DNA from: Mobula hypostoma
Taxonomy: Eukaryota
Direction: 5' to 3'
Length of the DNA: 64,000 nt
Assembly: GCF_963921235.1 (NCBI RefSeq)
Contig: NC_086097.1
Coordinates: forward strand, 7,130,001 to 7,194,000
Shown: piece by piece, positions 1 through 64,000 of the stretch
Numbering within the stretch: the stretch's first letter is position 1
How the letters are laid out: every line of letters begins with the position of its first letter
The notes under the pieces: model-generated
Database searches by the model: none
Told to the model about the DNA's origin: nothing
Seen by the model: the letters and a program-made list of their open reading frames with translations, nothing else
Program-made: the position numbers and the translations under genes

Positions 1-1408
1 GCATGAGTATTCACCCCCTTCAAGTCAGTATTTTGTAGATGCACCTTTGGTGGAAATAACAACCTTGAGACTGTGTGGATAGGTCTCTATCAGCTTTGCA
101 CATCTGGACGCTGCAATTTTTCCCATTCTTCTTTACAAAACTGTTCAGGCTCTGTCAGACAGCTTGGGGATCATGGATGAACAGCCTTTTTCAAATCCAG
201 CCACAAATTCTCAATTGGATTGAGGTCTGAATTTTGACTTAGCTACCGCAGGACATTAACTTTGAAGTTTTTAAGCCATTCTCCTGTAGCTTTAGCCTTA
301 TGCTTGGGGTCATTGTCTAGAAAACAAATCTCCCAAGTCACATTTTTCTTGCAGACTGCATCAGGCTTTCCTCCAGGATTTCCCTGTATTTTGCTGCATT
401 CTTTTTACTCTCAGCTTTCACAAGCCTTCCAGGGACTGTTGCAGTGAAGCATCCCCACAGCATGATGCAGCCAACACAGTGCTTCATGGAAGGGATGGTG
501 TGTTTTTGATGATGTTCAGTTTTTGGCTTACACCAAACATAGCCTTTAGTCTGATGGCCAAAGAGCTCAATTTTGGTTTCAACAGACCATAGAACCTTCT
601 TCCAGCTGATTTCAGAGTCTCCCACATGCCTTCTGGCAAGCTCTAGCTGAGATTTCATGTGAGCTTTTTTCAAAGGTGGCTTTGTTTTTGCCACTGTTCC
701 ATAAGGCACCGACTGGTGAAACAGCTGGGCAACCTTTGTCGTATGTGCAGTTGTTCGAATCTCAGCCACTGAAGCTTGTAACTCCTCCAGAATTGTCATA
801 TTGTTTTTGTGGCCTCCCTCACTAGTGTCCTTCTTGCAAGGTTTTTGAGGACCACCTGCTCTGGGCAGATTTACAGCTGTGTCATATTCTTTCCATTTCT
901 TGATGATTGACTTAACTGTACTCCAAGAGATATTCAGTGACTTGGAAATTTTTTTGTATCTATCTCCTGACTTGTGCTTTTCAATAACCTTTTCACAGAG
1001 TTGCTTGGAGTTTTCTTTTGTTTTCATAGTGCAGTTTTTGCTAGGGTACTGACCGACCAGCAGCTGGACCTTCCAGATACCTGTGTATTTTTACTACAAT
1101 CGATTGAAACACCTTGATCGCACTTACTGATCTCCATTTACCTAATTATGTGACTTCTCAAACCAGTGATGATTTGGTGTGTCATATTAAAGGGGGTGAA
1201 TACTTATGCAATCAATTATTTTGTGTTTTATATTTATAATTAATTTAGATCACTTTGTACAGATTTATTTTCACTTTAACATGAAAGAGTCTTTTTCTGT
1301 TTAGTGTCAAAAAAGCCAAATTAAATCCATTGTGATTCAATGTTGTAAAACAATAGAACATGAAAACTTCCAGGGGGGTGGGGAAGGTGAATATTTTTAT
1401 AGGCACTG
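1..1408 (-). mobile_element. Tc1/mariner DNA transposon (IR/DR type), defective; left TIR runs off the window
   Basis: Transposase ORF 338..1027(-) has the Tc1 HTH region and WSVETKIELF / MLWGCF motifs. The remainder is frameshifted (DNDPKH...SDLNPIENLW near 190-320). 1-18 GCATGAGTATTCACCCCC is the inverted copy of 1192-1209. The outer repeat ends ...GGCACTG at 1408. Confidence 0.92.
338..1027 (-). pseudogene. Tc1-like DD34E transposase, truncated by stop/frameshift; first catalytic Asp replaced (WSVETK)
   Basis: Translated ORF track; the canonical motif is WSDETK. Confidence 0.88.
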
Positions 1409-2179
1409 TGAATAAATTTGGAGTGGTGGCAGGGGAGGAGGTGGAGTGAAACTGGTAAACAATCATCTTTGAAAGAAATCAAGGTGAGATGTTTGTCCAA
1501 AAACAAGAACACCTTAAGGTTTTACATAGACATGTTTGCATAGCAAATAGGACAAAATGGAGAATTCTTATGACCAGCAGACCATGCATTAAATTCAGTA
1601 TAGATTCTCCAACTGGCTGTGAAAGGCAAATTGCCTCGCAATTAGATTCTAGCAGCTTAATAACAGAGGTTTCAAAGGCCTGATCACCAGCAGGCATATT
1701 AGATTACCAGTAGTACTGTTGTGACAGTTGCTATGTATAGGGGGATGTTTTCATAGAGGCAGGAAGCTATCAAAGACAAAACTGCTCTCCTGTTTTTTGT
1801 CAGGCGAAATCTGACTCAGCATAAAAGAATAAAGCAGGAATTATTGATCTCATCTGCAGATGGCACAGGAATTTCTAATTTTGTTCTTCTATTGACTTAT
1901 CATCAGCTTTTCTGAGAGATAACATCTCACTGCTTTGAGTAGATTTCAGTATTGTCTGCACTCTGAGTGGTCAAACCAGTTCAGTCTGAACCTGCTTCAT
2001 TCTTATAAAAACATTTAAAATGCAGCTTGCACAAATATTCCCTTGAAGGCTGTGTGTAGGGGCGATATTATTCCCTAAAAGGATGAGCAGCATTCTATAT
2101 CTCCTGTCAATCAAACCGAACGCTCAGATTCCTCTGACTGACCAAGAATAAACTTAGTTAATATGAAACTGTATTCGGT

Positions 2180-2708
2180 ATGGTGTTTGTCCATTGTATC
2201 CAATGATGACAGGAAATCTGTGCAGCAGAGGTTTTAAACTAGGAAAACCATTGCACTGGGGCAATTTCACTCTCTCAATCTTGGAAGTCCAGGTCCAGAG
2301 GTACAAACAAGTGTCACAAACTGGAGTCTTCTTAGGTTGCAGTGGATGACCATGAGGTCTTCTATTCCTTGTCATGTCCTTTGCTCCCGCACAGTATTGC
2401 AGAACTGTTTTCCTGGCCGTTGGATCTCGCTGTAGATCTCATTCTCTGAGTCCACCAGAGCTGACTTCACATGCTAGGACAGGCATGTCCCTATCTTACC
2501 GGGGTACGATACATGCTGGTTACCCTCACCTGGTTTGATCTGGCTGTTGGGGTTCTGTTCTGGGGTGTAGCTGTTGTCACATGCAAACAGCTACTTGGAG
2601 CCACAGGTGAGAGCTGAGTATACGGTGGGGACCAAAGGTGAGCCAGCTGCTTCAGTTTGGACATGACAAGCCCCTACATCAGAGGCACTACCCCTCCCCG
2701 AACACCCC
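2180..2708 (-). mobile_element. Older, diverged copy of the RTE-derived non-autonomous element at 9745-10310
   Basis: Shares blocks TACCCTCACCTGGTTT, GGGGTGT, CATGCAAACAGCTAC, GGAGCCACAGGTGAGAGCTGAGT, GGTGGGGACCAAAGGTG and terminal ACACCCC with 10115-10310. A similar tail lies near 2185-2210. Confidence 0.75.
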
Positions 2709-2759
2709 AAGAACATAAGCAAATTACAGCCCACGGAGGCTGGAAAGAATCAGAATCCG

Positions 2760-5700
2760 GGGGATGGGAACCAGTATGACAGAGCTGAGGATGAATCAGC
2801 AGGTTTACAAGTAGATGATGGGTGTAACATGAATGTAAGGAAGGGCAAGCCAATGACTGGATATAAATGCAGACAGAGCAAAGAGTTAAATTGTACCAGA
2901 GAGCCAAAATTCAAAAGGGCAACAAATGCTGAACTGTAGGTGCTGTATTTAAATGCACATGGCATTTGGAATAAGGTGGAAGAACTCGTGGCGTAATTAG
3001 AGATTGGTCGGTATGACATTGTGGGCATCACTGAGTCGTGGCTGAAAGAAGGCCATAGATGGGAACTTAACATCAAAGGATATACTTTGTATCGAGAGGA
3101 CAAGAAGGAAGGCATAGGTGGTGGAATGGCTCTTTTGGTAAGAAATGGAATTACAGCATATCTTTAGAAATAGGTGACAGAGGCTCACTGTAGGCTTTCT
3201 ATTATGGGAATCATATATAGGCCTCCAAATAGTAGCCAAGATGTGGGGCTCAGATTGCAAAAGGAGCTGGAAAAGGCTCAGATTGCAAAAGGAGCTGAAT
3301 AAGGGTAATTGTAATGGGGGACTTCACCAACCTTTGAGAGGTTTTTCATGACTAGACTGAACTCCTGCCTAAGCAAGGACCTAGATCCATTGCAATTCAC
3401 CTATCACCACAATAGGTCAATGGTAGATACAATCTCGATAGCTCTTCACACGGCTTTAGACCACCTGGACAACACCAACACCTATGACAGGATGCTGTCC
3501 ATCAACTATAGTTCAGTATTTAAAACCATCATTCCCACCATCCTGATTGAGAAGTGGCAGAACTTGGGCCTCTGTACCTCCCTCCGCAACTAAATCCTCG
3601 ACTTCCTAACTGGAAGAGCACAATCTGTGCAGATTAGTGATAACATCTTCTCCTTGCTGACAATCAGCTCTGGTGCACCTCAGGGGTGTGTGCTTAGCCC
3701 ACTGCTCTACTTTCTATATACCTATGACTGTGTGGCTAGGCATAGCTAAATACCATCTACAAATTTGCTGTTGACACAACCATTGCTGGTAGAACCTCAA
3801 GTGGAGACGAGAGGGCGTACAGGAGCAAAATATGCCAACTAGTGGAGTTGTGTCGCAGCAACAAACTGGCACTAAACATCAATAAGACAAAAGAACTGAT
3901 TGTGGACTTCCAGAAGGGTAAGATGAGGGAACACATACCAATCCTCATAAAGGGATCAGAAGTGGAGAGAGTGAACAGTTTCAAGTTCCTGGGTGTCAAG
4001 ATCTCTGAGAATCTAACCTGGTCCCAAGATATCGATGCAGTTATAAAGAAGACAAGACAGCGGCCATACTTCATTAGGAGTTTGAAGAGATTTGGTATGT
4101 CAACAAATACATACAAAAACTTTTATAGATGTACTGTGGAGTACATTCTGACAGGTGCATCACTGCCTGGTATGGAGGGGGTGGGGGAGGTGGCTACTGC
4201 ACAGCACCGATAGAAACTGCAGAGGATTGTAAATATATTCGGCTCCATCTTGGGTACTAGCCTACAAAGCACCCAGGACACCCTGAAGGAGCAGTGTCTC
4301 AGAAAGGCAGCGTCCATTATTAAGGACCTCACTTTATTAATATATATTATTTCATTATTTCTGTTTTTTTGCACAATTGTTAATCTATTCAAAATACATA
4401 TACTGTAATTGATTTACTTGTTTTTTTTCTTCTATATTATGTATTGCATTGAACTGCTGCTGCTAAGTTAACAAATTTCACGTCACATGCTGAGGATAAT
4501 AAACCTGATTCTGATTCTGATTCTGAAATGCAAGGGGTTTGGGAAAATTAGATTGATGTCGGATCACAGGAGAGGTAATTTTTTGAGTGCCCACGAAATG
4601 GTTTTTTAGAGCAGCTTGTGCCTACTCCTGGAAAGGCTGTCTTTGACTGGGTCTTATGTAATAACCCAAATCTTATTAGAGAGCTTAATGTAAGGGAACC
4701 CTTAGGAGGAAGTGATCATAATATGATTGAATTCATACTGTCATTTGGGAGGGAAAAGCATAACTCACATGGATCAGTGTCACAATGGAATAAAGGGAAT
4801 TACAGAGGCATGATAGAGGAGCTTGCCCAGGTGAATTGGAGGGGAACACTGGCGGGGATGATGGCAGAGCAGAGATGGCTGAAGTTTCTGGGAATATTTC
4901 ACAAGGCACAGGATAGATATGTCCCACAGAGGAAGAAGTTCTCAAATGGCAGGGATAGGCAACCGTGGCTGACAAAGGAAGTTGATTCCATAAAAGCCAA
5001 GGAAAGGACATATAAAGTAAATGTGAGTGGGAAGTTGGATGATTGGGAAGTTTATAAAATCCAATTTTAAAAAGTATATGAAGGGAAAAGATGAAATATG
5101 AGGGCAGACATGCCATTAATATAAAGCAGGTTACTAAAAGTTTTTTTAGTTTAATGATGAGTAAAAGGGAGGTGAGAGTTGATTTTGGACCACTGGAAAA
5201 TGATGCTGGTGAGGTAGTAATGAGGGACAAAGAAATGCAGATGAACTTAATGGGTACTCTGCATCAGCCTTCACTGTGGAAGACACTAACAGTATGCCAG
5301 AGCTCTGTGAGTGTCAGGGAGCAGAAGTGAGAGCCATTGGTATTACAAAGGAAAAAGTGCCAGGTAAACTCAAAGGTCTTAAGGTGGATAAGGCATCTGG
5401 GCCATACGGACAACATCCCAGAGTTCTGAGAGAGGTTTCTTAAGAGACAGCGATGCATTAGTCATGATCTTTCAATACTCATTTGACTCTGGCATGGTCC
5501 GAGAGGAGTGGAAGATTGCAATTGTCAATCCACCCTTTAAGAAGGGAGGAAGACAAAAGAAAGGAAATTATAGGCCAGTTAGCCTCACCTCAGTGATAGG
5601 ACAATTGTTGGAGACTCTTATTAAGGATGAAGTTTTGGTGTACTTGGAGACTAATGATAAAGTAAGTCAAAGCCAGCATGATTTCTGTAATGGGAAATCT

Positions 5701-5767
5701 TGCCTGGCAAATCTGTCAGAGTTCTTCGAGGAAGTAACAAGCAGGGTAGACAAAGGAGAGGCAGTGT
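2760..5767 (+). mobile_element. Degenerate CR1 LINE ORF2 (APE endonuclease to early RT), interrupted by a Rex1-like LINE at 3327-4526
   Basis: GITESW, MGDF, GSDHNMIEF, GNYRPVSLTS and GKSCL motifs in several frames. The CR1 resumes after the inserted element's tail. A 28-bp tandem duplication lies at 3247-3297. Confidence 0.88.
3327..4526 (+). mobile_element. Rex1/Babar-like LINE, 5'-truncated RT and 3' UTR
   Basis: [18 protein letters not shown], LNINKTKELIVDF and FKFLGVKISENLTW motifs; AATAAA followed by a (CTGATT)n tail ending near 4526. Confidence 0.85.
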
Positions 5768-6407
5768 ATGTCCATGAAAGTGGAAAAAGTCCTTGGAAGT
5801 GAGTCCATAGGTTGAGGGAACATTTCAGTGATGGGGCAAGTGGAGTTGAGTGAAGTTATCCCCTTTGGTTCACGAGCCTGATGGTTGAGGGTAATAACTG
5901 TTCCTGAACCCGTTGATGTAAGTCCTGAGGCTCCTGTACTTCCTTCCTGGTGGCAGCATCAAGAAGAGAGCATGACCTGCATGGAAGGAGTCTCTGATGA
6001 TGGATGCTACTTTCCCTCAAGGGTGCTCCAAATAGAAGTGCTCAATGGTGTTGAGAGCTTGACTTGAACTTGAATTTAAACAGGTAATATTTGTGGAAGA
6101 ATCTTTGTGAATTAATGTCAGATCAGGACAAGAGGTTTGGATGCAGTGATCCCAGCCAGCAGATTCAGCATAATTTCTCAGCTTCCATATTCCATATCCC
6201 CATAAATCCCAGGTACCCACATCCTTTGCTAACCACTCTGTCAAGCTGATCTACCACTTTCAGGGATTTATGCAAAAACACATCCAAGCCCTTCTGATCC
6301 TTCATGCCCTTTATAAAGTAATCTATGTTTTCTCTATGTATTCATTCTGTTACTTTTCTACATAAAACTTCATCTGCCAATTACCTATTCATGCAGCCTT
6401 TTAAATA

Positions 6408-7535
6408 TTATCATTATCATTATGTACTGTGTTGTGTGGCATGGGTGATCATTGTCCTTTCATGAGCATGATTATCCTTGGCAATTTTTTCAAAGGTCTC
6501 AAAGGTACATTTAATGTCAGAGAAATGTATACAGTATACATCCTGAAATTCTTCTTCTTCACAACCATACATGAAAACAGAAGAGTACCCCAAAAGATGA
6601 ATGTCAGTTAAATGTTAGAACCCTAAAGCCCCCCCAGCTCCCTCCTCCCACGTGTAAGCAACAGCAAAGCAACAATCCTCCCTTCCCCACTGCAAAAAAA
6701 GCATCGGCACCCCCCCCCCACTGAGCACTCAAATGTGCAATAAACCATCAATAAAGACACCGACTTGCAGTACCCCAAAGACTACTCGTTCACCCGGTAA
6801 TTTGACTTACCAAAGGGTCTCTTTCTTGATAATAAGGGAAAAAGAGGTATCTCCATTTCACAGTGGGAGGGGAGATATAACAATATGACTCACTGATTTA
6901 AGATGTTAAAAGTCTGTTGTGTCGCTTTTTCCAAGCTCTGTGCCCAAAGAACTCGGGTCTCTGGCACACAGCCAGAGATCTTCTGTCTCCCACAACACAC
7001 CAATTTCCTGCAGAGGCCCCGACTTCAAGTCCGCTCACCTCCAGAGCCACGAAATCCGAAGGCGAGCTAATCTCTTAGGCTGAGCCCTTGGTATATCGAA
7101 TAACAGCCGGTCGTGAGACCCCGAGAACGGTTCCCATTCCCGCAAAGAATCGAAGCCAGCATGTAACTCCAAGTCAGGGTCTTCAAAAGAACCCTGAAGG
7201 GGGAAAATAAAGATATTAAAGATAGAAATAGAGCTGTTTCCGAAGATTGTCTCCTAAGCTCCACCCCCTTTCTACAGAACTGGTTTGCCATTGTCTTCTT
7301 CTGGGCAGTATCTTTACAAGACGGGTGACCCCGACCATTATCAATACTCTTCAGAGATTGTCTGCCTGGCATCAGTGGTCACATGACCTAGACTTGTGAT
7401 ATGTACCAGCTATTCATATGACCATCAACCACCTTCTCCCATGGCTACACCTTGCCCAAAAGTGATTTGCAGACTAACGAAGGGAAGAAGCGCCTCACAC
7501 CTCCTTTGGAAGAGATGTATCCCCACCCTGCCACC
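6408..7535 (-). mobile_element. RTE-derived SINE-like element (same family as 53842-54240), split by another repeat at about 6490-7268
   Basis: 7270-7535 is the reverse complement of much of 53847-54165 (GAAGAAG[A/G]CAAT[G/A]GCAAA, a Bov-A/Sauria-SINE-like block). The 3' part resumes at 6408-6490. Confidence 0.75.
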
Positions 7536-7544
7536 TAACATTTA

Positions 7545-9156
7545 CAGTCGTGCTAGAAAGTGTGTGAAACCTGTAGAATTTTCCTTATCGCTGCATAAAT
7601 ATCACCAAAATTATGATCAGATCTTCACACATGTCCTAAACTAGATAAAGAGAACCCGATCAAATAAATAACACAAAATATTCTACTTGTTCATTTATTT
7701 ACTGAGAAAAATGATCCAATATTACATGTATTTGTTGAAAAAAGTATGCAAACCCCTGGGGTAATGCCTTCTACAAAAGCTATCTGGCATCAAGTGTTTC
7801 AATCAATGCAATGAGATTGGTGGTGTGGGTTGTAGATGTGCCCTGCCCTATAAAAAAAGACACACTAGGGCAGGTGACTGATAGAGCCTGCGCTTCTCAG
7901 GAAAGATCTGTTTATGTGCACCGTGCTTTGATCAGAACAAGTTTTAGAGGACTTTAGAAGAATTGTAGAGATGCATGAAGCAGGAAAAGGCTACTGAAGC
8001 TTTTCTGAAGACCTGAGTGTTCATCAGCCCACAGTAAGAGAAATTGTCTGCAAACAGAGGAAACTCAGTACTGTTGCTGCTCTCCCTAGGAGTGGGCATC
8101 CTACCAAGATTGCATTAAGAGCACAACATGCAATGCTGAAGGAGGTGAAAAAGAATCCACAGGTAACAAGCAAAAGACCTGCAGAAATCATTAGAACTTT
8201 CTAAAGTCTCTGCTCATGTGTCCACTACAAGAAAAACACTGAGCAAGAATGGTGTTCAGGGAAGGACACTACGGAGGAAACCACTGCTCTCAAAAAAAAA
8301 CATTGCTGCACGTCTCAAGTTTGCAAAAGACCCACCTGGATGTTCTACAACTCTTCTGTGATAATGTTTCATGGACAGATGAGACAAAAGTTGAACTTTT
8401 TGGCAGAAATGTAGGTTGCTATGTTTTGAGGAAGAAGGGCACCGCACATTAACAGCAAAACCTCATTGCGACTGTGAAGCACGGTGGAAGGAGCATCATG
8501 GTTTGGGGCTGCTTTGCTGTCTCGGGGCCTGGACAGCTTGCAATCACTGAGGGAACAGTGAATTCAAAATTGCATCAGGATATTTTACAGGAGAATGTCA
8601 GGGTCGTACTCCATCACCTGAAGCTTAATACAAGTTGGTTGATGCAACGAAACAATGATCCAAAAGACAAAAGTAAATCAACAGCAGAATCGTTTAAAAA
8701 GAAGAGAATTTGTGTTTTGGAATGGCCAAGTCAAAGTCCTGGCCTTAATCCTGTAGAAATGTTGTGGAAACCCTGAAGCAAGCAGGTCCTGCAGGAAGTT
8801 CACCGACATCCCAGAGCTGAAACAGTTTTGTAAGGAGGAATGGTCTAAAATTCTCCCAAGCTGGCGAACAGGACTGATCACCAGTTACTGGAACCGTATG
8901 GTTGAAGTTATTTCTGTACAAGGCGTCACACCATTTACTGAAAACAAAAGTTCACATACTTTTTCCAAGAAATACATGCAATTTTGGATAATTTTTCTCA
9001 ATAAATAAACAAATGAGCAAGTATAATGTTTTGTCTCATTTATTTAATTAGATTCGCTTTATTTAATTTTAAGGCTTACTTAGATCTCAGTTTAGGTCAT
9101 ATTTATCCAGAAACAGAGACAATTCTACAGGGTTCATAAACTTTCTAGCACCACTG
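7545..9156 (+). mobile_element. Full-length (1612 bp) but decayed Tc1 transposon with about 210-bp TIRs and TA target duplication
   Basis: TA|CAGTCGTGCTAGAAAG...CTTTCTAGCACCACTG|TA. The frameshifted transposase (about 7920-8940) has WTDETKVELF, KHGGRSIMVWGCF, NNDPK and WPSQSPGLNPVE. Confidence 0.93.
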
Positions 9157-9179
9157 TAAATATAACAGTTTAACTCATC

Positions 9180-9525
9180 AGACCATCAGAACATCAGATA
9201 TAGGAACAGAATTAAAATATTTGGCCCATCAAGTGCGCTTTGCCAATTTTCATGGCTGATCCGTTTTCACTCTCAGCCTCAGTCTGCTGCCTTCTCCCTG
9301 TATTCCTTCAGGGACTAATCAAGAAACTATCAACCACTACCATAAATATACCCAATGAATGGCCTCCACAGCCACCTGAGGCAACAAATTCCACAGATTC
9401 ACCAATAAATTCCTCCCGATCTCTATTCTAAAAGGACACCTTTCTATTCTGGGCCTCTGTCCTCAGGTCCTAAGCTCCCCCCACGAGAGGAAACATCCTT
9501 TCCACATTCACTCTATCACAGTCTT
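9180..9525 (-). mobile_element. Old CR1 3' fragment
   Basis: Reverse complement of the CR1 ORF2 C-terminus (NLWN motif: ATTCCACAGATTCACC) and 3' UTR. Confidence 0.7.
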
Positions 9526-9744
9526 ACATTAGTTATTGCAGTTACCTGCTTCAAACTTAGAACATAGATCAGTACAGCACAGCACATGAACCAGGCTTTT
9601 GGCCCACAATGTTGTGCTGAACTAATTAAATTAGTAATCAAATGGCTAATTAAAATAATCTCTTCTGCCAAAACAATGTCTATATCTCCTTATTTTCCTC
9701 ACATTTATGTGCCTATGTAAACACCTCTTAAAAGTCTTTAATGT

Positions 9745-10310
9745 TGTTGTTGTTCATCCATCGTTGACATCGATGAGGACCTGGACACCATTATGATGGT
9801 GCCAAGACTAGCGCGTGATCTGGATTTAAGTGAGGGAGAGTTGCGCAGCGTCAGCCTGACTCTCTCTTCCCAATTCCCATCTGGATCCAGTGGCAAGACA
9901 GAGTCTAGACGGCTGGAGATGGGACTAGGCGCAGTGGATGACTGGGACATCTTCTGTGTCTTGTCCTGCTCTACACGTTCCACGACGCTTGCAGAGACCG
10001 CCTTCTTGACCGTTGGACCTTCCATAGGTCTCGTCCGCTCAATCCGCCGGAGTCTGTCTTCACATGCTGGGATAGACAACTCCCTATCTCACCGAGGGTT
10101 TGAGACCCGTCGGCTACCCTCACCTGGTTTAGCCGGCTTGTCGAAGCCGTTGCCCGGGGTGTGGCCGCTGTCGCATGCAAACAGCTACGGGGAGCCACAG
10201 GTGAGAGCTGAGTGCCAGGTGGGGACCAAAGGTGGACTAACCACCCTGAAAAGGATGCGACATGTTCCCCCACCAGAGGTGCTACCCCTCCCTGACACCC
10301 CATACACCCC
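9745..10310 (-). mobile_element. Non-autonomous RTE-derived bipartite retroelement (RTE-like 5' UTR + RTE-like 3' tail), relatively young
   Basis: (CAA)n tail; its 3' end resembles the RTE tail at 29761-29830. CpG-rich. Candidate TSD AATGT (9740-9744 and 10311-10315). No tRNA A/B box and no RT ORF. Confidence 0.8.
10117..10310 (-). ncRNA. Putative HDV-like self-cleaving ribozyme at the 5' end of the RTE-derived element
   Basis: Manual fold on the minus strand: P1 GGGGUGU/ACACCCC, P2 CUCUCACCUG/CAGGUGAGGG, P3 GGC/GCC, L3 UCCCCGU plus an inserted hairpin, P1.1 GG, GCAA, P4 CGGCUU/AAGCCG, J4/2 GCUAA. Confidence 0.72.
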
Positions 10311-10509
10311 AATGTACCTACTTGTTTTATAACAGCTTGTTTGGCAGAGTAAAGCCTGAAATATGAGTTCGTGTAAGGCTGGCCTGCTGTTACAGAGGAT
10401 GTAGCAGATATAATGAAAATGAAAGTTATTTTCATCTTCAGGCAGTCCAGAGGTGGGGTATGTGGTGATGAGGCTGCAATGACTTGAGTAGAAAGATGGT
10501 GGTCTTGTG

Positions 10510-10895
10510 TTACTATATATGGAGATAGGTATCCAAACTTATGAGGGATATAGATAGAGCAAATACAAGCAGGCATTTTCCACTGAGGTTGGGTGGGACT
10601 ACAACTAGAGGTCATGGGTTAAGGGAAAAAGGTGAAAAGCTTAAGGGGAACATGAGGGGAAACTTCTTCTCTCAGTGCTGTTAGAGTGTGGAAGGAGCTG
10701 ACAGTGTAAGTGGTGCATGAAAGCTTGCTCTCCACATTTAAGAGAAGTTGGGATAGGTACATGAATGGTAGGGGTATGGAAGGATATGGCCCAGTGCAGG
10801 TTAATGGGCATGGGCAGTTTAAGTGGCTTGGTGTGGACGAGATGGGCCACAGGGCCTATTTCTGTGCTGTACTTTTTATGATTCTGTGACTCTAT
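10510..10895 (+). mobile_element. CR1 3' fragment
   Basis: GAGGTCATGGGTTAAGG...GGGGAAACTTCTTCTCTCAG...GTGTGGAA encodes the CR1 C-terminus; tail TTCTGTGACTCTAT. Confidence 0.75.
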
Positions 10896-11059
10896 CTAAG
10901 AATGGGAACACACTTGCAAAGAGAAGGAAGGTGAGGAATGAAACTGGCACACGAGGAGAGCCAAGCAAACAAGTGAACACAGATGCATTTAATCAAATGA
11001 ACCGTTTCTTTCATTTTTATTAATGATAGTTCTTAGTATCTATTTTCTTTAAATGTTGT

Positions 11060-11262
11060 TTAGAGGTATAATGCACAACAACATGTCCCAGCCCAAAGTC
11101 TATGCCATCCAGTAACACTCACGTGACCAATTTCCCTGTAACCTGTATGTCTTTAGAATGTGGGATGAGAATGGGGAGAACATACAAACTCCTTACAGAC
11201 AGTGGCTGGATTTGAACCCGGGTCACCGGAATTGCAATAGCATTTTGCTAATCACTACACCT
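11060..11262 (-). mobile_element. tRNA-derived SINE (HE1/V-SINE-like), degenerate
   Basis: B-box-like GGGTTCAAATCC on the minus strand and the core TGTATGTTCTCCCC...CCACATTCTAAAGACATAC, shared with other copies in the window. Confidence 0.7.
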
Positions 11263-11788
11263 CCACTCCATCCCCAAATATGTACAGATTATTTTCCATT
11301 TATCTTAATCCATCTAATTTGATAAATCTATTAGATGAATCATGGGAAATGGGTGAAAAGTCTAGAAAATTCTAGAAAAAAGTATAGAAAAAGATGAATG
11401 GTTCTATTCAATTTAACCTTTCATTTTTGTTAAGTGTTAGGTCTTTATATATGAACAGATTTTTTTTCCATTTCCCTTAAATCATCTAATCGCTTTTCTC
11501 CCCCTTCAATTCATCCAGTGGAAGATGCAGTGATATTTGTGCTATAGTTCCTTTGAATTTGCTAGCTCTTTGATCTCTCAAACGATTTTACCCATCCAAA
11601 GCTGTGGAGTGGAACTTGACTAGGAGCCATCTTTGGGCATCTAATCAACCTCATATACCACAATCAGAAGGGCCAACGCTCACCTAAAGATGACCCTCAA
11701 GTTTCATCTGGATAATATGAGAGTGCTGTCAATGTGCATTGTTCCTCTGTAAGTCACTTACCCATCTGAAGAGAATATATTTTGTGAA

Positions 11789-11975
11789 AAAAAGTACAGT
11801 TGACATTTCAGGCCAAGATCCTTCAGCAGGACATAGCCAAAGGTCCTACTGAAGGGCCTTGGGCTGAAACGTTGGCTATGCTTTTTTTCCATAGATGCTG
11901 CCTGGACTGCTGAGTTCCTCCAGCATTTTGTGTGTGTTGCTTCGATTTCCAGCATCTGCAGCTTTTCTCTTGTTC
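11789..11975. mobile_element. Short head-to-head inverted Penelope-like pLTR pair with degenerate hammerhead motifs
   Basis: Minus motif at 11797-11832 and plus motif at 11843-11879; 12-bp TSD ATATTTTGTGAA (11777-11788 and 11976-11987). Confidence 0.8.
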
Positions 11976-12017
11976 ATATTTTGTGAAGTTTGTCTGTATT
12001 GCTGGCAAAAACACCTA

Positions 12018-12240
12018 AACGTAAGAGATTCTGCCAAAGCAGGAAATACAGAGTAACACACACAAAATGCTGGAGGAACACAACAAGTCAGGCAGCATCT
12101 ATAAAGAGGAATAAAGATTTTTGGGCCAAGACACTTCATCATGGTTTCAGTCCTGATGAAGGATCTCAGCCCAAAATGTCAACTCTTTATTCCTCTCCTA
12201 AGATGCTGCCTGACCTGTTGAGTTCCTCCAGCATTTTGTG
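12018..12240. mobile_element. Second inverted Penelope-like pLTR pair
   Basis: CACAAAATGCTGGAGGAAC...GTTCCTCCAGCATTTTGTG inverted arms; hammerhead-like CAGTC-CTGATGA...AAAA-TGTC at 12148-12185. Confidence 0.75.
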
Positions 12241-12299
12241 AGGCAAAGCTCCTGGTTGTAAATAATGAATATATCATTTGTTTACTGTGACAATAGTTT

Positions 12300-13658
12300 A
12301 GGAATCAAGATAAAGAGTCTCACCTGGAGCTACATGTGGTGGCCTGGAATAGATAAACAGACTGAAGACTTAGCCAAAAGCTGTTTGGAATGCCAAAGAG
12401 TTCAAAATGCACCCCCACAGGCACCATTACACCCGTGGGAATGGCCATCATCAACATGGCAAAGAGGACATATTGACTTTGCTGGGCTGTTCATGGACTC
12501 CATGTTTCTTATTGGTGTGGATGCTCATTCGAAATGGCCAGAGGTTATACCAATAAAGTCAACCACCTCAGCAAAGACTTTCTCCTCTCTGAGGGCTATC
12601 TTCGCCAGAAATGGCTTACCAGAACAAATGTGAGTAACAATGGACCACAATACACGTCAGAAGAATTGCATCTGTTCATGAAGAAGAGTGGAATCAGACA
12701 TGTCAAATCAACTCCTCACACCCAGTAACGAGTGGGTTAGCTGAAAATTTTATCCAAACCAAGAAGTCCACTGAAGCGATGGACAAGGAGGACTTTTCTC
12801 TACAGCACAAGGTGCACAACTTCCTTTTTTGTGTATCAGAACTCTGTTCATGCAAGAACAAATTGAACACCTGCAATACTGTTCATGAACTGGAATCTGG
12901 AATCATGCATAGACCTCCTGAAAGCAGATCTACGGAGAGAAGTACACAATCAGCAGTTCAACCAGTTGCCAAGTGAAGCAGCAAGGACCTTCTAGATTGG
13001 ATTGGAAGTCGTAACATGTGATTACTGAGAAGACAAGTGGACACCTGGTAGGATAGCTACAAGAACTGGACCACTAATGTAAACAATAGATGTTGGAGAT
13101 CTTACATGGAGACATCATGTGGACCAGGTACTGGATGCTCAACTGAAGAACAGACCTGAGTCAAATACATCCAACAAGATGAACACATTACAGTCACTGA
13201 ACTTATCTCTCAGTGATGATGCCACTGACAGCAACATGACACTGGAAACGAGAATTAGACAAGACACCCAGCAAACCTGATGTCACTCCACAGGTCCTGA
13301 GGCACTATCCTGAAAGAAACAGAACGTCACCCAAAAGACTGAACCTTTAGAAATATGAAGTTAGTTATGGACTGTATTGTGCAAGCATGTTTATTTGGAA
13401 TATAGGTTTATGAAAGGGGAATTGGATGTTTTGTACATACAGAGTTTTATGTTGCATTATTCTGAAGGGAGAGGAAGTGTGATGTGTGGATCTATTTCTT
13501 TTACAGCAATGACCCCCCCCCTTAGCACTAAACATTGATCTGTTGTCCACACATGCACATTGCTGTCTCTCTGACTGCAATGTGAATACACCAGTTAAAG
13601 CCATGTCCCGCATGTGTGCTTTTATTTAATTGATATGTAGTTGTGCACAGACACAACA
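12300..13658 (+). mobile_element. Gypsy (Metaviridae) LTR retrotransposon 3' remnant: integrase, PPT and 3' LTR
   Basis: ORF 12265..12633 contains WWPGIDK..C..CQ, W.R.HIDFAG and VDAHSKWPEV. The PPT GAAGGGAGAGGAAG (13464-13477) is followed by a TG...CA LTR at 13478-13658. Confidence 0.85.
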
Positions 13659-14067
13659 GTATATTGTATACCACCTGAAATTCTTACTCTCTGCAGATAT
13701 TCCTGAAATAAAAAAACAAAAAATGAATGACAGAAACGTTAGAACTCCATAGGCCCCTCCCTGCTCAAGCAGCAGCCAAAGCATCAACCCTCCCCCCACT
13801 TGCTCCAGCAAAAGCCCGACCCCAATCCCCCTCCAACGTGCAAGCAGTGGCAAAGCCCCCAGAGGGACCATGATCCAGAGTCCATCCCAACACTTTGACA
13901 TCGCAGGCAGGCTGTCTCCCACTAGCGAGGGAGAGAGAGAGATATCACTCCTGCAACAAGTGAGAGTGGGAGACCAGCAGCTTGCAGTTTTGATGTTACA
14001 ATCTGCCATGTCGCTTGGTTTGAGTCCCCTGACTTGAGGACCGACAGAGTCTGATTCACCATCCAGC

Positions 14068-14183
14068 AAGAGAGAAGAGAGAGAGAAGAGAGAGAGGAGA
14101 GAGGAGAGAGGAGAGAGGAGAAAGGAGAGAGGGGAGAGAGAGAGGGGAGAGAGAGGGAGAGAGAGAGAAAGAAAGAAAGAGAG
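14068..14183 (+). repeat. Purine-only (GA)n-type microsatellite
   Basis: Only A/G over about 115 bp. Confidence 0.9.
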
Positions 14184-15770
14184 ATATCACTCAAGTGCGG
14201 CGGGTGGGCATCCGACAGTGCACACCACCACAGTGACAGTGAGAATGTGCAAACTCCTTCCAGACAGCGGCAGGAGTCGAACAGCTGGTGTTCTATAGAT
14301 TTGCACTAACCGCTATGCTACTATGGCATCCGCCAAGGAATTGTTTGCATTAAGTGAGCTTTCACACTGTATCTCAACTTAAAATATCACTTAAAACCAG
14401 GCATCTACATCAAATCAAATTCAGGTTTAATTATCATTCAACCATACATGAACACAGCCCAACAAAATTGCATTCCTCTGGGTCCAAAGTGCATGACATA
14501 CACAGAGCATTAAAGACAGTGAGCAAAAAGAAAATAGTCATGCAAAAAAATACTTATAGCGCAAGTCCCTAAGTGAAATGTTTTGCAAATTGATGGGGAA
14601 GTTCCCGGCAGTCCACAGATGAACACACGCATGCAATCAAAATTTTCATTCCACCAATCAGACACTAGGGGGGAGCTCCAATGGGAGAGGCCAGCCCCCA
14701 ACCAAACATGGATGCCATGCTACACTGCCTCTGATGTCTCCTCATCCAGACTACAGCAACAGGCAAACTTGTGGCTTCAGGCCTAATCCTCACTGCAACC
14801 AAAGCCACACAGCTTCCCTGCCATCTTGTGCACCACCAAACAAGGGAGACAGGCCTGCAGCATCTTACCTTATCAATGCCCCGCAGGGTCTTATGATTCT
14901 AAGAGAAACGGCCAAGACAATTAACCATGGTTACTCTGTATGCCACCTTAGGTGACTTCCGGAAGCAGGCAGCAACATGGTCTGCATCAAGTGCAGCTCG
15001 TCTGCCAACAAGATGTCTACTGATGGGGTAGACCTGCAGCACCCTAAGTACTTGGAATCTAGCAGTGTCTTGCAATCATAAAAAGGACATTCAAAAAAGA
15101 AAACACACCTTTGGTTGGCTCCCGAGAGGTCACTGCAGCCAAAAGTGCCGACATCCTACTGCATCAGTGAATCACTGAGATTCTACCCTTAAGTTTCTGG
15201 AATTAAACTTAACCTACATGCAGGAGTATGAATGGGGCCTCTGATTCATGGCTGACCACAACATTCTTCCATTTATTTACTCCTGATTTCAATACTCTGG
15301 AAGAGAGGGCAGAATGTAAGTACACAGTTCACCATTGACAAGAAAATAGGTGGGATGGCCCATAATGAAGCTGTTAGGACCTAGACAGGATACAGATGAT
15401 TGAGTATGTGGGTGTAAACTCTATAAATTGAGTTTAATGAGGGAAGAGCATGGTTATGCACTTTAGGAAGAATATAAAAACAGGCGGTTATCTAAATGGA
15501 TAGTGATTACACGTGAGCAAAGACAGAGGAATTTAGAAGCTTTTGTGAGCAAGAAACAAATAGTGGGTAGGTGTATCATGTGGTAGGGAGACAAATTGCT
15601 TTTTGGCCTTTATTATGAGGGTTGGGGTTCAGAGATGGAGTAGTAATGTTTCAATCTATAGAGTAGTGATGAGGCAACAGCTGGAGTACTGTACACAATT
15701 TGCTTAAGCAAGGGTATACTGACATTGTTGGCATTTCAAAATAAATTCACCAGCATGAAAAGGTAGTCCT

Positions 15771-16188
15771 ATAATTTAGAAGATTGAGGGGGGATCTGAT
15801 TGAAACGTATAAGATCCTAAAGGGATTGGACAGGCTAGATGCAGGAAGATTGTTCCCGATGTTGGGGAAGTTCAGAACGAGGGGCCACAGTTTGAGGATA
15901 AAGGGGAAGCCTTTTAGGACCGAGATTAGGAAAAACTTCTTCACACAGAGAGTGGTGAATCTGTGGAATTCTCTGCCACAGGAAACAGTTGAGGCCAGTT
16001 CATTGGCTATATTTAAGAGGGAGTTAGATATGGCCCTTGTAGCTACGGGGGTCAGTGGGTATGGAGGGAAGGCTGGGGCGGGGTTCTGATTTGGAGGATC
16101 AGCCATGATCATAATAAATGGCGGTGCAGGCTCGAAGGGCCAAATGGCCTACTCCTGCACCTATTTTCTATGTTTCTATGTTTCTATG
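15771..16188 (+). mobile_element. Young CR1 3' fragment, same subfamily as 17664-20762
   Basis: Nearly identical to 20356-20762; (TTTCTATG)n tail; the ORF ends ...GYGGKAG. Confidence 0.92.
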
Positions 16189-16189
16189 A

Positions 16190-16475
16190 TCTGCAGATGC
16201 TGGAAATCCAAAGCAGCACACAAAATACTGGAGGAACTCAGCAAGTCGAGCAGCATCTGTGGAAAAGGGTAATCAGTTGAAGTTTTGGGCCGAGACTCTG
16301 CATCGAGACTGGGAAAGAAGGGGAGAAGTCTGAGTAAGAAGGTGGGGGGAGGGGAGGAAGAAGTACAAGGTGGCAGGTGATAGGTGAAACCAAGAGAGGG
16401 GAAGGAGTGAAGTAAAGACCTGGGAAGTTGATTGATTAAAGAGATAAAGGGCTGGAGAAGGGGGAATCTGATCAA
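16190..16475 (-). mobile_element. Penelope-like pLTR fragment
   Basis: CTGCAGATGCTGGAAATCC...GGAGGAACTCAGC block, degenerate hammerhead and purine-rich segment shared with other copies. Confidence 0.72.
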
Positions 16476-17662
16476 AAAGGGCAGACTCCTTGGAGTTTAG
16501 TGGAATGAGGAATGATAATATTGAAACAGAAAAGGAGGCATGTTAGAGTAGATGTAAAGAGGTTTACATCAGTGCGAGCATCCCAATCTCAAACAAGGGA
16601 AGATAGTTACAAGTGGAAGGGATGAGCATTAAATACTGAGAAGCACAGGGATTTCCTTTAGGGGATGGTGACCCTCTACAACTCTCTACTTTGAAACGTT
16701 ATAGAAACTGGATCTCCCCTGGTGCGCGTTCGTAAGACTGGACTCAAGTGTGGATGAACAGCAGGCTCTCTCCCTGTTATGACAGTCACTGGCACGGCTC
16801 AACACTGAGAGCGGCAGATGGCAAGCTCTCGACTTGACCCAGGAGTGCTGGACGGCAGAATCCTCATGAAGAGACTTCAGGCAAGAGGTTAGGCATAGGA
16901 ACACCAAGACAGTCTCGGAGGGATGACGGAGCAACATCACAAGACCAATCATTCTCTATAACACAGTAGGACTCTACTAAAGAGGTAACTAGAGACCCCT
17001 TTAAATAATCATAGAATACAGGAAACCCATACCAGTCACAATTAACTTGATAAGATTAAACCGACAGCACAAGGGCTTAATGGCTCTCGTTATGATAACA
17101 GTTAGTAAATACAGGTGTTCGAGAAACCTGGAAGCCCAATGCTCTACAGCTCGCTGCATAGGCCCACAGGCTCATGACAGGATCACTGGAAGTATTTAAA
17201 GAAAAGGAAGATCAATATTTAATGATCACTGTAATCTCTATCTTAACTTTATCCACGTCCTTTGAATCCCTATTATCACCTGGCAAAAACCTATCCACTA
17301 TTCTACAAGAGATAAGATGTGCTGGAACGTGGGACAACACACTGGAAGAGTTCAGCAGGTCAGGCAGCATCTCTGGTCAGTATGCAGTTTGCATGAAGGG
17401 TCTCAGCCTGAAGTGCCTAACCTGCTTGCTGAGCCCCTCCAGTGTTTTGTGTGTTACGATTCTTTGGCTTGACTTCAATTGCCTTCTGAAGGAGAATTCC
17501 AGAACCTCAGTCTCCTTTGTCCAACATTACTGACTGAATGACATCTCAAATCTAATTCTACATTCCTGTTTTATGAGGTGGAAATGAGCAAGGCCAACAG
17601 GGCTTGGGTGAAGCTTTATTGGCTGATCCCCTGTACGGTGGATACAATGGATTGCAGAAACA

Positions 17663-20600
17663 TTGACATTGGGTGGGAATCAAATTAAAGAGGCTAGGTG
17701 TGAGGAGGTTAGTTCACAACAGAGGGATGGGAACCAGTGCAGAGAGACAGAGGGGTGTAAAGTGAGCGTAGAAGCAAAAAGTACAAAGGGGAAAAGTAAA
17801 AGTGGCAGGCCGACAAATCCAGGGCAAGCATTAAAAAGGGCTAAGAGAGTTGTAAAAGAGCGCCTGAAGGCTTTATGTGTCAATGCAAGGAGCATTCGTA
17901 ATAAGGTGGATGAATTGAAAGTGCAGATTGTTATTAATGATTATGATATAGTTGGGATCACAGAGACATGGCTCCAGGGTGACCAGGGATGGGAGCTCAA
18001 CATTCAGGGATATTCAATATTCAGGAGGGATAGACATGAAGGAAGGGGAGGTGGGGTGGCGTTGCTGGTTAAAGAAGAGATTAACGCAATAGAAAGGAAG
18101 GACATAAGCCGGGAAGATGTGGAATCGATATGTGTAGAGCTGCGTAACACTAAGGGGCAGAAGACGCTGGTGGGAGTTGTGTACAGGCCACCTAACAGTA
18201 GTAGTGAGGTCGGAGATGGTATTAAACAGGAAATTAGAAATGTGTGCAATAAAGGAACAGCAGTTATAATGGGTGACTTCAATCTACATGTAGACTGGGT
18301 GAACCAAATTGGTAAAGGTGCTGAGGAAGAGGATTTCTTGGAATGTATGCGGGATGGTTTTTTGAACCAACATGTCGAGGAACCGACTAGAGAGCAGGCT
18401 ATTCTGGACTGGGTTTTGAGCAATGAGGAAGGGTTAATTAGCGATCTTGTCGTGAGAGGCCCCTTGGGTAAGAGTGACCATAATATGGTGGAATTCTTCA
18501 TTAACATGGAGAGTGACATAGTTAATTCAGAAACAAAGGTTCTGAACTTAAAGAGGGGTAACTTTGAAGGTATGAGTCGTGAATTAGCTAAGATAGACTG
18601 GCAAATGACACTTAAAGGATTGACGGTGGATATGCAATGGCAGGCATTTAAAGGTTGCATGGATGAACTACAACAATTGTTCATCCCAGTTTGGCAAAAG
18701 AATAAATCAAGGAAGGTAGTGCACCCGTGGCTGACAAGAGAAATTAGGGATAGTATCAATTCCAAAGAAGTAGCATACAAATTAGCCAGAGAAAGTGGCT
18801 CACCTGAGGACTGGGAGAAATTCAGAGTTCAGCAGAGGAGGACAAAGGGCTTAATTAGGAAGGGGAAAAAAGATTATGAGAGAAAACTGGCAGAGAACAT
18901 AAAAATGGACTGTAAAAGCTTTTATAGATATGTAAAAAGGAAAAGACTGATAAAGACAAATGTAGGTCCCCTGCAGACAGAAACAGGTGAATTGATTATG
19001 GGGAGCAAGGACATGGCAGACCAATTGAATAATTACTTTGGTTCTGTCTTCACTAAGGAGGACATAAATAATCTTCCAGAAATAGTAAGGGACAGAGGGT
19101 CCAGTGAGATGGAGGAACTGAGTGAAATACATGTTAGTAGGGAAGTGGTGTTAGGTAAATTGAAGGGATTGAAGGCAGATAAATCCCCAGGGCCAGATGG
19201 TCTGCATCCTAGAGTGCTTAAGGAAGTAGCCCAAGAAATAGTGGATGCATTAGTGATAATTTTTCAAAACTCGTTAGATTCTGGACTAGTTCCTGAGGAT
19301 TGGAGGGTGGCTAATGTAACCCCACTTTTTAAAAAAGGAGGGAGAGAGAAACCGGGGAATTATAGGCCGGTTAGCCTAACGTCGGTGGTGGGGAAACTGC
19401 TGGAGTCAGTTATCAAGGATGTGATAACAGCACATTTGGAAAGCGGTGAAATGATCGGACAAAGTCAGCATGGATTTGTGAAAGGAAAATCATGTCTGAC
19501 GAATCTCATAGAATTTTTTGAGGATGTAACTAGTAGAGTGGATAGGGGAGAACCAGTGGATGTGGTATATTTGGATTTTCAAAAGGCTTTTGACAAGGTC
19601 CCACGCAGGAGATTAGTGTGCAAACTTAAAGCACACGGTATTGGGGGTAAGGTATTGGTGTGGGTGGAGAATTGGTTAGCAGACAGGAAGCAAAGAGTGG
19701 GAATAAACGGGACCTTTTCAGAATGGCAGGCGGTGACTAGTGGGGTACCGCAAGGCTCAGTGCTGGGACCCCAGTTGTTTACAATATATATTAATGACTT
19801 GGATGAGGGAATTAAATGCAGCATCTCCAAGTTTGCGGATGACACGAAGCTGGGTGGCAGTGTTAGCAGTGAGGAGGATGCTAAGAGGATGCAGGGTGAC
19901 TTGGATAGGTTGGGTGAGTGGGCAAACTCATGGCAGATGCAATTTAATGTGGATAAATGTGAAGTTGTCCACTTTGGTGGCAAAAATAGGAAAACAGATT
20001 ATTATCTGAATGGTGGCCAATTAGGAAAAGGGGAGGTGCAACGAGACCTGGGTGTCATTATACACCAGTCATTGAAAGTGGGCATGCAGGTACAGCAGGC
20101 GGTGAAAAAGGCGAACGGTATGCTGGCATTTATAGCGAGAGGATTTGAGTACAGGAGCAGGGAGGTACTACTGCAGTTGTACAAGGCCTTGGTGAGACCA
20201 CACCTGGAGTATTGTGTGCAGTTTTGGTCCCCTAATCTGAGGAAAGACATCTTTGCCATAGAGGGAGTACAAAGAAGGTTCACCAGATTGATTCCTGGGA
20301 TGGCAGGTCTTTCATATGAAGAAAGACTGGATGAACTGGGCTTGTACTCGTTGGAATTTAGAAGATTGAGGGGGGATCTGATTGAAACGTATAAGATCCT
20401 AAAGGGATTGGACAGGCTAGATGCGGGAAGATTGTTCCCGATTTTGGGGAGGTCCAGAACGAGGGGTCACAGTTTGAGGATAGAGGGGAAGCCTTTTAGG
20501 ACCGAGATTAGGAAAAACTTCTTCACACAGAGAGTGGTGAATCTGTGGAATTCTCTGCCACAGCAAACTGTTGAGGCCGGTTCATTGGCTGTGTTTAAGA

Positions 20601-20665
20601 GGAAGTTAGATATGGCCCTTGTGGCTACAGGGGTCAGGGGGTATGGAGGGAAGGCTGGGTTCTGA
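17663..20665 (+). CDS. CR1 ORF2p: APE endonuclease + reverse transcriptase (about 1000 open codons; the tracked start is TTG, not ATG)
   Basis: APE motifs NARS, GITETW, VYRPP, MGDFN and SDH. RT motifs NYRPVSLTS, YLDFQKAFDKV, GVPQGSVLGP, KFADD and DLGV. Confidence 0.93.
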   Translation: MTLGGNQIKEARCEEVSSQQRDGNQCRETEGCKVSVEAKSTKGKSKSGRPTNPGQALKRAKRVVKERLKALCVNARSIRNKVDELKVQIVINDYDIVGITETWLQGDQGWELNIQGYSIFRRDRHEGRGGGVALLVKEEINAIERKDISREDVESICVELRNTKGQKTLVGVVYRPPNSSSEVGDGIKQEIRNVCNKGTAVIMGDFNLHVDWVNQIGKGAEEEDFLECMRDGFLNQHVEEPTREQAILDWVLSNEEGLISDLVVRGPLGKSDHNMVEFFINMESDIVNSETKVLNLKRGNFEGMSRELAKIDWQMTLKGLTVDMQWQAFKGCMDELQQLFIPVWQKNKSRKVVHPWLTREIRDSINSKEVAYKLARESGSPEDWEKFRVQQRRTKGLIRKGKKDYERKLAENIKMDCKSFYRYVKRKRLIKTNVGPLQTETGELIMGSKDMADQLNNYFGSVFTKEDINNLPEIVRDRGSSEMEELSEIHVSREVVLGKLKGLKADKSPGPDGLHPRVLKEVAQEIVDALVIIFQNSLDSGLVPEDWRVANVTPLFKKGGREKPGNYRPVSLTSVVGKLLESVIKDVITAHLESGEMIGQSQHGFVKGKSCLTNLIEFFEDVTSRVDRGEPVDVVYLDFQKAFDKVPRRRLVCKLKAHGIGGKVLVWVENWLADRKQRVGINGTFSEWQAVTSGVPQGSVLGPQLFTIYINDLDEGIKCSISKFADDTKLGGSVSSEEDAKRMQGDLDRLGEWANSWQMQFNVDKCEVVHFGGKNRKTDYYLNGGQLGKGEVQRDLGVIIHQSLKVGMQVQQAVKKANGMLAFIARGFEYRSREVLLQLYKALVRPHLEYCVQFWSPNLRKDIFAIEGVQRRFTRLIPGMAGLSYEERLDELGLYSLEFRRLRGDLIETYKILKGLDRLDAGRLFPILGRSRTRGHSLRIEGKPFRTEIRKNFFTQRVVNLWNSLPQQTVEAGSLAVFKRKLDMALVATGVRGYGGKAGF

Positions 20666-20762
20666 GTTGGATGATCAGCCATGATCATAATAAATGGCGG
20701 TGCAGGCTCGAAGGGCCGAATGGCCTACTCCTGCACCTATTTTCTATGTTTCTATGTTTCTA
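17664..20762 (+). mobile_element. Young 5'-truncated CR1 LINE (ORF2 + 3' UTR, no ORF1)
   Basis: Uninterrupted ORF2 frame, (TTTCTATG)n tail at 20741-20762, candidate TSD AAACAT (17658-17663 and 20763-20768). Confidence 0.95.
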
Positions 20763-21489
20763 AAACATCATTCGCCTATGCTCTACTGGGAGCTGAGGGC
20801 CCACAAAGTAGTCAAATCAAGTCAAGTTTATTGTTATTTAACTATATACATGTACTGTATACCATCAAATGAGACAACGTTTCTCCGAACCAGAGTATAA
20901 ACCACAGTGGTACACATAACACACAATAACTTCAGAAAGTAGGGACAAAACATACAGATGAATTTCACATAAACAAAGTGCAAAAATTCAATATTGTCAG
21001 GTACAGAACAGATTAACCTGTGACACTGGCAAGCATGACCAAAGTAGTGAATCTCTCAAAATAATTTCTCCTAGCACCACTATTTTATAAGGATCACAAT
21101 TCTGTTGAAGACGGACTGAATGGTAAAACTCTAAATTCACTTTCTCATCTTGTGATGACTTTATTAGAGGAGATAGTTTCTCATCCTACTCAATCTTTCA
21201 AATCTTTTCAACATCCCTATTACTCCATTAGATGCTCAACTCTTTATAAGTTCTTTCTCTGTAGTTTAACAAACAGAAAGTGCATTTCACTGAAAAAAAC
21301 GATGATAATGATAGCCAGGAATTCTTTCCCAAAAGTCGACCAGTTTATTTACATTGTCTGTTACGACTCATTATATCATTCCTGTTCTCCAGCTGAAAAC
21401 ACAGCCAAATTTTCTACACTGATTTTATTTACTAAATAAGCAGCCCATCACGGCATTTTAGGTGGGAAAGAAAAACTGGTCATTACTTG

Positions 21490-22050
21490 CAACACACACA
21501 AAATGCTGGAGGAACTCGGCAGGCCAGGCCACATCTATCAAAATTAATAAACTGTTGACGCTTTGGGCCGAGACATTTCTTCAGGACTGAGAGGAATGGC
21601 GGTAGGTGGCTGAATAAAGAGCTGGGGGGAGGGAAAAATGGCTAGTTGGTAAGTGATTGGTGAAGCCAGGTGGATTAAAGAAGAAAGGGTAGGAGGAGGG
21701 GACCCAGGGGGAAGTATTGGCAGGTGAGAAGAAGTTATAGTTCAGAGTGGGGAACAGAGGAAGAGCGGGGCGTGGGGGGTGGGGATGGAATTTGTTCACT
21801 GGAAGGAGAAATTGATATTCATGCCATTAGGTTGGAGGTTACACAGACGGAAAATAAGGTGTCACTCCTCCACCCTGAGAGTGGCCTCATCTTGGCACAA
21901 GAGGAAGCCATGGTTCGACACATTGGACTGTGAATAGGAATCAGAATTAAAATGTTTCGCCACTGGAAAGTTCTGCTTGTCGTGGATGCTGTGGAGGTGC
22001 TTGACGAAGCAGTCTCCCAATTTGCTTGGTCATTATTTGACTAAGGAGGC
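21490..22050 (-). mobile_element. Penelope-like 3' fragment (GIY-YIG C-terminus + pLTR)
   Basis: Reverse complement homologous to 35830-36440; degenerate hammerhead at 21552-21590. Confidence 0.75.
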
Positions 22051-23169
22051 TTGCTTTTACAGCTGTGAATTGCCACTGCAAGTGCTGATATGCAAAAAGA
22101 GATGTTTCAGAGGTTCTTGACAGAAAGCAGCCCACCTTACCTGATATAATCAATGTCTGTCATACATCAAGAAAACGATGCAATACGCTAGCAAGAAAAA
22201 CTTATGTAGCTTAAAACTAAAATTGATTTTTGACAAATGCAGTGTTGAAAACTCAATATAAAAGCTGGATTGTATTTTTAAATCAGTTGATCTTTGTCAC
22301 AAAATTGTGATCCTTATGAAGTATTGGTGCTAGGAGAAATTATTTTGTGTGATTCACTATCTTGGTCACATTTGCCAGTGGAAAACTGGTCCCAATACTC
22401 AGCTGAATTTTTGCAGATCTGTGACCTTGAAAATGGTTTCTGTCAAGTTTCTTGGTAAAATATTGAGATTGGTTTGTCTTTTGCTCATTGGTTGTTTGTC
22501 CATTTTCATTTGGGTCTACTTTTTCATTAACTCTATTGTGTTTCTTTGTATCTACTGAGAATGCCAGCAAGAAAATGAATTTCAGGGCAGTATATGGTGA
22601 CATTTACGTAGTTTGATAATGAAATTGCTTTGAACTTTGAACTTAACTTCAAACAAAAACAATGGCAAAGGCATGTGAGGTTTTCCCAGATTAATTCCTT
22701 GTCTTGATTTGTACACACATATTTCTATCTACGCCTGACATAACAGAGACCCCACAATCCCGGCTGTGCTCTCTTCTCATTGCTGCCATCAAGAAGGAGG
22801 TAAGGGAGCCTCAAGTTCCATATTACCGGTTTCAGGAATAGTTGCTACCCCTCAACTATCAAGCTCTTGAAGCAGAGGAGATAACTTCACTCTACTTCAC
22901 TTGCCCCATCGCTGAATTGATTCCGCAACTGATGGACTCACTTTTAAAGACTTTACAACTACCTTTCTCAATATTTTTTTGCTTATTTATTTATTTATTA
23001 TAATGATTATTATTATTTTCCTTTTTTATATTTGCAAAGGTTGTTGTCTTTTGCACTTTGGTTGTTTGTCTGTCTCTGATGTTCAAAGGTTCATTCATTA
23101 TCAAAATAATCAACTCTGAAATTCTTTTCCGAGTAGCAATGAAACCAAGAAAAGAAAGGCAGCACAATC

Positions 23170-23412
23170 ATCAACCCCTAATTTCCCTGTCCCTGTACAA
23201 AAAATTGGAACAGGCACATCAAATCTCAAATCCCTCCTCCCATGCAAAAACAAACAAAATGGAACAGGTACATTGACCCCCAAACCTCTCCTCCTGCACA
23301 AAAAAAAAACAAAATGGAACAGGTACATCAAACCTCAAATCCCTCCTCCCGCACAACAAATGAACAAAATGGAACAGGCACAATGATCCCCAAGTCTCTC
23401 CTCCTGCACAAA
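23170..23412 (+). repeat. Minisatellite with about 55-bp units in an alternating A/B arrangement
   Basis: TGGAACAGG recurs at 23206, 23260, 23315 and 23370. Confidence 0.85.
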
Positions 23413-24599
23413 GAAAGGAGAAAGATCACGTGAAAAACACAGAATATAACAAAACTATAAGAATGAGAAAAAATGTCTATTTTCCTGGTCTAAGTCCACA
23501 CCCAAAATGCAGAAAACCTGTGCAGAATTCTCCAGACACAGCGGCAGGCACTCCCCTCTCTGGTAGCAAAGCGATCAAAAGGCAGGCAGCCAGCGCTCAC
23601 CTTCCACATTTCCCTCAACGTTTCATTCTCCCTTGTTGCTTTGATAGGCGCACAATGGCAGCTTTATTTGGCAAAATGGAGTCAAACATTGGTTTGCACC
23701 CCATCCAGCAGCACATCCACCATGAAGTTCGTGCATGATGCCTCTGTCTCCCAGAATCCTCTTCAAGACTGCAGAGAGCTGATACACCCAAACGATCTCC
23801 AAACTAAGGCATTCAGCTCAAAGGTTCAATCTCCCTCATCGCTTTAATCGGCGAACAATGGAAGTTTTAATCTGCAAAATGGAGTCAAACATCGATTCGT
23901 GCCCGTCCCGCAGCCTGCCCGCCATGAGGTTCATGCAAGCTGTCTCTGCCTTCTGGAATCCTCTTGGAGACTGCAGAGTGCTATGGTTTGTATGTGCTTT
24001 CGATGATTCTATTGTGGCTTTTTGGGTTTACTGTCAATGTCCACAAGAAAATGAATCTCAGTGCAATATTATAGTGGCATATACGTGACTGATAATAAAT
24101 TCACTTTGAACTCTGGTTCTTAAAATAGAGTGTTGGTTCTTGTGTAACAAGAAATAAGCCTTTTGTTTAAATTGAAATGAATTTTTTTGCTTCTTCCTTA
24201 CAGATGTTCAATAATCTTATTTTGGTTTGATTGTGATAAAATAAATTATTTTGTGATTGTCATATTTAATTATTTATGAAAGGAAACTCATACTTAACAA
24301 ATCTACTGGAATTTTGTTGATGACCTAACAACCTCAATAAAGGGGGAGATGGTGGATACCATGTAAGGCTCCACATTGGAGATTGGCACGCAGAATTACT
24401 TCACGTGGGATTGTGGGTAAAGCTCTGATATACAGTCAGAATTGGTTCATTGACAGGAAACAAGGAGGAGGTCTTTCCTGAGAGGTAGGCAGTAATGGTC
24501 TCAGCTGTTTACTTAGCTATTTTAATGATTTGAATGAGGAAATTAAAAGTAAAATCTCCAAGCTTTTACAAGATGCAAACTGTGCAGGAAGGTTGTGTT

Positions 24600-26365
24600 G
24601 TAAAGGGTTAATCATTGTGCTTGTTGAATGTCTTGCCACTACTGAGGCCTTGAATGGAACAGAACTATGATTAGTGCAATTGGAATACAACCAGGAGAAT
24701 GCAATACTACTGTGGGAACATCAAAATAGAGTCACTTTCAATTGACTCTGTTGCAAGGGGTATGGTTGCAGTTGTCTCAGCCAATCATGTTCCCACAGTG
24801 ATGGTTCCCCTGTTTTACCATATAAAAGCCCAATGTGCCTTTTGGTTGTTGTAGTTCACTGTTACAAATGTCATTCGCACAGGAGTTATCTTTTCTCCTG
24901 TATAAGTTCTTAGTTGGATATCTGCAGGCTTCTGTTCAGTATCTTCGAAATGCTGTTCAAACTCATTTTCCAGAATGACTGAAACAGCCAAGCCAGTGTC
25001 CAATTCCATTTTAATTAATTTACCGTTCACCTCTGGTGGAAGCCATATTGCTTGTTTCTCACTAGTTTTCATGTTATAAATATCACGGCTACTCAGTCTT
25101 GTGCTGCTTTCAGGATTATCAAACATTACATCACCTCATGCAGATTAATGCTCTTTTTGTAACTGCAACTTGACTTTTTATCTTCCCTGTGCAGTCTAAT
25201 TATTTTTGCCTGCTCGACATGATCTTTGTATGTATCTTACATTGTTGGATTTTCTGCAAATTTTGCCTTCAAAGCTGCATTGGTCTGGTGTATGTGAGCC
25301 CCTGCCACAATGGTAGCATAATATGTGTGGTCTGACAGTTTTCTGTTTAGATATGGCAATTTTGATCATATTCGCTTTCATTCCCGACTGCAACTCAATT
25401 ATTTCTCTGCTGTTTTCAATGATACAGTGATTTCAGCTGCTATTTTCAATGTGAGTTGTGCTTCAGTAGTGCTGTTTTTGAAAGATTTCTTATAAGGTTC
25501 CACAAACTAAATGATCTCTTAGTGTATCATTAAGTCCATCATTGAAATGACAATGCTCAAACTATTTCTTCAACTCAGCCACGTAAGCTGAAGTGGACTC
25601 CCCTTCCTTTTGATTTCACTTATGTAACCTAAAGTATTCTGCAATCAGCAATGGTTTTGGTTCTAAATGTTCCTGCACTACATTTACATTATCAGCATAG
25701 GTCATTTTGGCTGATGTAGTTGAGCAGTTAAATTTCTAAACAAATGATAAGCTTTTCTACTCTATGCACTTGGAACACTGGCACTCGTTTTTTATTGGCT
25801 GTTTCATTTGCTTCAAAATACTGCTCAATTCATTCAGTATACATCATCCAGTTATCTGTTGTGCAATCAAGCACACCTATTTTTCTGATGTAGCCAGCCA
25901 TTTCTGCATTTGTATTTATTTTTTACTATTATTATCACTTGGTACTCACTGCTTATGAATCCAGAGCCATACATATTGCTTGCTAATTTTGTTTGTTTTC
26001 AGCCTTCTTTTAAATTCGAACATCTTTCTGCCCTGCTGAAGAAAAATGTGTTAAGCTTCAATAGGTAGGTAGTTGTTTTGTGTTCATTTTAAAACTCCTC
26101 ATCACCATTGCTATGTTTAGCAACTCCAGAAATTATTTGAAAGGAAAACAGAACAAGCCAGGATACTTGCCTACTTAGATTTCTCCCCCTGCCCCCTTTA
26201 TAGTGTGGTGCTCACATATGACATGGTAAGATAATGACAAGTGCCATTGACATACCTCATACAGTATGACCAATAATGAATTATGTAAGCAAAGAAAATA
26301 TGCTTAATCAAACAATATATTTACAATATCAGTCAAATATTACTGAAATATTAAATATACTACTA
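24600..26365 (-). mobile_element. Gypsy LTR retrotransposon 5' remnant: LTR, PBS, gag, CCHC knuckle and aspartic protease
   Basis: gag start MAGYIRKIG at 25901; CYHCGRGSHTPDQC (25196..25393); MELDTGLAVS protease (24815..25126); PBS-like TGGTGATGAGGA near 26096-26107. The LTR sequence differs from that at 13478. Confidence 0.82.
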
Positions 26366-26944
26366 CCATGTTTGTCACTTGGCAATAAATTGACTTTTAG
26401 GTTGTAATAGCGCTTTTCCTTGCAAAATGTGTCTAATTTATTTTTGATTTTTGTTTTACTTGTGTATGCTGCCTATTTGATGCTCTGTTCCTGTGATGCT
26501 CTACAAGTAAGCTTTTCATTATACCTGTTCGTAGATGTACTTGCACAAGTGACAGTAAACTTGACCTTGACTTCGAGAAACAAAAACTCTCCGCTGATCT
26601 TTTCCATGATCAATTTAAAAGATGGGAAAGTCAGAAGAGAGATAGGTAATTCATTTTGCTTTTTTTTGCAAGCCTTAAAGATGATCAATACGTTGTTCCA
26701 CTTCAAGATGCTTCTAGCAGTTAAAAAGAGCCCTCAAAAGTCAGACAGTCATTTGAACCAGGTCATTAATTTTATAATTCTTTCAAATTACTTACATAAG
26801 ATAGGCAGCAACAGAGCTCCAAGAAAAGTAAAGTTTTTCAAATTTATTGCAAAAGAGCTTGAATCAGGATAAAAATAGAGTTTCCTTGAATGTGATCTCT
26901 ACCACATTTATTTATTTCAGTCAGCGATACAGGGTGGATTAGGT

Positions 26945-29010
26945 CATAAGACCATAAAACATGGGAGGTGAATTAGGCCATTCTGCCCATTGAGTCTGCT
27001 TCACCATTCCATCATGCCTGATCCCGGATCCCACATATCCCCATGCACTTGCCTTCTTGCCAAATCCTTTGATGCCCTGACCAATCAGGAAACGATCAAC
27101 TTTGGCCTTAAATATATCTATGGACTTGGCCTCCACCGCAGTCTGTAACAAAGCATTCCACAGATTCAATATTACCAGGCCTAAAAAAATTCCTCCTTAC
27201 CTCTGTTCTAAGAGGTCGCACCTCAATTTTGTGGCTGTGTCCTCTAGTTCTGGATACCTCACCACAGGAACCATCCTCTCCAAGTCCACCCTATCTAGTC
27301 CTTTCAACAGTCGGTAGGTTTCGATGAGATCCCCACACATTCTTCTAAATTACAGTGAGTGCAAAAGCTGTCAAATGCCTCTCATGTTAATCCTTCATTC
27401 CCAGAATTATCCCCGTGAACCTCCTCTGGACTCTCACTAATGACAACACATCCTATCTGAGATATGGGGCTCAAAACTATTGACAATACTCCAAGTATGA
27501 CTGACTAGTGTCTTAGAAAGGTTCAGCATTATTTCCTTGCTTCTATATTCCATTCCCTTTGAAATAAATGCCAGCTTTGCATTTGCCTTCTTTACCATAG
27601 GCTCAGCCTGTAAATTAACCTTCTGAGAGACTTGCACGATGACATCTCAGTCCCTTTGCACCTCTGATGTTTGAACCTTCTCCCAATTTAGATAATAGTC
27701 TGCACTGTTGTTCCTTTTACCAAAATGCATTATCACACATTTCCCAACACTGTATTCCATCTGCCATATTTTTGCCCATTCTTCCAACCTCTGTGTAAGT
27801 CCTGTTGCAATCGCACTGCTTCCTCAGCGTTACCTACCCCTCCACCTATCTTCATATCGTCTGCAAACTTTGCCACAGAGCCAGCAAATCCATTATCAAT
27901 ATGAAATGATAATCAATGTGAAAGGTAGCAGTCCCAATACTGACCCATGAGGAATTCCAGTAGTCAATGGCAGTCAACCAAAAAAGGGCCCTTTTATTCC
28001 CACTCACTGCCTCCAGCATGTCAACCATTTCTCTATCCATGCCAGTATCTTCCAGTAATGCCATTGGATTTTATTGTGTTAAATAGCCTCATGTGTGGCA
28101 CCTTATCAAATGTATTCTGAAAATCCAAGTAAATGACATCCACAGCCTTTCCTTTGTCCATCCTGCTAGTTACTTTCTTGAAGAACTCCAACAGATTTGT
28201 CAGGCAAGATTTCCCTTTACAGAAACTATGCTGACTTTGACTTATTTGACCATTACTCTCCAAGTATCCCGAAACCTTATCCTTAATAGCAGACCTCAAC
28301 ACTTTCCCTGCCACTGAGGTTAGGCTAACTGGCCTCTAATTTCCTTTCTTTTGTCTTCCTCCATTCTTGGTGTGATGGAGTGATATTTGCGATCTTCCAG
28401 GCCTCCAGGACCATGGCAGAATCAAGTGATTCTTGAAAGATCATGACCAATGCATCCATCTATTCAGCAATCTCTTTCAGGACTCTGAGATGTATTCCAT
28501 CTGGTCCAGGTGACTTATCCACCATAAGACTTTTGAGTTTGCCTAGAACTTCTTCCTTTCTAATAGCAATGGTACTCTCTGACACTTACAGACTTTTAGC
28601 GCACTGCTAATGTCTTCCACAGTGAAGATAGGTACAAAGTACCCATTAAGATAATTAACCATTTCTTTGTCCCCCATTACTACCTCATCAGCATCATTTT
28701 CCAGGGGTAAAATATCAACTCTCACTTCCCTTTTACTCTTTATATAAATGAAAAAGCCTTTGCTATCCTGCATTATATTATTGGCCAGTTTGCCCTCATC
28801 TGTCATCTTTTCCTTTCTTATTGTTCTTTTAGTTGTCTTTTGTTGGATTTTAAAAGCTTCTTAATGATCCATCTTACCACTCATTTTTGCTACCTTATAT
28901 GCCCTTTCCTTGGCTTTTATGCAGCTTTAGTAAACCTGTCCACAAGAATATTGGTCCCCCTTGGATTCAAATGCAACCCATTCTTTTCGTACAGATCCCA
29001 CCTGCCCTTG
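26945..29010 (-). mobile_element. Degenerate CR1 LINE
   Basis: Fragmented ORFs: NLWNAL, GKSCLTNLLEFF...YLDFQNTFDKVPH, VDILPLEND. A small ORF1 esterase-like piece lies at 28930-29010. Confidence 0.85.
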
Positions 29011-29016
29011 CGGCTT

Positions 29017-29270
29017 TTCGAGTTGTGCTGCCCCAGCAGCCCCTATCAACCCAATTACCCTCAATCTAATCACAGTACAATTTACAATGACCAATTAACC
29101 CATCTGACATGTCTTTGGGCTGTAGGTGGAACCCGGAGAATCTGGAGAAAACCCATGCATTCCACAGGCAGGACATATGAACTCTTTGGAGAATGGTGCT
29201 CAGAATTGAACTCTGAATTCCGGAATGCCCTGAACTGTAATAGCATTGTGCTAACTGGTGCATTACCATG
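29017..29270 (-). mobile_element. HE1/V-SINE-like tRNA SINE
   Basis: Minus-strand head CATGGTAATGCACCAGTTAGCACAATGC and V-like core GGGTTTTCTCCAGATTCTCCGGGTTCC...GGTCATTGTAAATTGT. Confidence 0.75.
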
Positions 29271-29760
29271 GTCCTTTTCTACATCTGTGGACTTCCTCTG
29301 ACTCGCATTTCAGACTCATCTTCCACTGATAGACATGGTCTTCCTTTGAATTAGTCTAATGTTTTGGCATTTCTGTGCTTATCTCCTCTCCCTACTTCGC
29401 TTCTGTTTATTGCTTCCTTATTGTCCATTACGCTGTAAACTGATCTGACATGTTCCTTCAAGGAGGAGAGTTTCAGAAGTAATCCATGTGCCTCCAACTT
29501 TTCGTATCCTTCTATGCTTTATAACTGAATGTGAGGAGGATAGATTACTCAATTCAGAAAAAGGCGATGGTGCTTCTGTCAGGCAAAGATTAATGAAAAG
29601 AACAGAGTATGGGAACAACTCAGTAAGCAGAACTATTGGTCTTCTGAATAAGAGATCAGCCTTAGGGCTGCCCTGCCGTATACACCCAGCTGGGGCAGTG
29701 TCTTCACTGCCGTGCGCATGGGGTGCTTATTCAAACTGGAGCAGGGCTTGCATAGAAACC

Positions 29761-30375
29761 TTTGTTGTTGTTGTTGTTGTTGTTCGTCCTTCGTAGTCGA
29801 AGATGACCATGGCTTCAAAGTCAAATGGGAGATTGGTGGCTGTGGGTCCGGAGGTGACTGATGAGGCCAATCCGGGCCCTGAAGGCTCACCCACATGTGA
29901 GTGGGTGCTGTCGTGGCAGTGGATGCTGCTCGGGCCTTGTGCACAGCACGCTTTCGTTGCGCCTCGATGATGCGCCTGACTTCAGCTGCACGGGCTCCTG
30001 TGGTGATCTTGCTGTGCCAATCTGGACGGTCGAGGGCAAGCGTCTCCCATGTGTTGATGTCGACACCCAGGCCTTTGAGGGACGCTTTCAGGCAGTCTTT
30101 GTAATGTTTCTTCTCCCCCCCGACTGAGCGCTTGCCCTGACACAGTTCTCCGTATGGCAGCTGCTTAGGCAATTGGCTGTCTGGCATTCTGACCACATGT
30201 CCAGCCCACCTGGCTTGGGCTTTCAGCAGGAGGGTGTAGACGCTGCAGAGCCCAGCTCGTTCCAGGATTTCCGTGTCAGGGACTTTGTCCTGCCACCTGA
30301 TGTGGAGGAGTCTGCGGAGACAGCTCAGGTGAAAATGGTTGAGCTGTTTGGCGTATCTGCTGTAGACAGTCCAGA
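29761..30375 (-). mobile_element. RTE-clade LINE 3' fragment with (CAA)n tail
   Basis: ORF contains CLRRLLHIRWQDKV...RWAGHVVRMPD..LPKQL.YGEL..GKRSVGG; tail (TTG)n on the plus strand at 29761-29784. Confidence 0.88.
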
Positions 30376-30527
30376 AAACATAGTAATGAGACAAAGGCAG
30401 ATGAGTAACAAGGGCATGAGGAACAGAGGGACAATGAAGACCACTAGAGAAGGTCTAGCATATACCAACAGCCTCCTCTCTCGGCGTGGTGGAAACTGGA
30501 GGTGTTGACTACTCAGGTAATAAAGGA

Positions 30528-30803
30528 TGGCACAGTGCTTTAGTGGTTAGTGTGACTCTATTAGAGCTTGGGACATCAGAGTTCAGAGTTCAATGCTTAG
30601 AATAGGGAGTTTATACATCCTCCCACGGAATGTGTGGGTTTCCTCCAGGTGCTCCAGTTCCCCCCCACAGTCCAAGGGCGTACCGGTTAGTGGGTTAATG
30701 GGTCATTGTAAATTTTCCTGGATTAAATTGGGGGTATCTGGTGGCACAGCTCGAAGGGCCAGAAGAGCTTACTGCACGCTGTATCTCTAAATAAAATAAA
30801 TAA
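30528..30803 (+). mobile_element. HE1/V-SINE-like tRNA SINE with (AAAT)n tail
   Basis: TGGCACAGTG..TAGTGGTTAG head, GGGTTTCCTCCAGGTGCTCCAGTT core and CR1-like tail. Confidence 0.78.
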
Positions 30804-31415
30804 ACTGAATCCCATCACAAGTCAGCCAGATCATGTTTCTCATGCCAGGCACTGACTAAGTGTGGCACAGGTAATTAGCATGTCTGCAACAAGTGACTTG
30901 TTTTCAACTCTAACCTCCAGTGCGGTCCGCAAGCAATTTGCATGGCCTCATTTTCTTTGGATGCTTCTTTTACCCTCCCACATCCAAGAGACATGCTGGG
31001 CTGGTTGGTAGGTTATTCGGCCACTGGAAATTTCTACCAGTATCGTTAGCTTGTGGTAAACACAGAGGAAAGTTAATGGTCATCCATGCCAGAGAAATAA
31101 ATGAGAGAACAGCATTAATATAATGGATCTGAGATCCAGAATAGGCTTCCGTGGTACATCATAAATTACAAACAATATGACCTTGTCCACACTGCAATCC
31201 TTAAAACCTACATTGTTCACCGGTGGTCAGATGAGACAGTCCAACTTACATAAAACTATCTTTGACATCCTCCTTAGAAGAGCCACCTGCACTGAATCCA
31301 TGATCCACTTATTCAAATAACTAGTGACAACCATTTTTAGTGCTGGACAGTTCAATTGACAATTTGTTTTGAAGTGAGATCTTTTCACACTTGGAGGAGA
31401 CAACTGAAGCCACAT

Positions 31416-31960
31416 TCAGTCAGTCAGTCAGTCAGTCACTCTCTCTCCCTCCCTCTCTCTCTCCATCTCCCCCCTTTCTCTCTCCCCTCACACTCCACTC
31501 TCCTCCCTCTCTCTCTTTCTCTCCCCCTTTTTCCTCCCTCTCTCTCTCAACTGTCTCTCTCTTTCTCTCCATCCCTTTCCCTCCCCCTCACCCTCCCTCT
31601 CTCACCTCTCCCTCTCCCCTCCCTCTCTCCTCTCCCTCTCTCCCCTCCTTCTCCCTTCTCCCCTCCCTCTCTCTCTCCGTCTCCCCTCCCCGCCCTCCCT
31701 CTCTCTCTTCTCTTTCTCCCTCTCGCCACTCCCACCCCTTGCCCATCCCCTGAACCCCGCTTTCTCCTCTTCGTCCTCCGTCATGCCCATCCTCTCCTCT
31801 CTCTCTCTCCGTCTCCCCTCCCCTCCCTCCCTCTCTCCACTCCCACCCCTTGCCCATCCCCTGAACCCCGCTTTCTCCTCTTCGTCCTCCCTCATGCCCA
31901 TCCCCTCCTCTCTCTCTCTCTTTCCCTCTCCCGCTCTCTTTATCTCTCACTCTCCCTGCA
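31416..31960 (+). repeat. (TCAG)n followed by a pyrimidine-rich low-complexity tract with an internal 111-bp-period duplication
   Basis: CCACTCCCACCCCTTGCCCATCCCCTGAACCCCGC... occurs at 31726 and 31837. Confidence 0.9.
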
Positions 31961-32429
31961 GCCTCCGTCCTTGCTCCATGGCAACCAAATGCTGTCCTTA
32001 GAACTGTGGCTTTAAGGGCCCAAGTCCTTCTCAGACAAGTGAGCAGAAGATCATGAGAGGCTGTGTTTAATTGAACCTCCCATATTAGCAACCACACAGT
32101 TTCTGTTTTAGGGTGGGATTGTGGCTGTAAACCAACAGTTTTAGCATTTTCTTTTGTCTGCTTTTCAATCCTTCCTGGGAATTTTTGACTATTGCAAGAG
32201 GTATTTAGTGCATCCAAAAATGATGAAATCTAATTGTTAGGCAAATCAGTGGCATGGAGAAAGATTGCTAACTAATTTCTGACTGGAGCTACCAGTGAAT
32301 AAGATTGTAACCGGTCTGATTGCAGACAGCAGTCTGGTGCAGCTTTCGGTTTCCCTGTCAGTCGGGTATCTGGATGCTGTGGTGGACTCCACATGGAGCC
32401 CAATACAGCAACATCGACTTCTCCAGGCT

Positions 32430-33062
32430 ACTCAAGTTCAAGGTCAGTTTATTGTCATTCAACCATACGCATATACACCCGCAAATAAAACAATGTTCCT
32501 CTGGACCAATGTGTACAACATAGTACACACAACTCACACACAATACATAAAATAATATTAACACAAATAAAAAAGGTGCATTTACAGCACAAGTTAAAAG
32601 TCAGCAGTATAACACTACTGGCGCTTCATAAGGGATTAAACCCGGGTGGAAGCAGAGAGTTCAGTATTCTCACAGTCGGGGGGGAAGAAGCTGTTCCCAT
32701 CCTAACAGACTTTGTCCTAATGCTACAGTACCTCCTGCCTGATGGTAGGGTGTCAAAGAGATTGTTCAAAATGCAAAGTACAGATGGGAAGTGTCCTTGA
32801 TAATGCAAAGGGCCCTGTGTACACAGCATTTCTGATAACTATCTCTGATGGAAAAAAGAGTGACGCCAAAGAGCCCCCTCAGCAACCCTCACAGTCCTTT
32901 GTAGGGATTTGCAGCCTGATGCCTTGCAGTTCCATACCAGTCGGTGATGCAGCTGGTTAGGACGATCTTGATGGTGCTCCTGGAAGAATTGGTTAGAATA
33001 GTGAGGGGGTGGTATGGAGATTCTGACTCACTTCAATCTCCTCAGGAAGTGGAGACTCAGCT
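32430..33062 (-). mobile_element. Rex1/L2-like LINE 3' fragment
   Basis: LFDTLPSGRRYCSIRTK in ORF 32626..32829; AATAAA + (TTGAAC)n-like tail. Confidence 0.7.
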
Positions 33063-33099
33063 TTCAGGCGGAGGATAACCTCTGAAGGACACATGTAAA

Positions 33100-33500
33100 G
33101 TAGCACACACAAAATGATGGAGGAACTCAGCAGGTCAGGCAGCGTCTATAGAAATGTATAAACAGTCGATATTCTGGGCCGAGACCCTTCTTCAGGACTG
33201 AAAAGGAAAGGGGAAGATGTTAAAATAAAAAGGTGGGGGGAAGGAGAAGGAGGATAGCTGGAAGGTGATAGGTGAAGCCATGTGGGTGGGAAAGATAAAG
33301 GGCTGGAGAGGAAGGAGTCTGATAGGAGAGAAGAGTGGATCACAGGAAAAAGGGAAGGGAGAAGTGATAGGGGGCAGAAGGAGAAAACCATACACATGCA
33401 ATCAGGTTGGAGGCTACCCGGACAGAATGCAAGATATTGCTCCTCATCCCTGAGGGTGGCCTCATCTTGGCACAAGAGCAGGCTATGGACCGATATGTAA
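33100..33500 (-). mobile_element. Penelope-like 3' fragment
   Basis: DEATLRDEEQYLAF..GSLQPD in ORF 33146..33511; degenerate hammerhead at 33163-33200. Confidence 0.78.
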
Positions 33501-34107
33501 AGTGGACCCATTGATGCAAATAGGAGTCTCCAGCTGCAAGGAGAGAGGTGTGTCGAGCTTGACTGATATGATTAGTTGGTAAATATCAGAGTGTGCTATT
33601 TGTTTAGTCTTAAAACTTTTAAATTTGTTTTAATAATTTTTATCATTTAGAGTCATAGAGTCATAGAAAAGTACAGCACTCAAACAGCCCTTTGACCCAT
33701 CTAGTCCGTGCCGAACCATTTAAACTGCCTACTCCCATCGACCTGTACCAGGACCATAGTCCTCCATATCCCTACCACCTATGTACTATCCAAATTTCTC
33801 TTGGACATTGAAACTGAGCTTGCATGCACGACTTGTGCTTGCAGCTCATTCCACACTCTCACAGCCCTCTGAATGAAAAATCTTCCCCTCATGTTCCCCT
33901 TAAACTTCTCCCCTTTCACCCTTAACCTATGACCTCTAGTTGTGGCCCCACCCAACCTCAGTGGAAAAAGCCTCCTTGCATTTACCCTAACTATACCCCT
34001 CATAATTCTCAAACAACAGGAATTCTGCAGTTGCTGGAAATTCATGCAACACACATCAAAGTTGCTGGTGAACACAGCAGGCCAGGCAGCATCTCTAGGA
34101 AGAGGTG

Positions 34108-34145
34108 CAGTCGACGTTTCAGTCCGAGACCCTTCGTCAGGACTA
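34108..34145 (-). ncRNA. Minimal type I hammerhead ribozyme motif in the Penelope pLTR
   Basis: UAGUC-CUGACGA-A-GGGUCUCGGACU-GAAA-C-GUC|GACUG; core intact, stem II imperfect. Confidence 0.72.
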
Positions 34146-36360
34146 ACTGAAGGAAGAGTGAGTAAAGGATATGAAAGTTGGAGGGGGAGGGGGAGATCCA
34201 AAATGATAGGAGAAGACAGGAGGGGGAGGGATGGAGCCAAGAGCTAGACAGGTGATAGGCAAAAGGGGATACGAGAGGATCATGGGACGGGAGGTCCAAG
34301 AAGAAAGACAAGGGGGGGGGAACCCAGAGGATGGGCAAGGGGTATATTCAGAGGGACAGAGGGAGAAAAGGAGAGTGAGAGAAAGAATGTGCGTATAAAA
34401 ATAAGTAATAGATGGGGTACGAGGGGGAGGTGGGGCATTAGCGGAAGTTAGAGAAGTCGATGTTCATGCCATCAGGTTGGAGGCTACCCAGACGGAATAT
34501 AAGGTGTTGTTCCTCCAACCTGAGTGTGGCTTCATCTTTACAGTAGAGGAGGCCATAGATAGACATGTCAGAATGGGAATGGGACATGGAATTAAAATGT
34601 GTGGCCACTGGGAGATCCTGCTTTCTCTGGCGGACAGAGCGTAGGTGTTCAGCAAAGCGGTCTCCCAGTCTGTGTCGGGTCTCACCAATACATAAAAGGC
34701 CACATCGGGAGCACCGGACACAGTATATCACCCCAGCCGACTCACAGGTGAAGTGTTGCCTCACCTGGAAGGACTGTTTGGGGCCCTGAATGGTGGTAAG
34801 GGAGGAAGTGTAAGGGCATGTGTAGCGCTTGTTCCGCTTACACGGATAAGTGCCAGGAGGGAGATCAGTGGGGTGGGATGGTGGGGACGAATGGACAAGG
34901 GAGTCGCGTAGGGAGCGATCCCTGCAGAATGCAGAGAGAGGTGGGGAGGGAAAGATGTGCTTAGTGGTGGGATCCCGTTGGAGGTGGCGGAAGTTACGGA
35001 GAATAATATGTTGGACCCGGAGGCTGGTGGGGTGGTAGGTGAGGACCAGGGGAACCCTATTCCTAGTGGTGTGGCGGGAGGATGGAATAAGAGCAGATGT
35101 ATGTGAAATGGGGGAGATACGTTTAAGAGCAGAGTTGAATGTGGAGGAAGGGAAGCCCCTTTCTTTAAAAGATAGTGGAGGAAGGGAAGCCTCTCTCTCA
35201 CAGCTATCTGGACTATTCCTCTTCTCACCCTGTCTCTTGCAAAAATGCCATCCCCTTTTCGCAATTCCTCCGTCTCCGCCGCATCTGCTCTCAGGATGAG
35301 GCTTTTCATTCTAGGACGAGGGAGATGTCTTCCTTTTTTAAAGAAAGGGGCTTCCCTTCCTCCACTATCAACTCTGCTCTTAAACGCATCACCCCCATTT
35401 CACGTACCTCTGCTCTCACTCCATCCTCCCGCCACCCCACTATGAATAGGGTTCCCCTAGTCCTCACCTACCACCCCACCAACCTCCGGGTCCAACATAT
35501 TATTCTCTGTAACGTCCGCCACCTCCAACGGGATCCCACCACTAAGCACATCTTTCCCTCCCCCCCTCTCTCTGCATTCTGCAGGGATCGCTCCCTACGC
35601 GACTCCCTTGTCCATTTGTCCCCCCATCCATCCCCACTGAGCTCCCTCCTGGCACTTATCCGTGTAAGCGGAACAAGTGCTACACATGCCCTTACACTTC
35701 CTCCCTTACCACCATTCAGGGCCCCAAACAGTCCTTCCAGGTGAGGCAACACTTCACCTGTGAGTCAGCTGGGGTGATATACTGCGTCCGGTGCTCCCGA
35801 TGTGGGCTTTTTTGTATTGGCGAGACCCGACGTAGACTGGGAGACCGCTTTACTGAACACCTACGCTCTGTCCGCCAGAGAAAGCAGGATCTCCCAGTGG
35901 CCACACATTTTAATTCCACATCCCATTCCCATTCTGACATGTCTATCCACGGCCTCCTCTACTGTAAAGATGAAGCCACACTCAGGTTGGAGGAACAACA
36001 CCTTATATTCCGTCTGGGTAGCCTCCAACCTGATGGCATGAACATCGACTTCTCTGACTTCCGCTAATGCCCCACCTCCGCCTCGTACCCCATCTATTAC
36101 TTATTTTTATACACACATTCTTTCTCTCACTCTCCTTTTCTCCCTCTGTCCCTCTGAATATACCCCTTGCCCATCCTCTGGGTCCCCCCCACCCCTTGTC
36201 TTTCTTCCCGGACCTCCTGTCCCATGATCCTCTCGTATCCCTTTTGCCTATCACCTGTCCAGCTCTCGGCTCCATCTCTCCCTGTCCTGTCTTCTCCTAT
36301 CATTTTGGATCTCCCCCTCCCCTTCCAACTTTCAAATCCCTTACTCACTCTTCCTTCAGT

Positions 36361-36398
36361 TAATCTTGACGAAGGGTCCCGGCCTGAAACGTCGACTG
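36361..36398 (+). ncRNA. Hammerhead motif of the opposite arm, with a core C3->U mutation
   Basis: UAAUC-UUGACGA-A-GGGUCCCGGCCU-GAAA-C-GUC|GACUG. Confidence 0.6.
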
Positions 36399-37116
36399 CA
36401 CCTCTTCCTAGAGATGCTGCCTGGCCTGCTGCGTTCACCAGCAACTTTGATGTGTGTTGCCCTCATAATTCTGTATATTTCTGTTAAATCTCCTCTCAAT
36501 CTTCAAAGTTTCAAAGAATAAAGTCCTAACCTATTCAATCTCTCCTTATAACTCAGATCCTCCAGACCCGGCAATATCCTTGTAAATTTTCTCTGTACCC
36601 TTTCAACCTTGTTTACATCTTTCCTGTGGGTAGGTGACCAAAACTGCACACAATACTCCAAATTAGGCCTCACCAGTGTCTTATACAATTTCAACATAAC
36701 ATCCCAAAAACTCTTTTAACTTTTAAATTTGTTTTAATCATTTTTATCATTTGATAATATTTTATTCTGTTTTGAGTGATTTTGATCATTTGCCAATTTT
36801 AACAAACATAGAATGAAATTTAGAGTTAACTACACTAAGGGATCAGTCTCACTGCTGGAGCTAATCAAAAGATTTCTGATGCTTTCGGAAATGGGCACCG
36901 GTTATCTAAAGGGAGAAAATGTGGCAACTAACAGCCATCCAGAGAATGATGTGATGAGCAGTTGGGACCATTACAGGCCAAATGGCTGAGTTCAGAGCTG
37001 TAACACATTATAACTGCATAATTGCTAGTGTGGAGTATTGGGACATTTATTCTGCAAATGTATATGTTACATAGAAATATTTTACAAGGACTCTGATGAA
37101 AAATGTAAATTCTTAC

Positions 37117-37314
37117 ATTGAAACCTTTGATTTTGATAAATTGAAAACATTCACAGGGAGGTAAAATATATCTGGGAGGTGATAAGTTTCTCGTGGTGTA
37201 TTTCTTTAAGTAATGAATCTCGTGATTTTGGGCAGAAACTGACCATGGCCCATTTTCTGCAAAATGTTCATCAGCGGGCTCCAGGAACACTCCCTCAGTT
37301 AAAGGCCTGAGGAT
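37117..37314 (-). CDS. Candidate internal exon (198 nt, phase 0-0) of an unidentified host gene: ILRPLTEGVFLEPADEHF...RYILPPCECFQFIKIKGFN
   Basis: Lies in non-repetitive sequence. Acceptor ...CTTAATGCACAACATCTTCAG| and donor AAT|GTAAGA. Only one open frame, 66 codons. Confidence 0.5.
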
Positions 37315-37499
37315 CTGAAGATGTTGTGCATTAAGCTTCATGTTGGTAATTGTGTGCAGTTACTACCTCAGACAAGACGAAAGTAAGGGTAAGGATCAGG
37401 TACTAGGCTATTGTGGATATCTATTGACCATCTTTGATGCTTTAGCTTTGAGAGGAGCCTGCTGCCCTCTTATAGGGGTAAAGTCAATACCATCATCCT

Positions 37500-37945
37500 A
37501 TAAAACCAAAAGATCATATGATATTAGAATAGAATTAGGCTATTTGACCCATCTGTCAACTCCACCATTTCATCATGGCTGATCCAATTTTCCTTTCAGC
37601 CCAATCTCCAATCCTCACGTCCCTTCATGCCCTGTCCAGTTAAAAATCTATCAATCTCTGTCCTAATTATACATAAAGACTTGTCCTCCACTACCTCCTA
37701 TGACAAAGAATTCCACAGATTCACCACCATCTGGCTAAAGAAATTCCTCTTCATCACCTTTCTAAAAGGATGTGCCTCTATTCTGAGGCTGTGTCCTCTG
37801 ATCTTAGACTTCCCCACCATAGGAAACATCCTCTCCACATCCACTCTGTCAAGGCCTTTCAACATTCGATAGGTTTTGATGAGGTCATGCCTCATGCTTC
37901 CGAATTCCAGTGAATACAGACCCAGAGCCATCAGACAGTCTTCAT
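37500..37945 (-). mobile_element. CR1 3' fragment
   Basis: LGLYSLEF...YRMLKGLDRVD...NFFSQMVVNLWNSL in ORF 37698..38147. Confidence 0.85.
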
Positions 37946-38429
37946 ATATCCTCTCAGTATTCATCTCCAAGCTTCTAAGCCTGAGCCTCTGTACCTCCCA
38001 ATGCAAATGAACCCGGAGTTTCCTTGTCTGGAGACCGCAGTTGGTATATTTTCTGCCTATAATGCCACTGTCATTTAGGGCAGCAATGAAGGCCCTCCAC
38101 CTGTGTTGTCCAGTGCCACTGCAGGCAGGTGTAGAAGGATTCTTCATTGCTGCTTCTGTAACTATTTTTTTTTGACCATTCAGAGTTGTTGGCCCTGATC
38201 TGAGCTCCCGAAGCTAGAGGACCAGTGGACCATTAGCCTCTACCCTTTGAACTGTTTGGCATGGTTGAACCAACCAGGAGCCAAAGCACAAGACCCTGAC
38301 TCTTGCCAACATAGCCCTCTGGACCACTGAGACAGGCAAGCCACCAAACCCTACGACAAGATTGTGGTCCTCTTGGAGGACAGTCAGTATGGATTGGTAA
38401 TAACATCTCCTCCTCAATGATAGTTAATA

Positions 38430-39800
38430 TAGGCATGTCTCAAAGCTGTGTGCTTAACCCATTGCTCTATTCTTTCTACACTCAGGACTGCATGGCTAAG
38501 CACAGATCAAATGCCATCAGTAAATTTACAGATGTCACCAGGTCACGATGAGGAGGCCCTCAGGAGTGAGATAAACTGGTTGAGTGCAGTAGTGATAATA
38601 TCTCATTCAACACTAGCAAGACCAAGGAATCAGTTGGAAGGACATGCACCAGTCCTCACTGAAGGGTCTTTGATGGAAAGGATGAGGATCGTGAAGCATC
38701 TGCTGGGCCTAACACATTGATGCAATCATGAAGAAGACATGCCAGTGGCTCTGTTTTGTCAGGAGTTTGAGGCAATTTGGTACGTCACCAAAGACTCTCA
38801 CAAGTTTCTATAGACTCAGCCAGCTCCATCACAACCACAACACTCCGCTCCATCAAAGACATCTTTAAGAAGCAGTGCGACAAGAAAACTGCATCCATCA
38901 TTAAGCCCCTTCACCATCTGACACATGCCCTCTTCTCTTTCCTGTCCTTATGACCCACACTCAGCTTCTTCCTCACCATCATCAGATCTTGGAATGGTCA
39001 TGAACACTACCTTGTTACTCCTGATTTTGTACGATTTATTTGTTTTGTAATTTATATTAATTTTATATCTCCATACTGTACTGCTGACACGAAACACCAA
39101 ATTTCACATCAACACACACAAAATGTTGGAGGAACTCAGCGGGTCAGACAGCATTTCTAGAATCTGAATGGAGAGGAGTGTAGACTACAGGAGAAAGGGA
39201 ATGAGGAGGGGACCTGGGGGAAGTGATCAGCAGGTGAGAGAGGTAAAAGGTCAGAGTGGCCTGTTCTGACCTGTCAGTCCGCGGTCACCTCTTGTGCCAA
39301 GATGAGGCCACCCTCGGTGTAGGAGAGGAGCAACACCTTATATTCTTTCTGAGTATCCTCCATCCTGATAGCATGAATATAATTTTCTCCTTCAGATAAA
39401 AATGGTTCCCTCCCCCTCCCAGCTTCTTCTATTTTCTGCTCTGGCCTTTTACCTCTTCTCACCTGCCTATGACTTCCCTCGCTTCCCTTTTTCCTATGGT
39501 CCACTCTCTTCCCCTATCAGATTTCTTTTTCTCGAGCCCTTTACCTTTCCCACCCACCAGGCTTTATCTTTCACTTTCTAGCTATCCTTCTCCCCACCAC
39601 CTACCTTTTTATTCTCGCAGCTACCCTCTTCCTTTCCAATCCGAAGCAGCCCAAAATGCTGACTGATTATTCATTTCCACAGATGATGCTTGGCCTGCTG
39701 AGTTTCTCCAGCATTTCATGTCTGTTGCTTTGGATTTCCAGCATCTGCAGACTTTCTCATATTTATAATTTCACGTCAAAAAGACAGTAATAATAAACCT
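38430..39800 (+). mobile_element. Old Rex1-like LINE 3' fragment with an inverted Penelope pair inserted in its 3' UTR (39113-39766)
   Basis: GCVL.PLL-like and FVRSLRQFG remnants. The Penelope pair has TSD AATTTCAC[A/G]TCAA at 39100-39112 and 39767-39779. Confidence 0.75.
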
Positions 39801-40129
39801 GAATTTGATTCGGACTCCATTTAAATGAAATTGATATTGGAACCTGGTCCCTTTAATGAAACAGAGATCAGTAATAACCAATAGAGTTCCTCATATCTGC
39901 TCTGTTCTCTCCATTGTTGAATATTTTGATCAATCCTCCATTCAACATTACAAGCAATATTAAAAGGAAAATACCACAGATGTTAGAAATTCGAAATAAG
40001 ATTGCATGTGCTGGAGGAGATAATGAGAAAGATTAAAAGCAAATTTACTGCAGGTGTCAGAAATCTGAGGTAAATTTGCACATGCTGTAGGATGTTAAAA
40101 GAAAGGTTAACAGCAAAAATCCTGCAGAT

Positions 40130-40840
40130 CAGAATCAGAGTCAGGTTTATTATCATTGGTATGTGTTGTGAAATTTGTTAACTTAGTAGCAAAAGTTCAA
40201 TGCAATACAGAATATAGAAAAAAATAAGTAAAACAAGAAAATAAATAAGTATGCATATGTATATTGAATAGATCAAAAAGTGCAAAAACAGAAATAATAT
40301 ATATTAAGAAAAAAGTGAGCTCGTTTTCATGGGGTTCAATGTCAACTTAGGAATTGTATTGCAGAGGGGGAGGAGCTGGTTTTGAATTACTGCGTATATG
40401 CCTTCAGACTTCTGTATCTGCTTCCTGACGGTAACCATGACAAAAGGGCATGCCCTGGTTGATGGGGGTCCGTAATAATAGACAACACCTTTCTGGGGCA
40501 TTGCTTCTTGAAGATATTTTGGGTACTACAGAGGCCAGCACCCAAGATGGAGCTGACTAATTGTACAACTTTCTGTAGCTTCTTTTGGTCTTTTGCAGTA
40601 GCACCTCCCCCGCCCCCACCACCCAAAACCAGACAGTGATGCAGCCTGTTAGAATGCTCTGCATGGTACATCTATAGAAGTTTTTGAGTGCTTTAGTTGA
40701 TAAACCAAATGTCTTCAAACTCCTAATGAAATACAGCTGCTGTCTCGCCTTCTTTATAGCTGCATTGATATCTTGGGACCAGGTTAAATCTTCAAAGATC
40801 TTGACACCCAGGAACTCGGAATTGTTCACTCCCTCCATTT
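40130..40840 (-). mobile_element. Rex1/Babar-like LINE 3' fragment
   Basis: FLGVKIFEDLTWSQD...LYFIRSLKTFG...FYRCT..SILTGCITVW; (CTGATT)-type tail. Confidence 0.85.
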
Positions 40841-41122
40841 CAACTCAAGTCAAGTCACTTTTTATTGTCATTTCGACCATAACTGCTGGTGCAGTACGAA
40901 GTAAAAATGAGACAACGTCTGCTGTAGACCTATGGTGGCGATAGGCATATTGCAGATCCAGGTGTTGATTCTATTTATGACAAACCTCTCAAAGCATATC
41001 ATCACCGAAGATGTGAGTGTTACTGGGTGACAGTCATTAAGGCAGCTCACACTAATCTTCTTAGGCACTGGTAATTGTTGCCTTTTTGAAACAAGTTGAA
41101 CTTCCAACCATAACAGTCAGAG

Positions 41123-42193
41123 TGTCATGGTCCGGACTGTGAAGTCCACATTCCGGTTCACTGTCCGGTCTATTGTCCCTTATTCCAGGTTTTCCAGCTT
41201 TCCCTTGTCCTGTTGTGTGCCTTAATTGCGGCCCATGATTCCCATTTTGGGCTGGGTACATAAACAGCTCCTGGGTTCAGCTTCAGTTGCTGGACTGTTC
41301 CCTTCCCTTCCTTCGCCTGAAGCCTCGCCTGCTACCTTCGCCTGTGTTCTCGCCTGTAACGCCATCAGGTTCAACTGCCAGGGCAAGATCGGGACCTTGC
41401 TGTGTCTAGATAAAGAACTGCCTTTCGTTGTTTGGAACTGTCTCTTTGTGTACTCGCCTTCGCTAGGTGGGTCTGGCCGTTTGCTGCTACCTTGAATTGA
41501 GAACTGTCTCTGTGTCCACGCCTTCGTTAGGTAGGTCCGGCCGTTGCCGCTACATTGTGTTGGGAACTGTTTCTTTGTGCCCTCGCCTCTGCTGGGTAGG
41601 TCCGGACGTTTGCCACTACCTTGAGTGAAGATATGTCTCTCAGTGTTCTGCGTATGAGTCCCGGCCCTAAGTCCAGCTCCCAAAGGACAGTCCTGGCTCT
41701 GTGTTCCATGTCCTGTTCTCAAGGCCAAGGCTCTGCGTTCCTGTTCTCCCTCGACCTAGGATCTGCATTCCTGTTCTCCCTCGACCAAGCCAAGGCTTTG
41801 TGTTCTCATCCTGTGGCCTAGGCACGTCCAGTCCTGTGGACTAGGCACATCCAGTCCTGTAGCCTAGCCACGTCCAGTCCTGTAGCCATGTCTTGTCCTT
41901 GCCTGGATCCGGGGTCCGAGCCCTAGTCAAAACTCAGAGTCCAGGTCCCTGTCCAGTCTCTGGCTCGGAGTCCTTGTCCAGATTCCAAGTTCCTTGTTCC
42001 TCGTCCAGGTCCCGCTTTCCTAGTCTAGTCCTAGTCCAGGCCCTGTATCCTAGTCTCATCCAGGGCCTGTGTCTTGTCCAGCGTCATTTCTTCCCCATTT
42101 CCCTTGCTTGCTTGACTCACCTAATCCTGTTCCTAGTACTTCAGTGGCTGGTTCTTGCATTTGGGTCTGTCCCCAGCACCCCCAGTTATGACA
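41123..42193 (+). mobile_element. Solo LTR (or non-autonomous LTR element), 1071 bp, with internal minisatellites
   Basis: TGTCAT...ATGACA termini; perfect 5-bp TSD CAGAG (41118-41122 and 42194-42198); tandem units of about 65, 30 and 21-23 bp. Confidence 0.88.
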
Positions 42194-42717
42194 CAGAGGT
42201 TTAAAATATCCTTGAATACTCCCGCTAGTTGGTTGGCACAAGTTTTCAGAGCCTTACCAGGAACTCTATCAGAGCCCGGCACTTTGTGAGGGTTCGTCCT
42301 CCTTAAAGACAACCTAACATCATCCTCCGAGACAGATATCACAGGGTCACCAGGAGTGGCAGGGGTCTTCACAGCTGCAGTTATGTTCTTCACAGTGGGC
42401 ACAGAAGGCATTGAGCTCATCTGGGAGTGAAACATCGCTGCCATTCATGTTATTGGGTTTCGCCTTGTAGGAAGTAATGTCTTGCAAATCCTGCCAGAGT
42501 TGATGTGCTTCCGATGTTGCCTCTATCCTCATTTGGAATTGTCTCTTCCTTCTTGAAGTACCCCTCCGCAAGTCATATCTGGTTTTCTTGTACAGACTTG
42601 GGCCACCAGACTTAAATGCCACAGATCTAGCCATCAGCAGGCAATGTACCTCATGGTTCATCCAGGGCTTTTGGTTTGGGAATGTACAGCAAGTATTTGG
42701 ATGCACACACTCATCCA

Positions 42718-43031
42718 AATGTGGGCACGTGGCCAAGTGGTTAAGGCATTTGACTAGCGATCTGCAGGTCATGAGATCGAGCTCCAGCCAAGGCAGCATG
42801 TTGTGTCCTTGAGCAAGGCACTTCATCCCACGTTGCTCTGCGATGACACTGGTGGCAAGCTGTATGGGTCCTAATGCCCTTCCCTTGGACAACATTGGTG
42901 TCATGGAGAGGGGAGACTTGCAGCATGGGCAACTGCTGGTCTTCCATACAATCTTGCCCAGGCCTGCACCCTAGAGAGTGAGGACTTTCCAGGCGCAGAT
43001 CCATAGTCTCGCAAGACTAACGGATGCCTTT
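42718..43031 (+). mobile_element. tRNA-headed SINE with an RTE-like 3' end
   Basis: A box TGGCCAAGTGG, B-box-like GAGATCGAGCTC, GTGTCCTTGAGCAAGGCACTT block and tail CCATAGTCTCGCAAGACTAACGG. 11-bp TSD ACACTCATCCA (42707-42717 and 43032-43042). Confidence 0.85.
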
Positions 43032-44039
43032 ACACTCATCCATACACACAAGTTTTAATGAAGTTGGTAAGAATTGCAGCATACGCATCCAGATTCGAAG
43101 ATGAATCCCTGAATACAGTCCAGTCCACCGATTCAAAAGAGTCCTGTAAGCGCTCCTGTGCTTCCCTCGTCCTTTTTGGTCCTCACTACTGGTGCTGCAG
43201 TCTTTAGTCTCTGCCGATACTCAGGGTGTAGAAGAACAGCCAGGTGATCAGACTTCCCGAAGGGAGGGTGTGGAATAGCACGGTAGGCCTTCTTGATGGT
43301 GGTGTAACAATGGTCCAGTGTGTTGTTTCCCTTCGTATTACAAGTGATTTATTGATGGTAATTATTTAGTGACTTTTTTCAAGCAGTCCTGGTTAAAATC
43401 CTCAAAAATGGCTGTTTCATGCAGGTTAATCACATTGCTCAGGTCATCTAAAGCCTGTTTGACATTGGCCTGAGGTGGGATGTGCACCACTACAAAAATG
43501 ATTGCAGAAATCTCCCACGGCAGGTGAAATGGACGGCACTTAATTGCGAGATATTCCAGGTCTGGTGAGCAGAAATGGGACAGCACTGATACATTTGTGC
43601 AACAAGAGGAGTTGATCATGCGGCATACACATCCTCCTCTGCTTTTGAAAGACACGACAATCCCAATTGTCAGAAATCTGAAATAAAATGAGAAATGCTG
43701 TGGGAGATACCTGCCAAGTTGGGTACCATTTGTGGAGCCAGAACCAAAGTTAACAATTTAGGTTGTTGACCTTAAAACCATTGATCTCCCCCCAGCATTT
43801 ATCCTTGCAAGTGGAACAAGTGCGGCACCTGTCTCTACGCCTCCACCCTCACAACCATTCAGAGCCCCAAACAGACCCTCCAAGTGAGGTTCTTATGCCT
43901 TTCCATTAGGTAGCGTGAACTCATCCACTCTGGGTTTGTGGAAGACAAATTTGATAATCTTCCTAATCGTATATTACAAGGAGCAGTGAAGTGGATGAGA
44001 GATTTAGATGCCCTGCTCCCATATGGATGAACAATCAAA

Positions 44040-44375
44040 AAGTGGCATCCATCATTAAGGACCCCCATCACCCAGGCCATGCCATCTTCTCATTGCTACC
44101 ATCAAGGAGAAGGGACAGGAGCCTGAAGACACACACTCAGTGTTTTTCAGGAACAGTTTCTTTTTCTCCTCCATAAGATTTCTGAATGAACCCATATCTG
44201 CTACCACACTATTTTGTTTTCTTCTTTTTGGTCTCTTTTTACACTACTTACTTAATTTTGTTTTTATATACATTTCTTATTGTAAAGGATAATTCCCTAT
44301 TATGTGTTGCATTGTACTGCTGCCACAAAACAACAACTTTCATGACATATGCTGGTGATACTAAACCTGATTCTG
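44040..44375 (+). mobile_element. Rex1-like LINE 3' end
   Basis: ASIIKDPHHPGHAIFSLLPSRRR; tail CTGATTCTGA. Confidence 0.75.
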
Positions 44376-44534
44376 AAGAGACTGAAACATATTTTTTCCT
44401 GATTTGTAAGAGAAAGTGGATTACAAACAGGAGCAAATTGTTTAATTGCACCCAACTCTAGCTCAGCACTGACTAGGCCATAAGGTTGATTTTCAGGATG
44501 GTTTTATGGACAAAAACGTAGCATAAACCTTAAC

Positions 44535-45207
44535 GCACTCAAAATGCTGGAGGAACGAGCAGGCTGGGCAGCATCTATGGAAAAAAACACGATCGACGTT
44601 TTGGGCCGAAGCCCTTCAGCAGGACTGGAGAGATAAAAAAGCTAGATTTGAAAGGTGGGGGTGGGGAGGGGAGAGAGAACCACCAGGTGATAGGTGAAAC
44701 CTGGAGGGGGAGAGATGAAGTAAAGAGCTGGGAAGTTAATTGGTGAAAGAGACGGAAGGCCATGAAAGAAAGAAAATTGGAGAGGGGGGCAGGAGCACCA
44801 GAAGGAGGTGATGTGCAGGCAAGGAGATAACATGAGAGAAGAAAAAGGGGATGGGAAATGACGATGCGGGGGGGTGGGGGTGAGGCATTACTGGAAGTTC
44901 AAGAAATCAAAGTTCATGCCATCAGGTTGGCGGCCACCAAAACGGAATATAAGGTGTTGTTCCTCCAGTCTAAGTGTGGCCTTATCCTGACAGTGGAGGA
45001 GGCCATGGTGGACATATCAGAATGGGAATGGGAAGTGGAATTAAAATGGGTGGCCACTGGGATATACCTCTTGTTCTGGCGGACAGAGCGTAGATGCTTG
45101 GCAAAATGGTCTCCTAATCTATGCCGGGTCTCACCGATATACAGGAGGCCACAACGGGAGTACCGAACACAGTCTATGACCCCAACAGACTCACAGGTGA
45201 AGTGTTT
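44535..45207 (-). mobile_element. Penelope-like 3' fragment with GIY-YIG domain and degenerate hammerhead
   Basis: ORF 44914..45219 GVIDCVRYSRCGLLYIGETRHRLGDHF; hammerhead-like motif at 44590-44628. Confidence 0.85.
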
Positions 45208-46594
45208 GGAAGAGAGCAACTGAAATTTAACTTAATAATCAGAAACAAAACCCATTCACAATCCCAATCCAAGGGGAAATAACATCCATAAAGTCAAAAG
45301 TTCAAAGTTCCCTTATTATCTGAGTATGTATACATTATACAACATTGAGTTTCATCTCCTTGCGGGCAGCCGGAAAATAAAGAAATCCAAGAAAAACACA
45401 TTAAAAAGAAGGGGACCATCAACACCCAGCGTGCGGAGACAACAAAACAAATCATGCAAACCTAAAAGCAGACAAATAACATTCGGATCTGAAGTCCATG
45501 AGAGTCCTTTCACAGCCACGAAGTTCGGCGCAGAGCTCAGTAAACACCGCAGAGCAGACAGCTGAACCTGCCCGTCCTTTGCCTCAGGCGCCCACACCCT
45601 GACCTTTTCAGTTTGGCCCGGCGCTTGAATTGTCCAAACATCGGGCCGAATTAACTGATGCAGGCCTGTTTTAAGCAAATGACATTCAAAGCCGTTAACT
45701 TGTAAAACGGGCTTGCTGTGCCTTTCAGCCAAGAGAAAGGGGACTTAGTTTAAAGCATTCTGTGAAGAGAGGGATCAATTCCTGTTTGAGCAAGCATGCC
45801 AAAGCGCAAGGGCAGGGTGCCAAGGAACAAATGAGAGGACCATGTTCCTGAACAGCAACATGAACCAGTGGGGTAACATGGCCTTTGTTCTTCCAAAACT
45901 TATACGTCCAAGCACAATTCTACTTTAAGAAAAAGAAGCAGTTGTTGATGACTGAGGCCAAACGATTATGCACGGAAAATAATGTATGAACAATTCTTAG
46001 TTACTGGCTTGTTTATTTTTCTGCGAAGGTGTTGAGAGGGGACTAGATGTTTTGACAGAGATTACCACGATTGCAGTCTGAATGCTGTGACCAGCCTATC
46101 TTGGATCTCCCAAACTGCAATCAATTTACTTGCTGCTCATGGAGTTGCAAAGCATTTAATGAATCTGAATGTGACCAACAGATATTTTTTTCATTACACG
46201 TGGAGACTGTGCCCAAAATTCTTTTGACAAAACAGGAAATAAAAAGTGGGAGAGTTGCCAGCTTCTTCGCAGTCAACTGACCAGCTGACAAATCTTGCCT
46301 GGCGTGCTCTTTAATGTCTGATTTCTAAGAATGTAACTGAATTTCAGTCTGCCAGCAGACATTCTTGAATTTATTGTTGTGAAATAGGTTTCCTCCCTAG
46401 AGTATTTCAGTATTGTAGTGGAATTGGTATGAGTAGGTTGTGGGTGGGTGAGGGGGTATGGGCGGAGGTGAGAAGACAAAGTGTTGGTCAGTGTTTGTTG
46501 TTGGAGATGAAGCATGGTAGTTCATAAATGGTGGGAAGAAGAGATACCGGTTTCTATCAACAAGACATGGGATAACTCAGTGCTTGAAAAATGT

Positions 46595-47260
46595 AACAGA
46601 ATCGTTTAATATCACTGGCATATGATGTGAAATTTGTTGTTTTACAGCAGGGGTACACTGCAATACATAAGAATAAAAAAATCTATAAACTACAGTAAGA
46701 AATAAACATAAAAATTAAATTAAATAAGTAGTGTGAAAAGGGATTTTAAAAACTTTGAGGTAGTGTTAATGGGTCCATTGTCCATTTGGAAATCTGATTG
46801 CAGAGGGGAAGAAGCTGTTCCTAAAGTGTTGAGAGTGTGTCTTCGGGCTCCTTTATCTCCTCCTTAATGGTAGCAATGTGAAGAAGGGCATGTGCTGGGT
46901 GATGGGGGTCCTTAATGATGGATGCCGCCTTATTGAACCATCACCTTTCAAAGATGTGTTTGATGCTGGGGAGGCTATTGCCAATGATGGAGCTGGTTGA
47001 GTTCTGCAGCTTTTTCTGATTCTGTGCAGTGGCCCCTCCATACCAGACGGTGATGCAACCCGTTAGAATGCCCTCCAAAGTACATCTGTAGAAATTTGCC
47101 AGAGTCCTTGGTGACATACTGAGTCTCCTCAAACCCCTAATGACAGGCAACTGCTGTCGTGCCTTCTTTGTAATTACATTAATATGTTGGGCCCAGGATA
47201 GATCTTCAGAGATGTGGAGGCCCAGTGCTCACCCTTTCCACTGCTGATCTCTTAACTTCC
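46595..47260 (-). mobile_element. Rex1-like LINE 3' fragment
   Basis: RGLRRLSMSPRTLANFYRCTLEGILTGCITVWYG. Confidence 0.8.
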
Positions 47261-48635
47261 CTTCCTGAAGTCCATATTCAATGTCTTGGTTCTTTTGATC
47301 ACCCAATTCTCTTTTGTTTCTACACAGTGAAGTGTCATTTTTCACTTTTGGGTCAAATTATGCCATTCACAAAAATGGACAGACTGCCTTTGGTTACAGC
47401 CCAAGTAAAGTCAATTGCCAATGAAAATCAACAACACTGTAAAGGCTGGAACGTTAAACTGAAAAACAGAAAATGCTGGTACCACTCAGCTCATCGGGCA
47501 GCATATTTGGAAGGAGTGATGGAGTTAAAACTTCAGACTGTGACCCTTCAGCAAAAACTGGAAATGAAAGAAAACAAGTTTATTTTAAGTTGCAGAGGTG
47601 AGGAGAGAATGAGTAGGACAAAGGGAATGTGTTTGAAAGGGCAGGACAAGGATGCTGCTGTGATATAAAGACACAAGAGACTTACAGATGCTGGAATCTG
47701 GAGCACCAAACCAGATGCTGGAGGAAATGAGCATGTGAGCCAGCATCCGTGGAGAGAAATGAAGCATTGTTGAGGATCCTTCCCATCCATCCCACAACCT
47801 CTCTGGCCCATTACCATCAGAAAGAAGGTAAGGATCATCAGGACTAGAGCTGACAGACTGGGTAACAGCTTCTTCCCTCAGGCTGTGAGGCTAATAAATA
47901 CCCTGCCAACACTGAGGTCTCGTCACTTGGACAGCGAACTGTTTACTGTTTACCTGACTGCACACTTCATGCACTTTGAATTATATTTTATTAACTTATT
48001 TCTGGTAATATTTTGCTTTTTGTGCTGTGTGTGACATATGTTTTGTGGGTGCACTGTGGCCTAGAGGAATGCTGTTTCGTTTGGTTGTATATATGTACAT
48101 ACAGATAATAATCAACTTGAACTTGATGTTTTGAATTTAGACCCTTCATCTCGACTTGTTCACCAAACTTCATGTGGGCCAGGTGAAGGGACTCAGTCTA
48201 AAACATCAGCTACCACTTTCCTTCCCATTTATGCCAGATCAAATGAATTCCTCCAGCTGCTTGTTTGTTGTAATGTTGATATGAGAGAGGGCTCCACTGG
48301 TTAGGATTGACCAAGGATATTGCATCCCAGCTGTCTATGTTCAAAGTACAAACCAGAGCAGTACGATATGGAGAGTAAGCTGCTGTCCATGTAACAGACA
48401 TCCCCTCTCAAAATAGGCGATGAATTGAAAGGAAAGGCAGGGATCCATACAGTTTGGCATCATCAGCGTCACAGGGGTTGCCATTCAGCATTGAACACAA
48501 TGTAGGACTGCCTTAGGGACTGCAATTTTCCCTTGGAGTTTACTCCGGAGCCTTCCCCGTGAGTGGGTATAGCAGCAAGTTATCAGAGTTTGAGATCAAA
48601 GTTTTCCTTCTCCAATGCTGATATATGTTCAGAGT

Positions 48636-49575
48636 GGCATGGTAGTGTAGTGGCTAGCATAATGCTTTACAGTACAGTTGACCCGGATCGAACCCTACTG
48701 CTGAGTGCAAGGAATTTGTATGTTCTTCCAGTGACCATGTGGGTGTCCTCCCAGTGTTGCAGTTTCCTCTCATAGTCCAAAGACCATTTGGTAGGCTGAT
48801 TGGTCATTACATAGAAACATAGAAACATAGGAAATAGGGCAGGAGTAGGCCATTCGGCCCTTTGAGCCTGCACCGCTATTCAATATGATCATGGCTGATC
48901 ATCCAACTTAGAACCATGTACCTGCCTTCTCTCCATACCCCCTGATCCCTTTAGCCACAAGGGCCATATCTAACTCCCTCTTAAATATAGCCAATGAACT
49001 GGCCTCAACTGTTTCCTGTGGCAGAGAATTCCACAGATTCACCACTCTCTGTGTGAAGAAGTTTTCCTCATCTCGGTCCTAAAAGGCTTCCCCTTTATCC
49101 TCAAACTGTGACCCCTCGTTCTGGACTTCCCAACATCGAGAACAATCTTCCTGCATCTAGCCTGTCCAATCCCTTTAGGATTTTATACGTTTCAATAAGA
49201 TCCCCCCTCAATCTTCTAAATTCCAGAGAGTATAAGCCTAGTCGATCCAGTCTTTCATCATATGAAAGTCCTGCCATCCCAGAAATCAATCTGGTGAACC
49301 TTCTTTGTACTCCCTCTATGGCAAGAATGTCCTTCCTCAGATTAAGGGACCAAAACTGCACACAATACTCCAGGTGTGATCTCACCAAGGCCTTGTACAA
49401 CTGCAGTAGTACCTCCCTGCTCCTGTACTCGAATCCTCTTGCTATGAATGCCAGCATACCATTTGTCATTGTAAATTTCCTGTGATTAGACTAGGATTAA
49501 ATCGGGAGGTTGCTGGGTGGTGTGGTTTGAAGGGCCGAAAGGGCCAACTCCGTGCTCTATCTCAATATCTATTAA
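48636..49575 (+). mobile_element. HE1/V-SINE-like SINE split by a young CR1 insertion
   Basis: Head GGCATGGTAGTGTAGTGGCTAGC and core to ...TTGGTCATT (48808); resumes GTCATTGTAAATT at 49465. Confidence 0.78.
48809..49463 (-). mobile_element. Young CR1 3' fragment (same subfamily as 17664-20762)
   Basis: GMLAFIARGFEYRSREVLLQLYKALV... nearly identical to the intact copy; (TTTCTATG)n tail. Confidence 0.92.
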
Positions 49576-49597
49576 AAAATTTGACGTATTAATAGGA

Positions 49598-49601
49598 CAG
49601 A

Positions 49602-49652
<51 letters not shown>

Positions 49653-49660
49653 TGAGAGAG
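49598..49660 (+). repeat. Compound (GT)n(GA)n microsatellite
   Basis: Direct inspection. Confidence 0.95.
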
Positions 49661-50809
49661 CAATGGAACAAAAATGTAAATGAGTGCTATTTGAAATTGA
49701 GAACATAAGCAGAAGAATGTACTAATTGTAAACATCTAGGGTTGTTGGACAGACATGGTCGGTCAGGCTGTGCTAATGGAGAAAAAAAAACTGAGCCAAT
49801 ATCCCAGCTGGGTGACTTACAGCAGAAATGACAAGTTCTAATGCTGGTTAACCAGAAGTTGTCAAATTCAGCCCAGCAAAATGTAACCTGCCCATACAGA
49901 AGATGAAATGCTTGAGGAACTTAAAACTAGCTCTTTCCCAGTTCTGACAAAAGCTCCTCAATCTGAAACATTAACTGTTTTCCTTTGCGCAGATGTTGCC
50001 TAACCTGCTGCTTATTTCCAGTATTTTTAACTTTTGTTTAAGATATCTGCCATTTACCCAGCATCTTTCACACAATCTCTGTACCATAATTTGCACAGTG
50101 CCAATTTCTGTCTATGCCAACATAAATTAGAATCTTGAAGCTCCACACAACAGCTCAGTTGAATAGAATAATATCACTAGTTTGTTACTTTCGTTACTAT
50201 CTCCTTCTCCTGAAATATGGATATCTAACTGGGCAGCTTTAGAACCTACTGGAGCCTGTTCAAACATTTTCCAAAAAAAGATGGTGATTTTATTAATCCC
50301 AGCATTTAGTTTCTGAAATTCAAAGTGCAAATTTCAAAGTCAATTTATTATCAAAGTACAGTACATATATGTCACCATATACAACCCTGAGATTCATTTT
50401 TTGTGGGCATTCTCAGTAAATACAAAGAAAGACCAAGGAATTCAGCAGGTCAGGCAACATCTTTGGTGAGGAACATACAGACAACATTTTGGACCGAAAC
50501 CCTTCATCAGGATTGGAAATGAAGGGAGCAGAAACCTGCTCATTCTGTTCACTTCCATTAAGAGTTAATGTTACGTCTATGTTCACCTTCCCAGTTTATT
50601 GTTCACTTTATAGAGCAGCAGTTATTACTCACTCTTGAATGGAATGGCTCACCAAGCACTCCAGAAACATGCACCAAAGTGAATGTGGAGTCCTGTTTAG
50701 ACAAACTAGATAAGCATAGTAAACCTTCTTTCCTGAAAGGCAATTAATAGGTTTTTACAATAAACCACTTATTTTATTTATTTTTATTTAGAGATGCGTT
50801 CTTTTGCGG

Positions 50810-51773
50810 CATCAGGGGTGTGTGCTTAGCCCACTGCTCTACTCACTATATACCCATGACTGTGTGGCTAGGCATTGCTCAAATACCATCTAAAAATTTG
50901 CTAATGATACAACCATTGTTGGTAGAGTCTCAGGTGGTGACGAGAGGGCGTACAGGAGCGAAATATGCCAACTAGTGGAGTGGTGTCGCAGCAACAAACT
51001 GGCACTCAATGTTAGTAAGATGAAAGAGCTGTGTGGACTTCAGGAAGGGTAAGACGAAGGAACACATGTCAATCCTCATAGAGGGCTCAGAAGTGGAGAG
51101 AGTGAGCAGTTTCAAGTTCCTGGGTGTCAAGATCTCTGAGGACCTAACCTGGTCCCAACACATTGATGTAGTCATAAAAAGGCAGGACAGTGGCTATACT
51201 TTACTAAGAGTTTGAAGAGATTCGGCATGTTAACAAATGCACTCAAAAACTTCTGTAGTTGTACCATGGAGAGTATTCTGACAGGCTGCATCACTGCCTG
51301 GTATGGAGGGGCTACTGCACAGGACCGAAAGAAAGTTGTAAATCTAGTCAGCTCCATCTTGGGTACCAGCCTTCAAATTACCCAGGACATCTTTAGAGAG
51401 CGGTGTCACAGGAAGGCAGCGTCCATTATTAAAGACCTCCAGCACCCAGGGCATGCCCTTTTCTCACTGTTATCATCAGGTAGGAGGTACAGAAGCCTGA
51501 GGGCACACACTCAGCGATTCTTCCCCTCTGCCATCCAATTCCTAAATAGACATTGAATCTTTGGACACGACCTCACTTTTCTTTTCTGATACACAGTATT
51601 TCTGTTTCTGCACATTTTAAAATCTATTCAATATACCTAATTGATTTACTTATTTATTATTATTATTTTATTTATTATTTATTTTTTTCCTCTCTGCTAG
51701 ATTGAACTACTGCTGCTAAGTTAACAAATTTCATGTCACATGCCAGTGATAATAAACCCAATTCTGATTCTGA
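50810..51773 (+). mobile_element. Rex1/Babar-like LINE 3' portion (same family as 3327-4526)
   Basis: [24 protein letters not shown] and HPGHALFSLL..GRRYRS; tail ATTCTGATTCTGA. Confidence 0.88.
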
Positions 51774-52007
51774 ACATATTGATAGGCAACTGAGCCATTG
51801 TGCCCAATCATGGACAATGCATGACTATATGTTCCAGCTTTAATCTTTACAGCATTCAAAGGAGATTTCTCTCAATAATCAGCTGATTGCACTCTAATAA
51901 ACACATTTGTGCTTGTGGAAGAAGGTGGCAATTACAGCAAGAACATTTTTCTGACTTTCTAATGGGTCCCTTTCCCTACTTAACAGTATATGGGTTATTC
52001 AGCCTTA

Positions 52008-52582
52008 TTCAAGATTCAAGATTGTTTCATGTAATTTCCAGTACACAGGGGTAAAGGAGAACAAAATAATTGTTACTCCGGATCTAATGCAGCCCAAAAA
52101 ACATAATAAGATAAAGATCACAATAATAAAAATCACAATAAATATATATGTATAAGATAGGTTATATACATAGAATGATTGCATTGTCCATAAAGCGACA
52201 TTAGTACAGGAGTATCTGTACATAAGGTGACTCTCACAGGGAATGATAGAGTAGGGGAGGTGGGGGTGTGGAAAGGTGGGTTAGTGAGTGGAGGTGATGA
52301 TCAGTTTTACTGCTTGGGGGAAAGTAACTTTCTTTAAGTCTGGTGGTCTTGATGTAGATGCTACATAGCTTCCTTCATGATGGGATTGGGACTAGCAGTC
52401 CATGAGCAGGATGGGTGGAATCCTTCATAATGTTACTGTCCCTTTTCCTGCACCATTCCGTATGTATGCGCTTGATGGTGGGTAGGCTGTTGCTGGTGAT
52501 GCGTTGGTCAGTTTTGACTACCCGCTGGAAAGCCTTCCTGTCTGCTGCAGCGCGGTTTTCGTACCATGCAGTGATGCAGCTT
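52008..52582 (-). mobile_element. Rex1-like LINE 3' fragment
   Basis: SCITAWY...QRVVKT..RIT...KD.THPAHGL; (TCTTGAA)n tail. Confidence 0.75.
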
Positions 52583-53499
52583 AACAATATGTGGGTTATT
52601 CAACGTTATGCTGTTCCTGTGTGACTGGCTCTACTTGGTGTTTCTTCTTTTCTTTCTAAGTCTTCCTAACCCTTCTCCTGTCATAGATTTTGTAATTTTT
52701 TTTGAGTCACATGGAAGCAGAAAGCAGAAGCATTAATCTGCCTTTTCCTACTCATTCAGAGGACCTGACACAGGCTAGAAGGAGAAATGTGAGATTTGAT
52801 GATAAAGTTATTGGACACGATGCTGTTTACATTACTAGGTTGCTGAACTAGGCTCGGTCCACGTCAGAATACTTTGGCTAGCATGAAATTTCCCAAAAGC
52901 CTCCTTGTGCTTGATTAGATATGGAGAGAACAGCCAAGCAAACAAGCAAAAAATAGTACTTGTTAAACACTGCTTTCGCAGTTGATATTTGGAACCTTTG
53001 AAGAATAAAGAGGCAAAATCCCATGTTTTTTGTTTATAAGAACACCAAACTTTGCATTTATTTAATGTAAGGTTTCCAATGAATGGCCAAATGCTGGATT
53101 ACTTTCACAAAAACAATATCTCTTCTAGATTCAGCCAGTTAGTGAATATTTGGCAAACTAAAGTTGCAGAAGTTTATATCAGCATGCAAAGAGCACCGTA
53201 AAGTCTTTGCAGCAGCAATTCTGCAGTGGACAATTCAAAAGAAATTTAACATTTTAAAGGTCAAGTGACATACACACATGAGGTAATTCCCAAAATGTGG
53301 CAGCAATTTACAAGTGATAAACGACTTATAATCATCAGTGGTTTTTTGACCACGTTACCTCAAGGGCAAAAATCAATTGAAGGCAGGTGTGAGCTGATAG
53401 TTTCAGATGGAACTCTCCGTCACAAGTTTACAACATGAAAGATCGTATTTGTCATCCAATATGCATGTTTTTGCCCACAGGGAGTATAGATTCAGGGTT

Positions 53500-53804
53500 A
53501 AAATATAGGTTAACATTACAGAGAGAACTCAGCACTGTCGGAAGTTCAGTCTTTCTGGCTGACTTTCTAAACGCAGGGTCTGTTTGCCGTCTTAGGTGGA
53601 TGTAAAAGATGCTGTGAGAAAATTTGGAATATGTTCTCATCTGTGTCATGGTCCCTCAATCAACATCAGCGAGAAATAATTTCCTTTCAGTCAGAGCTTA
53701 CAGTAGGCAGATTCACTGCCTATTTTTCACAGTTATAATGTCAATTACACTTGATGAGATGTAAAGTATTTTGAACGAGTGTTTAGGAGATACATTTGTA
53801 CATG
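53500..53804 (+). mobile_element. Ancient Deu-domain SINE (SacSINE1/AmnSINE1-like), diverged
   Basis: GCACTGTCGGAAGTTCAGTCTTTC...AGGTGGATGTAAAAGAT...TCCCTCAATCAACATCA resembles the Deu central domain as I recall it. Confidence 0.62.
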
Positions 53805-53841
53805 TACACTCAGTGAAAATTTATTCAGTATCTCTATATTA

Positions 53842-54240
53842 TTGTGTGGCAAGGTGGAGACGCATCTCCACCATAGGAGGTGTAAGGCACTCTTGGTCTC
53901 CACCAGCCTGCAGGTCACCCTTGAGCAAGGTGTAGCACCTGCATAGGCCCTTCCCCTCCCCTCTGACCCAATCAGGGTCACGTGAAGCCATGGGAGCAGG
54001 TGGTGGATGGTCGTGTGAGCAGCTGGTGCATATCACAAGTCCTGGTTATGTGACCACTGATGCCAGGCAGACAATCTCTGAAGACTATTGGTAATGGCTG
54101 GGGTCACCCATTTTGTAAAGATGCTGCCCAGAAGAAGGCAATAGCAAAGCACTTCTGTTGAAAAATTTGCCAAGAACAATCATGGTCATGGAAAGACATT
54201 GAGCATGCACATCATATGGCATGACATATAATGAATGAAA
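53842..54240 (+). mobile_element. RTE-derived SINE-like element (Bov-A/Sauria-like 3' block) with a degenerate HDV-like core near its 5' end
   Basis: GAAGAAGGCAATAGCAAAGCACTTCTG block and (AATG)n tail; homologous to 6408-7535. Confidence 0.75.
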
Positions 54241-54351
54241 TTATCTAATGAAGTGGCCATTATGTGTATGTTTATGGTCTGCTGTAGCCCAACAACCTTA
54301 TGGTTTGACGTGTTGTGCATTCAGAGATGGTCTTCTGTGCACACTGCTGTT

Positions 54352-54942
54352 GTAAATAAACTGGACTGGTCAAAGAACACTGAGGCTCTCGACAAGAAGG
54401 GACTGAGCCGTCTCTATTTCCTGAGGAGACTGAGGTCCTTTAACATCTGCCAGACGATGCTGAGGATGTTCTATGAGTCGGTGGTGGCCAGTGCTATCAT
54501 GTTTGCTGTTGTGTGCTGGGGCAGAGGGTAGCAGACACCAACAGAATCAACAAACTCATTCGTAAGGCCAGTGATGTTGTGGGGATGGAACTGGACTCTC
54601 TCACGGTGGTGTCTGAAAAGAGGATGCTGTCTAAGTTGCATGCCATCTTGGACAATGTCTCCCATCCGCTACATAATGTACTGGGTGGGCACAGGAGTAC
54701 ATTCAGCCAGAGACTCATTCCACCGAGATGCAACACAGAGCGTCATAGGAATTCATTATTGCCTGTGGCCATCAAACTTTACAACTCCTCCCTTGGAGGG
54801 TCAGACACCCTGAGCCAATAGGCTGGTCCTGGACTTATTTCATAATTTACTGGCAAATTTACATATTACTATTTATTATTTATGGTGCAACTGTAACAAA
54901 AACCTGTTTCCCCCGGGATCAATAAAGTATGACTATGACTAT
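54352..54942 (+). mobile_element. Rex1/Babar-type LINE 3' fragment of a second subfamily
   Basis: LDWSKNTEAL.KKG.SRLYFLRRLRSF...FYESVVASAIMFAVVCWG; AATAAA + (GACTAT)n tail. Confidence 0.85.
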
Positions 54943-55741
54943 GTAAGTTGTGGTTATTTGTTATTGTTGCCTTCCTGTCATCTTGAACCAGTCTGGGCAT
55001 TCTCCTCTGACCCCTCTGATTAATAAGGTGTTTTCTCCTACAGAACTACTGCTCACTGGAAGTTTTTTTTTATTTTTCACACAATTTTCTGTAAAGTCCC
55101 GGGAGATTAGCAGTTTCTGAGATACTCAAACCACTCTGTCTGGTAGTAACAATCTTTCCACAGTCAAAGTCACTTAGTTCATATTTCTTCTGCATCCTGA
55201 TGTTTGATCTGAACAACAATTCAACTCTTTGACTATGTCTGCATGCTTATATGAATTGAGTTGCTGCCACATGATTGGCTGATTAGATATTTGCATTAAC
55301 AAGCAGGTAGCAGGTGTACCGCTGTACCAAGTGAGGCGGACACTGAATGTATACGCAAGTTTTTATCGAAGATATGTTTTGAGATCTTCCCACTAATGAA
55401 CACAAATACTGGAAATTGTAGCATCTGTGGAAGTGAAAAAACAGTTGACATTTCAGACTGAGACACTTCATCAGGTCCCATTAATAAGTTTGGTTTAAAA
55501 TGAAGCTATATCTTTCAGTATGGGAATGGATTACTGTCAACACTTATGACGATAAAGCATGGATGTTGTGGAAATCACAAGTTTTGGGAAAGATGTCAAG
55601 AAACAGACAGGGTTGAACAGTAATACAGAAAAAAGCCTTCCATGTTTCCATAAATGGAGCAATCCTTTTCAAACACTGCATCACACCGCACACAATGAAT
55701 TACCATCCTTGGGGGGAAGCAGCACCATAGTAGTTAGCTAT

Positions 55742-56262
55742 AGGCCATAAGACCATAAGACATAAGAGCAGAATTAGGCCATTTGGCCCATTGAGTCTGC
55801 TCCACCATTCAATCATGGCTGATCCCTTTTCCCCTCCCCAGCCCCACTCCCCAGCCTTCTCCCAGTAACCTTTGATGCCATGTCCAATCAAGATCCTATC
55901 AATCTCTGCTTTAAATACACCCATGACCTGACCTCCACAGCTGCCTGTGAAAATAAATTCCACAAATTCACCACTGTCTAGCTAAAAAAATTTCTCTGCA
56001 TCTTTGTTTTTAAATGGACGCCCTCTATCCTGAGGCTGTGCCCTCTTGTCCTAGACTACCCCACCATGGGAAACATCCTTTCCACATCTTCTCTGTCTAG
56101 GCCTTTCAACATTTGAAAGATTTCAATGAGATCTCCCCTCATCCTTCTAAATTCCATCGAGTACAAACCTAGACCTATCAAACTTTCCTCATATGATAAT
56201 CCTTTCATTTCCGGTTTCATCCTTGTGAACCTCCTCTGGACCCTCTCCAATGCCGGCACATC
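55742..56262 (-). mobile_element. CR1 3' fragment
   Basis: ALERVQRRFTRM...GLYSMEFRRMRGDLIE. Confidence 0.85.
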
Positions 56263-57639
56263 TTTAATTACTGCGGCAGCAACCTGGGTTCAAATCTCAC
56301 TGCTGTCAGTGAGGAGTTTATACGTTCTCTCCATGACCTCCAGGAGCTTTGCTTTCCACACCCAATCCAAAGATGGACAGATTAGTAGGCTAATCGGTCA
56401 CATGTGTGTAATTGTACTGTATATATAAATAATATAGGTTTGTTTTTGTTGTCCCATGAGAGGGTTGTTTTGGTTGTCCCACAAGCATTGAAACAGCTTA
56501 AATTTTCGAGCAGGATTGGTCTGGACAGGGGTAACAGAAATGGAGCAATGGTTCTTTGTAAATTGGTTGTTCAGAAGGGAGTAACCCTGTTAGATCTTAA
56601 ATGCTGGGCCCCATTCTAATCTTTGAAATTTATCTCTCAGACGAAGCTATTGGGAATTATATCTTGGCCTGTGAGACTGGGAATGCAGTTGGAAGCTGCT
56701 ATCACTGGGGATTGGACAACACAAGAAACAATTTGCTAGAGGAACTCAGTGGGTCAGGCGCCCTGGAGAGGGAAAGTGACAAGGCTCTTCATCTGGACGA
56801 TCTTCATCTTGTCATCCTAGCATCCGGTGATTGTGAGAAGAAAGGAAACAATAATAGATGCTGTATAAAGATGGCTGGCGTAATGCAGGTTCAAGGATTC
56901 CTTCTGGGCTGCAAGAACTGCTCTAGCTATTCCCAGAATCAGAATCAGGTTTAATATCACTGGCATATGTCATGAAATATGTGGTTTTGTGGCAGCAGTA
57001 CAATGCAATACATATTTTAAAAAACTATAAAGTTCAAAGTACATTTATTATTAAAGATTCTTTAGGTTATGAACCCTTGAGATTCATCTCCTTGCAGGCA
57101 ACCACTAAATAGAGAAACCCAATAGATACATCCAATGTGCAAACAAAGAACAAACTGTGCAAACACTAAAGAAGCAAGCAAATAAGATTCTGAACTAAGT
57201 TCTCAAAAGTAAGTTGCCAGCCTCGAAGCCAGTTACAGCCAATCCAGGAGCTCATTACTTGTAGGCTACAGCCTTGCTTCAGTGTGGAGATGAGTAAACC
57301 TTGCCAAGCGGTGAGCTGAACACCAGCCTGTCTTTCACCTCCAGCCCCAACACCCTGATCTTTTCAATCTGGCCCAGCAGTTAAATGGGCCAAAACTTGG
57401 CTCATTTCTCACACTTGGGCACCGTCCCTGACACTTGACTCAGCCTCACTTCAGCTTGGCTCGACTCGTCATTTCAAATCAGCTCCAAGTCCATTCCAGC
57501 AATGGCCATGCATTGTGTGTTTCTCGCTCTCAGGCCCAGGGACTGCTGACTCAATTCAACCTACCCACACTATGCCACAAACGTCCTGCAACGTTGAGAC
57601 TTCAGTTCACACTACAATAATGCCAGGTCATAAATTAGA

Positions 57640-60505
57640 CCACAAAACCATAAGACCATGAGATGTAGGAGCTGTATTAGGCCATTTGGCCCACTGAGTC
57701 TGCTCTGCCATTACATCATGGGTGATCTAATTTTCCTCTCAGCCCCATTCTCCTGCCTTCTCCCTGTATCCCTTCATGCCCCGAGTAATCAAGAATCTAT
57801 CAACCACTGCCTTAAAGATAGATAAAAACTTGACCTCCATAGCTGCCTGTGGCAAAGAATTTCACAGATTCACCACTCTCTGGCTATAGAAATTCGTCCT
57901 CATCTCCATTCTAAAAGAACACCCCTCTATTCTGAGGCTGTGTCCTCTGGTCTTAGACTCTTCCACTATAGGAAGTGGCCTCTCCACATCCACTCTGTCA
58001 AGGCCTTTCACCATTCGATAGGTTTCAATGAGGTCACCCCTCATTACCAACTGAAATGTGGGCTCTGCAAACTTTGTAGCAAAGCCAACCAAATCATTGA
58101 CATACAACGTTAAAAGAATCAGTCCCAAAACAGACCCCAGTGGAACACCACTAGTCACCAGCGGACAACCAGAAAAGGCTCCCTCTATTCACACTCTTTG
58201 CCTCTTGCCAATCAGCTACTGCTTATTCATGCTGATATCTTTCCATTGGCTCATAGCTTGTTAAGCAGCCTCATGTGTGGCAACTTGTCAAAGGCCTTCT
58301 GAAAATACAAGTTCTCAACATGAACCGATTCTCCTTTGCTTTCGTGCTTGTTATTTCTTCAAAGAATTCCAACAGATTTCTCAGGCAAGGCCTATTTTAT
58401 CATGTGCCTCCAAGAACCCTGAGACCTCATCCTTAATAATTGACTCCACCATCTTCCCAACCAATGAGGTTAGGCTAACTGGCCTATAGTTTTCTTCCTT
58501 CTGCCTCTCTCCCTTCTCGAAGAGTAGAGTGTCGTTGCGATTTTCCAGTCATCCGGAACCACTCCAGAATCTAGTGATTCTTGAAAGATCATTACGAATG
58601 CCTTTATGATCTCTTCAGCCACCTCTTTCAGAACCCTGGGGTGTACACCATCTTGTTCAGGTGGTTTATCTACCTTAAGACCTTTCCGTTTCCTGAGAAT
58701 CTTTGCTCTAATAATGGTAACTTCACACACTTCATGACCCCTGACACCTGGAACATCCACCATACTAATAGTGTCTTCCACAGTGAAGACTGATGTAAAA
58801 TAGTTATTCAGTTCATTTGTCATTTCATTGTCTCCCATCACTACCTCTCCTGTGTCATTTTCCAGTGGTCCAATATCCACTCTCACTTCTCTTTTACGCT
58901 TTATGTATCTGACAAAACTTTTGGTACCTTCTTTAATATTATTGGCTAGCTTACTTTTGTATCCCATCTTTACCTTCCCAAGACCTTTTAGTTGTCTTCT
59001 GTTGGTTTTTAAAAGCTTACCAATCTTCTAACTTGTCCCTAACTTTTGCCCTATTATATGCCCTTTCTTTGGCTTTTATGTTGGCTTGATTTCTCTTGTT
59101 AGCCACGGTTGTGTCATCATTCCTTTAGAATACTTCTTCCTCTTTGAGATGTATATATCCTGTGCCTTCCAAATTGCTTCAGAAATTCCAGCCATTGCTG
59201 CTCTGCCATCATCCCTGCCAGTGTTCTTTTCCAATCAATTCTGGCCAACTCCTCTCTCATGCCTCTGTAATTCCCTTTACTCCACTGTAATACTGATTCA
59301 ACTGAATTTAACATCTCCTTCTCAAACTTCATGCAGAATTTGATCATGTTATGATCACTTGTCCCTTCTTTTACCTTAAGCTCTCTAATCAATTCTGGTT
59401 CCTTGCACAACACCCAATCCAAAACAGCTGATCCTCTATTGGGCTCAACCATAAGCTGCTCAAAAAAGCCATCTCATAGGTAGACTAGAATTTCCCCCAC
59501 CTAGAATCCACCAATTTTCCCAATCTACATGCATATTGAAGCCCCCCCCATGACTATTGTAACAATGTCCTTTTGAGAACCATTTTCTACCTCCCATTGT
59601 AATTTCTATGCCACATCCTTACTACTGTTTGAAGTCTGTATAGAGCTTCCATCAGCGTCTTTTTACCCTTGCACTTCCTCAGCTCTATCCACAATGATTC
59701 AACACCTTTTGACCCTATGTCACATCTCTCTGATGATCTGATTTCATTTTTTAATAAAAGAGCAACGTCACCCACTCTGTCTTCCTGCTGGTCCTTTCCA
59801 TACAATGTGTATCTTTGTACATTAAACTCCCAGCTATAATCTTTTTTCAGCTATGACTGAGTGATGCCTACAACATCATACCTGCCAATCTACAACTGTG
59901 CTGCAAGTTCATCTACCTTATTCCGTTTACTGCGTGCATTCATATACAACACTTCAGCCCTGTATTCACCCTTTTCGATTTTGTCTGTCCTTTACATTGC
60001 AATTCATCCTGTTGACTGCAATTTTCCTCTATCAACAGCCTCTTCTCACTACACATTGCCTCTGTTTTGTAAATCAGCTACCTTATCTACCTCATCTTCA
60101 GTACTATCATCCAGCTTTCCTACGATACTTCTTGCATTGAAATGCACACAACCCAGGACACTAGTTGCACCTTTTGCTTCTTAACTTTGTCTGAAGTCTT
60201 ACCAACGTCTGCCTCCACAACACTAACTGTTCTGGTGCTCTGGTTCCCAACCCCCACAACTCTAGTTTAAACCCCAGAATGCAGCATTAACTAACCTTCC
60301 CACTAGGATATTAGTCCTCCTCCAGTTTTGGTGCAAAATATCCCTTCTGTACAGATCCCACCGTCTCTGGGAAAGAGCCCAATGATCCAAATTCTAATGC
60401 CTTCCCTCCTACACCAACTCCTTAGTCACATTTTAAACTGTATAATCTTCCTAGTTCTGGCGTCGCTAGCACATGGCACAGGAAGCAATCCTGATATCAC
60501 AACTG
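57640..60505 (-). mobile_element. Long degenerate CR1 with internal deletions, including the end of ORF1 (SGNH-esterase-like)
   Basis: ORF2 pieces SDHNMIKF, HPRVLKEVAEEI and TSGVPLGSVLG; ORF1 remnant VVISGLLPV...WCRREG...WDLYRRD.LH.N at 60260-60503. Confidence 0.85.
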
Positions 60506-61684
60506 AGATCAAATGGCAGTGATTGTTTTCCAGAAAATGTGTGATTAATAAATTAGTTAGTAGTTTTGTTTGTTGCCAATAAGTCGTCACCATGTTTCAC
60601 AAGCACCATTCATAACAAAGTTTTTATTGGTAGTTATAATAAGAAAAACAAATATATTTATAAATGAATTAATTTGTGCAAAAAGAGAGCAAAACATCTT
60701 TTCAAAATAGTGAGATATTGTATGTGGGTCATTGTCCATTTAGAAATCTGATGACAGAGGGGAAGAAGCTGTTCCTAAATTATTGAATGTGTGCCTTCAG
60801 GCCCCAGTAACCTCCCTCTCTGATAGTAGCAATGAGAAGAGGCTATGTCCTAGGTGAGAGGTGTCCTTAATGACCAATGCTGCCTATTTGAAGCATTGTC
60901 TTTTGAAGATGTTCTTGATGCTGAGGAGGCTAGTACCTATGATGAAGCTGGCTGAGTTTGCAACTTTCTTACCCTTAGGGAATTCTCCTGGAAACAATTC
61001 AATGCCAAGTGGGCCTCCTTCCACCAGGCTGCTGTTTAGTGTCTGCCATTTCAAGCAGATTTGACGGCACACAGAACTCTCCCTAGCTGCACAATGAATG
61101 TCTGATCAAATCATTTTGCGGAACTGAAGATGTCATCAGTCTCTGCCCTTTGATCTTTTCCACCCAACTTTCGTGGGACCTCTGGACAGCTTAAGTAAGA
61201 TAAAATGCCATCAGGTGAGTGAGGAAAGAACTGGGCTGGCAGCATTTAATCTTAGCCTCCTATTCCCTGTTCTCCTTAAAATCAGGCTCTCTTCTCAACC
61301 CTGGCACTAGTCACTCTAAATGTTGGAGTAATGATTCAGTGCCTTTGTACAGTATGTGGTGGAGCAAAGCATCTGTAGACTCTTTTACTCTTCTACACAC
61401 ATCTGTTTTTCGATTGCAGGCACAGCAGTAATAAGATTTGAAAACTAGTTAGTTCAAAGTTCAAAGCAAATTTATCATCAAATTATAGATACAGTACTGT
61501 GCAAAGTTCTTTGACACATATGTAAAGCTAGGGTGCCTAAGACTTTTGCATAGTACTGTATATTATGTCTTTTCAGTTACCAAATAACATATAATACTAC
61601 TGAGCTAATAAACAACTAAGTACTCCTACTTCTAAAAGTTGTTGGTGAACACAGGAGGCCAGGCAGCATCTCTAGGAAGAGGTA

Positions 61685-61722
61685 CAGTTGACGTTTCAGG
61701 CCGAGACCCTTCGTCAGGACTT
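61685..61722 (-). ncRNA. Antisense partner hammerhead motif
   Basis: AAGUC-CUGACGA-A-GGGUCUCGGCCU-GAAA-C-GUC|AACUG; stem I is mismatched. Confidence 0.62.
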
Positions 61723-61759
61723 AGTCCTGATGAAGGGTCTCGACCTGAAACGTCGACTG
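61722..61759 (+). ncRNA. Minimal type I hammerhead ribozyme motif with intact core
   Basis: UAGUC-CUGAUGA-A-GGGUCUCGACCU-GAAA-C-GUC|GACUG; predicted cleavage after 61754. Confidence 0.78.
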
Positions 61760-63255
61760 TACCTCTTCCTAGAGATGCTGCCTGGCCTGCTGCGTTCACC
61801 AGCAACTTTTCTGTGTGTTGCCTGAAATTCCAGCATCTGCAGAATTCCTGGTGTTTACTCCTACTCCTGCTTCCCAATCACCTTACAACTTTAACCAATA
61901 TACAGTACAGTGCAAGACGCACCCTAGCTATATATATCTGCCTAAGACTTTTGCACAGTACTGTATGTCACCAAATTCAACCCTGAGATTCACCTTTTTG
62001 TGGGCATTTACAGGAAATATAAAAAAACAACAATAAAAGGCAAAATAATAATAAATCAGTAATAAATACCGGGTGGGAGGGGGCTGATGCTTCTGGTGTG
62101 CTCGTGCAAAGGTTGAAGGATGGTGAAGGCTTTGGGGCTTCAATGTTTCTATTGTTCTACGGGATTTCTTTATTTTGAGGATGTCTGTGAAGATGATGAA
62201 TTTCAGGTTTAATACCATATACATACTCTGATATTGAATGTACTTTGAAACCCTTGAAATACTGAGAACATGAGATGAAGAGTTCTTGAAAATGAGTCCT
62301 TAGGTTCATTGTTGGGATGAGTGAAGTTATCCTCTCCAGTTCAGAAGCCTGATGGTTGAGGGGTAATAATTTTTCCTGAACCTGGCGGTGTGGGTCTTGA
62401 GTCTCCTGTACTTCCTTCACTGTGCCCCATTGAGAAGGACTTCCATGAGTGAAGTTGCTTTCGGAAAAAAAAAACATTGCTCTTATTTCAAAAAAGTAGA
62501 AATTTCACAGCTTTATTCTTGTTTTAATGGCTATTTCAAAGAGAGGCTTATCAGTAATTGTACTATTTGCCGTTACCAGACATACTAATGATAGCTCCTA
62601 CATTCCTTCCATTTGTAATCGCATCACCATTCATTAAGGAACTCTGTACCAGCAGTCTCAGAATTTGAACACTGACTTGCTTAATGTCCTGTTATGCTCC
62701 CTGTCATGATTTATACACTCGAAGCCAAATGAAAGCTCACAAAAGGAATGCACAGTATGCACAAGACTGATAAGAAAGTTTAAAATGTGCATCACTGAAC
62801 AGGAAGGTGTGTGTGATTATTAAACAGTGTTCATTTTCTGACAGTGTGTTGCATGCATATCAAACTCTTTTTTTGCATTATGTTATCGCCCTGTCATTTT
62901 GTTCCTTAAAAGCTGAAAATAAAAACAGTGAAGGTTTAGGTTTGAACTTTTCCTGTGTTATGTTATCTGCGTGGATGGGGAACATTCCTTTCTGCTTGAG
63001 TGGGTGATCTGCGGGTCTGTTTTTAACACCTATTTCATCAAAACCAGACTTGAACTGCAGCTGGACTTGGGGATGTACAGCTCTTGAATTGTTTAATTTC
63101 TCAGACCAATTTTACTGCCCAAGTAAACCTGTAAATTGTAAGTGGAAAGTTTGTGCACCCACATTCACTGCACTGAACTGCCAAAGCAAAGTCAGATTGT
63201 TTTACATCCATTTATACATACTAGTTAAATTCGATGATCGTGTGGGTCTGTTAAA

Positions 63256-63800
63256 TGGCACAGTAGTGCAGCGGTTAGCACTATACTTTGTAATTCCAGT
63301 GACCTGGGTTCAATTCCTGTTGCTGTCTGTAAGGACTTTGTATGTTCTCCACATGACTGCGTGGGTTTCTTCTGGGTGCTCCAGTTTCCTCCCACAGTTT
63401 AAAGGTGTACCGGATAGTAGGTTAATTGGTCATTGTAAATTGTCCTGTGAATACATAAATCAATAAATTTATAAAAGCAGTTTAAGATAAGTTTACATAA
63501 CTTAGAAAGCTTAGAACTTGTAGTATAGCGGTTAGTGTAATGCTATGACAGCTCAGGAGACTGGAGTTTGGAATTCAATCCCAACACCCTGGTTAAGGAG
63601 TTTCTGTACATCCTCCCTGTAGAAGCCTTGGGTTTTCTCCGGATGCTCTGATTTCCTTCCACAGTACAAAGATGTACCAGCTAGTAGGTTAATTGGCCAG
63701 TGTAAGCTGTCTTGTGATTAGGTTCGGGTTGAATTGGGTGTTGCTGGTCTGCGCGGCTCTAAGGACTGGAAGGCCCTGTTCCACACTGTATCTCTAAAAA
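63256..63800 (+). mobile_element. Two tandem HE1/V-SINE-like SINEs (63256-63450 and 63520-63800)
   Basis: GGCACAGTAGTGCAGCGGTTAGC head, GGGTTCAATTCC B box and GGGTTT.(T/C)TC.GG.TGCTC core. Confidence 0.8.
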
Positions 63801-64000
63801 GAAACTGATCAATATATTCAAGCCTGAAAGTCTTTTAAGTTAATTGTTAACTTATAAAACACTTTTTCTTAACTTGGAAAGGCCTTGATAAATAACCCTG
63901 GTTGCCAGAAAATGGTCAATACTAACCAAACAAAGCAACTGGCTTCAGAATAACACCTGTCCAGATGATTACTCAGTTGGTGAAGCTTAGGAAAAAAGAA

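What the first reader, a model, noticed from the sequence alone, without database searches (positions are those of the whole stretch)
9745..10310. Ribozyme-headed non-coding retroelement: HDV-like fold with an extra hairpin inserted in L3
Seen: on the minus strand the element starts with GGGGUGU (twice, at 10310 and 10301), which pairs with ACACCCC (10162-10156). That strand is followed directly by GG-GCAA-CGGCUU(CGAC)AAGCCG-GCUAA and then CAGGUGAGGG, which pairs with upstream CUCUCACCUG. P3 is GGC/GCC and the loop starts UCCCCGU. Established: this is the P1/P1.1/P2/P3/P4 nested double pseudoknot of HDV-like ribozymes, with the catalytic C at 10132, and such ribozymes occur in the 5' UTRs of R2 and RTE retrotransposons. 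Unusual: a GCUGU...ACAGC hairpin sits inside L3, J1/2 is about 90 nt with its own stem (GGUGGGG/CCCCACC), and the element has no ORF and no Pol III promoter. Inference: a short retroelement that cuts itself out of host read-through transcripts and borrows the RTE machinery, analogous to R2-derived short internally deleted elements.
Basis: partly seen in the sequence, partly recalled or inferred. Interest (0 to 1): 0.82.

Follow-up and report, generated by a model that had tools for sequence, protein, structure and literature searches.

The report
Ribozyme-headed short RTE-type retroelement
A very abundant mobile element of about 565 bases in an animal genome starts with a fold matching the self-cutting HDV-type ribozyme, with an unusual extra hairpin, and is a shortened copy of an RTE-like LINE.

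Summary
On the minus strand, 10310-10117 can form every helix of an HDV-like ribozyme (P1, P1.1, P2, P3, P4). The J1.1/4 and J4/2 letters are those of known HDV-type cores, with the catalytic C at 10132. A 19-nt hairpin sits between L3 and the 3' strand of P3.

Three sequences could be compared: this copy, a decayed copy at 2708-2149, and metagenome contig L001. They keep the fold, with compensatory changes in P1 (G-C to U-A) and in the J1/2 hairpin. A subfamily seen in sequencing contigs has a compensatory change in P4.

The element is a very high-copy repeat: 12,436 contigs matched it in one DNA run. Its 5' edge is sharp and lies at the start of P1. One RNA-seq contig ends exactly at G10310.

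L001 shows that the same head is the 5' UTR of a roughly 4.2-kb APE+RT LINE. A truncated copy of that LINE (29761-30373) shares the 3' tail ending in (AAC)n. The element is therefore a bipartite, internally deleted RTE-like derivative, which is a known kind.

Self-cleavage is untested. The L3/P3 hairpin appears new. Rfam reports nothing at its curated thresholds.

The parts
9745..10310 (-). Short non-autonomous element, copy c1 (about 566 nt), flanked by a 5-bp direct repeat ACATT at 10315-10311 and 9744-9740
   Evidence: In one search, summed depth falls from 277,897 (bin 10274-10299) to 17.3 (10326 onward), and a tandem joint runs 9742 -> 18 nt -> 10311.
10304..10310 (-). P1 5' strand GGGGUGU. 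The predicted cleavage site is 5' of G10310.
   Evidence: In L001 the aligned strand GUGGUGU pairs with ACACCAC, a compensatory change. An X20 RNA contig ends at 10310 followed by adapter letters.
10208..10303 (-). J1/2 peripheral domain: one long irregular hairpin (P1.2-like). Its base helix is 10300-10291 with 10219-10210 and includes the second GGGGUGU run.
   Evidence: RNAfold gives -44.4 kcal/mol for the domain alone. RNAalifold recovers it. Within this domain 4 pairs have changes on both sides among 3 sequences.
10198..10207 (-). P2 5' strand CUCUCACCUG
   Evidence: 10 pairs, invariant in 3 of 3 sequences.
10194..10196 (-). P3 5' strand GGC
10187..10193 (-). L3 UCCCCGU. C10192 and C10191 form P1.1 with G10154 and G10155.
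   Evidence: Positions 4-5 vary among family members (CC, CA, AA) while UCC stays.
10167..10185 (-). Extra hairpin between L3 and the P3 3' strand: stem GCUGU/ACAGC, loop UUGCAUGCG
   Evidence: The stem is kept in c2 (one mismatch) and in L001, where the loop is shorter and different.
10163..10165 (-). P3 3' strand GCC
10156..10162 (-). P1 3' strand ACACCCC
10150..10155 (-). P1.1 3' strand GG, then J1.1/4 GCAA
   Evidence: The stretch aligns to the consensus of Rfam RF02682.
10134..10149 (-). P4 CGGCUU-CGAC-AAGCCG
   Evidence: A subfamily has CCGCUU/AGGCGG, read from the loose-end consensus of 111 and 75 contigs.
10127..10133 (-). J4/2 GCUAAAC with the predicted catalytic C at 10132
   Evidence: Identical in L001 and in the subfamily consensus. 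Aligns to GGCUAA of RF02682.
10117..10126 (-). P2 3' strand CAGGUGAGGG
9796..10116 (-). Body homologous to the LINE 5' UTR downstream of the ribozyme. It holds a non-conserved 113-codon open frame.
   Evidence: Alignment with L001; ORFs; no Pfam family; no longer homologue.
9745..9795 (-). 3' tail: a LINE-3'UTR-like stretch ending in GAUGG-AUG-(AAC)3-A
   Evidence: 80% identity over 40 nt to 29808-29772, E 0.001; sequences.
2149..2708 (-). Second, decayed copy (c2). It has a single GGGGUGU at its 5' edge, L3 UCCAAGU, P4 and P1.1 damaged, and a possible 5-bp repeat TTCTT at both ends.
29761..30373 (-). 5'-truncated copy of the candidate partner LINE: the C-terminal part of the ORF, stop at 29823-29821, a 36-nt 3' UTR, then (AAC)7
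   Evidence: tblastn gives 94% identity to P0001 residues 893-1052; sequence; relatives of 1067-1103 aa carry PF03372, PF14529 and PF00078.

Best explanation
The stretch 10310-9745 (minus strand) is one copy of a very abundant, bipartite, non-autonomous derivative of an RTE-like LINE. It consists of about 515 nt of the LINE's 5' UTR joined to about 50 nt of LINE-like 3' end with an (AAC)n tail.

The first ~195 nt fold as an HDV-like self-cleaving ribozyme:
- P1 10310-10304 with 10162-10156
- P1.1 C10192/C10191 with G10154/G10155
- P2 10207-10198 with 10126-10117
- P3 10196-10194 with 10165-10163
- P4 10149-10134
- general-acid C at 10132
- a large hairpin in J1/2
- an extra hairpin (10185-10167) between L3 and P3

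Inferred mechanism:
1. The element is transcribed as part of a longer RNA, or from a promoter of its own.
2. The ribozyme cuts 5' of G10310, so the RNA starts at the element's first base and still carries the ribozyme.
3. The partner LINE's APE+RT protein recognises the shared 3' end and copies the RNA into a new site by target-primed reverse transcription, leaving a short target duplication.

Shown: the fold, its conservation, the copy abundance, the sharp 5' edge and the LINE relationship. Inferred: cleavage, the source of transcription and mobilisation in trans.
For: Fold
- All helices are perfect in this copy.
- The strict descriptor finds 1 locus in the window, and finds something in 2 of 40 shuffles.
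- RNAalifold, which cannot draw the pseudoknots, independently returns P2, P3, the L3 hairpin, P4 and the J1/2 hairpin.
- When only the 111-nt core is searched, the only Rfam match with E up to 10 is an HDV family (RF02682, 13.2 bits, E 1.8). It aligns GGCAACGG...CCGGCUAA.

Comparison of copies
- L001 has P1 GUGGUGU/ACACCAC against GGGGUGU/ACACCCC here: both sides changed and the pair is kept.
- L3 keeps UCC while positions 4-5 vary.
- The inserted hairpin keeps its stem while its loop differs.
- GCUAAAC is identical.
- Over 65 proposed pairs, 87.8% of cells pair, against 32-48% when the 3' partners are slid. Six pairs changed on both sides.
- A subfamily consensus from 111 and 75 contigs has P4 CCGCUU/AGGCGG against CGGCUU/AAGCCG here. 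That is one G-C to C-G swap with GCUAAACC kept (table 7, read as reverse complement).

Mobility and edges
- Contigs matching the stretch: 12,436 in X1, 264 in X16, 30 in X12 and 3 in X20.
- Summed depth is about 2.8-5.2 x 10^5 inside the element against 17.3 in the 5' flank.
- Loose ends lie at 10311 and 10304.
- A tandem joint runs 9742 -> 18 nt -> 10311.
- There are two copies in the window.
- ACATT abuts both ends of this copy.

RNA end
- An X20 RNA-seq contig (depth 11.5) covers 10082-10310. It continues into 16 letters that I recognise from memory as an Illumina adapter.

LINE link
- L001 runs on beyond the point where this copy ends.
- At L001 832-891 it encodes the N-terminus of P0007 (60% identity over 20 aa, E 0.002). 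P0007 is a 1103-aa APE+RT protein from a 4198-nt contig, and the L001 contig is 4197 nt.
- The tail is 80% identical over 40 nt to the LINE 3' end at 29808-29772.

Literature
- Bipartite non-autonomous RTE, Ingi and R2 derivatives, and their possible link to 5' ribozymes, are described in PMC5786205 (passages).
- RTE elements with HDV-like ribozymes are described in PMC6765202 and PMC3774820 (passages).
Against: - No cleavage assay exists.
- Rfam gives nothing at gathering thresholds on the whole window. Over 1.1 kb it gives no HDV family at E up to 10. The single weak hit is far below its cut-off (13.2 bits against 44).
- Only 3 full sequences could be compared, so statistics are weak. The count of pairs changed on both sides is reached by 53 of 500 shuffles, and the covariation score by 126 of 500. 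The structure was also derived from one of the rows.
- Copy c2 has lost P4 and half of P1.1. L001 has a bulged U in P2 and a broken last P4 pair.
- An RNA end at G10310 fits a transcription start as well as a cleavage site. It rests on one contig, and the tool warns that contigs cannot show RNA ends.
- Depth in bin 10300-10325 (46,168) suggests that many copies or alignments stop nearer 10301-10304 than 10310.
- X16 (guessed to be RNA) has zero depth in the flank at 10326-10400, so nothing shows read-through at this locus.
- The tail match is short.
- Clade placement of the LINE was not tested by a tree.
Confidence: 0.8

Rival explanations
1. The fold is real and inherited, but it no longer cleaves or never needed to. 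The 5' end would be set by an internal Pol II promoter, as with Pr77 of L1Tc. The structure would serve translation initiation or protein binding in the parent LINE and be carried along passively by the short element.
For: - The RNA contig ending at G10310 fits a transcription start equally well.
- HDV-like ribozymes of R2 and L1Tc are proposed to act like IRESes (PMC6765202, passages).
- No read-through RNA is seen in the flank in X16.
- An inserted hairpin next to the active-site loop could impair catalysis.
Against: Every core position needed for catalysis is intact in this CpG-rich copy: G at +1, both P1.1 pairs, and C10132 in GCUAA. These positions are kept in L001 and in the subfamily consensus. 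P1 covaries, and the pairing of P1 matters mainly for cleavage.
Confidence: 0.12
2. The working P1 uses the second GGGGUGU (10301-10295). Cleavage would then be 5' of G10301, and the first run would be a 9-nt 5' duplication made at insertion.
For: - Copy c2 has only one run at its edge.
- Depth in bin 10300-10325 is only about a sixth of the next bin.
- One X12 contig diverges at 10304.
Against: - In L001 only the first run can pair with the changed 3' strand.
- The second run is part of the predicted J1/2 base helix.
- The X20 RNA contig, three X16 contigs and the tandem joint in X1 all reach 10310/10311.
- The ACATT repeat abuts 10310.
Confidence: 0.15
3. The element is protein-coding: the frame 10079-9738 (113 codons) that runs to the element's last bases would encode a small protein.
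For: - The frame is open in this copy.
- By my hand count table 3, 6 of the 11 listed family variants inside it fall on third codon positions and are synonymous.
Against: - The frame is broken in c2 and in L001.
- It has no Pfam family.
- No homologue was found among longer proteins (0 of 646 candidates).
- The region is the 5' UTR of the LINE.
- Two other long frames overlap the same GC-rich stretch.
- The third-position excess has a binomial p of about 0.12.
Confidence: 0.04
4. The resemblance to the HDV fold is chance, in a GC-rich repeat.
For: - The loose descriptor hits 4 loci in the window.
- Rfam reports nothing at its thresholds.
Against: - The strict descriptor is unique in the window.
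- There are compensatory changes in P1, P4 and J1/2.
- The element's edge coincides with the start of P1.
Confidence: 0.03

Closest known systems
HDV-like ribozymes at the 5' ends of RTE retrotransposons (drz-Agam-2 family of Anopheles; Ruminski et al. 2011, recalled, paper not held; Webb et al. 2016, PMC4908430, abstract and passages)
   Same: A nested double pseudoknot at the first base of an RTE-type element, and a long structured J1/2 (P1.2) domain between P1 and P2.
   Different: - The host is a different animal lineage.
- An extra hairpin lies between L3 and the P3 3' strand.
- No Rfam drz-Agam model matches at E up to 10.
- Activity is untested.
Bipartite non-autonomous LINEs of the RTE clade (Bov-A; the RTE 5'/3' UTR parts of CoeSINE4/5 and WALLSI; Kojima 2018, PMC5786205, passages)
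   Same: Only the 5' and 3' parts of the parent LINE are kept, the true 5' end is retained, and there is no RT. That paper itself suggests a link to 5' ribozymes.
   Different: Here the ribozyme is mapped explicitly at the head of both the short element and a full-length relative.
R2 SIDEs (Eickbush and Eickbush 2012, PMC3414825; search listing only)
   Same: Internal-deletion derivatives that keep the 5' HDV-like ribozyme and the 3' end bound by the RT.
   Different: R2 and its SIDEs insert site-specifically in 28S rDNA and use a restriction-like endonuclease. This element is dispersed, in thousands of contigs, and its partner has an APE endonuclease.
NARTc / L1Tc of Trypanosoma cruzi (PMC3185411 and PMC3383444; search listings)
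   Same: A non-autonomous truncated LINE that shares the first ~77 nt, which hold an HDV-like ribozyme.
   Different: These belong to the Ingi clade in a protist. There the ribozyme overlaps a demonstrated internal promoter, and no promoter was tested here.
Genomic HDV ribozyme and drz-Fpra (Rfam RF02682)
   Same: GG-GCAA before P4 and G-C-N-A-A after it, an L3 of type U-C-C-N-N-G-N, and a 3-bp P3. The comparison with HDV itself is recalled; that with RF02682 is.
   Different: A J1/2 of 96 nt, a 19-nt hairpin inserted where HDV has a single extruded U (recalled), and a J4/2 two letters longer.

Membership tests
HDV-like self-cleaving ribozymes | P1 helix of about 7 bp whose first nucleotide (G) is the cleavage site | tested here: met
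   GGGGUGU/ACACCCC gives 7 of 7 pairs. L001 has GUGGUGU/ACACCAC with 7 of 7 pairs, one pair changed on both sides.
HDV-like self-cleaving ribozymes | P1.1: two pairs between L3 positions 2-3 and the two nucleotides after P1 (second pseudoknot) | tested here: met
   CC with GG in c1 and in L001. One pair is lost in decayed c2, where it reads AG at a CpG site.
HDV-like self-cleaving ribozymes | P2 closing the outer pseudoknot, and a 3-bp P3 directly abutting the P1 3' strand | tested here: met
   P2 has 10 pairs, invariant in 3 of 3 sequences. P3 is GGC/GCC, or GCU in c2.
HDV-like self-cleaving ribozymes | P4 followed by J4/2 with the catalytic C (C-N-R-A) | tested here: met
   A 6-bp P4 followed by G-C10132-U-A-A. 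It is kept in L001 and in the subfamily consensus, with a compensatory change in P4.
HDV-like self-cleaving ribozymes | Short L3 of 7-8 nt running straight into P3 | tested here: not met
   A 19-nt hairpin (10185-10167) lies between L3 and the P3 3' strand in all 3 sequences. This departure defines the variant. A full-text search for such insertions found nothing relevant.
HDV-like self-cleaving ribozymes | Match to a curated covariance model (Rfam HDV, CPEB3, drz-Agam or drz-Fpra families) | tested here: not met
   No match at gathering thresholds. No HDV family at E up to 10 over 1.1 kb. RF02682 scores 13.2 bits against a cut-off of 44 on the core alone.
HDV-like self-cleaving ribozymes | Mg2+-dependent self-scission leaving a 5'-OH product | not testable with these tools
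   The only hint is an RNA-seq contig that ends at G10310 next to adapter letters.
Bipartite non-autonomous LINE (SIDE-like) | The 5' part equals the 5' end of an autonomous LINE | tested here: met
   c1 aligns with L001 from the first base for about 515 nt. L001 then continues into the N-terminus of an APE+RT ORF.
Bipartite non-autonomous LINE (SIDE-like) | The 3' part equals the 3' end of the same LINE | tested here: inconclusive
   80% identity over 40 nt, E 0.001, plus a shared (AAC)n tail with the LINE fragment at 29808-29772. The match is short, and the 3' end of the L001 contig could not be fetched.
Bipartite non-autonomous LINE (SIDE-like) | No RT or endonuclease coding capacity, dispersed copies, target duplications | tested here: met
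   No Pfam family in its three ORFs of 110 aa or more. 12,436 contigs matched it in X1. A 5-bp ACATT repeat abuts both ends.
RTE clade of non-LTR retrotransposons (partner LINE) | A single ORF with an N-terminal APE endonuclease and an RT, in an element of about 3-4 kb | tested here: met
   P0001, P0002 and P0005-P0008 are 1067-1103 aa; 13 of the 15 listed full-length relatives of 1037-1125 aa down to P0029 carry PF03372, PF14529 and PF00078, on contigs of 3.4-4.4 kb.
RTE clade of non-LTR retrotransposons (partner LINE) | A very short 3' UTR ending in short simple repeats (feature recalled from Malik and Eickbush 1998) | tested here: met
   Stop at 29823-29821, a 36-nt UTR, then (AAC)7.
RTE clade of non-LTR retrotransposons (partner LINE) | Placement inside RTE on an RT phylogeny with reference elements | not tested
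   No labelled reference RT set was available. The tail differs from the (GATG)n tail of Rex3 (PMC6274825, passages).

The most novel reading that the evidence does not exclude
This would be an active, undescribed structural subclass of HDV-like ribozymes in which a hairpin is inserted at the L3/P3 junction, beside the active site. It would be present in thousands of copies in several related animal genomes and invisible to Rfam's models at their curated thresholds.

The hairpin loop keeps a self-complementary hexamer whose outer letters stay pairable: GCAUGC here, GCAUGU in c2 and ACAUGU in L001. It could therefore be a kissing-loop or switch that couples RNA-RNA pairing, or a bound protein, to cleavage of the retroelement RNA.
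Probability: 0.3. Interest if true: 0.7.

Novelty: new variant of a known kind. Interest (0 to 1): 0.55.

Why it matters
HDV-like ribozymes at the heads of RTE, R2 and L1Tc elements, and bipartite non-autonomous derivatives of such LINEs, are already described. The system as a whole is therefore a new member of a known kind.

What is new:
- The ribozyme anatomy. A conserved hairpin is inserted between L3 and P3, right beside the catalytic pocket, in addition to a P1.2-like J1/2 domain.
- The scale. It is a very high-copy family spread over several related host species.

If the ribozyme is active, it shows that the HDV core tolerates an insertion at a position that motif searches hold fixed. 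Descriptor and covariance searches would then be missing a whole branch of the family. It would also give the idea in PMC5786205 a concrete, testable case: that 5' ribozymes explain why RTE, Ingi and R2 spawn bipartite derivatives.

Tried and rejected
- The whole genome of the window is not held, so no genome-wide copy census or covariance model could be made.
- Pattern scans for more copies found 0 in viral contigs and 0 in genome contigs with two patterns. They found 1 locus in metagenome contigs.
- The rest of the L001 contig could not be fetched.
- A protein-based scan of viral contigs with P0007 found no relative.
- nhmmer with the three-sequence profile found only the two known copies in the window.
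- The protein search with the 113-codon frame covered longer proteins only and found none. Proteins of similar length were not searched.
- The earlier-findings index had nothing by sequence, words or place.
- Ruminski et al. 2011 could not be read. Its content is recalled or taken from papers that cite it.
- An alternative fold, with the GCUGU/ACAGC stem as P3 and its loop as L3, was rejected. It gives no P1.1 partner for GG and leaves 4 nt between P3 and P1.
- A tRNA-type head was rejected (ARAGORN found 0 genes). Other Pol III promoter types were not tested.
- Parts of the stretch without cover in X12, X16 and X20 are not evidence of absence.
- Summed contig depth is not a copy number, so 'thousands of copies' is a rough reading.
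- Only 26 of the 63 ORFs of 110 aa or more in the window were scanned against Pfam.
Full report
**What is in the sequence**

Read on the minus strand, the stretch from 10310 downward contains, in the order an HDV-like ribozyme requires:
- GGGGUGU (10310-10304), repeated at 10301-10295
- a 96-nt linker
- CUCUCACCUG (10207-10198), then U
- GGC (10196-10194)
- UCCCCGU (10193-10187), then A
- a hairpin GCUGU-UUGCAUGCG-ACAGC (10185-10167), then G
- GCC (10165-10163)
- ACACCCC (10162-10156)
- GG, then GCAA
- CGGCUU-CGAC-AAGCCG (10149-10134)
- GCUAAAC (10133-10127)
- CAGGUGAGGG (10126-10117)

A script check shows that every proposed helix pairs fully in this copy: P1 7 of 7, P2 10 of 10 with one G-U, P3 3 of 3, P1.1 2 of 2, P4 6 of 6 and the inserted hairpin 5 of 5.

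**Is it more than chance?**

- A loose HDV descriptor is not specific. It hits 4 loci on the minus strand of the window.
- A strict descriptor, written after seeing the site, finds only this locus. It finds something in 2 of 40 dinucleotide shuffles.
- Rfam gives nothing at gathering thresholds on the whole window, and no HDV family at E up to 10 over 1.1 kb.
- When only the 111-nt core is searched, the single match among 4227 families is an HDV family: RF02682, 13.2 bits against a cut-off of 44, E 1.8. It aligns GGCAACGG...CCGGCUAA to the consensus.
- Covariance models cannot represent the pseudoknots, and here they also face a 96-nt J1/2 and the extra hairpin. The miss is therefore weak evidence against the fold.

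**Comparative evidence**

The window holds a second, decayed copy on the same strand at about 2708-2149 (73% identity over 323 nt). One metagenome contig, L001, carries a third sequence. No other source gave copies.

What the three sequences show:
- P1: in L001 it is GUGGUGU/ACACCAC, against GGGGUGU/ACACCCC here. One pair has changed on both sides and is still a pair.
- Only the first of the two runs can pair in L001. The first run is therefore the likelier P1, and cleavage would fall at the element's first base.
- L3 keeps UCC (the P1.1 partners), while positions 4-5 read CC, CA or AA.
- The inserted hairpin keeps its stem, while its loop changes in length and letters.
- GCUAAAC is identical in L001.

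On the three-row alignment:
- 87.8% of cells pair, against 32-48% when the 3' partners are slid.
- 6 of 65 pairs changed on both sides, four of them in the J1/2 hairpin.
- With three rows the shuffle control is not impressive (53 of 500 shuffles reach the count), and the structure was derived from one of the rows.
- RNAalifold independently returns P2, P3, the L3 hairpin, P4 and the long J1/2 hairpin.

**Evidence from sequencing runs**

Twenty of the 24 listed runs, from 10 studies and several coded organisms, hold part of the stretch.

- Contigs matching 9650-10400: 12,436 in X1 (DNA), 264 in X16, 30 in X12 and 3 in X20.
- Summed depth is 2.3-5.2 x 10^5 across most of the element (bins 9806-10299, apart from 1.7 x 10^5 in bin 10248-10273) and 17.3 in the 5' flank from 10326. 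The fall lies inside bin 10300-10325. The tool warns that this is not a copy number, but it marks a very high-copy repeat with a sharp 5' edge.
- Loose ends lie at 10311 (3 contigs in X16, 1 in X20) and 10304 (X12).
- One X1 contig joins 9742 to 10311 across 18 other letters. That is two elements in tandem, which marks both ends.
- The listed variants at paired positions keep pairing. These are 10138, 10167 and 10215 on the plus strand, which on the RNA read A to G, C to U and G to A.
- L3 positions 4-5 read AA in 17% of X1 depth and in most of X12 and X16.
- The loose-end consensus of 111 and 75 X1 contigs, read as reverse complement, gives a subfamily with P4 CCGCUU/AGGCGG in place of CGGCUU/AAGCCG. 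That is one G-C to C-G swap and one U-A to U-G change, still followed by GCUAAACC.
- In X20, a labelled RNA-seq run of another organism, a contig of depth 11.5 covers 10082-10310. It then runs into 16 letters that I recognise from memory as the end of an Illumina adapter. The apparent match at 10311 is the adapter's last base. This is a hint of a discrete RNA end at the predicted cleavage site, and no more than that.

**What the element is**

Copy c1 and L001 align from the first base for about 515 nt. L001 then runs on where c1 switches to its tail.

- L001 832-891 encodes 20 residues matching the N-terminus of P0007 (60% identity, E 0.002). P0007 is a 1103-aa protein with APE and RT domains from a 4198-nt contig, and the L001 contig is 4197 nt. 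The ribozyme therefore heads a LINE of about 4.1 kb with a 5' UTR of about 750 nt.
- The window holds a 5'-truncated copy of that LINE at 30373-29761 on the minus strand. It is 94% identical to P0001 residues 893-1052. Its ORF stops at 29823-29821 and is followed by a 36-nt UTR and (AAC)7.
- The last 40 nt of c1 are 80% identical to that 3' end (E 0.001). They end in (AAC)3-A, followed by ACATT, which also precedes G10310.
- The element has no tRNA-like head and no Pfam family in its frames.
- Its 113-codon frame is broken in c2 and L001 and has no longer homologue.

The element is thus a bipartite, internally deleted, non-autonomous derivative of an RTE-like LINE. The LINE is called RTE-like from its architecture: a single APE+RT ORF, about 4 kb in length, and a very short 3' UTR with a trinucleotide tail. 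This is not based on a tree.

**How it most likely works**

1. The element is transcribed within a longer RNA, or from a promoter of its own. This is inferred; nothing here shows which.
2. The ribozyme folds. P1 and P1.1 stack on P4, P2 stacks on P3, and the J1/2 hairpin holds the outer ends of P1 and P2 together, as shown for mosquito RTE ribozymes (PMC4908430).
3. C10132 would catalyse scission 5' of G10310. This is inferred from homology of the core.
4. The RNA keeps the ribozyme. Its 3' end is used by the partner LINE's protein for target-primed reverse transcription. This is inferred from the shared tail and the short target repeat.

The role of the inserted hairpin is open. Its loop hexamer stays self-complementary, or its outer letters stay pairable, in all three sequences (G..C, G..U, A..U). 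That fits either one more intramolecular pair closing CAUG or a kissing loop.

**Comparison with what is known**

- HDV-like ribozymes at the 5' ends of RTE, R2, R4, L1Tc and other LINEs are established (PMC3774820 and PMC6765202, passages; Ruminski 2011 recalled, not held).
- Bipartite non-autonomous derivatives of RTE, Ingi and R2, and their possible link with 5' ribozymes, are discussed in PMC5786205 (passages).
- R2 SIDEs and NARTc are the worked examples (PMC3414825 and PMC3383444, listings).
- The long structured J1/2 is also known (PMC4908430).
- I did not find a hairpin inserted between L3 and P3. A full-text search for such terms returned nothing relevant, and searches pairing HDV-like ribozymes with fish-type RTE elements found no such report. 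Subscription papers, Repbase and Dfam were not searchable.

**Verdict**

The system is a new member of a known kind, and its ribozyme is a new structural variant. Catalysis, the choice between the two P1 registers and the source of transcription remain to be tested.

Noticed in passing
window 17627-20665 (+), 3' end near 20700-20760: An uninterrupted 1012-codon LINE ORF with APE and RT domains (RVT_1 E 3.9e-33). It is followed by a GC-rich inverted repeat and two TTTCTATG units. This is a CR1-like element unrelated to the finding, and possibly a young copy.
   Followed up: partly
window 338-1090 (-): A frame with a Sleeping Beauty-type HTH domain (PF25787, E 1.7e-15), which is a Tc1/mariner transposase remnant.
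   Followed up: no
window 9562-9727: A different repeat directly 3' of the element. Summed depth is 4-10 thousand in X1, with a shared loose end at 9692. It gives a weak mir-2187-like hairpin match at 9562-9629 on the minus strand (24.5 bits against a cut-off of 67, E 0.1).
   Followed up: no
window 10079-9738 (-): A 113-codon open frame runs from just behind the ribozyme to the element's end and finishes ...DEQQQH, read across the (AAC)n tail. By hand count, 6 of the 11 listed family variants in it are synonymous third-position changes. It is broken in the other two sequences, so it is probably chance.
   Followed up: partly
proteins P0032-P0120: The named relatives of the RTE-like LINE protein (50-59% identity over the C-terminal part) come from tapeworms (Sparganum, Spirometra), a shrimp, a lancelet and a medaka. 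This patchy spread would fit the horizontal transfer known for RTE/BovB elements.
   Followed up: no
window 3746-4213 (+) and 5392-5802 (+): Further LINE fragments: an ALKBH8_N-like C-terminal motif (E 8e-6) and a weak RVT_1 match. tblastn with P0001 gives only 34% identity at 5458-5649, so these belong to another LINE family.
   Followed up: no
window 10301-10295 vs 10310-10304; copy c2 at 2708: The P1 5' strand is duplicated 9 nt apart in this copy and in L001, where the second run is degenerate. It is single in copy c2. Two cleavage registers or a 9-nt 5' heterogeneity among copies are possible.
   Followed up: partly

What the first reader, a model, noticed from the sequence alone, without database searches (positions are those of the whole stretch)
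9745..10310. Ribozyme-headed non-coding retroelement: HDV-like fold with an extra hairpin inserted in L3
Seen: on the minus strand the element starts with GGGGUGU (twice, at 10310 and 10301), which pairs with ACACCCC (10162-10156). That strand is followed directly by GG-GCAA-CGGCUU(CGAC)AAGCCG-GCUAA and then CAGGUGAGGG, which pairs with upstream CUCUCACCUG. P3 is GGC/GCC and the loop starts UCCCCGU. Established: this is the P1/P1.1/P2/P3/P4 nested double pseudoknot of HDV-like ribozymes, with the catalytic C at 10132, and such ribozymes occur in the 5' UTRs of R2 and RTE retrotransposons. Unusual: a GCUGU...ACAGC hairpin sits inside L3, J1/2 is about 90 nt with its own stem (GGUGGGG/CCCCACC), and the element has no ORF and no Pol III promoter. 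Inference: a short retroelement that cuts itself out of host read-through transcripts and borrows the RTE machinery, analogous to R2-derived short internally deleted elements.
Basis: partly seen in the sequence, partly recalled or inferred. Interest (0 to 1): 0.82.

Follow-up and report, generated by a model that had tools for sequence, protein, structure and literature searches.

The report
Self-cutting RNA heads a jumping element
A roughly 565-base non-coding jumping element, present in thousands of copies, starts with what looks like a hepatitis-delta-type self-cutting RNA carrying an unusual extra hairpin, which could trim the element's own front end so it needs no promoter.

Summary
On the minus strand, 10310 to about 9745 is one copy of a young repeat family. 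A 23-nt ribozyme motif has 2,895 exact matches genome-wide, and about 80% of a listed sample are this subfamily. Copies have target-site duplications, varied 5' truncations, a T|A nick site and (CAA)n/(CAAC)n tails. In a 3'-anchored sample, 10 of 29 copies start exactly at the first G of GGGGTGT. The first 194 nt can form every HDV-type helix and carry the core motifs: L3 UCCCCGU, P1.1 GG and the J4/2 C at 10132. Two older subfamilies keep P1, P2 and P3 unchanged, swap one P4 pair (G-C to C-G), change pairs in the J1/2 domain compensatorily, and keep the extra L3 hairpin. An RNA-seq contig from another species ends exactly at G1, directly followed by sequencing adapter. Against this: Rfam models miss it, G1 pairs with C rather than U, and no cleavage was tested. 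No LINE partner was found. All three subfamilies are short, so "internally deleted RTE derivative" is unsupported. Verdict: a probably active, structurally unusual HDV-like ribozyme heading a SINE-like lineage; a new variant of a known kind.

The parts
9745..10310 (-). One full-length copy of the roughly 565-nt non-autonomous retroelement (young subfamily). The 3' limit is ambiguous by a few bases because the short flanking duplication (ACATT) overlaps the tail.
10304..10310 (-). P1 5' strand GGGGUGU. The predicted cleavage site is immediately 5' of G at 10310.
10208..10303 (-). J1/2 peripheral domain (element positions 8-103). Its basal helix is 10291-10300 with 10210-10219 and uses the second GGGGUGU repeat. 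Inner helices show compensatory changes.
   Evidence: PMC4908430
10198..10207 (-). P2 5' strand CUCUCACCUG
10187..10196 (-). P3 5' strand GGC (10194-10196) and L3 UCCCCGU (10187-10193). The two C at 10191-10192 are the P1.1 partners.
   Evidence: PMC5035012
10166..10186 (-). Extra hairpin inside L3: stem GCUGU/ACAGC, loop UUGCAUGCG with the palindrome GCAUGC. It is kept in all three subfamilies.
10154..10165 (-). P3 3' strand GCC (10163-10165), P1 3' strand ACACCCC (10156-10162), P1.1 GG (10154-10155)
10134..10149 (-). P4 hairpin CGGCUU-CGAC-AAGCCG. One pair is flipped G-C to C-G in the older subfamilies.
10132..10132 (-). C at the position of the catalytic cytosine (J4/2, in GCUAA)
   Evidence: PMC13635239 for the role of C75
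10117..10126 (-). P2 3' strand CAGGUGAGGG
9756..9806 (-). Two 3' stem-loops (9781-9806, weakened by three private substitutions in this copy; 9756-9780). Presumed recognition element for the reverse transcriptase that copies the RNA.
9742..9755 (-). (CAA)n tail. Other copies carry (CAA)n or (CAAC)n.
2185..2712 (-). A second, decayed copy from the older subfamily B. It begins at the second GGGGTGT repeat and has L3 UCCAAGU.

Best explanation
The element is a member of a SINE-like, protein-less non-LTR retroelement lineage. Its RNA begins with an HDV-type self-cleaving ribozyme (element positions 1-194). Inferred mechanism: copies lying in transcribed DNA are read through from outside. The ribozyme folds into P1, a structured J1/2 'P1.2' domain, P2, P3 with an extra helix in L3, P1.1 and P4. 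It then cuts immediately 5' of G1 (10310). This gives the RNA a defined 5' end without a promoter of its own. Two 3' stem-loops and a (CAA)n/(CAAC)n tail are then used in trans by an unidentified LINE reverse transcriptase-endonuclease. That enzyme nicks at T|A and copies the RNA by target-primed reverse transcription. Shown here: the family structure, the insertion hallmarks, the clustering of 5' ends at G1, the match to the HDV core, the conservation pattern across subfamilies and an RNA-library fragment end at G1. Inferred: catalysis itself, read-through as the source of transcripts, and the identity of the enzyme.
For: (1) Family: 3,305 first-look candidates, and the 40 scored are 96-100% identical. 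The 23-nt L3-plus-hairpin motif has 2,895 exact matches; in my hand count of the 100 listed rows, 81 are young-subfamily type and 19 older-subfamily type. (2) Retroposition hallmarks: 41 of 57 analysed copies have a flanking duplication of 7-13 nt (median 10), with T at -1 in 34 of 41 and A at +1 in 35 of 41. In the 3'-anchored sample of 29 copies, 10 start at position 1, 7 more within the first 9 nt, and 12 are truncated at scattered points (71 to 403), each with its own duplication where checked. (3) Ribozyme fit: all helices are present in the right order. The strict descriptor is unique to the element. An Rfam HDV model aligns CCCC-GGGCAAC-P4-GGCUAA, though weakly. L3 UCCCCGU is one base from the UCCUCGU inside the most conserved R2 ribozyme string (PMC5035012, passage). 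(4) Conservation: between the majority sequences of the three subfamilies there are 0 of 7 differences in P1 5' and 0 of 10 in P2 5', against 17-19 of 96 in J1/2. (5) Covariation on 22 sequences: 89.7% of cells are paired against 37-49% when partners are slid. There are 39 cells changed on both sides against 19.7 +/- 3.9 in shuffles (0 of 500 reach it). The informative pairs are in P4 (GC 9, CG 6, UG 3), two J1/2 helices (GC 12/AU 7; CG 8/UA 8) and the L3 hairpin (GC 13, AU 4, GU 3). (6) RNA: in a true RNA-seq run of another species, a contig about 90% identical over 10082-10311 runs straight from G1 into GATCGGAAGAGCGTCG, which I recognise from memory as Illumina adapter. Of its 24 differences, the 19 listed lie mostly in J1/2, and the four in the rest keep pairing or lie in loops. 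(7) The J1/2 basal helix sits 3 nt after P1 and 2 nt before P2, as the activating P1.2 helix does in PMC4908430.
Against: No cleavage was measured. Rfam finds nothing at gathering thresholds. The only HDV match is 13.2 bits (E 1.8 in 111 nt) against a cut-off of 44. The minimum-free-energy fold is no better than shuffles (z -0.43). G1 pairs with C, not with the U of the cleavage-site wobble known from HDV. L3 is interrupted by a 21-nt hairpin, a variation I found described in no paper I could search. P1, P2, P3 and P1.1 show no covariation, only conservation. The older copies were picked through an exact 22-nt anchor covering J4/2 and P2 3', so the constancy of that stretch is by selection. 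The counts come from three related subfamilies, so only about four or five independent events lie behind them. The L3-hairpin change involves a CpG site and may be decay. Six of 30 young copies have GGGGTAT, which puts an A-C mismatch in P1. Five of the 24 differences in the other species' contig are not listed and could lie in the core. Contigs are weak evidence for RNA ends, and a transcription start at G1 would give the same end. The partner enzyme is unknown.
Confidence: 0.68

Rival explanations
1. The HDV-like fold is a relic. The L3 hairpin and the G1-C pair have inactivated catalysis, and the uniform 5' end comes from transcription starting at G1 from an internal promoter. The conserved 5' region then serves as promoter or as a protein-binding site.
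For: The L3 insertion and the missing G.U wobble are departures from the canonical core. Rfam models fail. L1Tc shows that one 5' segment can be both promoter and ribozyme (PMC3383444, abstract in the search listing). A start site would also explain the 5'-end clustering and the adapter junction.
Against: The pattern of constraint follows the ribozyme map. P1, P2, P3, P1.1, the L3 U, CC and G and the J4/2 C are kept, J1.1/4 and the J1/2 interior are free, and P4 and J1/2 helices change by compensation. No tRNA, 7SL or 5S type head is present. A relic would not be expected to keep a 7-bp P1 over three subfamilies that differ by about 20-25% elsewhere.
Confidence: 0.2
2. It is a short internally deleted derivative of an autonomous RTE-type LINE that carries the same ribozyme and 3' end.
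For: HDV-like ribozymes head RTE, Baggins, R2 and L1Tc elements (PMC6765202 and PMC7761336, passages). Deletion derivatives of R2 exist (PMC3414825, abstract in the search listing). The microsatellite-type tail and 3' stem-loops are of the kind stringent LINEs use (established knowledge, recalled).
Against: 30 of 30 loci found by the 3' 96 nt are the short element. Exhaustive exact-pattern scans for the 3' hairpins or the last 18 nt joined to a different upstream gave 5 hits (all indel copies), 0 and 0, while the positive control gave 331. Of the 100 listed of 208 places that hold the ribozyme's 3' part but differ downstream, the non-young ones I read (20 fetched, plus 3 extended) are older short subfamilies or copies broken by other insertions. 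Proteins matching the internal frame are all 72-282 aa, none a LINE ORF. A parent could still exist with ends that differ by a few bases, or only in other species. 108 of the 208 places were not listed.
Confidence: 0.1
3. The pairing scheme is a chance reading of a GC-rich 5' region with no RNA-level function at all.
For: The pairing-only descriptor is common in background (48 hits in 126.7 kb). The fold energy is not significant.
Against: The strict descriptor gives 0 hits in 392 kb and 0 of 3000 shuffles. The fold sits exactly at the element's first base. There are compensatory changes in P4 and J1/2, and the 5' part is better conserved than the interior between species.
Confidence: 0.02

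Closest known systems
R2 SIDEs (short internally deleted elements of R2) in Drosophila (PMC3414825; I saw only the abstract in the search listing)
   Same: Non-autonomous, protein-less elements that keep a 5' HDV-like ribozyme for 5'-end formation and a 3' end used by a LINE enzyme in trans.
   Different: SIDEs sit in 28S rDNA and have a known parent. This lineage inserts genome-wide at T|A, has thousands of copies and three subfamilies that are all short, and no parent was found.
NARTc / L1Tc of Trypanosoma cruzi (PMC3383444 and PMC3185411, abstracts in the search listing)
   Same: A dispersed non-autonomous element shares an HDV-like ribozyme at its very 5' end with LINE-type elements. The ribozyme frees the RNA from co-transcripts.
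   Different: That ribozyme is a compact 77 nt that doubles as a promoter, in a protist, with a known autonomous partner. Here it is a 194-nt ribozyme with a J1/2 domain and an L3 helix, in a 3.5-Gb animal-type genome.
Large HDV-like ribozymes with a J1/2 'P1.2' peripheral domain, e.g. the Agam-2 ribozyme (PMC4908430, abstract and passages)
   Same: A helix in J1/2 starts right after P1 and ends right before P2. In that work it accelerates cleavage by nearly three orders of magnitude.
   Different: No extra helix inside L3 appears in the passages I read. Activity here is untested.
[quoted passage not shown] 2011 not held, known to me only through these citations)
   Same: Position at the first nucleotide of the element; P1 of 6-7 bp; P2 of at least 5 bp; variable P4 and J1/2; the L3 motif.
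   Different: Those elements encode their own RT. Here there is no coding capacity, and L3 carries a 21-nt hairpin.
Pol III SINEs (tRNA-, 7SL- or 5S-headed) with LINE-derived tails
   Same: Short, high-copy, dependent on a LINE enzyme, with 3' stem-loop and repeat tail, 5' truncations and target duplications.
   Different: No Pol III-type head. The head is a ribozyme fold instead.

Membership tests
HDV-like self-cleaving ribozymes | Nested double pseudoknot with strands in the order P1, P2, P3, P3', P1', P1.1, P4, P4', P2' | tested here: met
   P1 7 bp, P2 10 bp (one G.U), P3 3 bp, P1.1 2 bp, P4 6 bp, read. 89.7% of cells are paired over 22 sequences.
HDV-like self-cleaving ribozymes | Cytosine in J4/2 at the position of the general acid (C75) | tested here: met
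   C at 10132 in GCUAA, invariant in alignment A1. It aligns to GGCUAA of the Rfam HDV-F-prausnitzii model. Its role is not tested.
HDV-like self-cleaving ribozymes | L3 with 5' U, CC for P1.1, and the G that forms the reverse wobble with that U | tested here: met
   L3 is UCCCCGU (young), UCCAAGU or UCCAWGU (older subfamilies). U, CC and G are kept. Compare UCCUCGU within CCUCCUCGUGG (PMC5035012) and G25.U20 (PMC13635239).
HDV-like self-cleaving ribozymes | Short uninterrupted L3 closing directly onto P3' | tested here: not met
   A 21-nt hairpin (10166-10186) lies between the L3 motif and P3' and is conserved in all subfamilies.
HDV-like self-cleaving ribozymes | G.U wobble at the cleavage site (first pair of P1), as in HDV | tested here: not met
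   G1 pairs with C at 10156. The feature is known to me from HDV (title of Chen et al. 2009 in the reference list of PMC13635239). Whether it is universal in the family is recalled as 'no', not checked.
HDV-like self-cleaving ribozymes | Match to a curated covariance model at its gathering score | tested here: not met
   No hit at gathering on the window. No HDV hit at E<=10 on 901 nt. 13.2 bits against 44 on 111 nt. The long J1/2 and the L3 insert are likely causes.
HDV-like self-cleaving ribozymes | Covariation supporting the helices | tested here: inconclusive
   P4, J1/2 helices and the L3 hairpin have compensatory changes. P1, P2, P3 and P1.1 never covary; they are simply conserved. There are few independent events.
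HDV-like self-cleaving ribozymes | Site-specific self-cleavage 5' of G1 leaving a 5' hydroxyl | not testable with these tools
   There are only indirect hints: copy 5' ends at G1 and an adapter junction at G1 in an RNA-seq contig.
Non-LTR retroelement copied by target-primed reverse transcription | Target-site duplications, variable 5' truncation, defined 3' end with repeat tail | tested here: met
Short internally deleted element (SIDE) of an autonomous LINE | An autonomous parent sharing both the 5' and 3' ends | tested here: not met
   None was found. The older subfamilies are equally short. The search was by exact anchors and top-scoring hits, so a diverged parent is not excluded.
RTE-dependent element | 3' end shared with an RTE-clade LINE of the same genome | not tested
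   I had no RTE query sequence, and no RTE was seen in the window. The attribution remains a guess.
Pol III SINE | tRNA-, 7SL- or 5S-derived head with internal promoter | tested here: not met
   No tRNA and no Rfam match of that kind.

The most novel reading that the evidence does not exclude
This would be a new structural subclass of HDV-like ribozyme in which L3 is split by a stable, sequence-conserved helix whose loop holds the palindrome GCAUGC, and which is nevertheless active or even needs that helix. It would head a promoter-less, SINE-like retroelement lineage of an animal genome that has lasted through at least three subfamilies and several species, without any autonomous relative sharing its ends. 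The 5' end of a high-copy animal 'SINE' would then be made by RNA self-cleavage rather than by Pol III initiation.
Probability: 0.45. Interest if true: 0.7.

Novelty: new variant of a known kind. Interest (0 to 1): 0.6.

Why it matters
Ribozyme-headed LINEs and a few non-autonomous derivatives are known. A dispersed lineage of thousands of copies with several subfamilies, in a large animal genome, would be different. If it relies only on a self-cleaving head and a borrowed enzyme, promoter-independent 'SINE' life styles are not confined to rDNA specialists or trypanosomes. The conserved helix inside L3 would widen the accepted architecture of HDV-like ribozymes. It would also explain why structure-descriptor and covariance-model searches miss such cases, so many more may be hidden in repeat libraries. 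[quoted passage not shown]

Tried and rejected
1. Rfam at gathering and at E<=10 found no usable HDV hit, only a chance miRNA match and one weak partial HDV match.
2. Minimum-free-energy folding was not significant.
3. The hunt for an autonomous partner failed by every route:
- 3'-end query.
- RVT_1 family search. This found an unrelated young L1-type LINE, L061.
- Protein searches with the internal frame found only short spurious ORFs over related copies.
- Exact-pattern scans with 'not-this-base' codes at presumed junctions.
- Three candidate loci turned out to be copies broken by other insertions or simply decayed: L062, L086, L087.
4. A scan for a subfamily with a different P1' returned mostly chance matches to its 11-nt anchor and no new subfamily.
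5. Sense ORF: 92 codons from an ATG at element position 286, running into the tail without a stop, with no Pfam family. The ATG is absent in the older subfamilies, so I take the ORF as fortuitous.
6. The antisense frame is open over the whole element (186 codons), but 53 of 5000 shuffles do as well, so I do not claim it.
7. The runs labelled 'RNA?' (X15, X16) are guesses and are kept as contigs. Their depth is not evidence of expression. No table of molecule starts was produced for contigs.
8. Earlier notes of this scan held nothing on this genome or sequence.
9. Ruminski et al. 2011 and Webb et al. 2009 are not held. What they say about L3 variants, SINE-like carriers or vertebrate cases, including their supplements, could bear on novelty.

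Full report
**The sequence.**
On the minus strand the element runs from 10310 to about 9745. I number it from G at 10310, so element position = 10311 minus window coordinate.
- GGGGUGU at positions 1-7 and again at 10-16.
- CUCUCACCUG at 104-113, then GGC at 115-117 and UCCCCGU at 118-124.
- A hairpin GCUGU-UUGCAUGCG-ACAGC at 126-144, then GCC at 146-148.
- ACACCCC at 149-155, GG at 156-157, GCAA, then the hairpin CGGCUU-CGAC-AAGCCG at 162-177.
- GCUAAAC with its C at position 179 (window 10132), and CAGGUGAGGG at 185-194.

This is the strand order of an HDV-type double pseudoknot. The window copy differs from the family majority in the ribozyme part only at positions 55 and 68. These two positions pair with each other in the J1/2 domain (G-C to A-U).

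**It is a repeat family made by retroposition.**
- A search of the window's own 3.48-Gb assembly gave 3,305 first-look candidates. All 40 that were scored are 96-100% identical and begin within a few bases of 10310.
- In an alignment of 30 copies with flanks, the shared sequence starts at the first GGGGTGT and flanking duplications abut it. Copies end in (CAA)n or (CAAC)n.
- To avoid bias towards full-length copies I searched with the last 96 nt only. Of those 29 further loci:
  - 10 begin at position 1, 2 at position 2, 1 at 4, 2 at 5 and 2 at 9.
  - 12 are truncated at scattered points: 71, 71, 72, 112, 124, 156, 189, 225, 241, 247, 401 and 403.
  - The truncated ones I inspected have their own duplications.
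- Of 57 distinct copies, 41 gave a duplication of 7-13 nt (median 10). T precedes it in 34 of 41 and A is its first base in 35 of 41. The A may be partly an artefact of tails ending in A; the T is not.
- An exhaustive exact-pattern scan for the 23-nt motif covering L3 and the hairpin found 2,895 places. In my hand count of the 100 listed rows, 81 are of the young type (CC, or its C-to-T decay forms) and 19 of the older types.

**Is the ribozyme reading more than chance?**
- Pairing alone is not. A descriptor asking only for the helices, with J1/2 up to 120 nt and an L3 insert up to 30 nt, hit 48 places in 126.7 kb of window background.
- The core nucleotides make the difference. I required U-CC-..-G in L3, GG for P1.1 and C-N-A-A in J4/2. 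These choices are partly recalled from HDV and partly backed by PMC13635239, PMC3774820 and PMC5035012.
- That stricter descriptor hit nothing in 392 kb of background and in 0 of 3000 dinucleotide shuffles, while the element still hit with either GGGGUGU repeat. It was written after I had seen the candidate.
- Rfam finds nothing at gathering score and nothing relevant at E<=10 on 901 nt.
- On 111 nt, the HDV-F-prausnitzii model aligns CCCC-GGGCAAC-P4-GGCUAA at 13.2 bits, far below its cut-off of 44.
- The minimum-free-energy fold is not better than shuffles (z -0.43). However, the centroid keeps P2, P4 and a long J1/2 hairpin whose basal helix (11-20 with 92-101) uses the second GGGGUGU repeat.
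- That basal helix begins 3 nt after P1 and ends 2 nt before P2. This is the place of the 'P1.2' helix shown to activate large HDV-like ribozymes (PMC4908430, abstract and passages).

**Older relatives in the same genome.**
- A pattern made of the 22 nt covering J4/2 and P2 3', with 'not-this-base' codes 100 nt downstream, found 208 places.
- About half of the 100 listed are not the young family. They fall into two diverged groups, which I call B and C.
- I fetched 20 of these and extended three.
- B and C are homologous to the young family over their whole length (74-81% identity over the aligned parts). They are equally short and end in a related terminal hairpin and ...GGACAACCA(AC) tail.
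- Their copies also begin at or within two bases of GGGGTGT.
- A decayed B copy lies in the window itself at about 2185-2712, minus strand.

So the whole lineage is non-autonomous, and the young family is not a recent one-off deletion product.

**Pattern of constraint.**
- Differences between the majority sequences of the three groups:
  - P1 5': 0 of 7.
  - P2 5': 0 of 10.
  - P3', P1' and P1.1: 0-1 of 12.
  - J1/2: 17-19 of 96.
  - J1.1/4: 2-3 of 4.
  - The two middle L3 positions are CC, AA or AW.
- The stretch used as anchor is constant by selection and says nothing.
- I counted pairs on an alignment of 9 young, 8 B and 5 C ribozymes against the full pseudoknotted structure:
  - 89.7% of cells pair, against 37-49% when partners are slid.
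  - 39 cells change on both sides, against 19.7 +/- 3.9 in shuffles (0 of 500 reach it).
  - The covariation score is 0.133 against 0.111 (0 of 500).
- The informative pairs are:
  - One P4 pair flipped by two transversions (GC 9, CG 6, UG 3).
  - Two pairs in J1/2 helices (GC 12/AU 7; CG 8/UA 8).
  - The outer pair of the L3 hairpin (GC 13, AU 4, GU 3).
- The L3-hairpin change involves a CpG site, so decay is an alternative explanation.
- P1, P2, P3 and P1.1 never covary.
- The sequences are three related groups, so these counts stand for perhaps four or five events.

**RNA.**
- Runs of at least six species labels hold 46-81% of the sampled words of the stretch. All runs are kept as contigs.
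- When laid, depth stops at 10312 in all four runs.
- In the one clearly transcriptomic run with a usable contig (X20, another species), a 253-nt contig matches 10082-10311 with 24 differences and 3 gaps. It continues beyond the element's first base with GATCGGAAGAGCGTCG.
- I recognise that string from memory as the Illumina adapter. The base at 10311 fits the adapter's preceding A, so the insert ends at G1.
- An adapter junction assembled into a contig means many fragments ended at that base. This fits a native RNA 5' end at G1.
- It cannot distinguish cleavage from transcription initiation, and it is a single contig.
- Of the 24 differences, 19 are listed: 15 in J1/2 and 4 elsewhere. Two of those four turn standard pairs into G.U wobbles (a P4 U-A and the hairpin's G-C) and two lie in the P4 loop. 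The other 5 are not shown.
- A second contig of that run shows the element's interior to be more diverged than its ribozyme part.

**Coding capacity and head type.**
- The window copy has a 95-codon sense ORF.
- In the majority sequence, a 92-codon frame from an ATG at position 286 runs into the tail without a stop.
- It has no Pfam family. It matches only 72-282-aa spurious ORFs over related copies in two protein collections. Its ATG is absent in B and C.
- The antisense strand is open over the whole element, but 53 of 5000 shuffles do as well.
- There is no tRNA and no Pol III-type RNA family.

In substance, the element is non-coding and lacks a classical SINE head.

**The partner.**
I could not find it.
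- The window's only LINE ORF (17627-20665, endonuclease plus RT) ends in a CR1-type (TTTCTATG)n tail.
- The best-scoring RT family genome-wide is a young L1-type element with poly(A), unrelated in sequence.
- Exact scans for the 3' hairpins or the last 18 nt joined to a different upstream gave 5 indel copies, 0 and 0. The matching positive control gave 331.
- The T|A nick site points to an AP-type endonuclease of low specificity. The RTE attribution is untested.

**Comparison with what is known.**
- HDV-like ribozymes at the first base of R2, RTE, Baggins and L1Tc elements free the RNA from co-transcripts (PMC3774820, PMC6765202, PMC7761336; passages).
- J1/2 can be 23 to over 700 nt (PMC3774820), and a J1/2 helix can activate cleavage (PMC4908430).
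- Non-autonomous carriers are known: R2 SIDEs and NARTc (abstracts seen).
- What I did not find in five literature searches is an HDV-like ribozyme with a helix inside L3, or a dispersed, multi-subfamily, ribozyme-headed short element in a vertebrate-type genome. The two key papers are not held, so this is absence in what I could read, not proof.

**Verdict.**
The best reading, at about 0.68, is a functional HDV-like ribozyme of unusual architecture. It has a G1-C pair, a P1.2 domain and a conserved helix in L3. It defines the 5' end of a SINE-like retroelement lineage with an unknown LINE partner.

Noticed in passing
window 17627-20665 (+), tail near 20735-20765: An apparently intact 1012-codon LINE ORF with endonuclease and reverse-transcriptase domains. 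It is followed by a 3' end with (TTTCTATG)n repeats of the CR1 type and is unrelated to the finding.
   Followed up: partly
window 2185-2712 (-): A decayed copy of the older subfamily B of the same ribozyme-headed element. It starts at the second GGGGTGT repeat and has L3 UCCAAGU.
   Followed up: partly
window 10166-10186 (-): The loop of the L3 hairpin holds the 6-nt palindrome GCAUGC and is conserved in sequence in all three subfamilies. A loop-loop (kissing) contact between two RNAs is conceivable but untested.
   Followed up: no
window 9742-10332 (+), antisense to the element: The antisense strand is open over the whole element (186 codons in the family majority). 53 of 5000 dinucleotide shuffles do as well, so this is probably composition.
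   Followed up: yes
window 10301-10310 (-) and copies L002, L007, L008, L019, L022, L029: Six of 30 young copies have GGGGTAT in the first repeat (an A-C mismatch in P1) with no compensating change. A few copies start at the second repeat (positions 8-10). Use of the second repeat as an alternative P1 is possible.
   Followed up: partly
L061 (G000:C1:196466200-196472500): A very young, abundant L1-type LINE: ORF1 of 254 codons, ORF2 of 1264 codons, poly(A). All 150 scored RVT_1 matches are at about 157-160 bits, and many have open frames above 1000 codons.
   Followed up: partly
G000:C5:123956833-124177658 (one search list): Eight near-identical subfamily-B-like copies on one strand, spaced 20-35 kb apart. 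They probably ride inside a tandemly duplicated segment.
   Followed up: no
window 338-1090 (-): A 250-codon open frame with Sleeping Beauty / Tc1-type transposase HTH domains (a DNA transposon remnant).
   Followed up: no
window 9600-9720: The flank just 3' of the element is itself a high-copy repeat. Its depth is in the hundreds to thousands in the laid runs, unlike the 5' flank, which has none.
   Followed up: no
L062 and G000:C1:183629112-183629237: Two copies of the young element are interrupted at the same position (about 230) by the same unrelated repeat of roughly 1.1 kb. This is either a duplicated locus or a preferred insertion site.
   Followed up: partly
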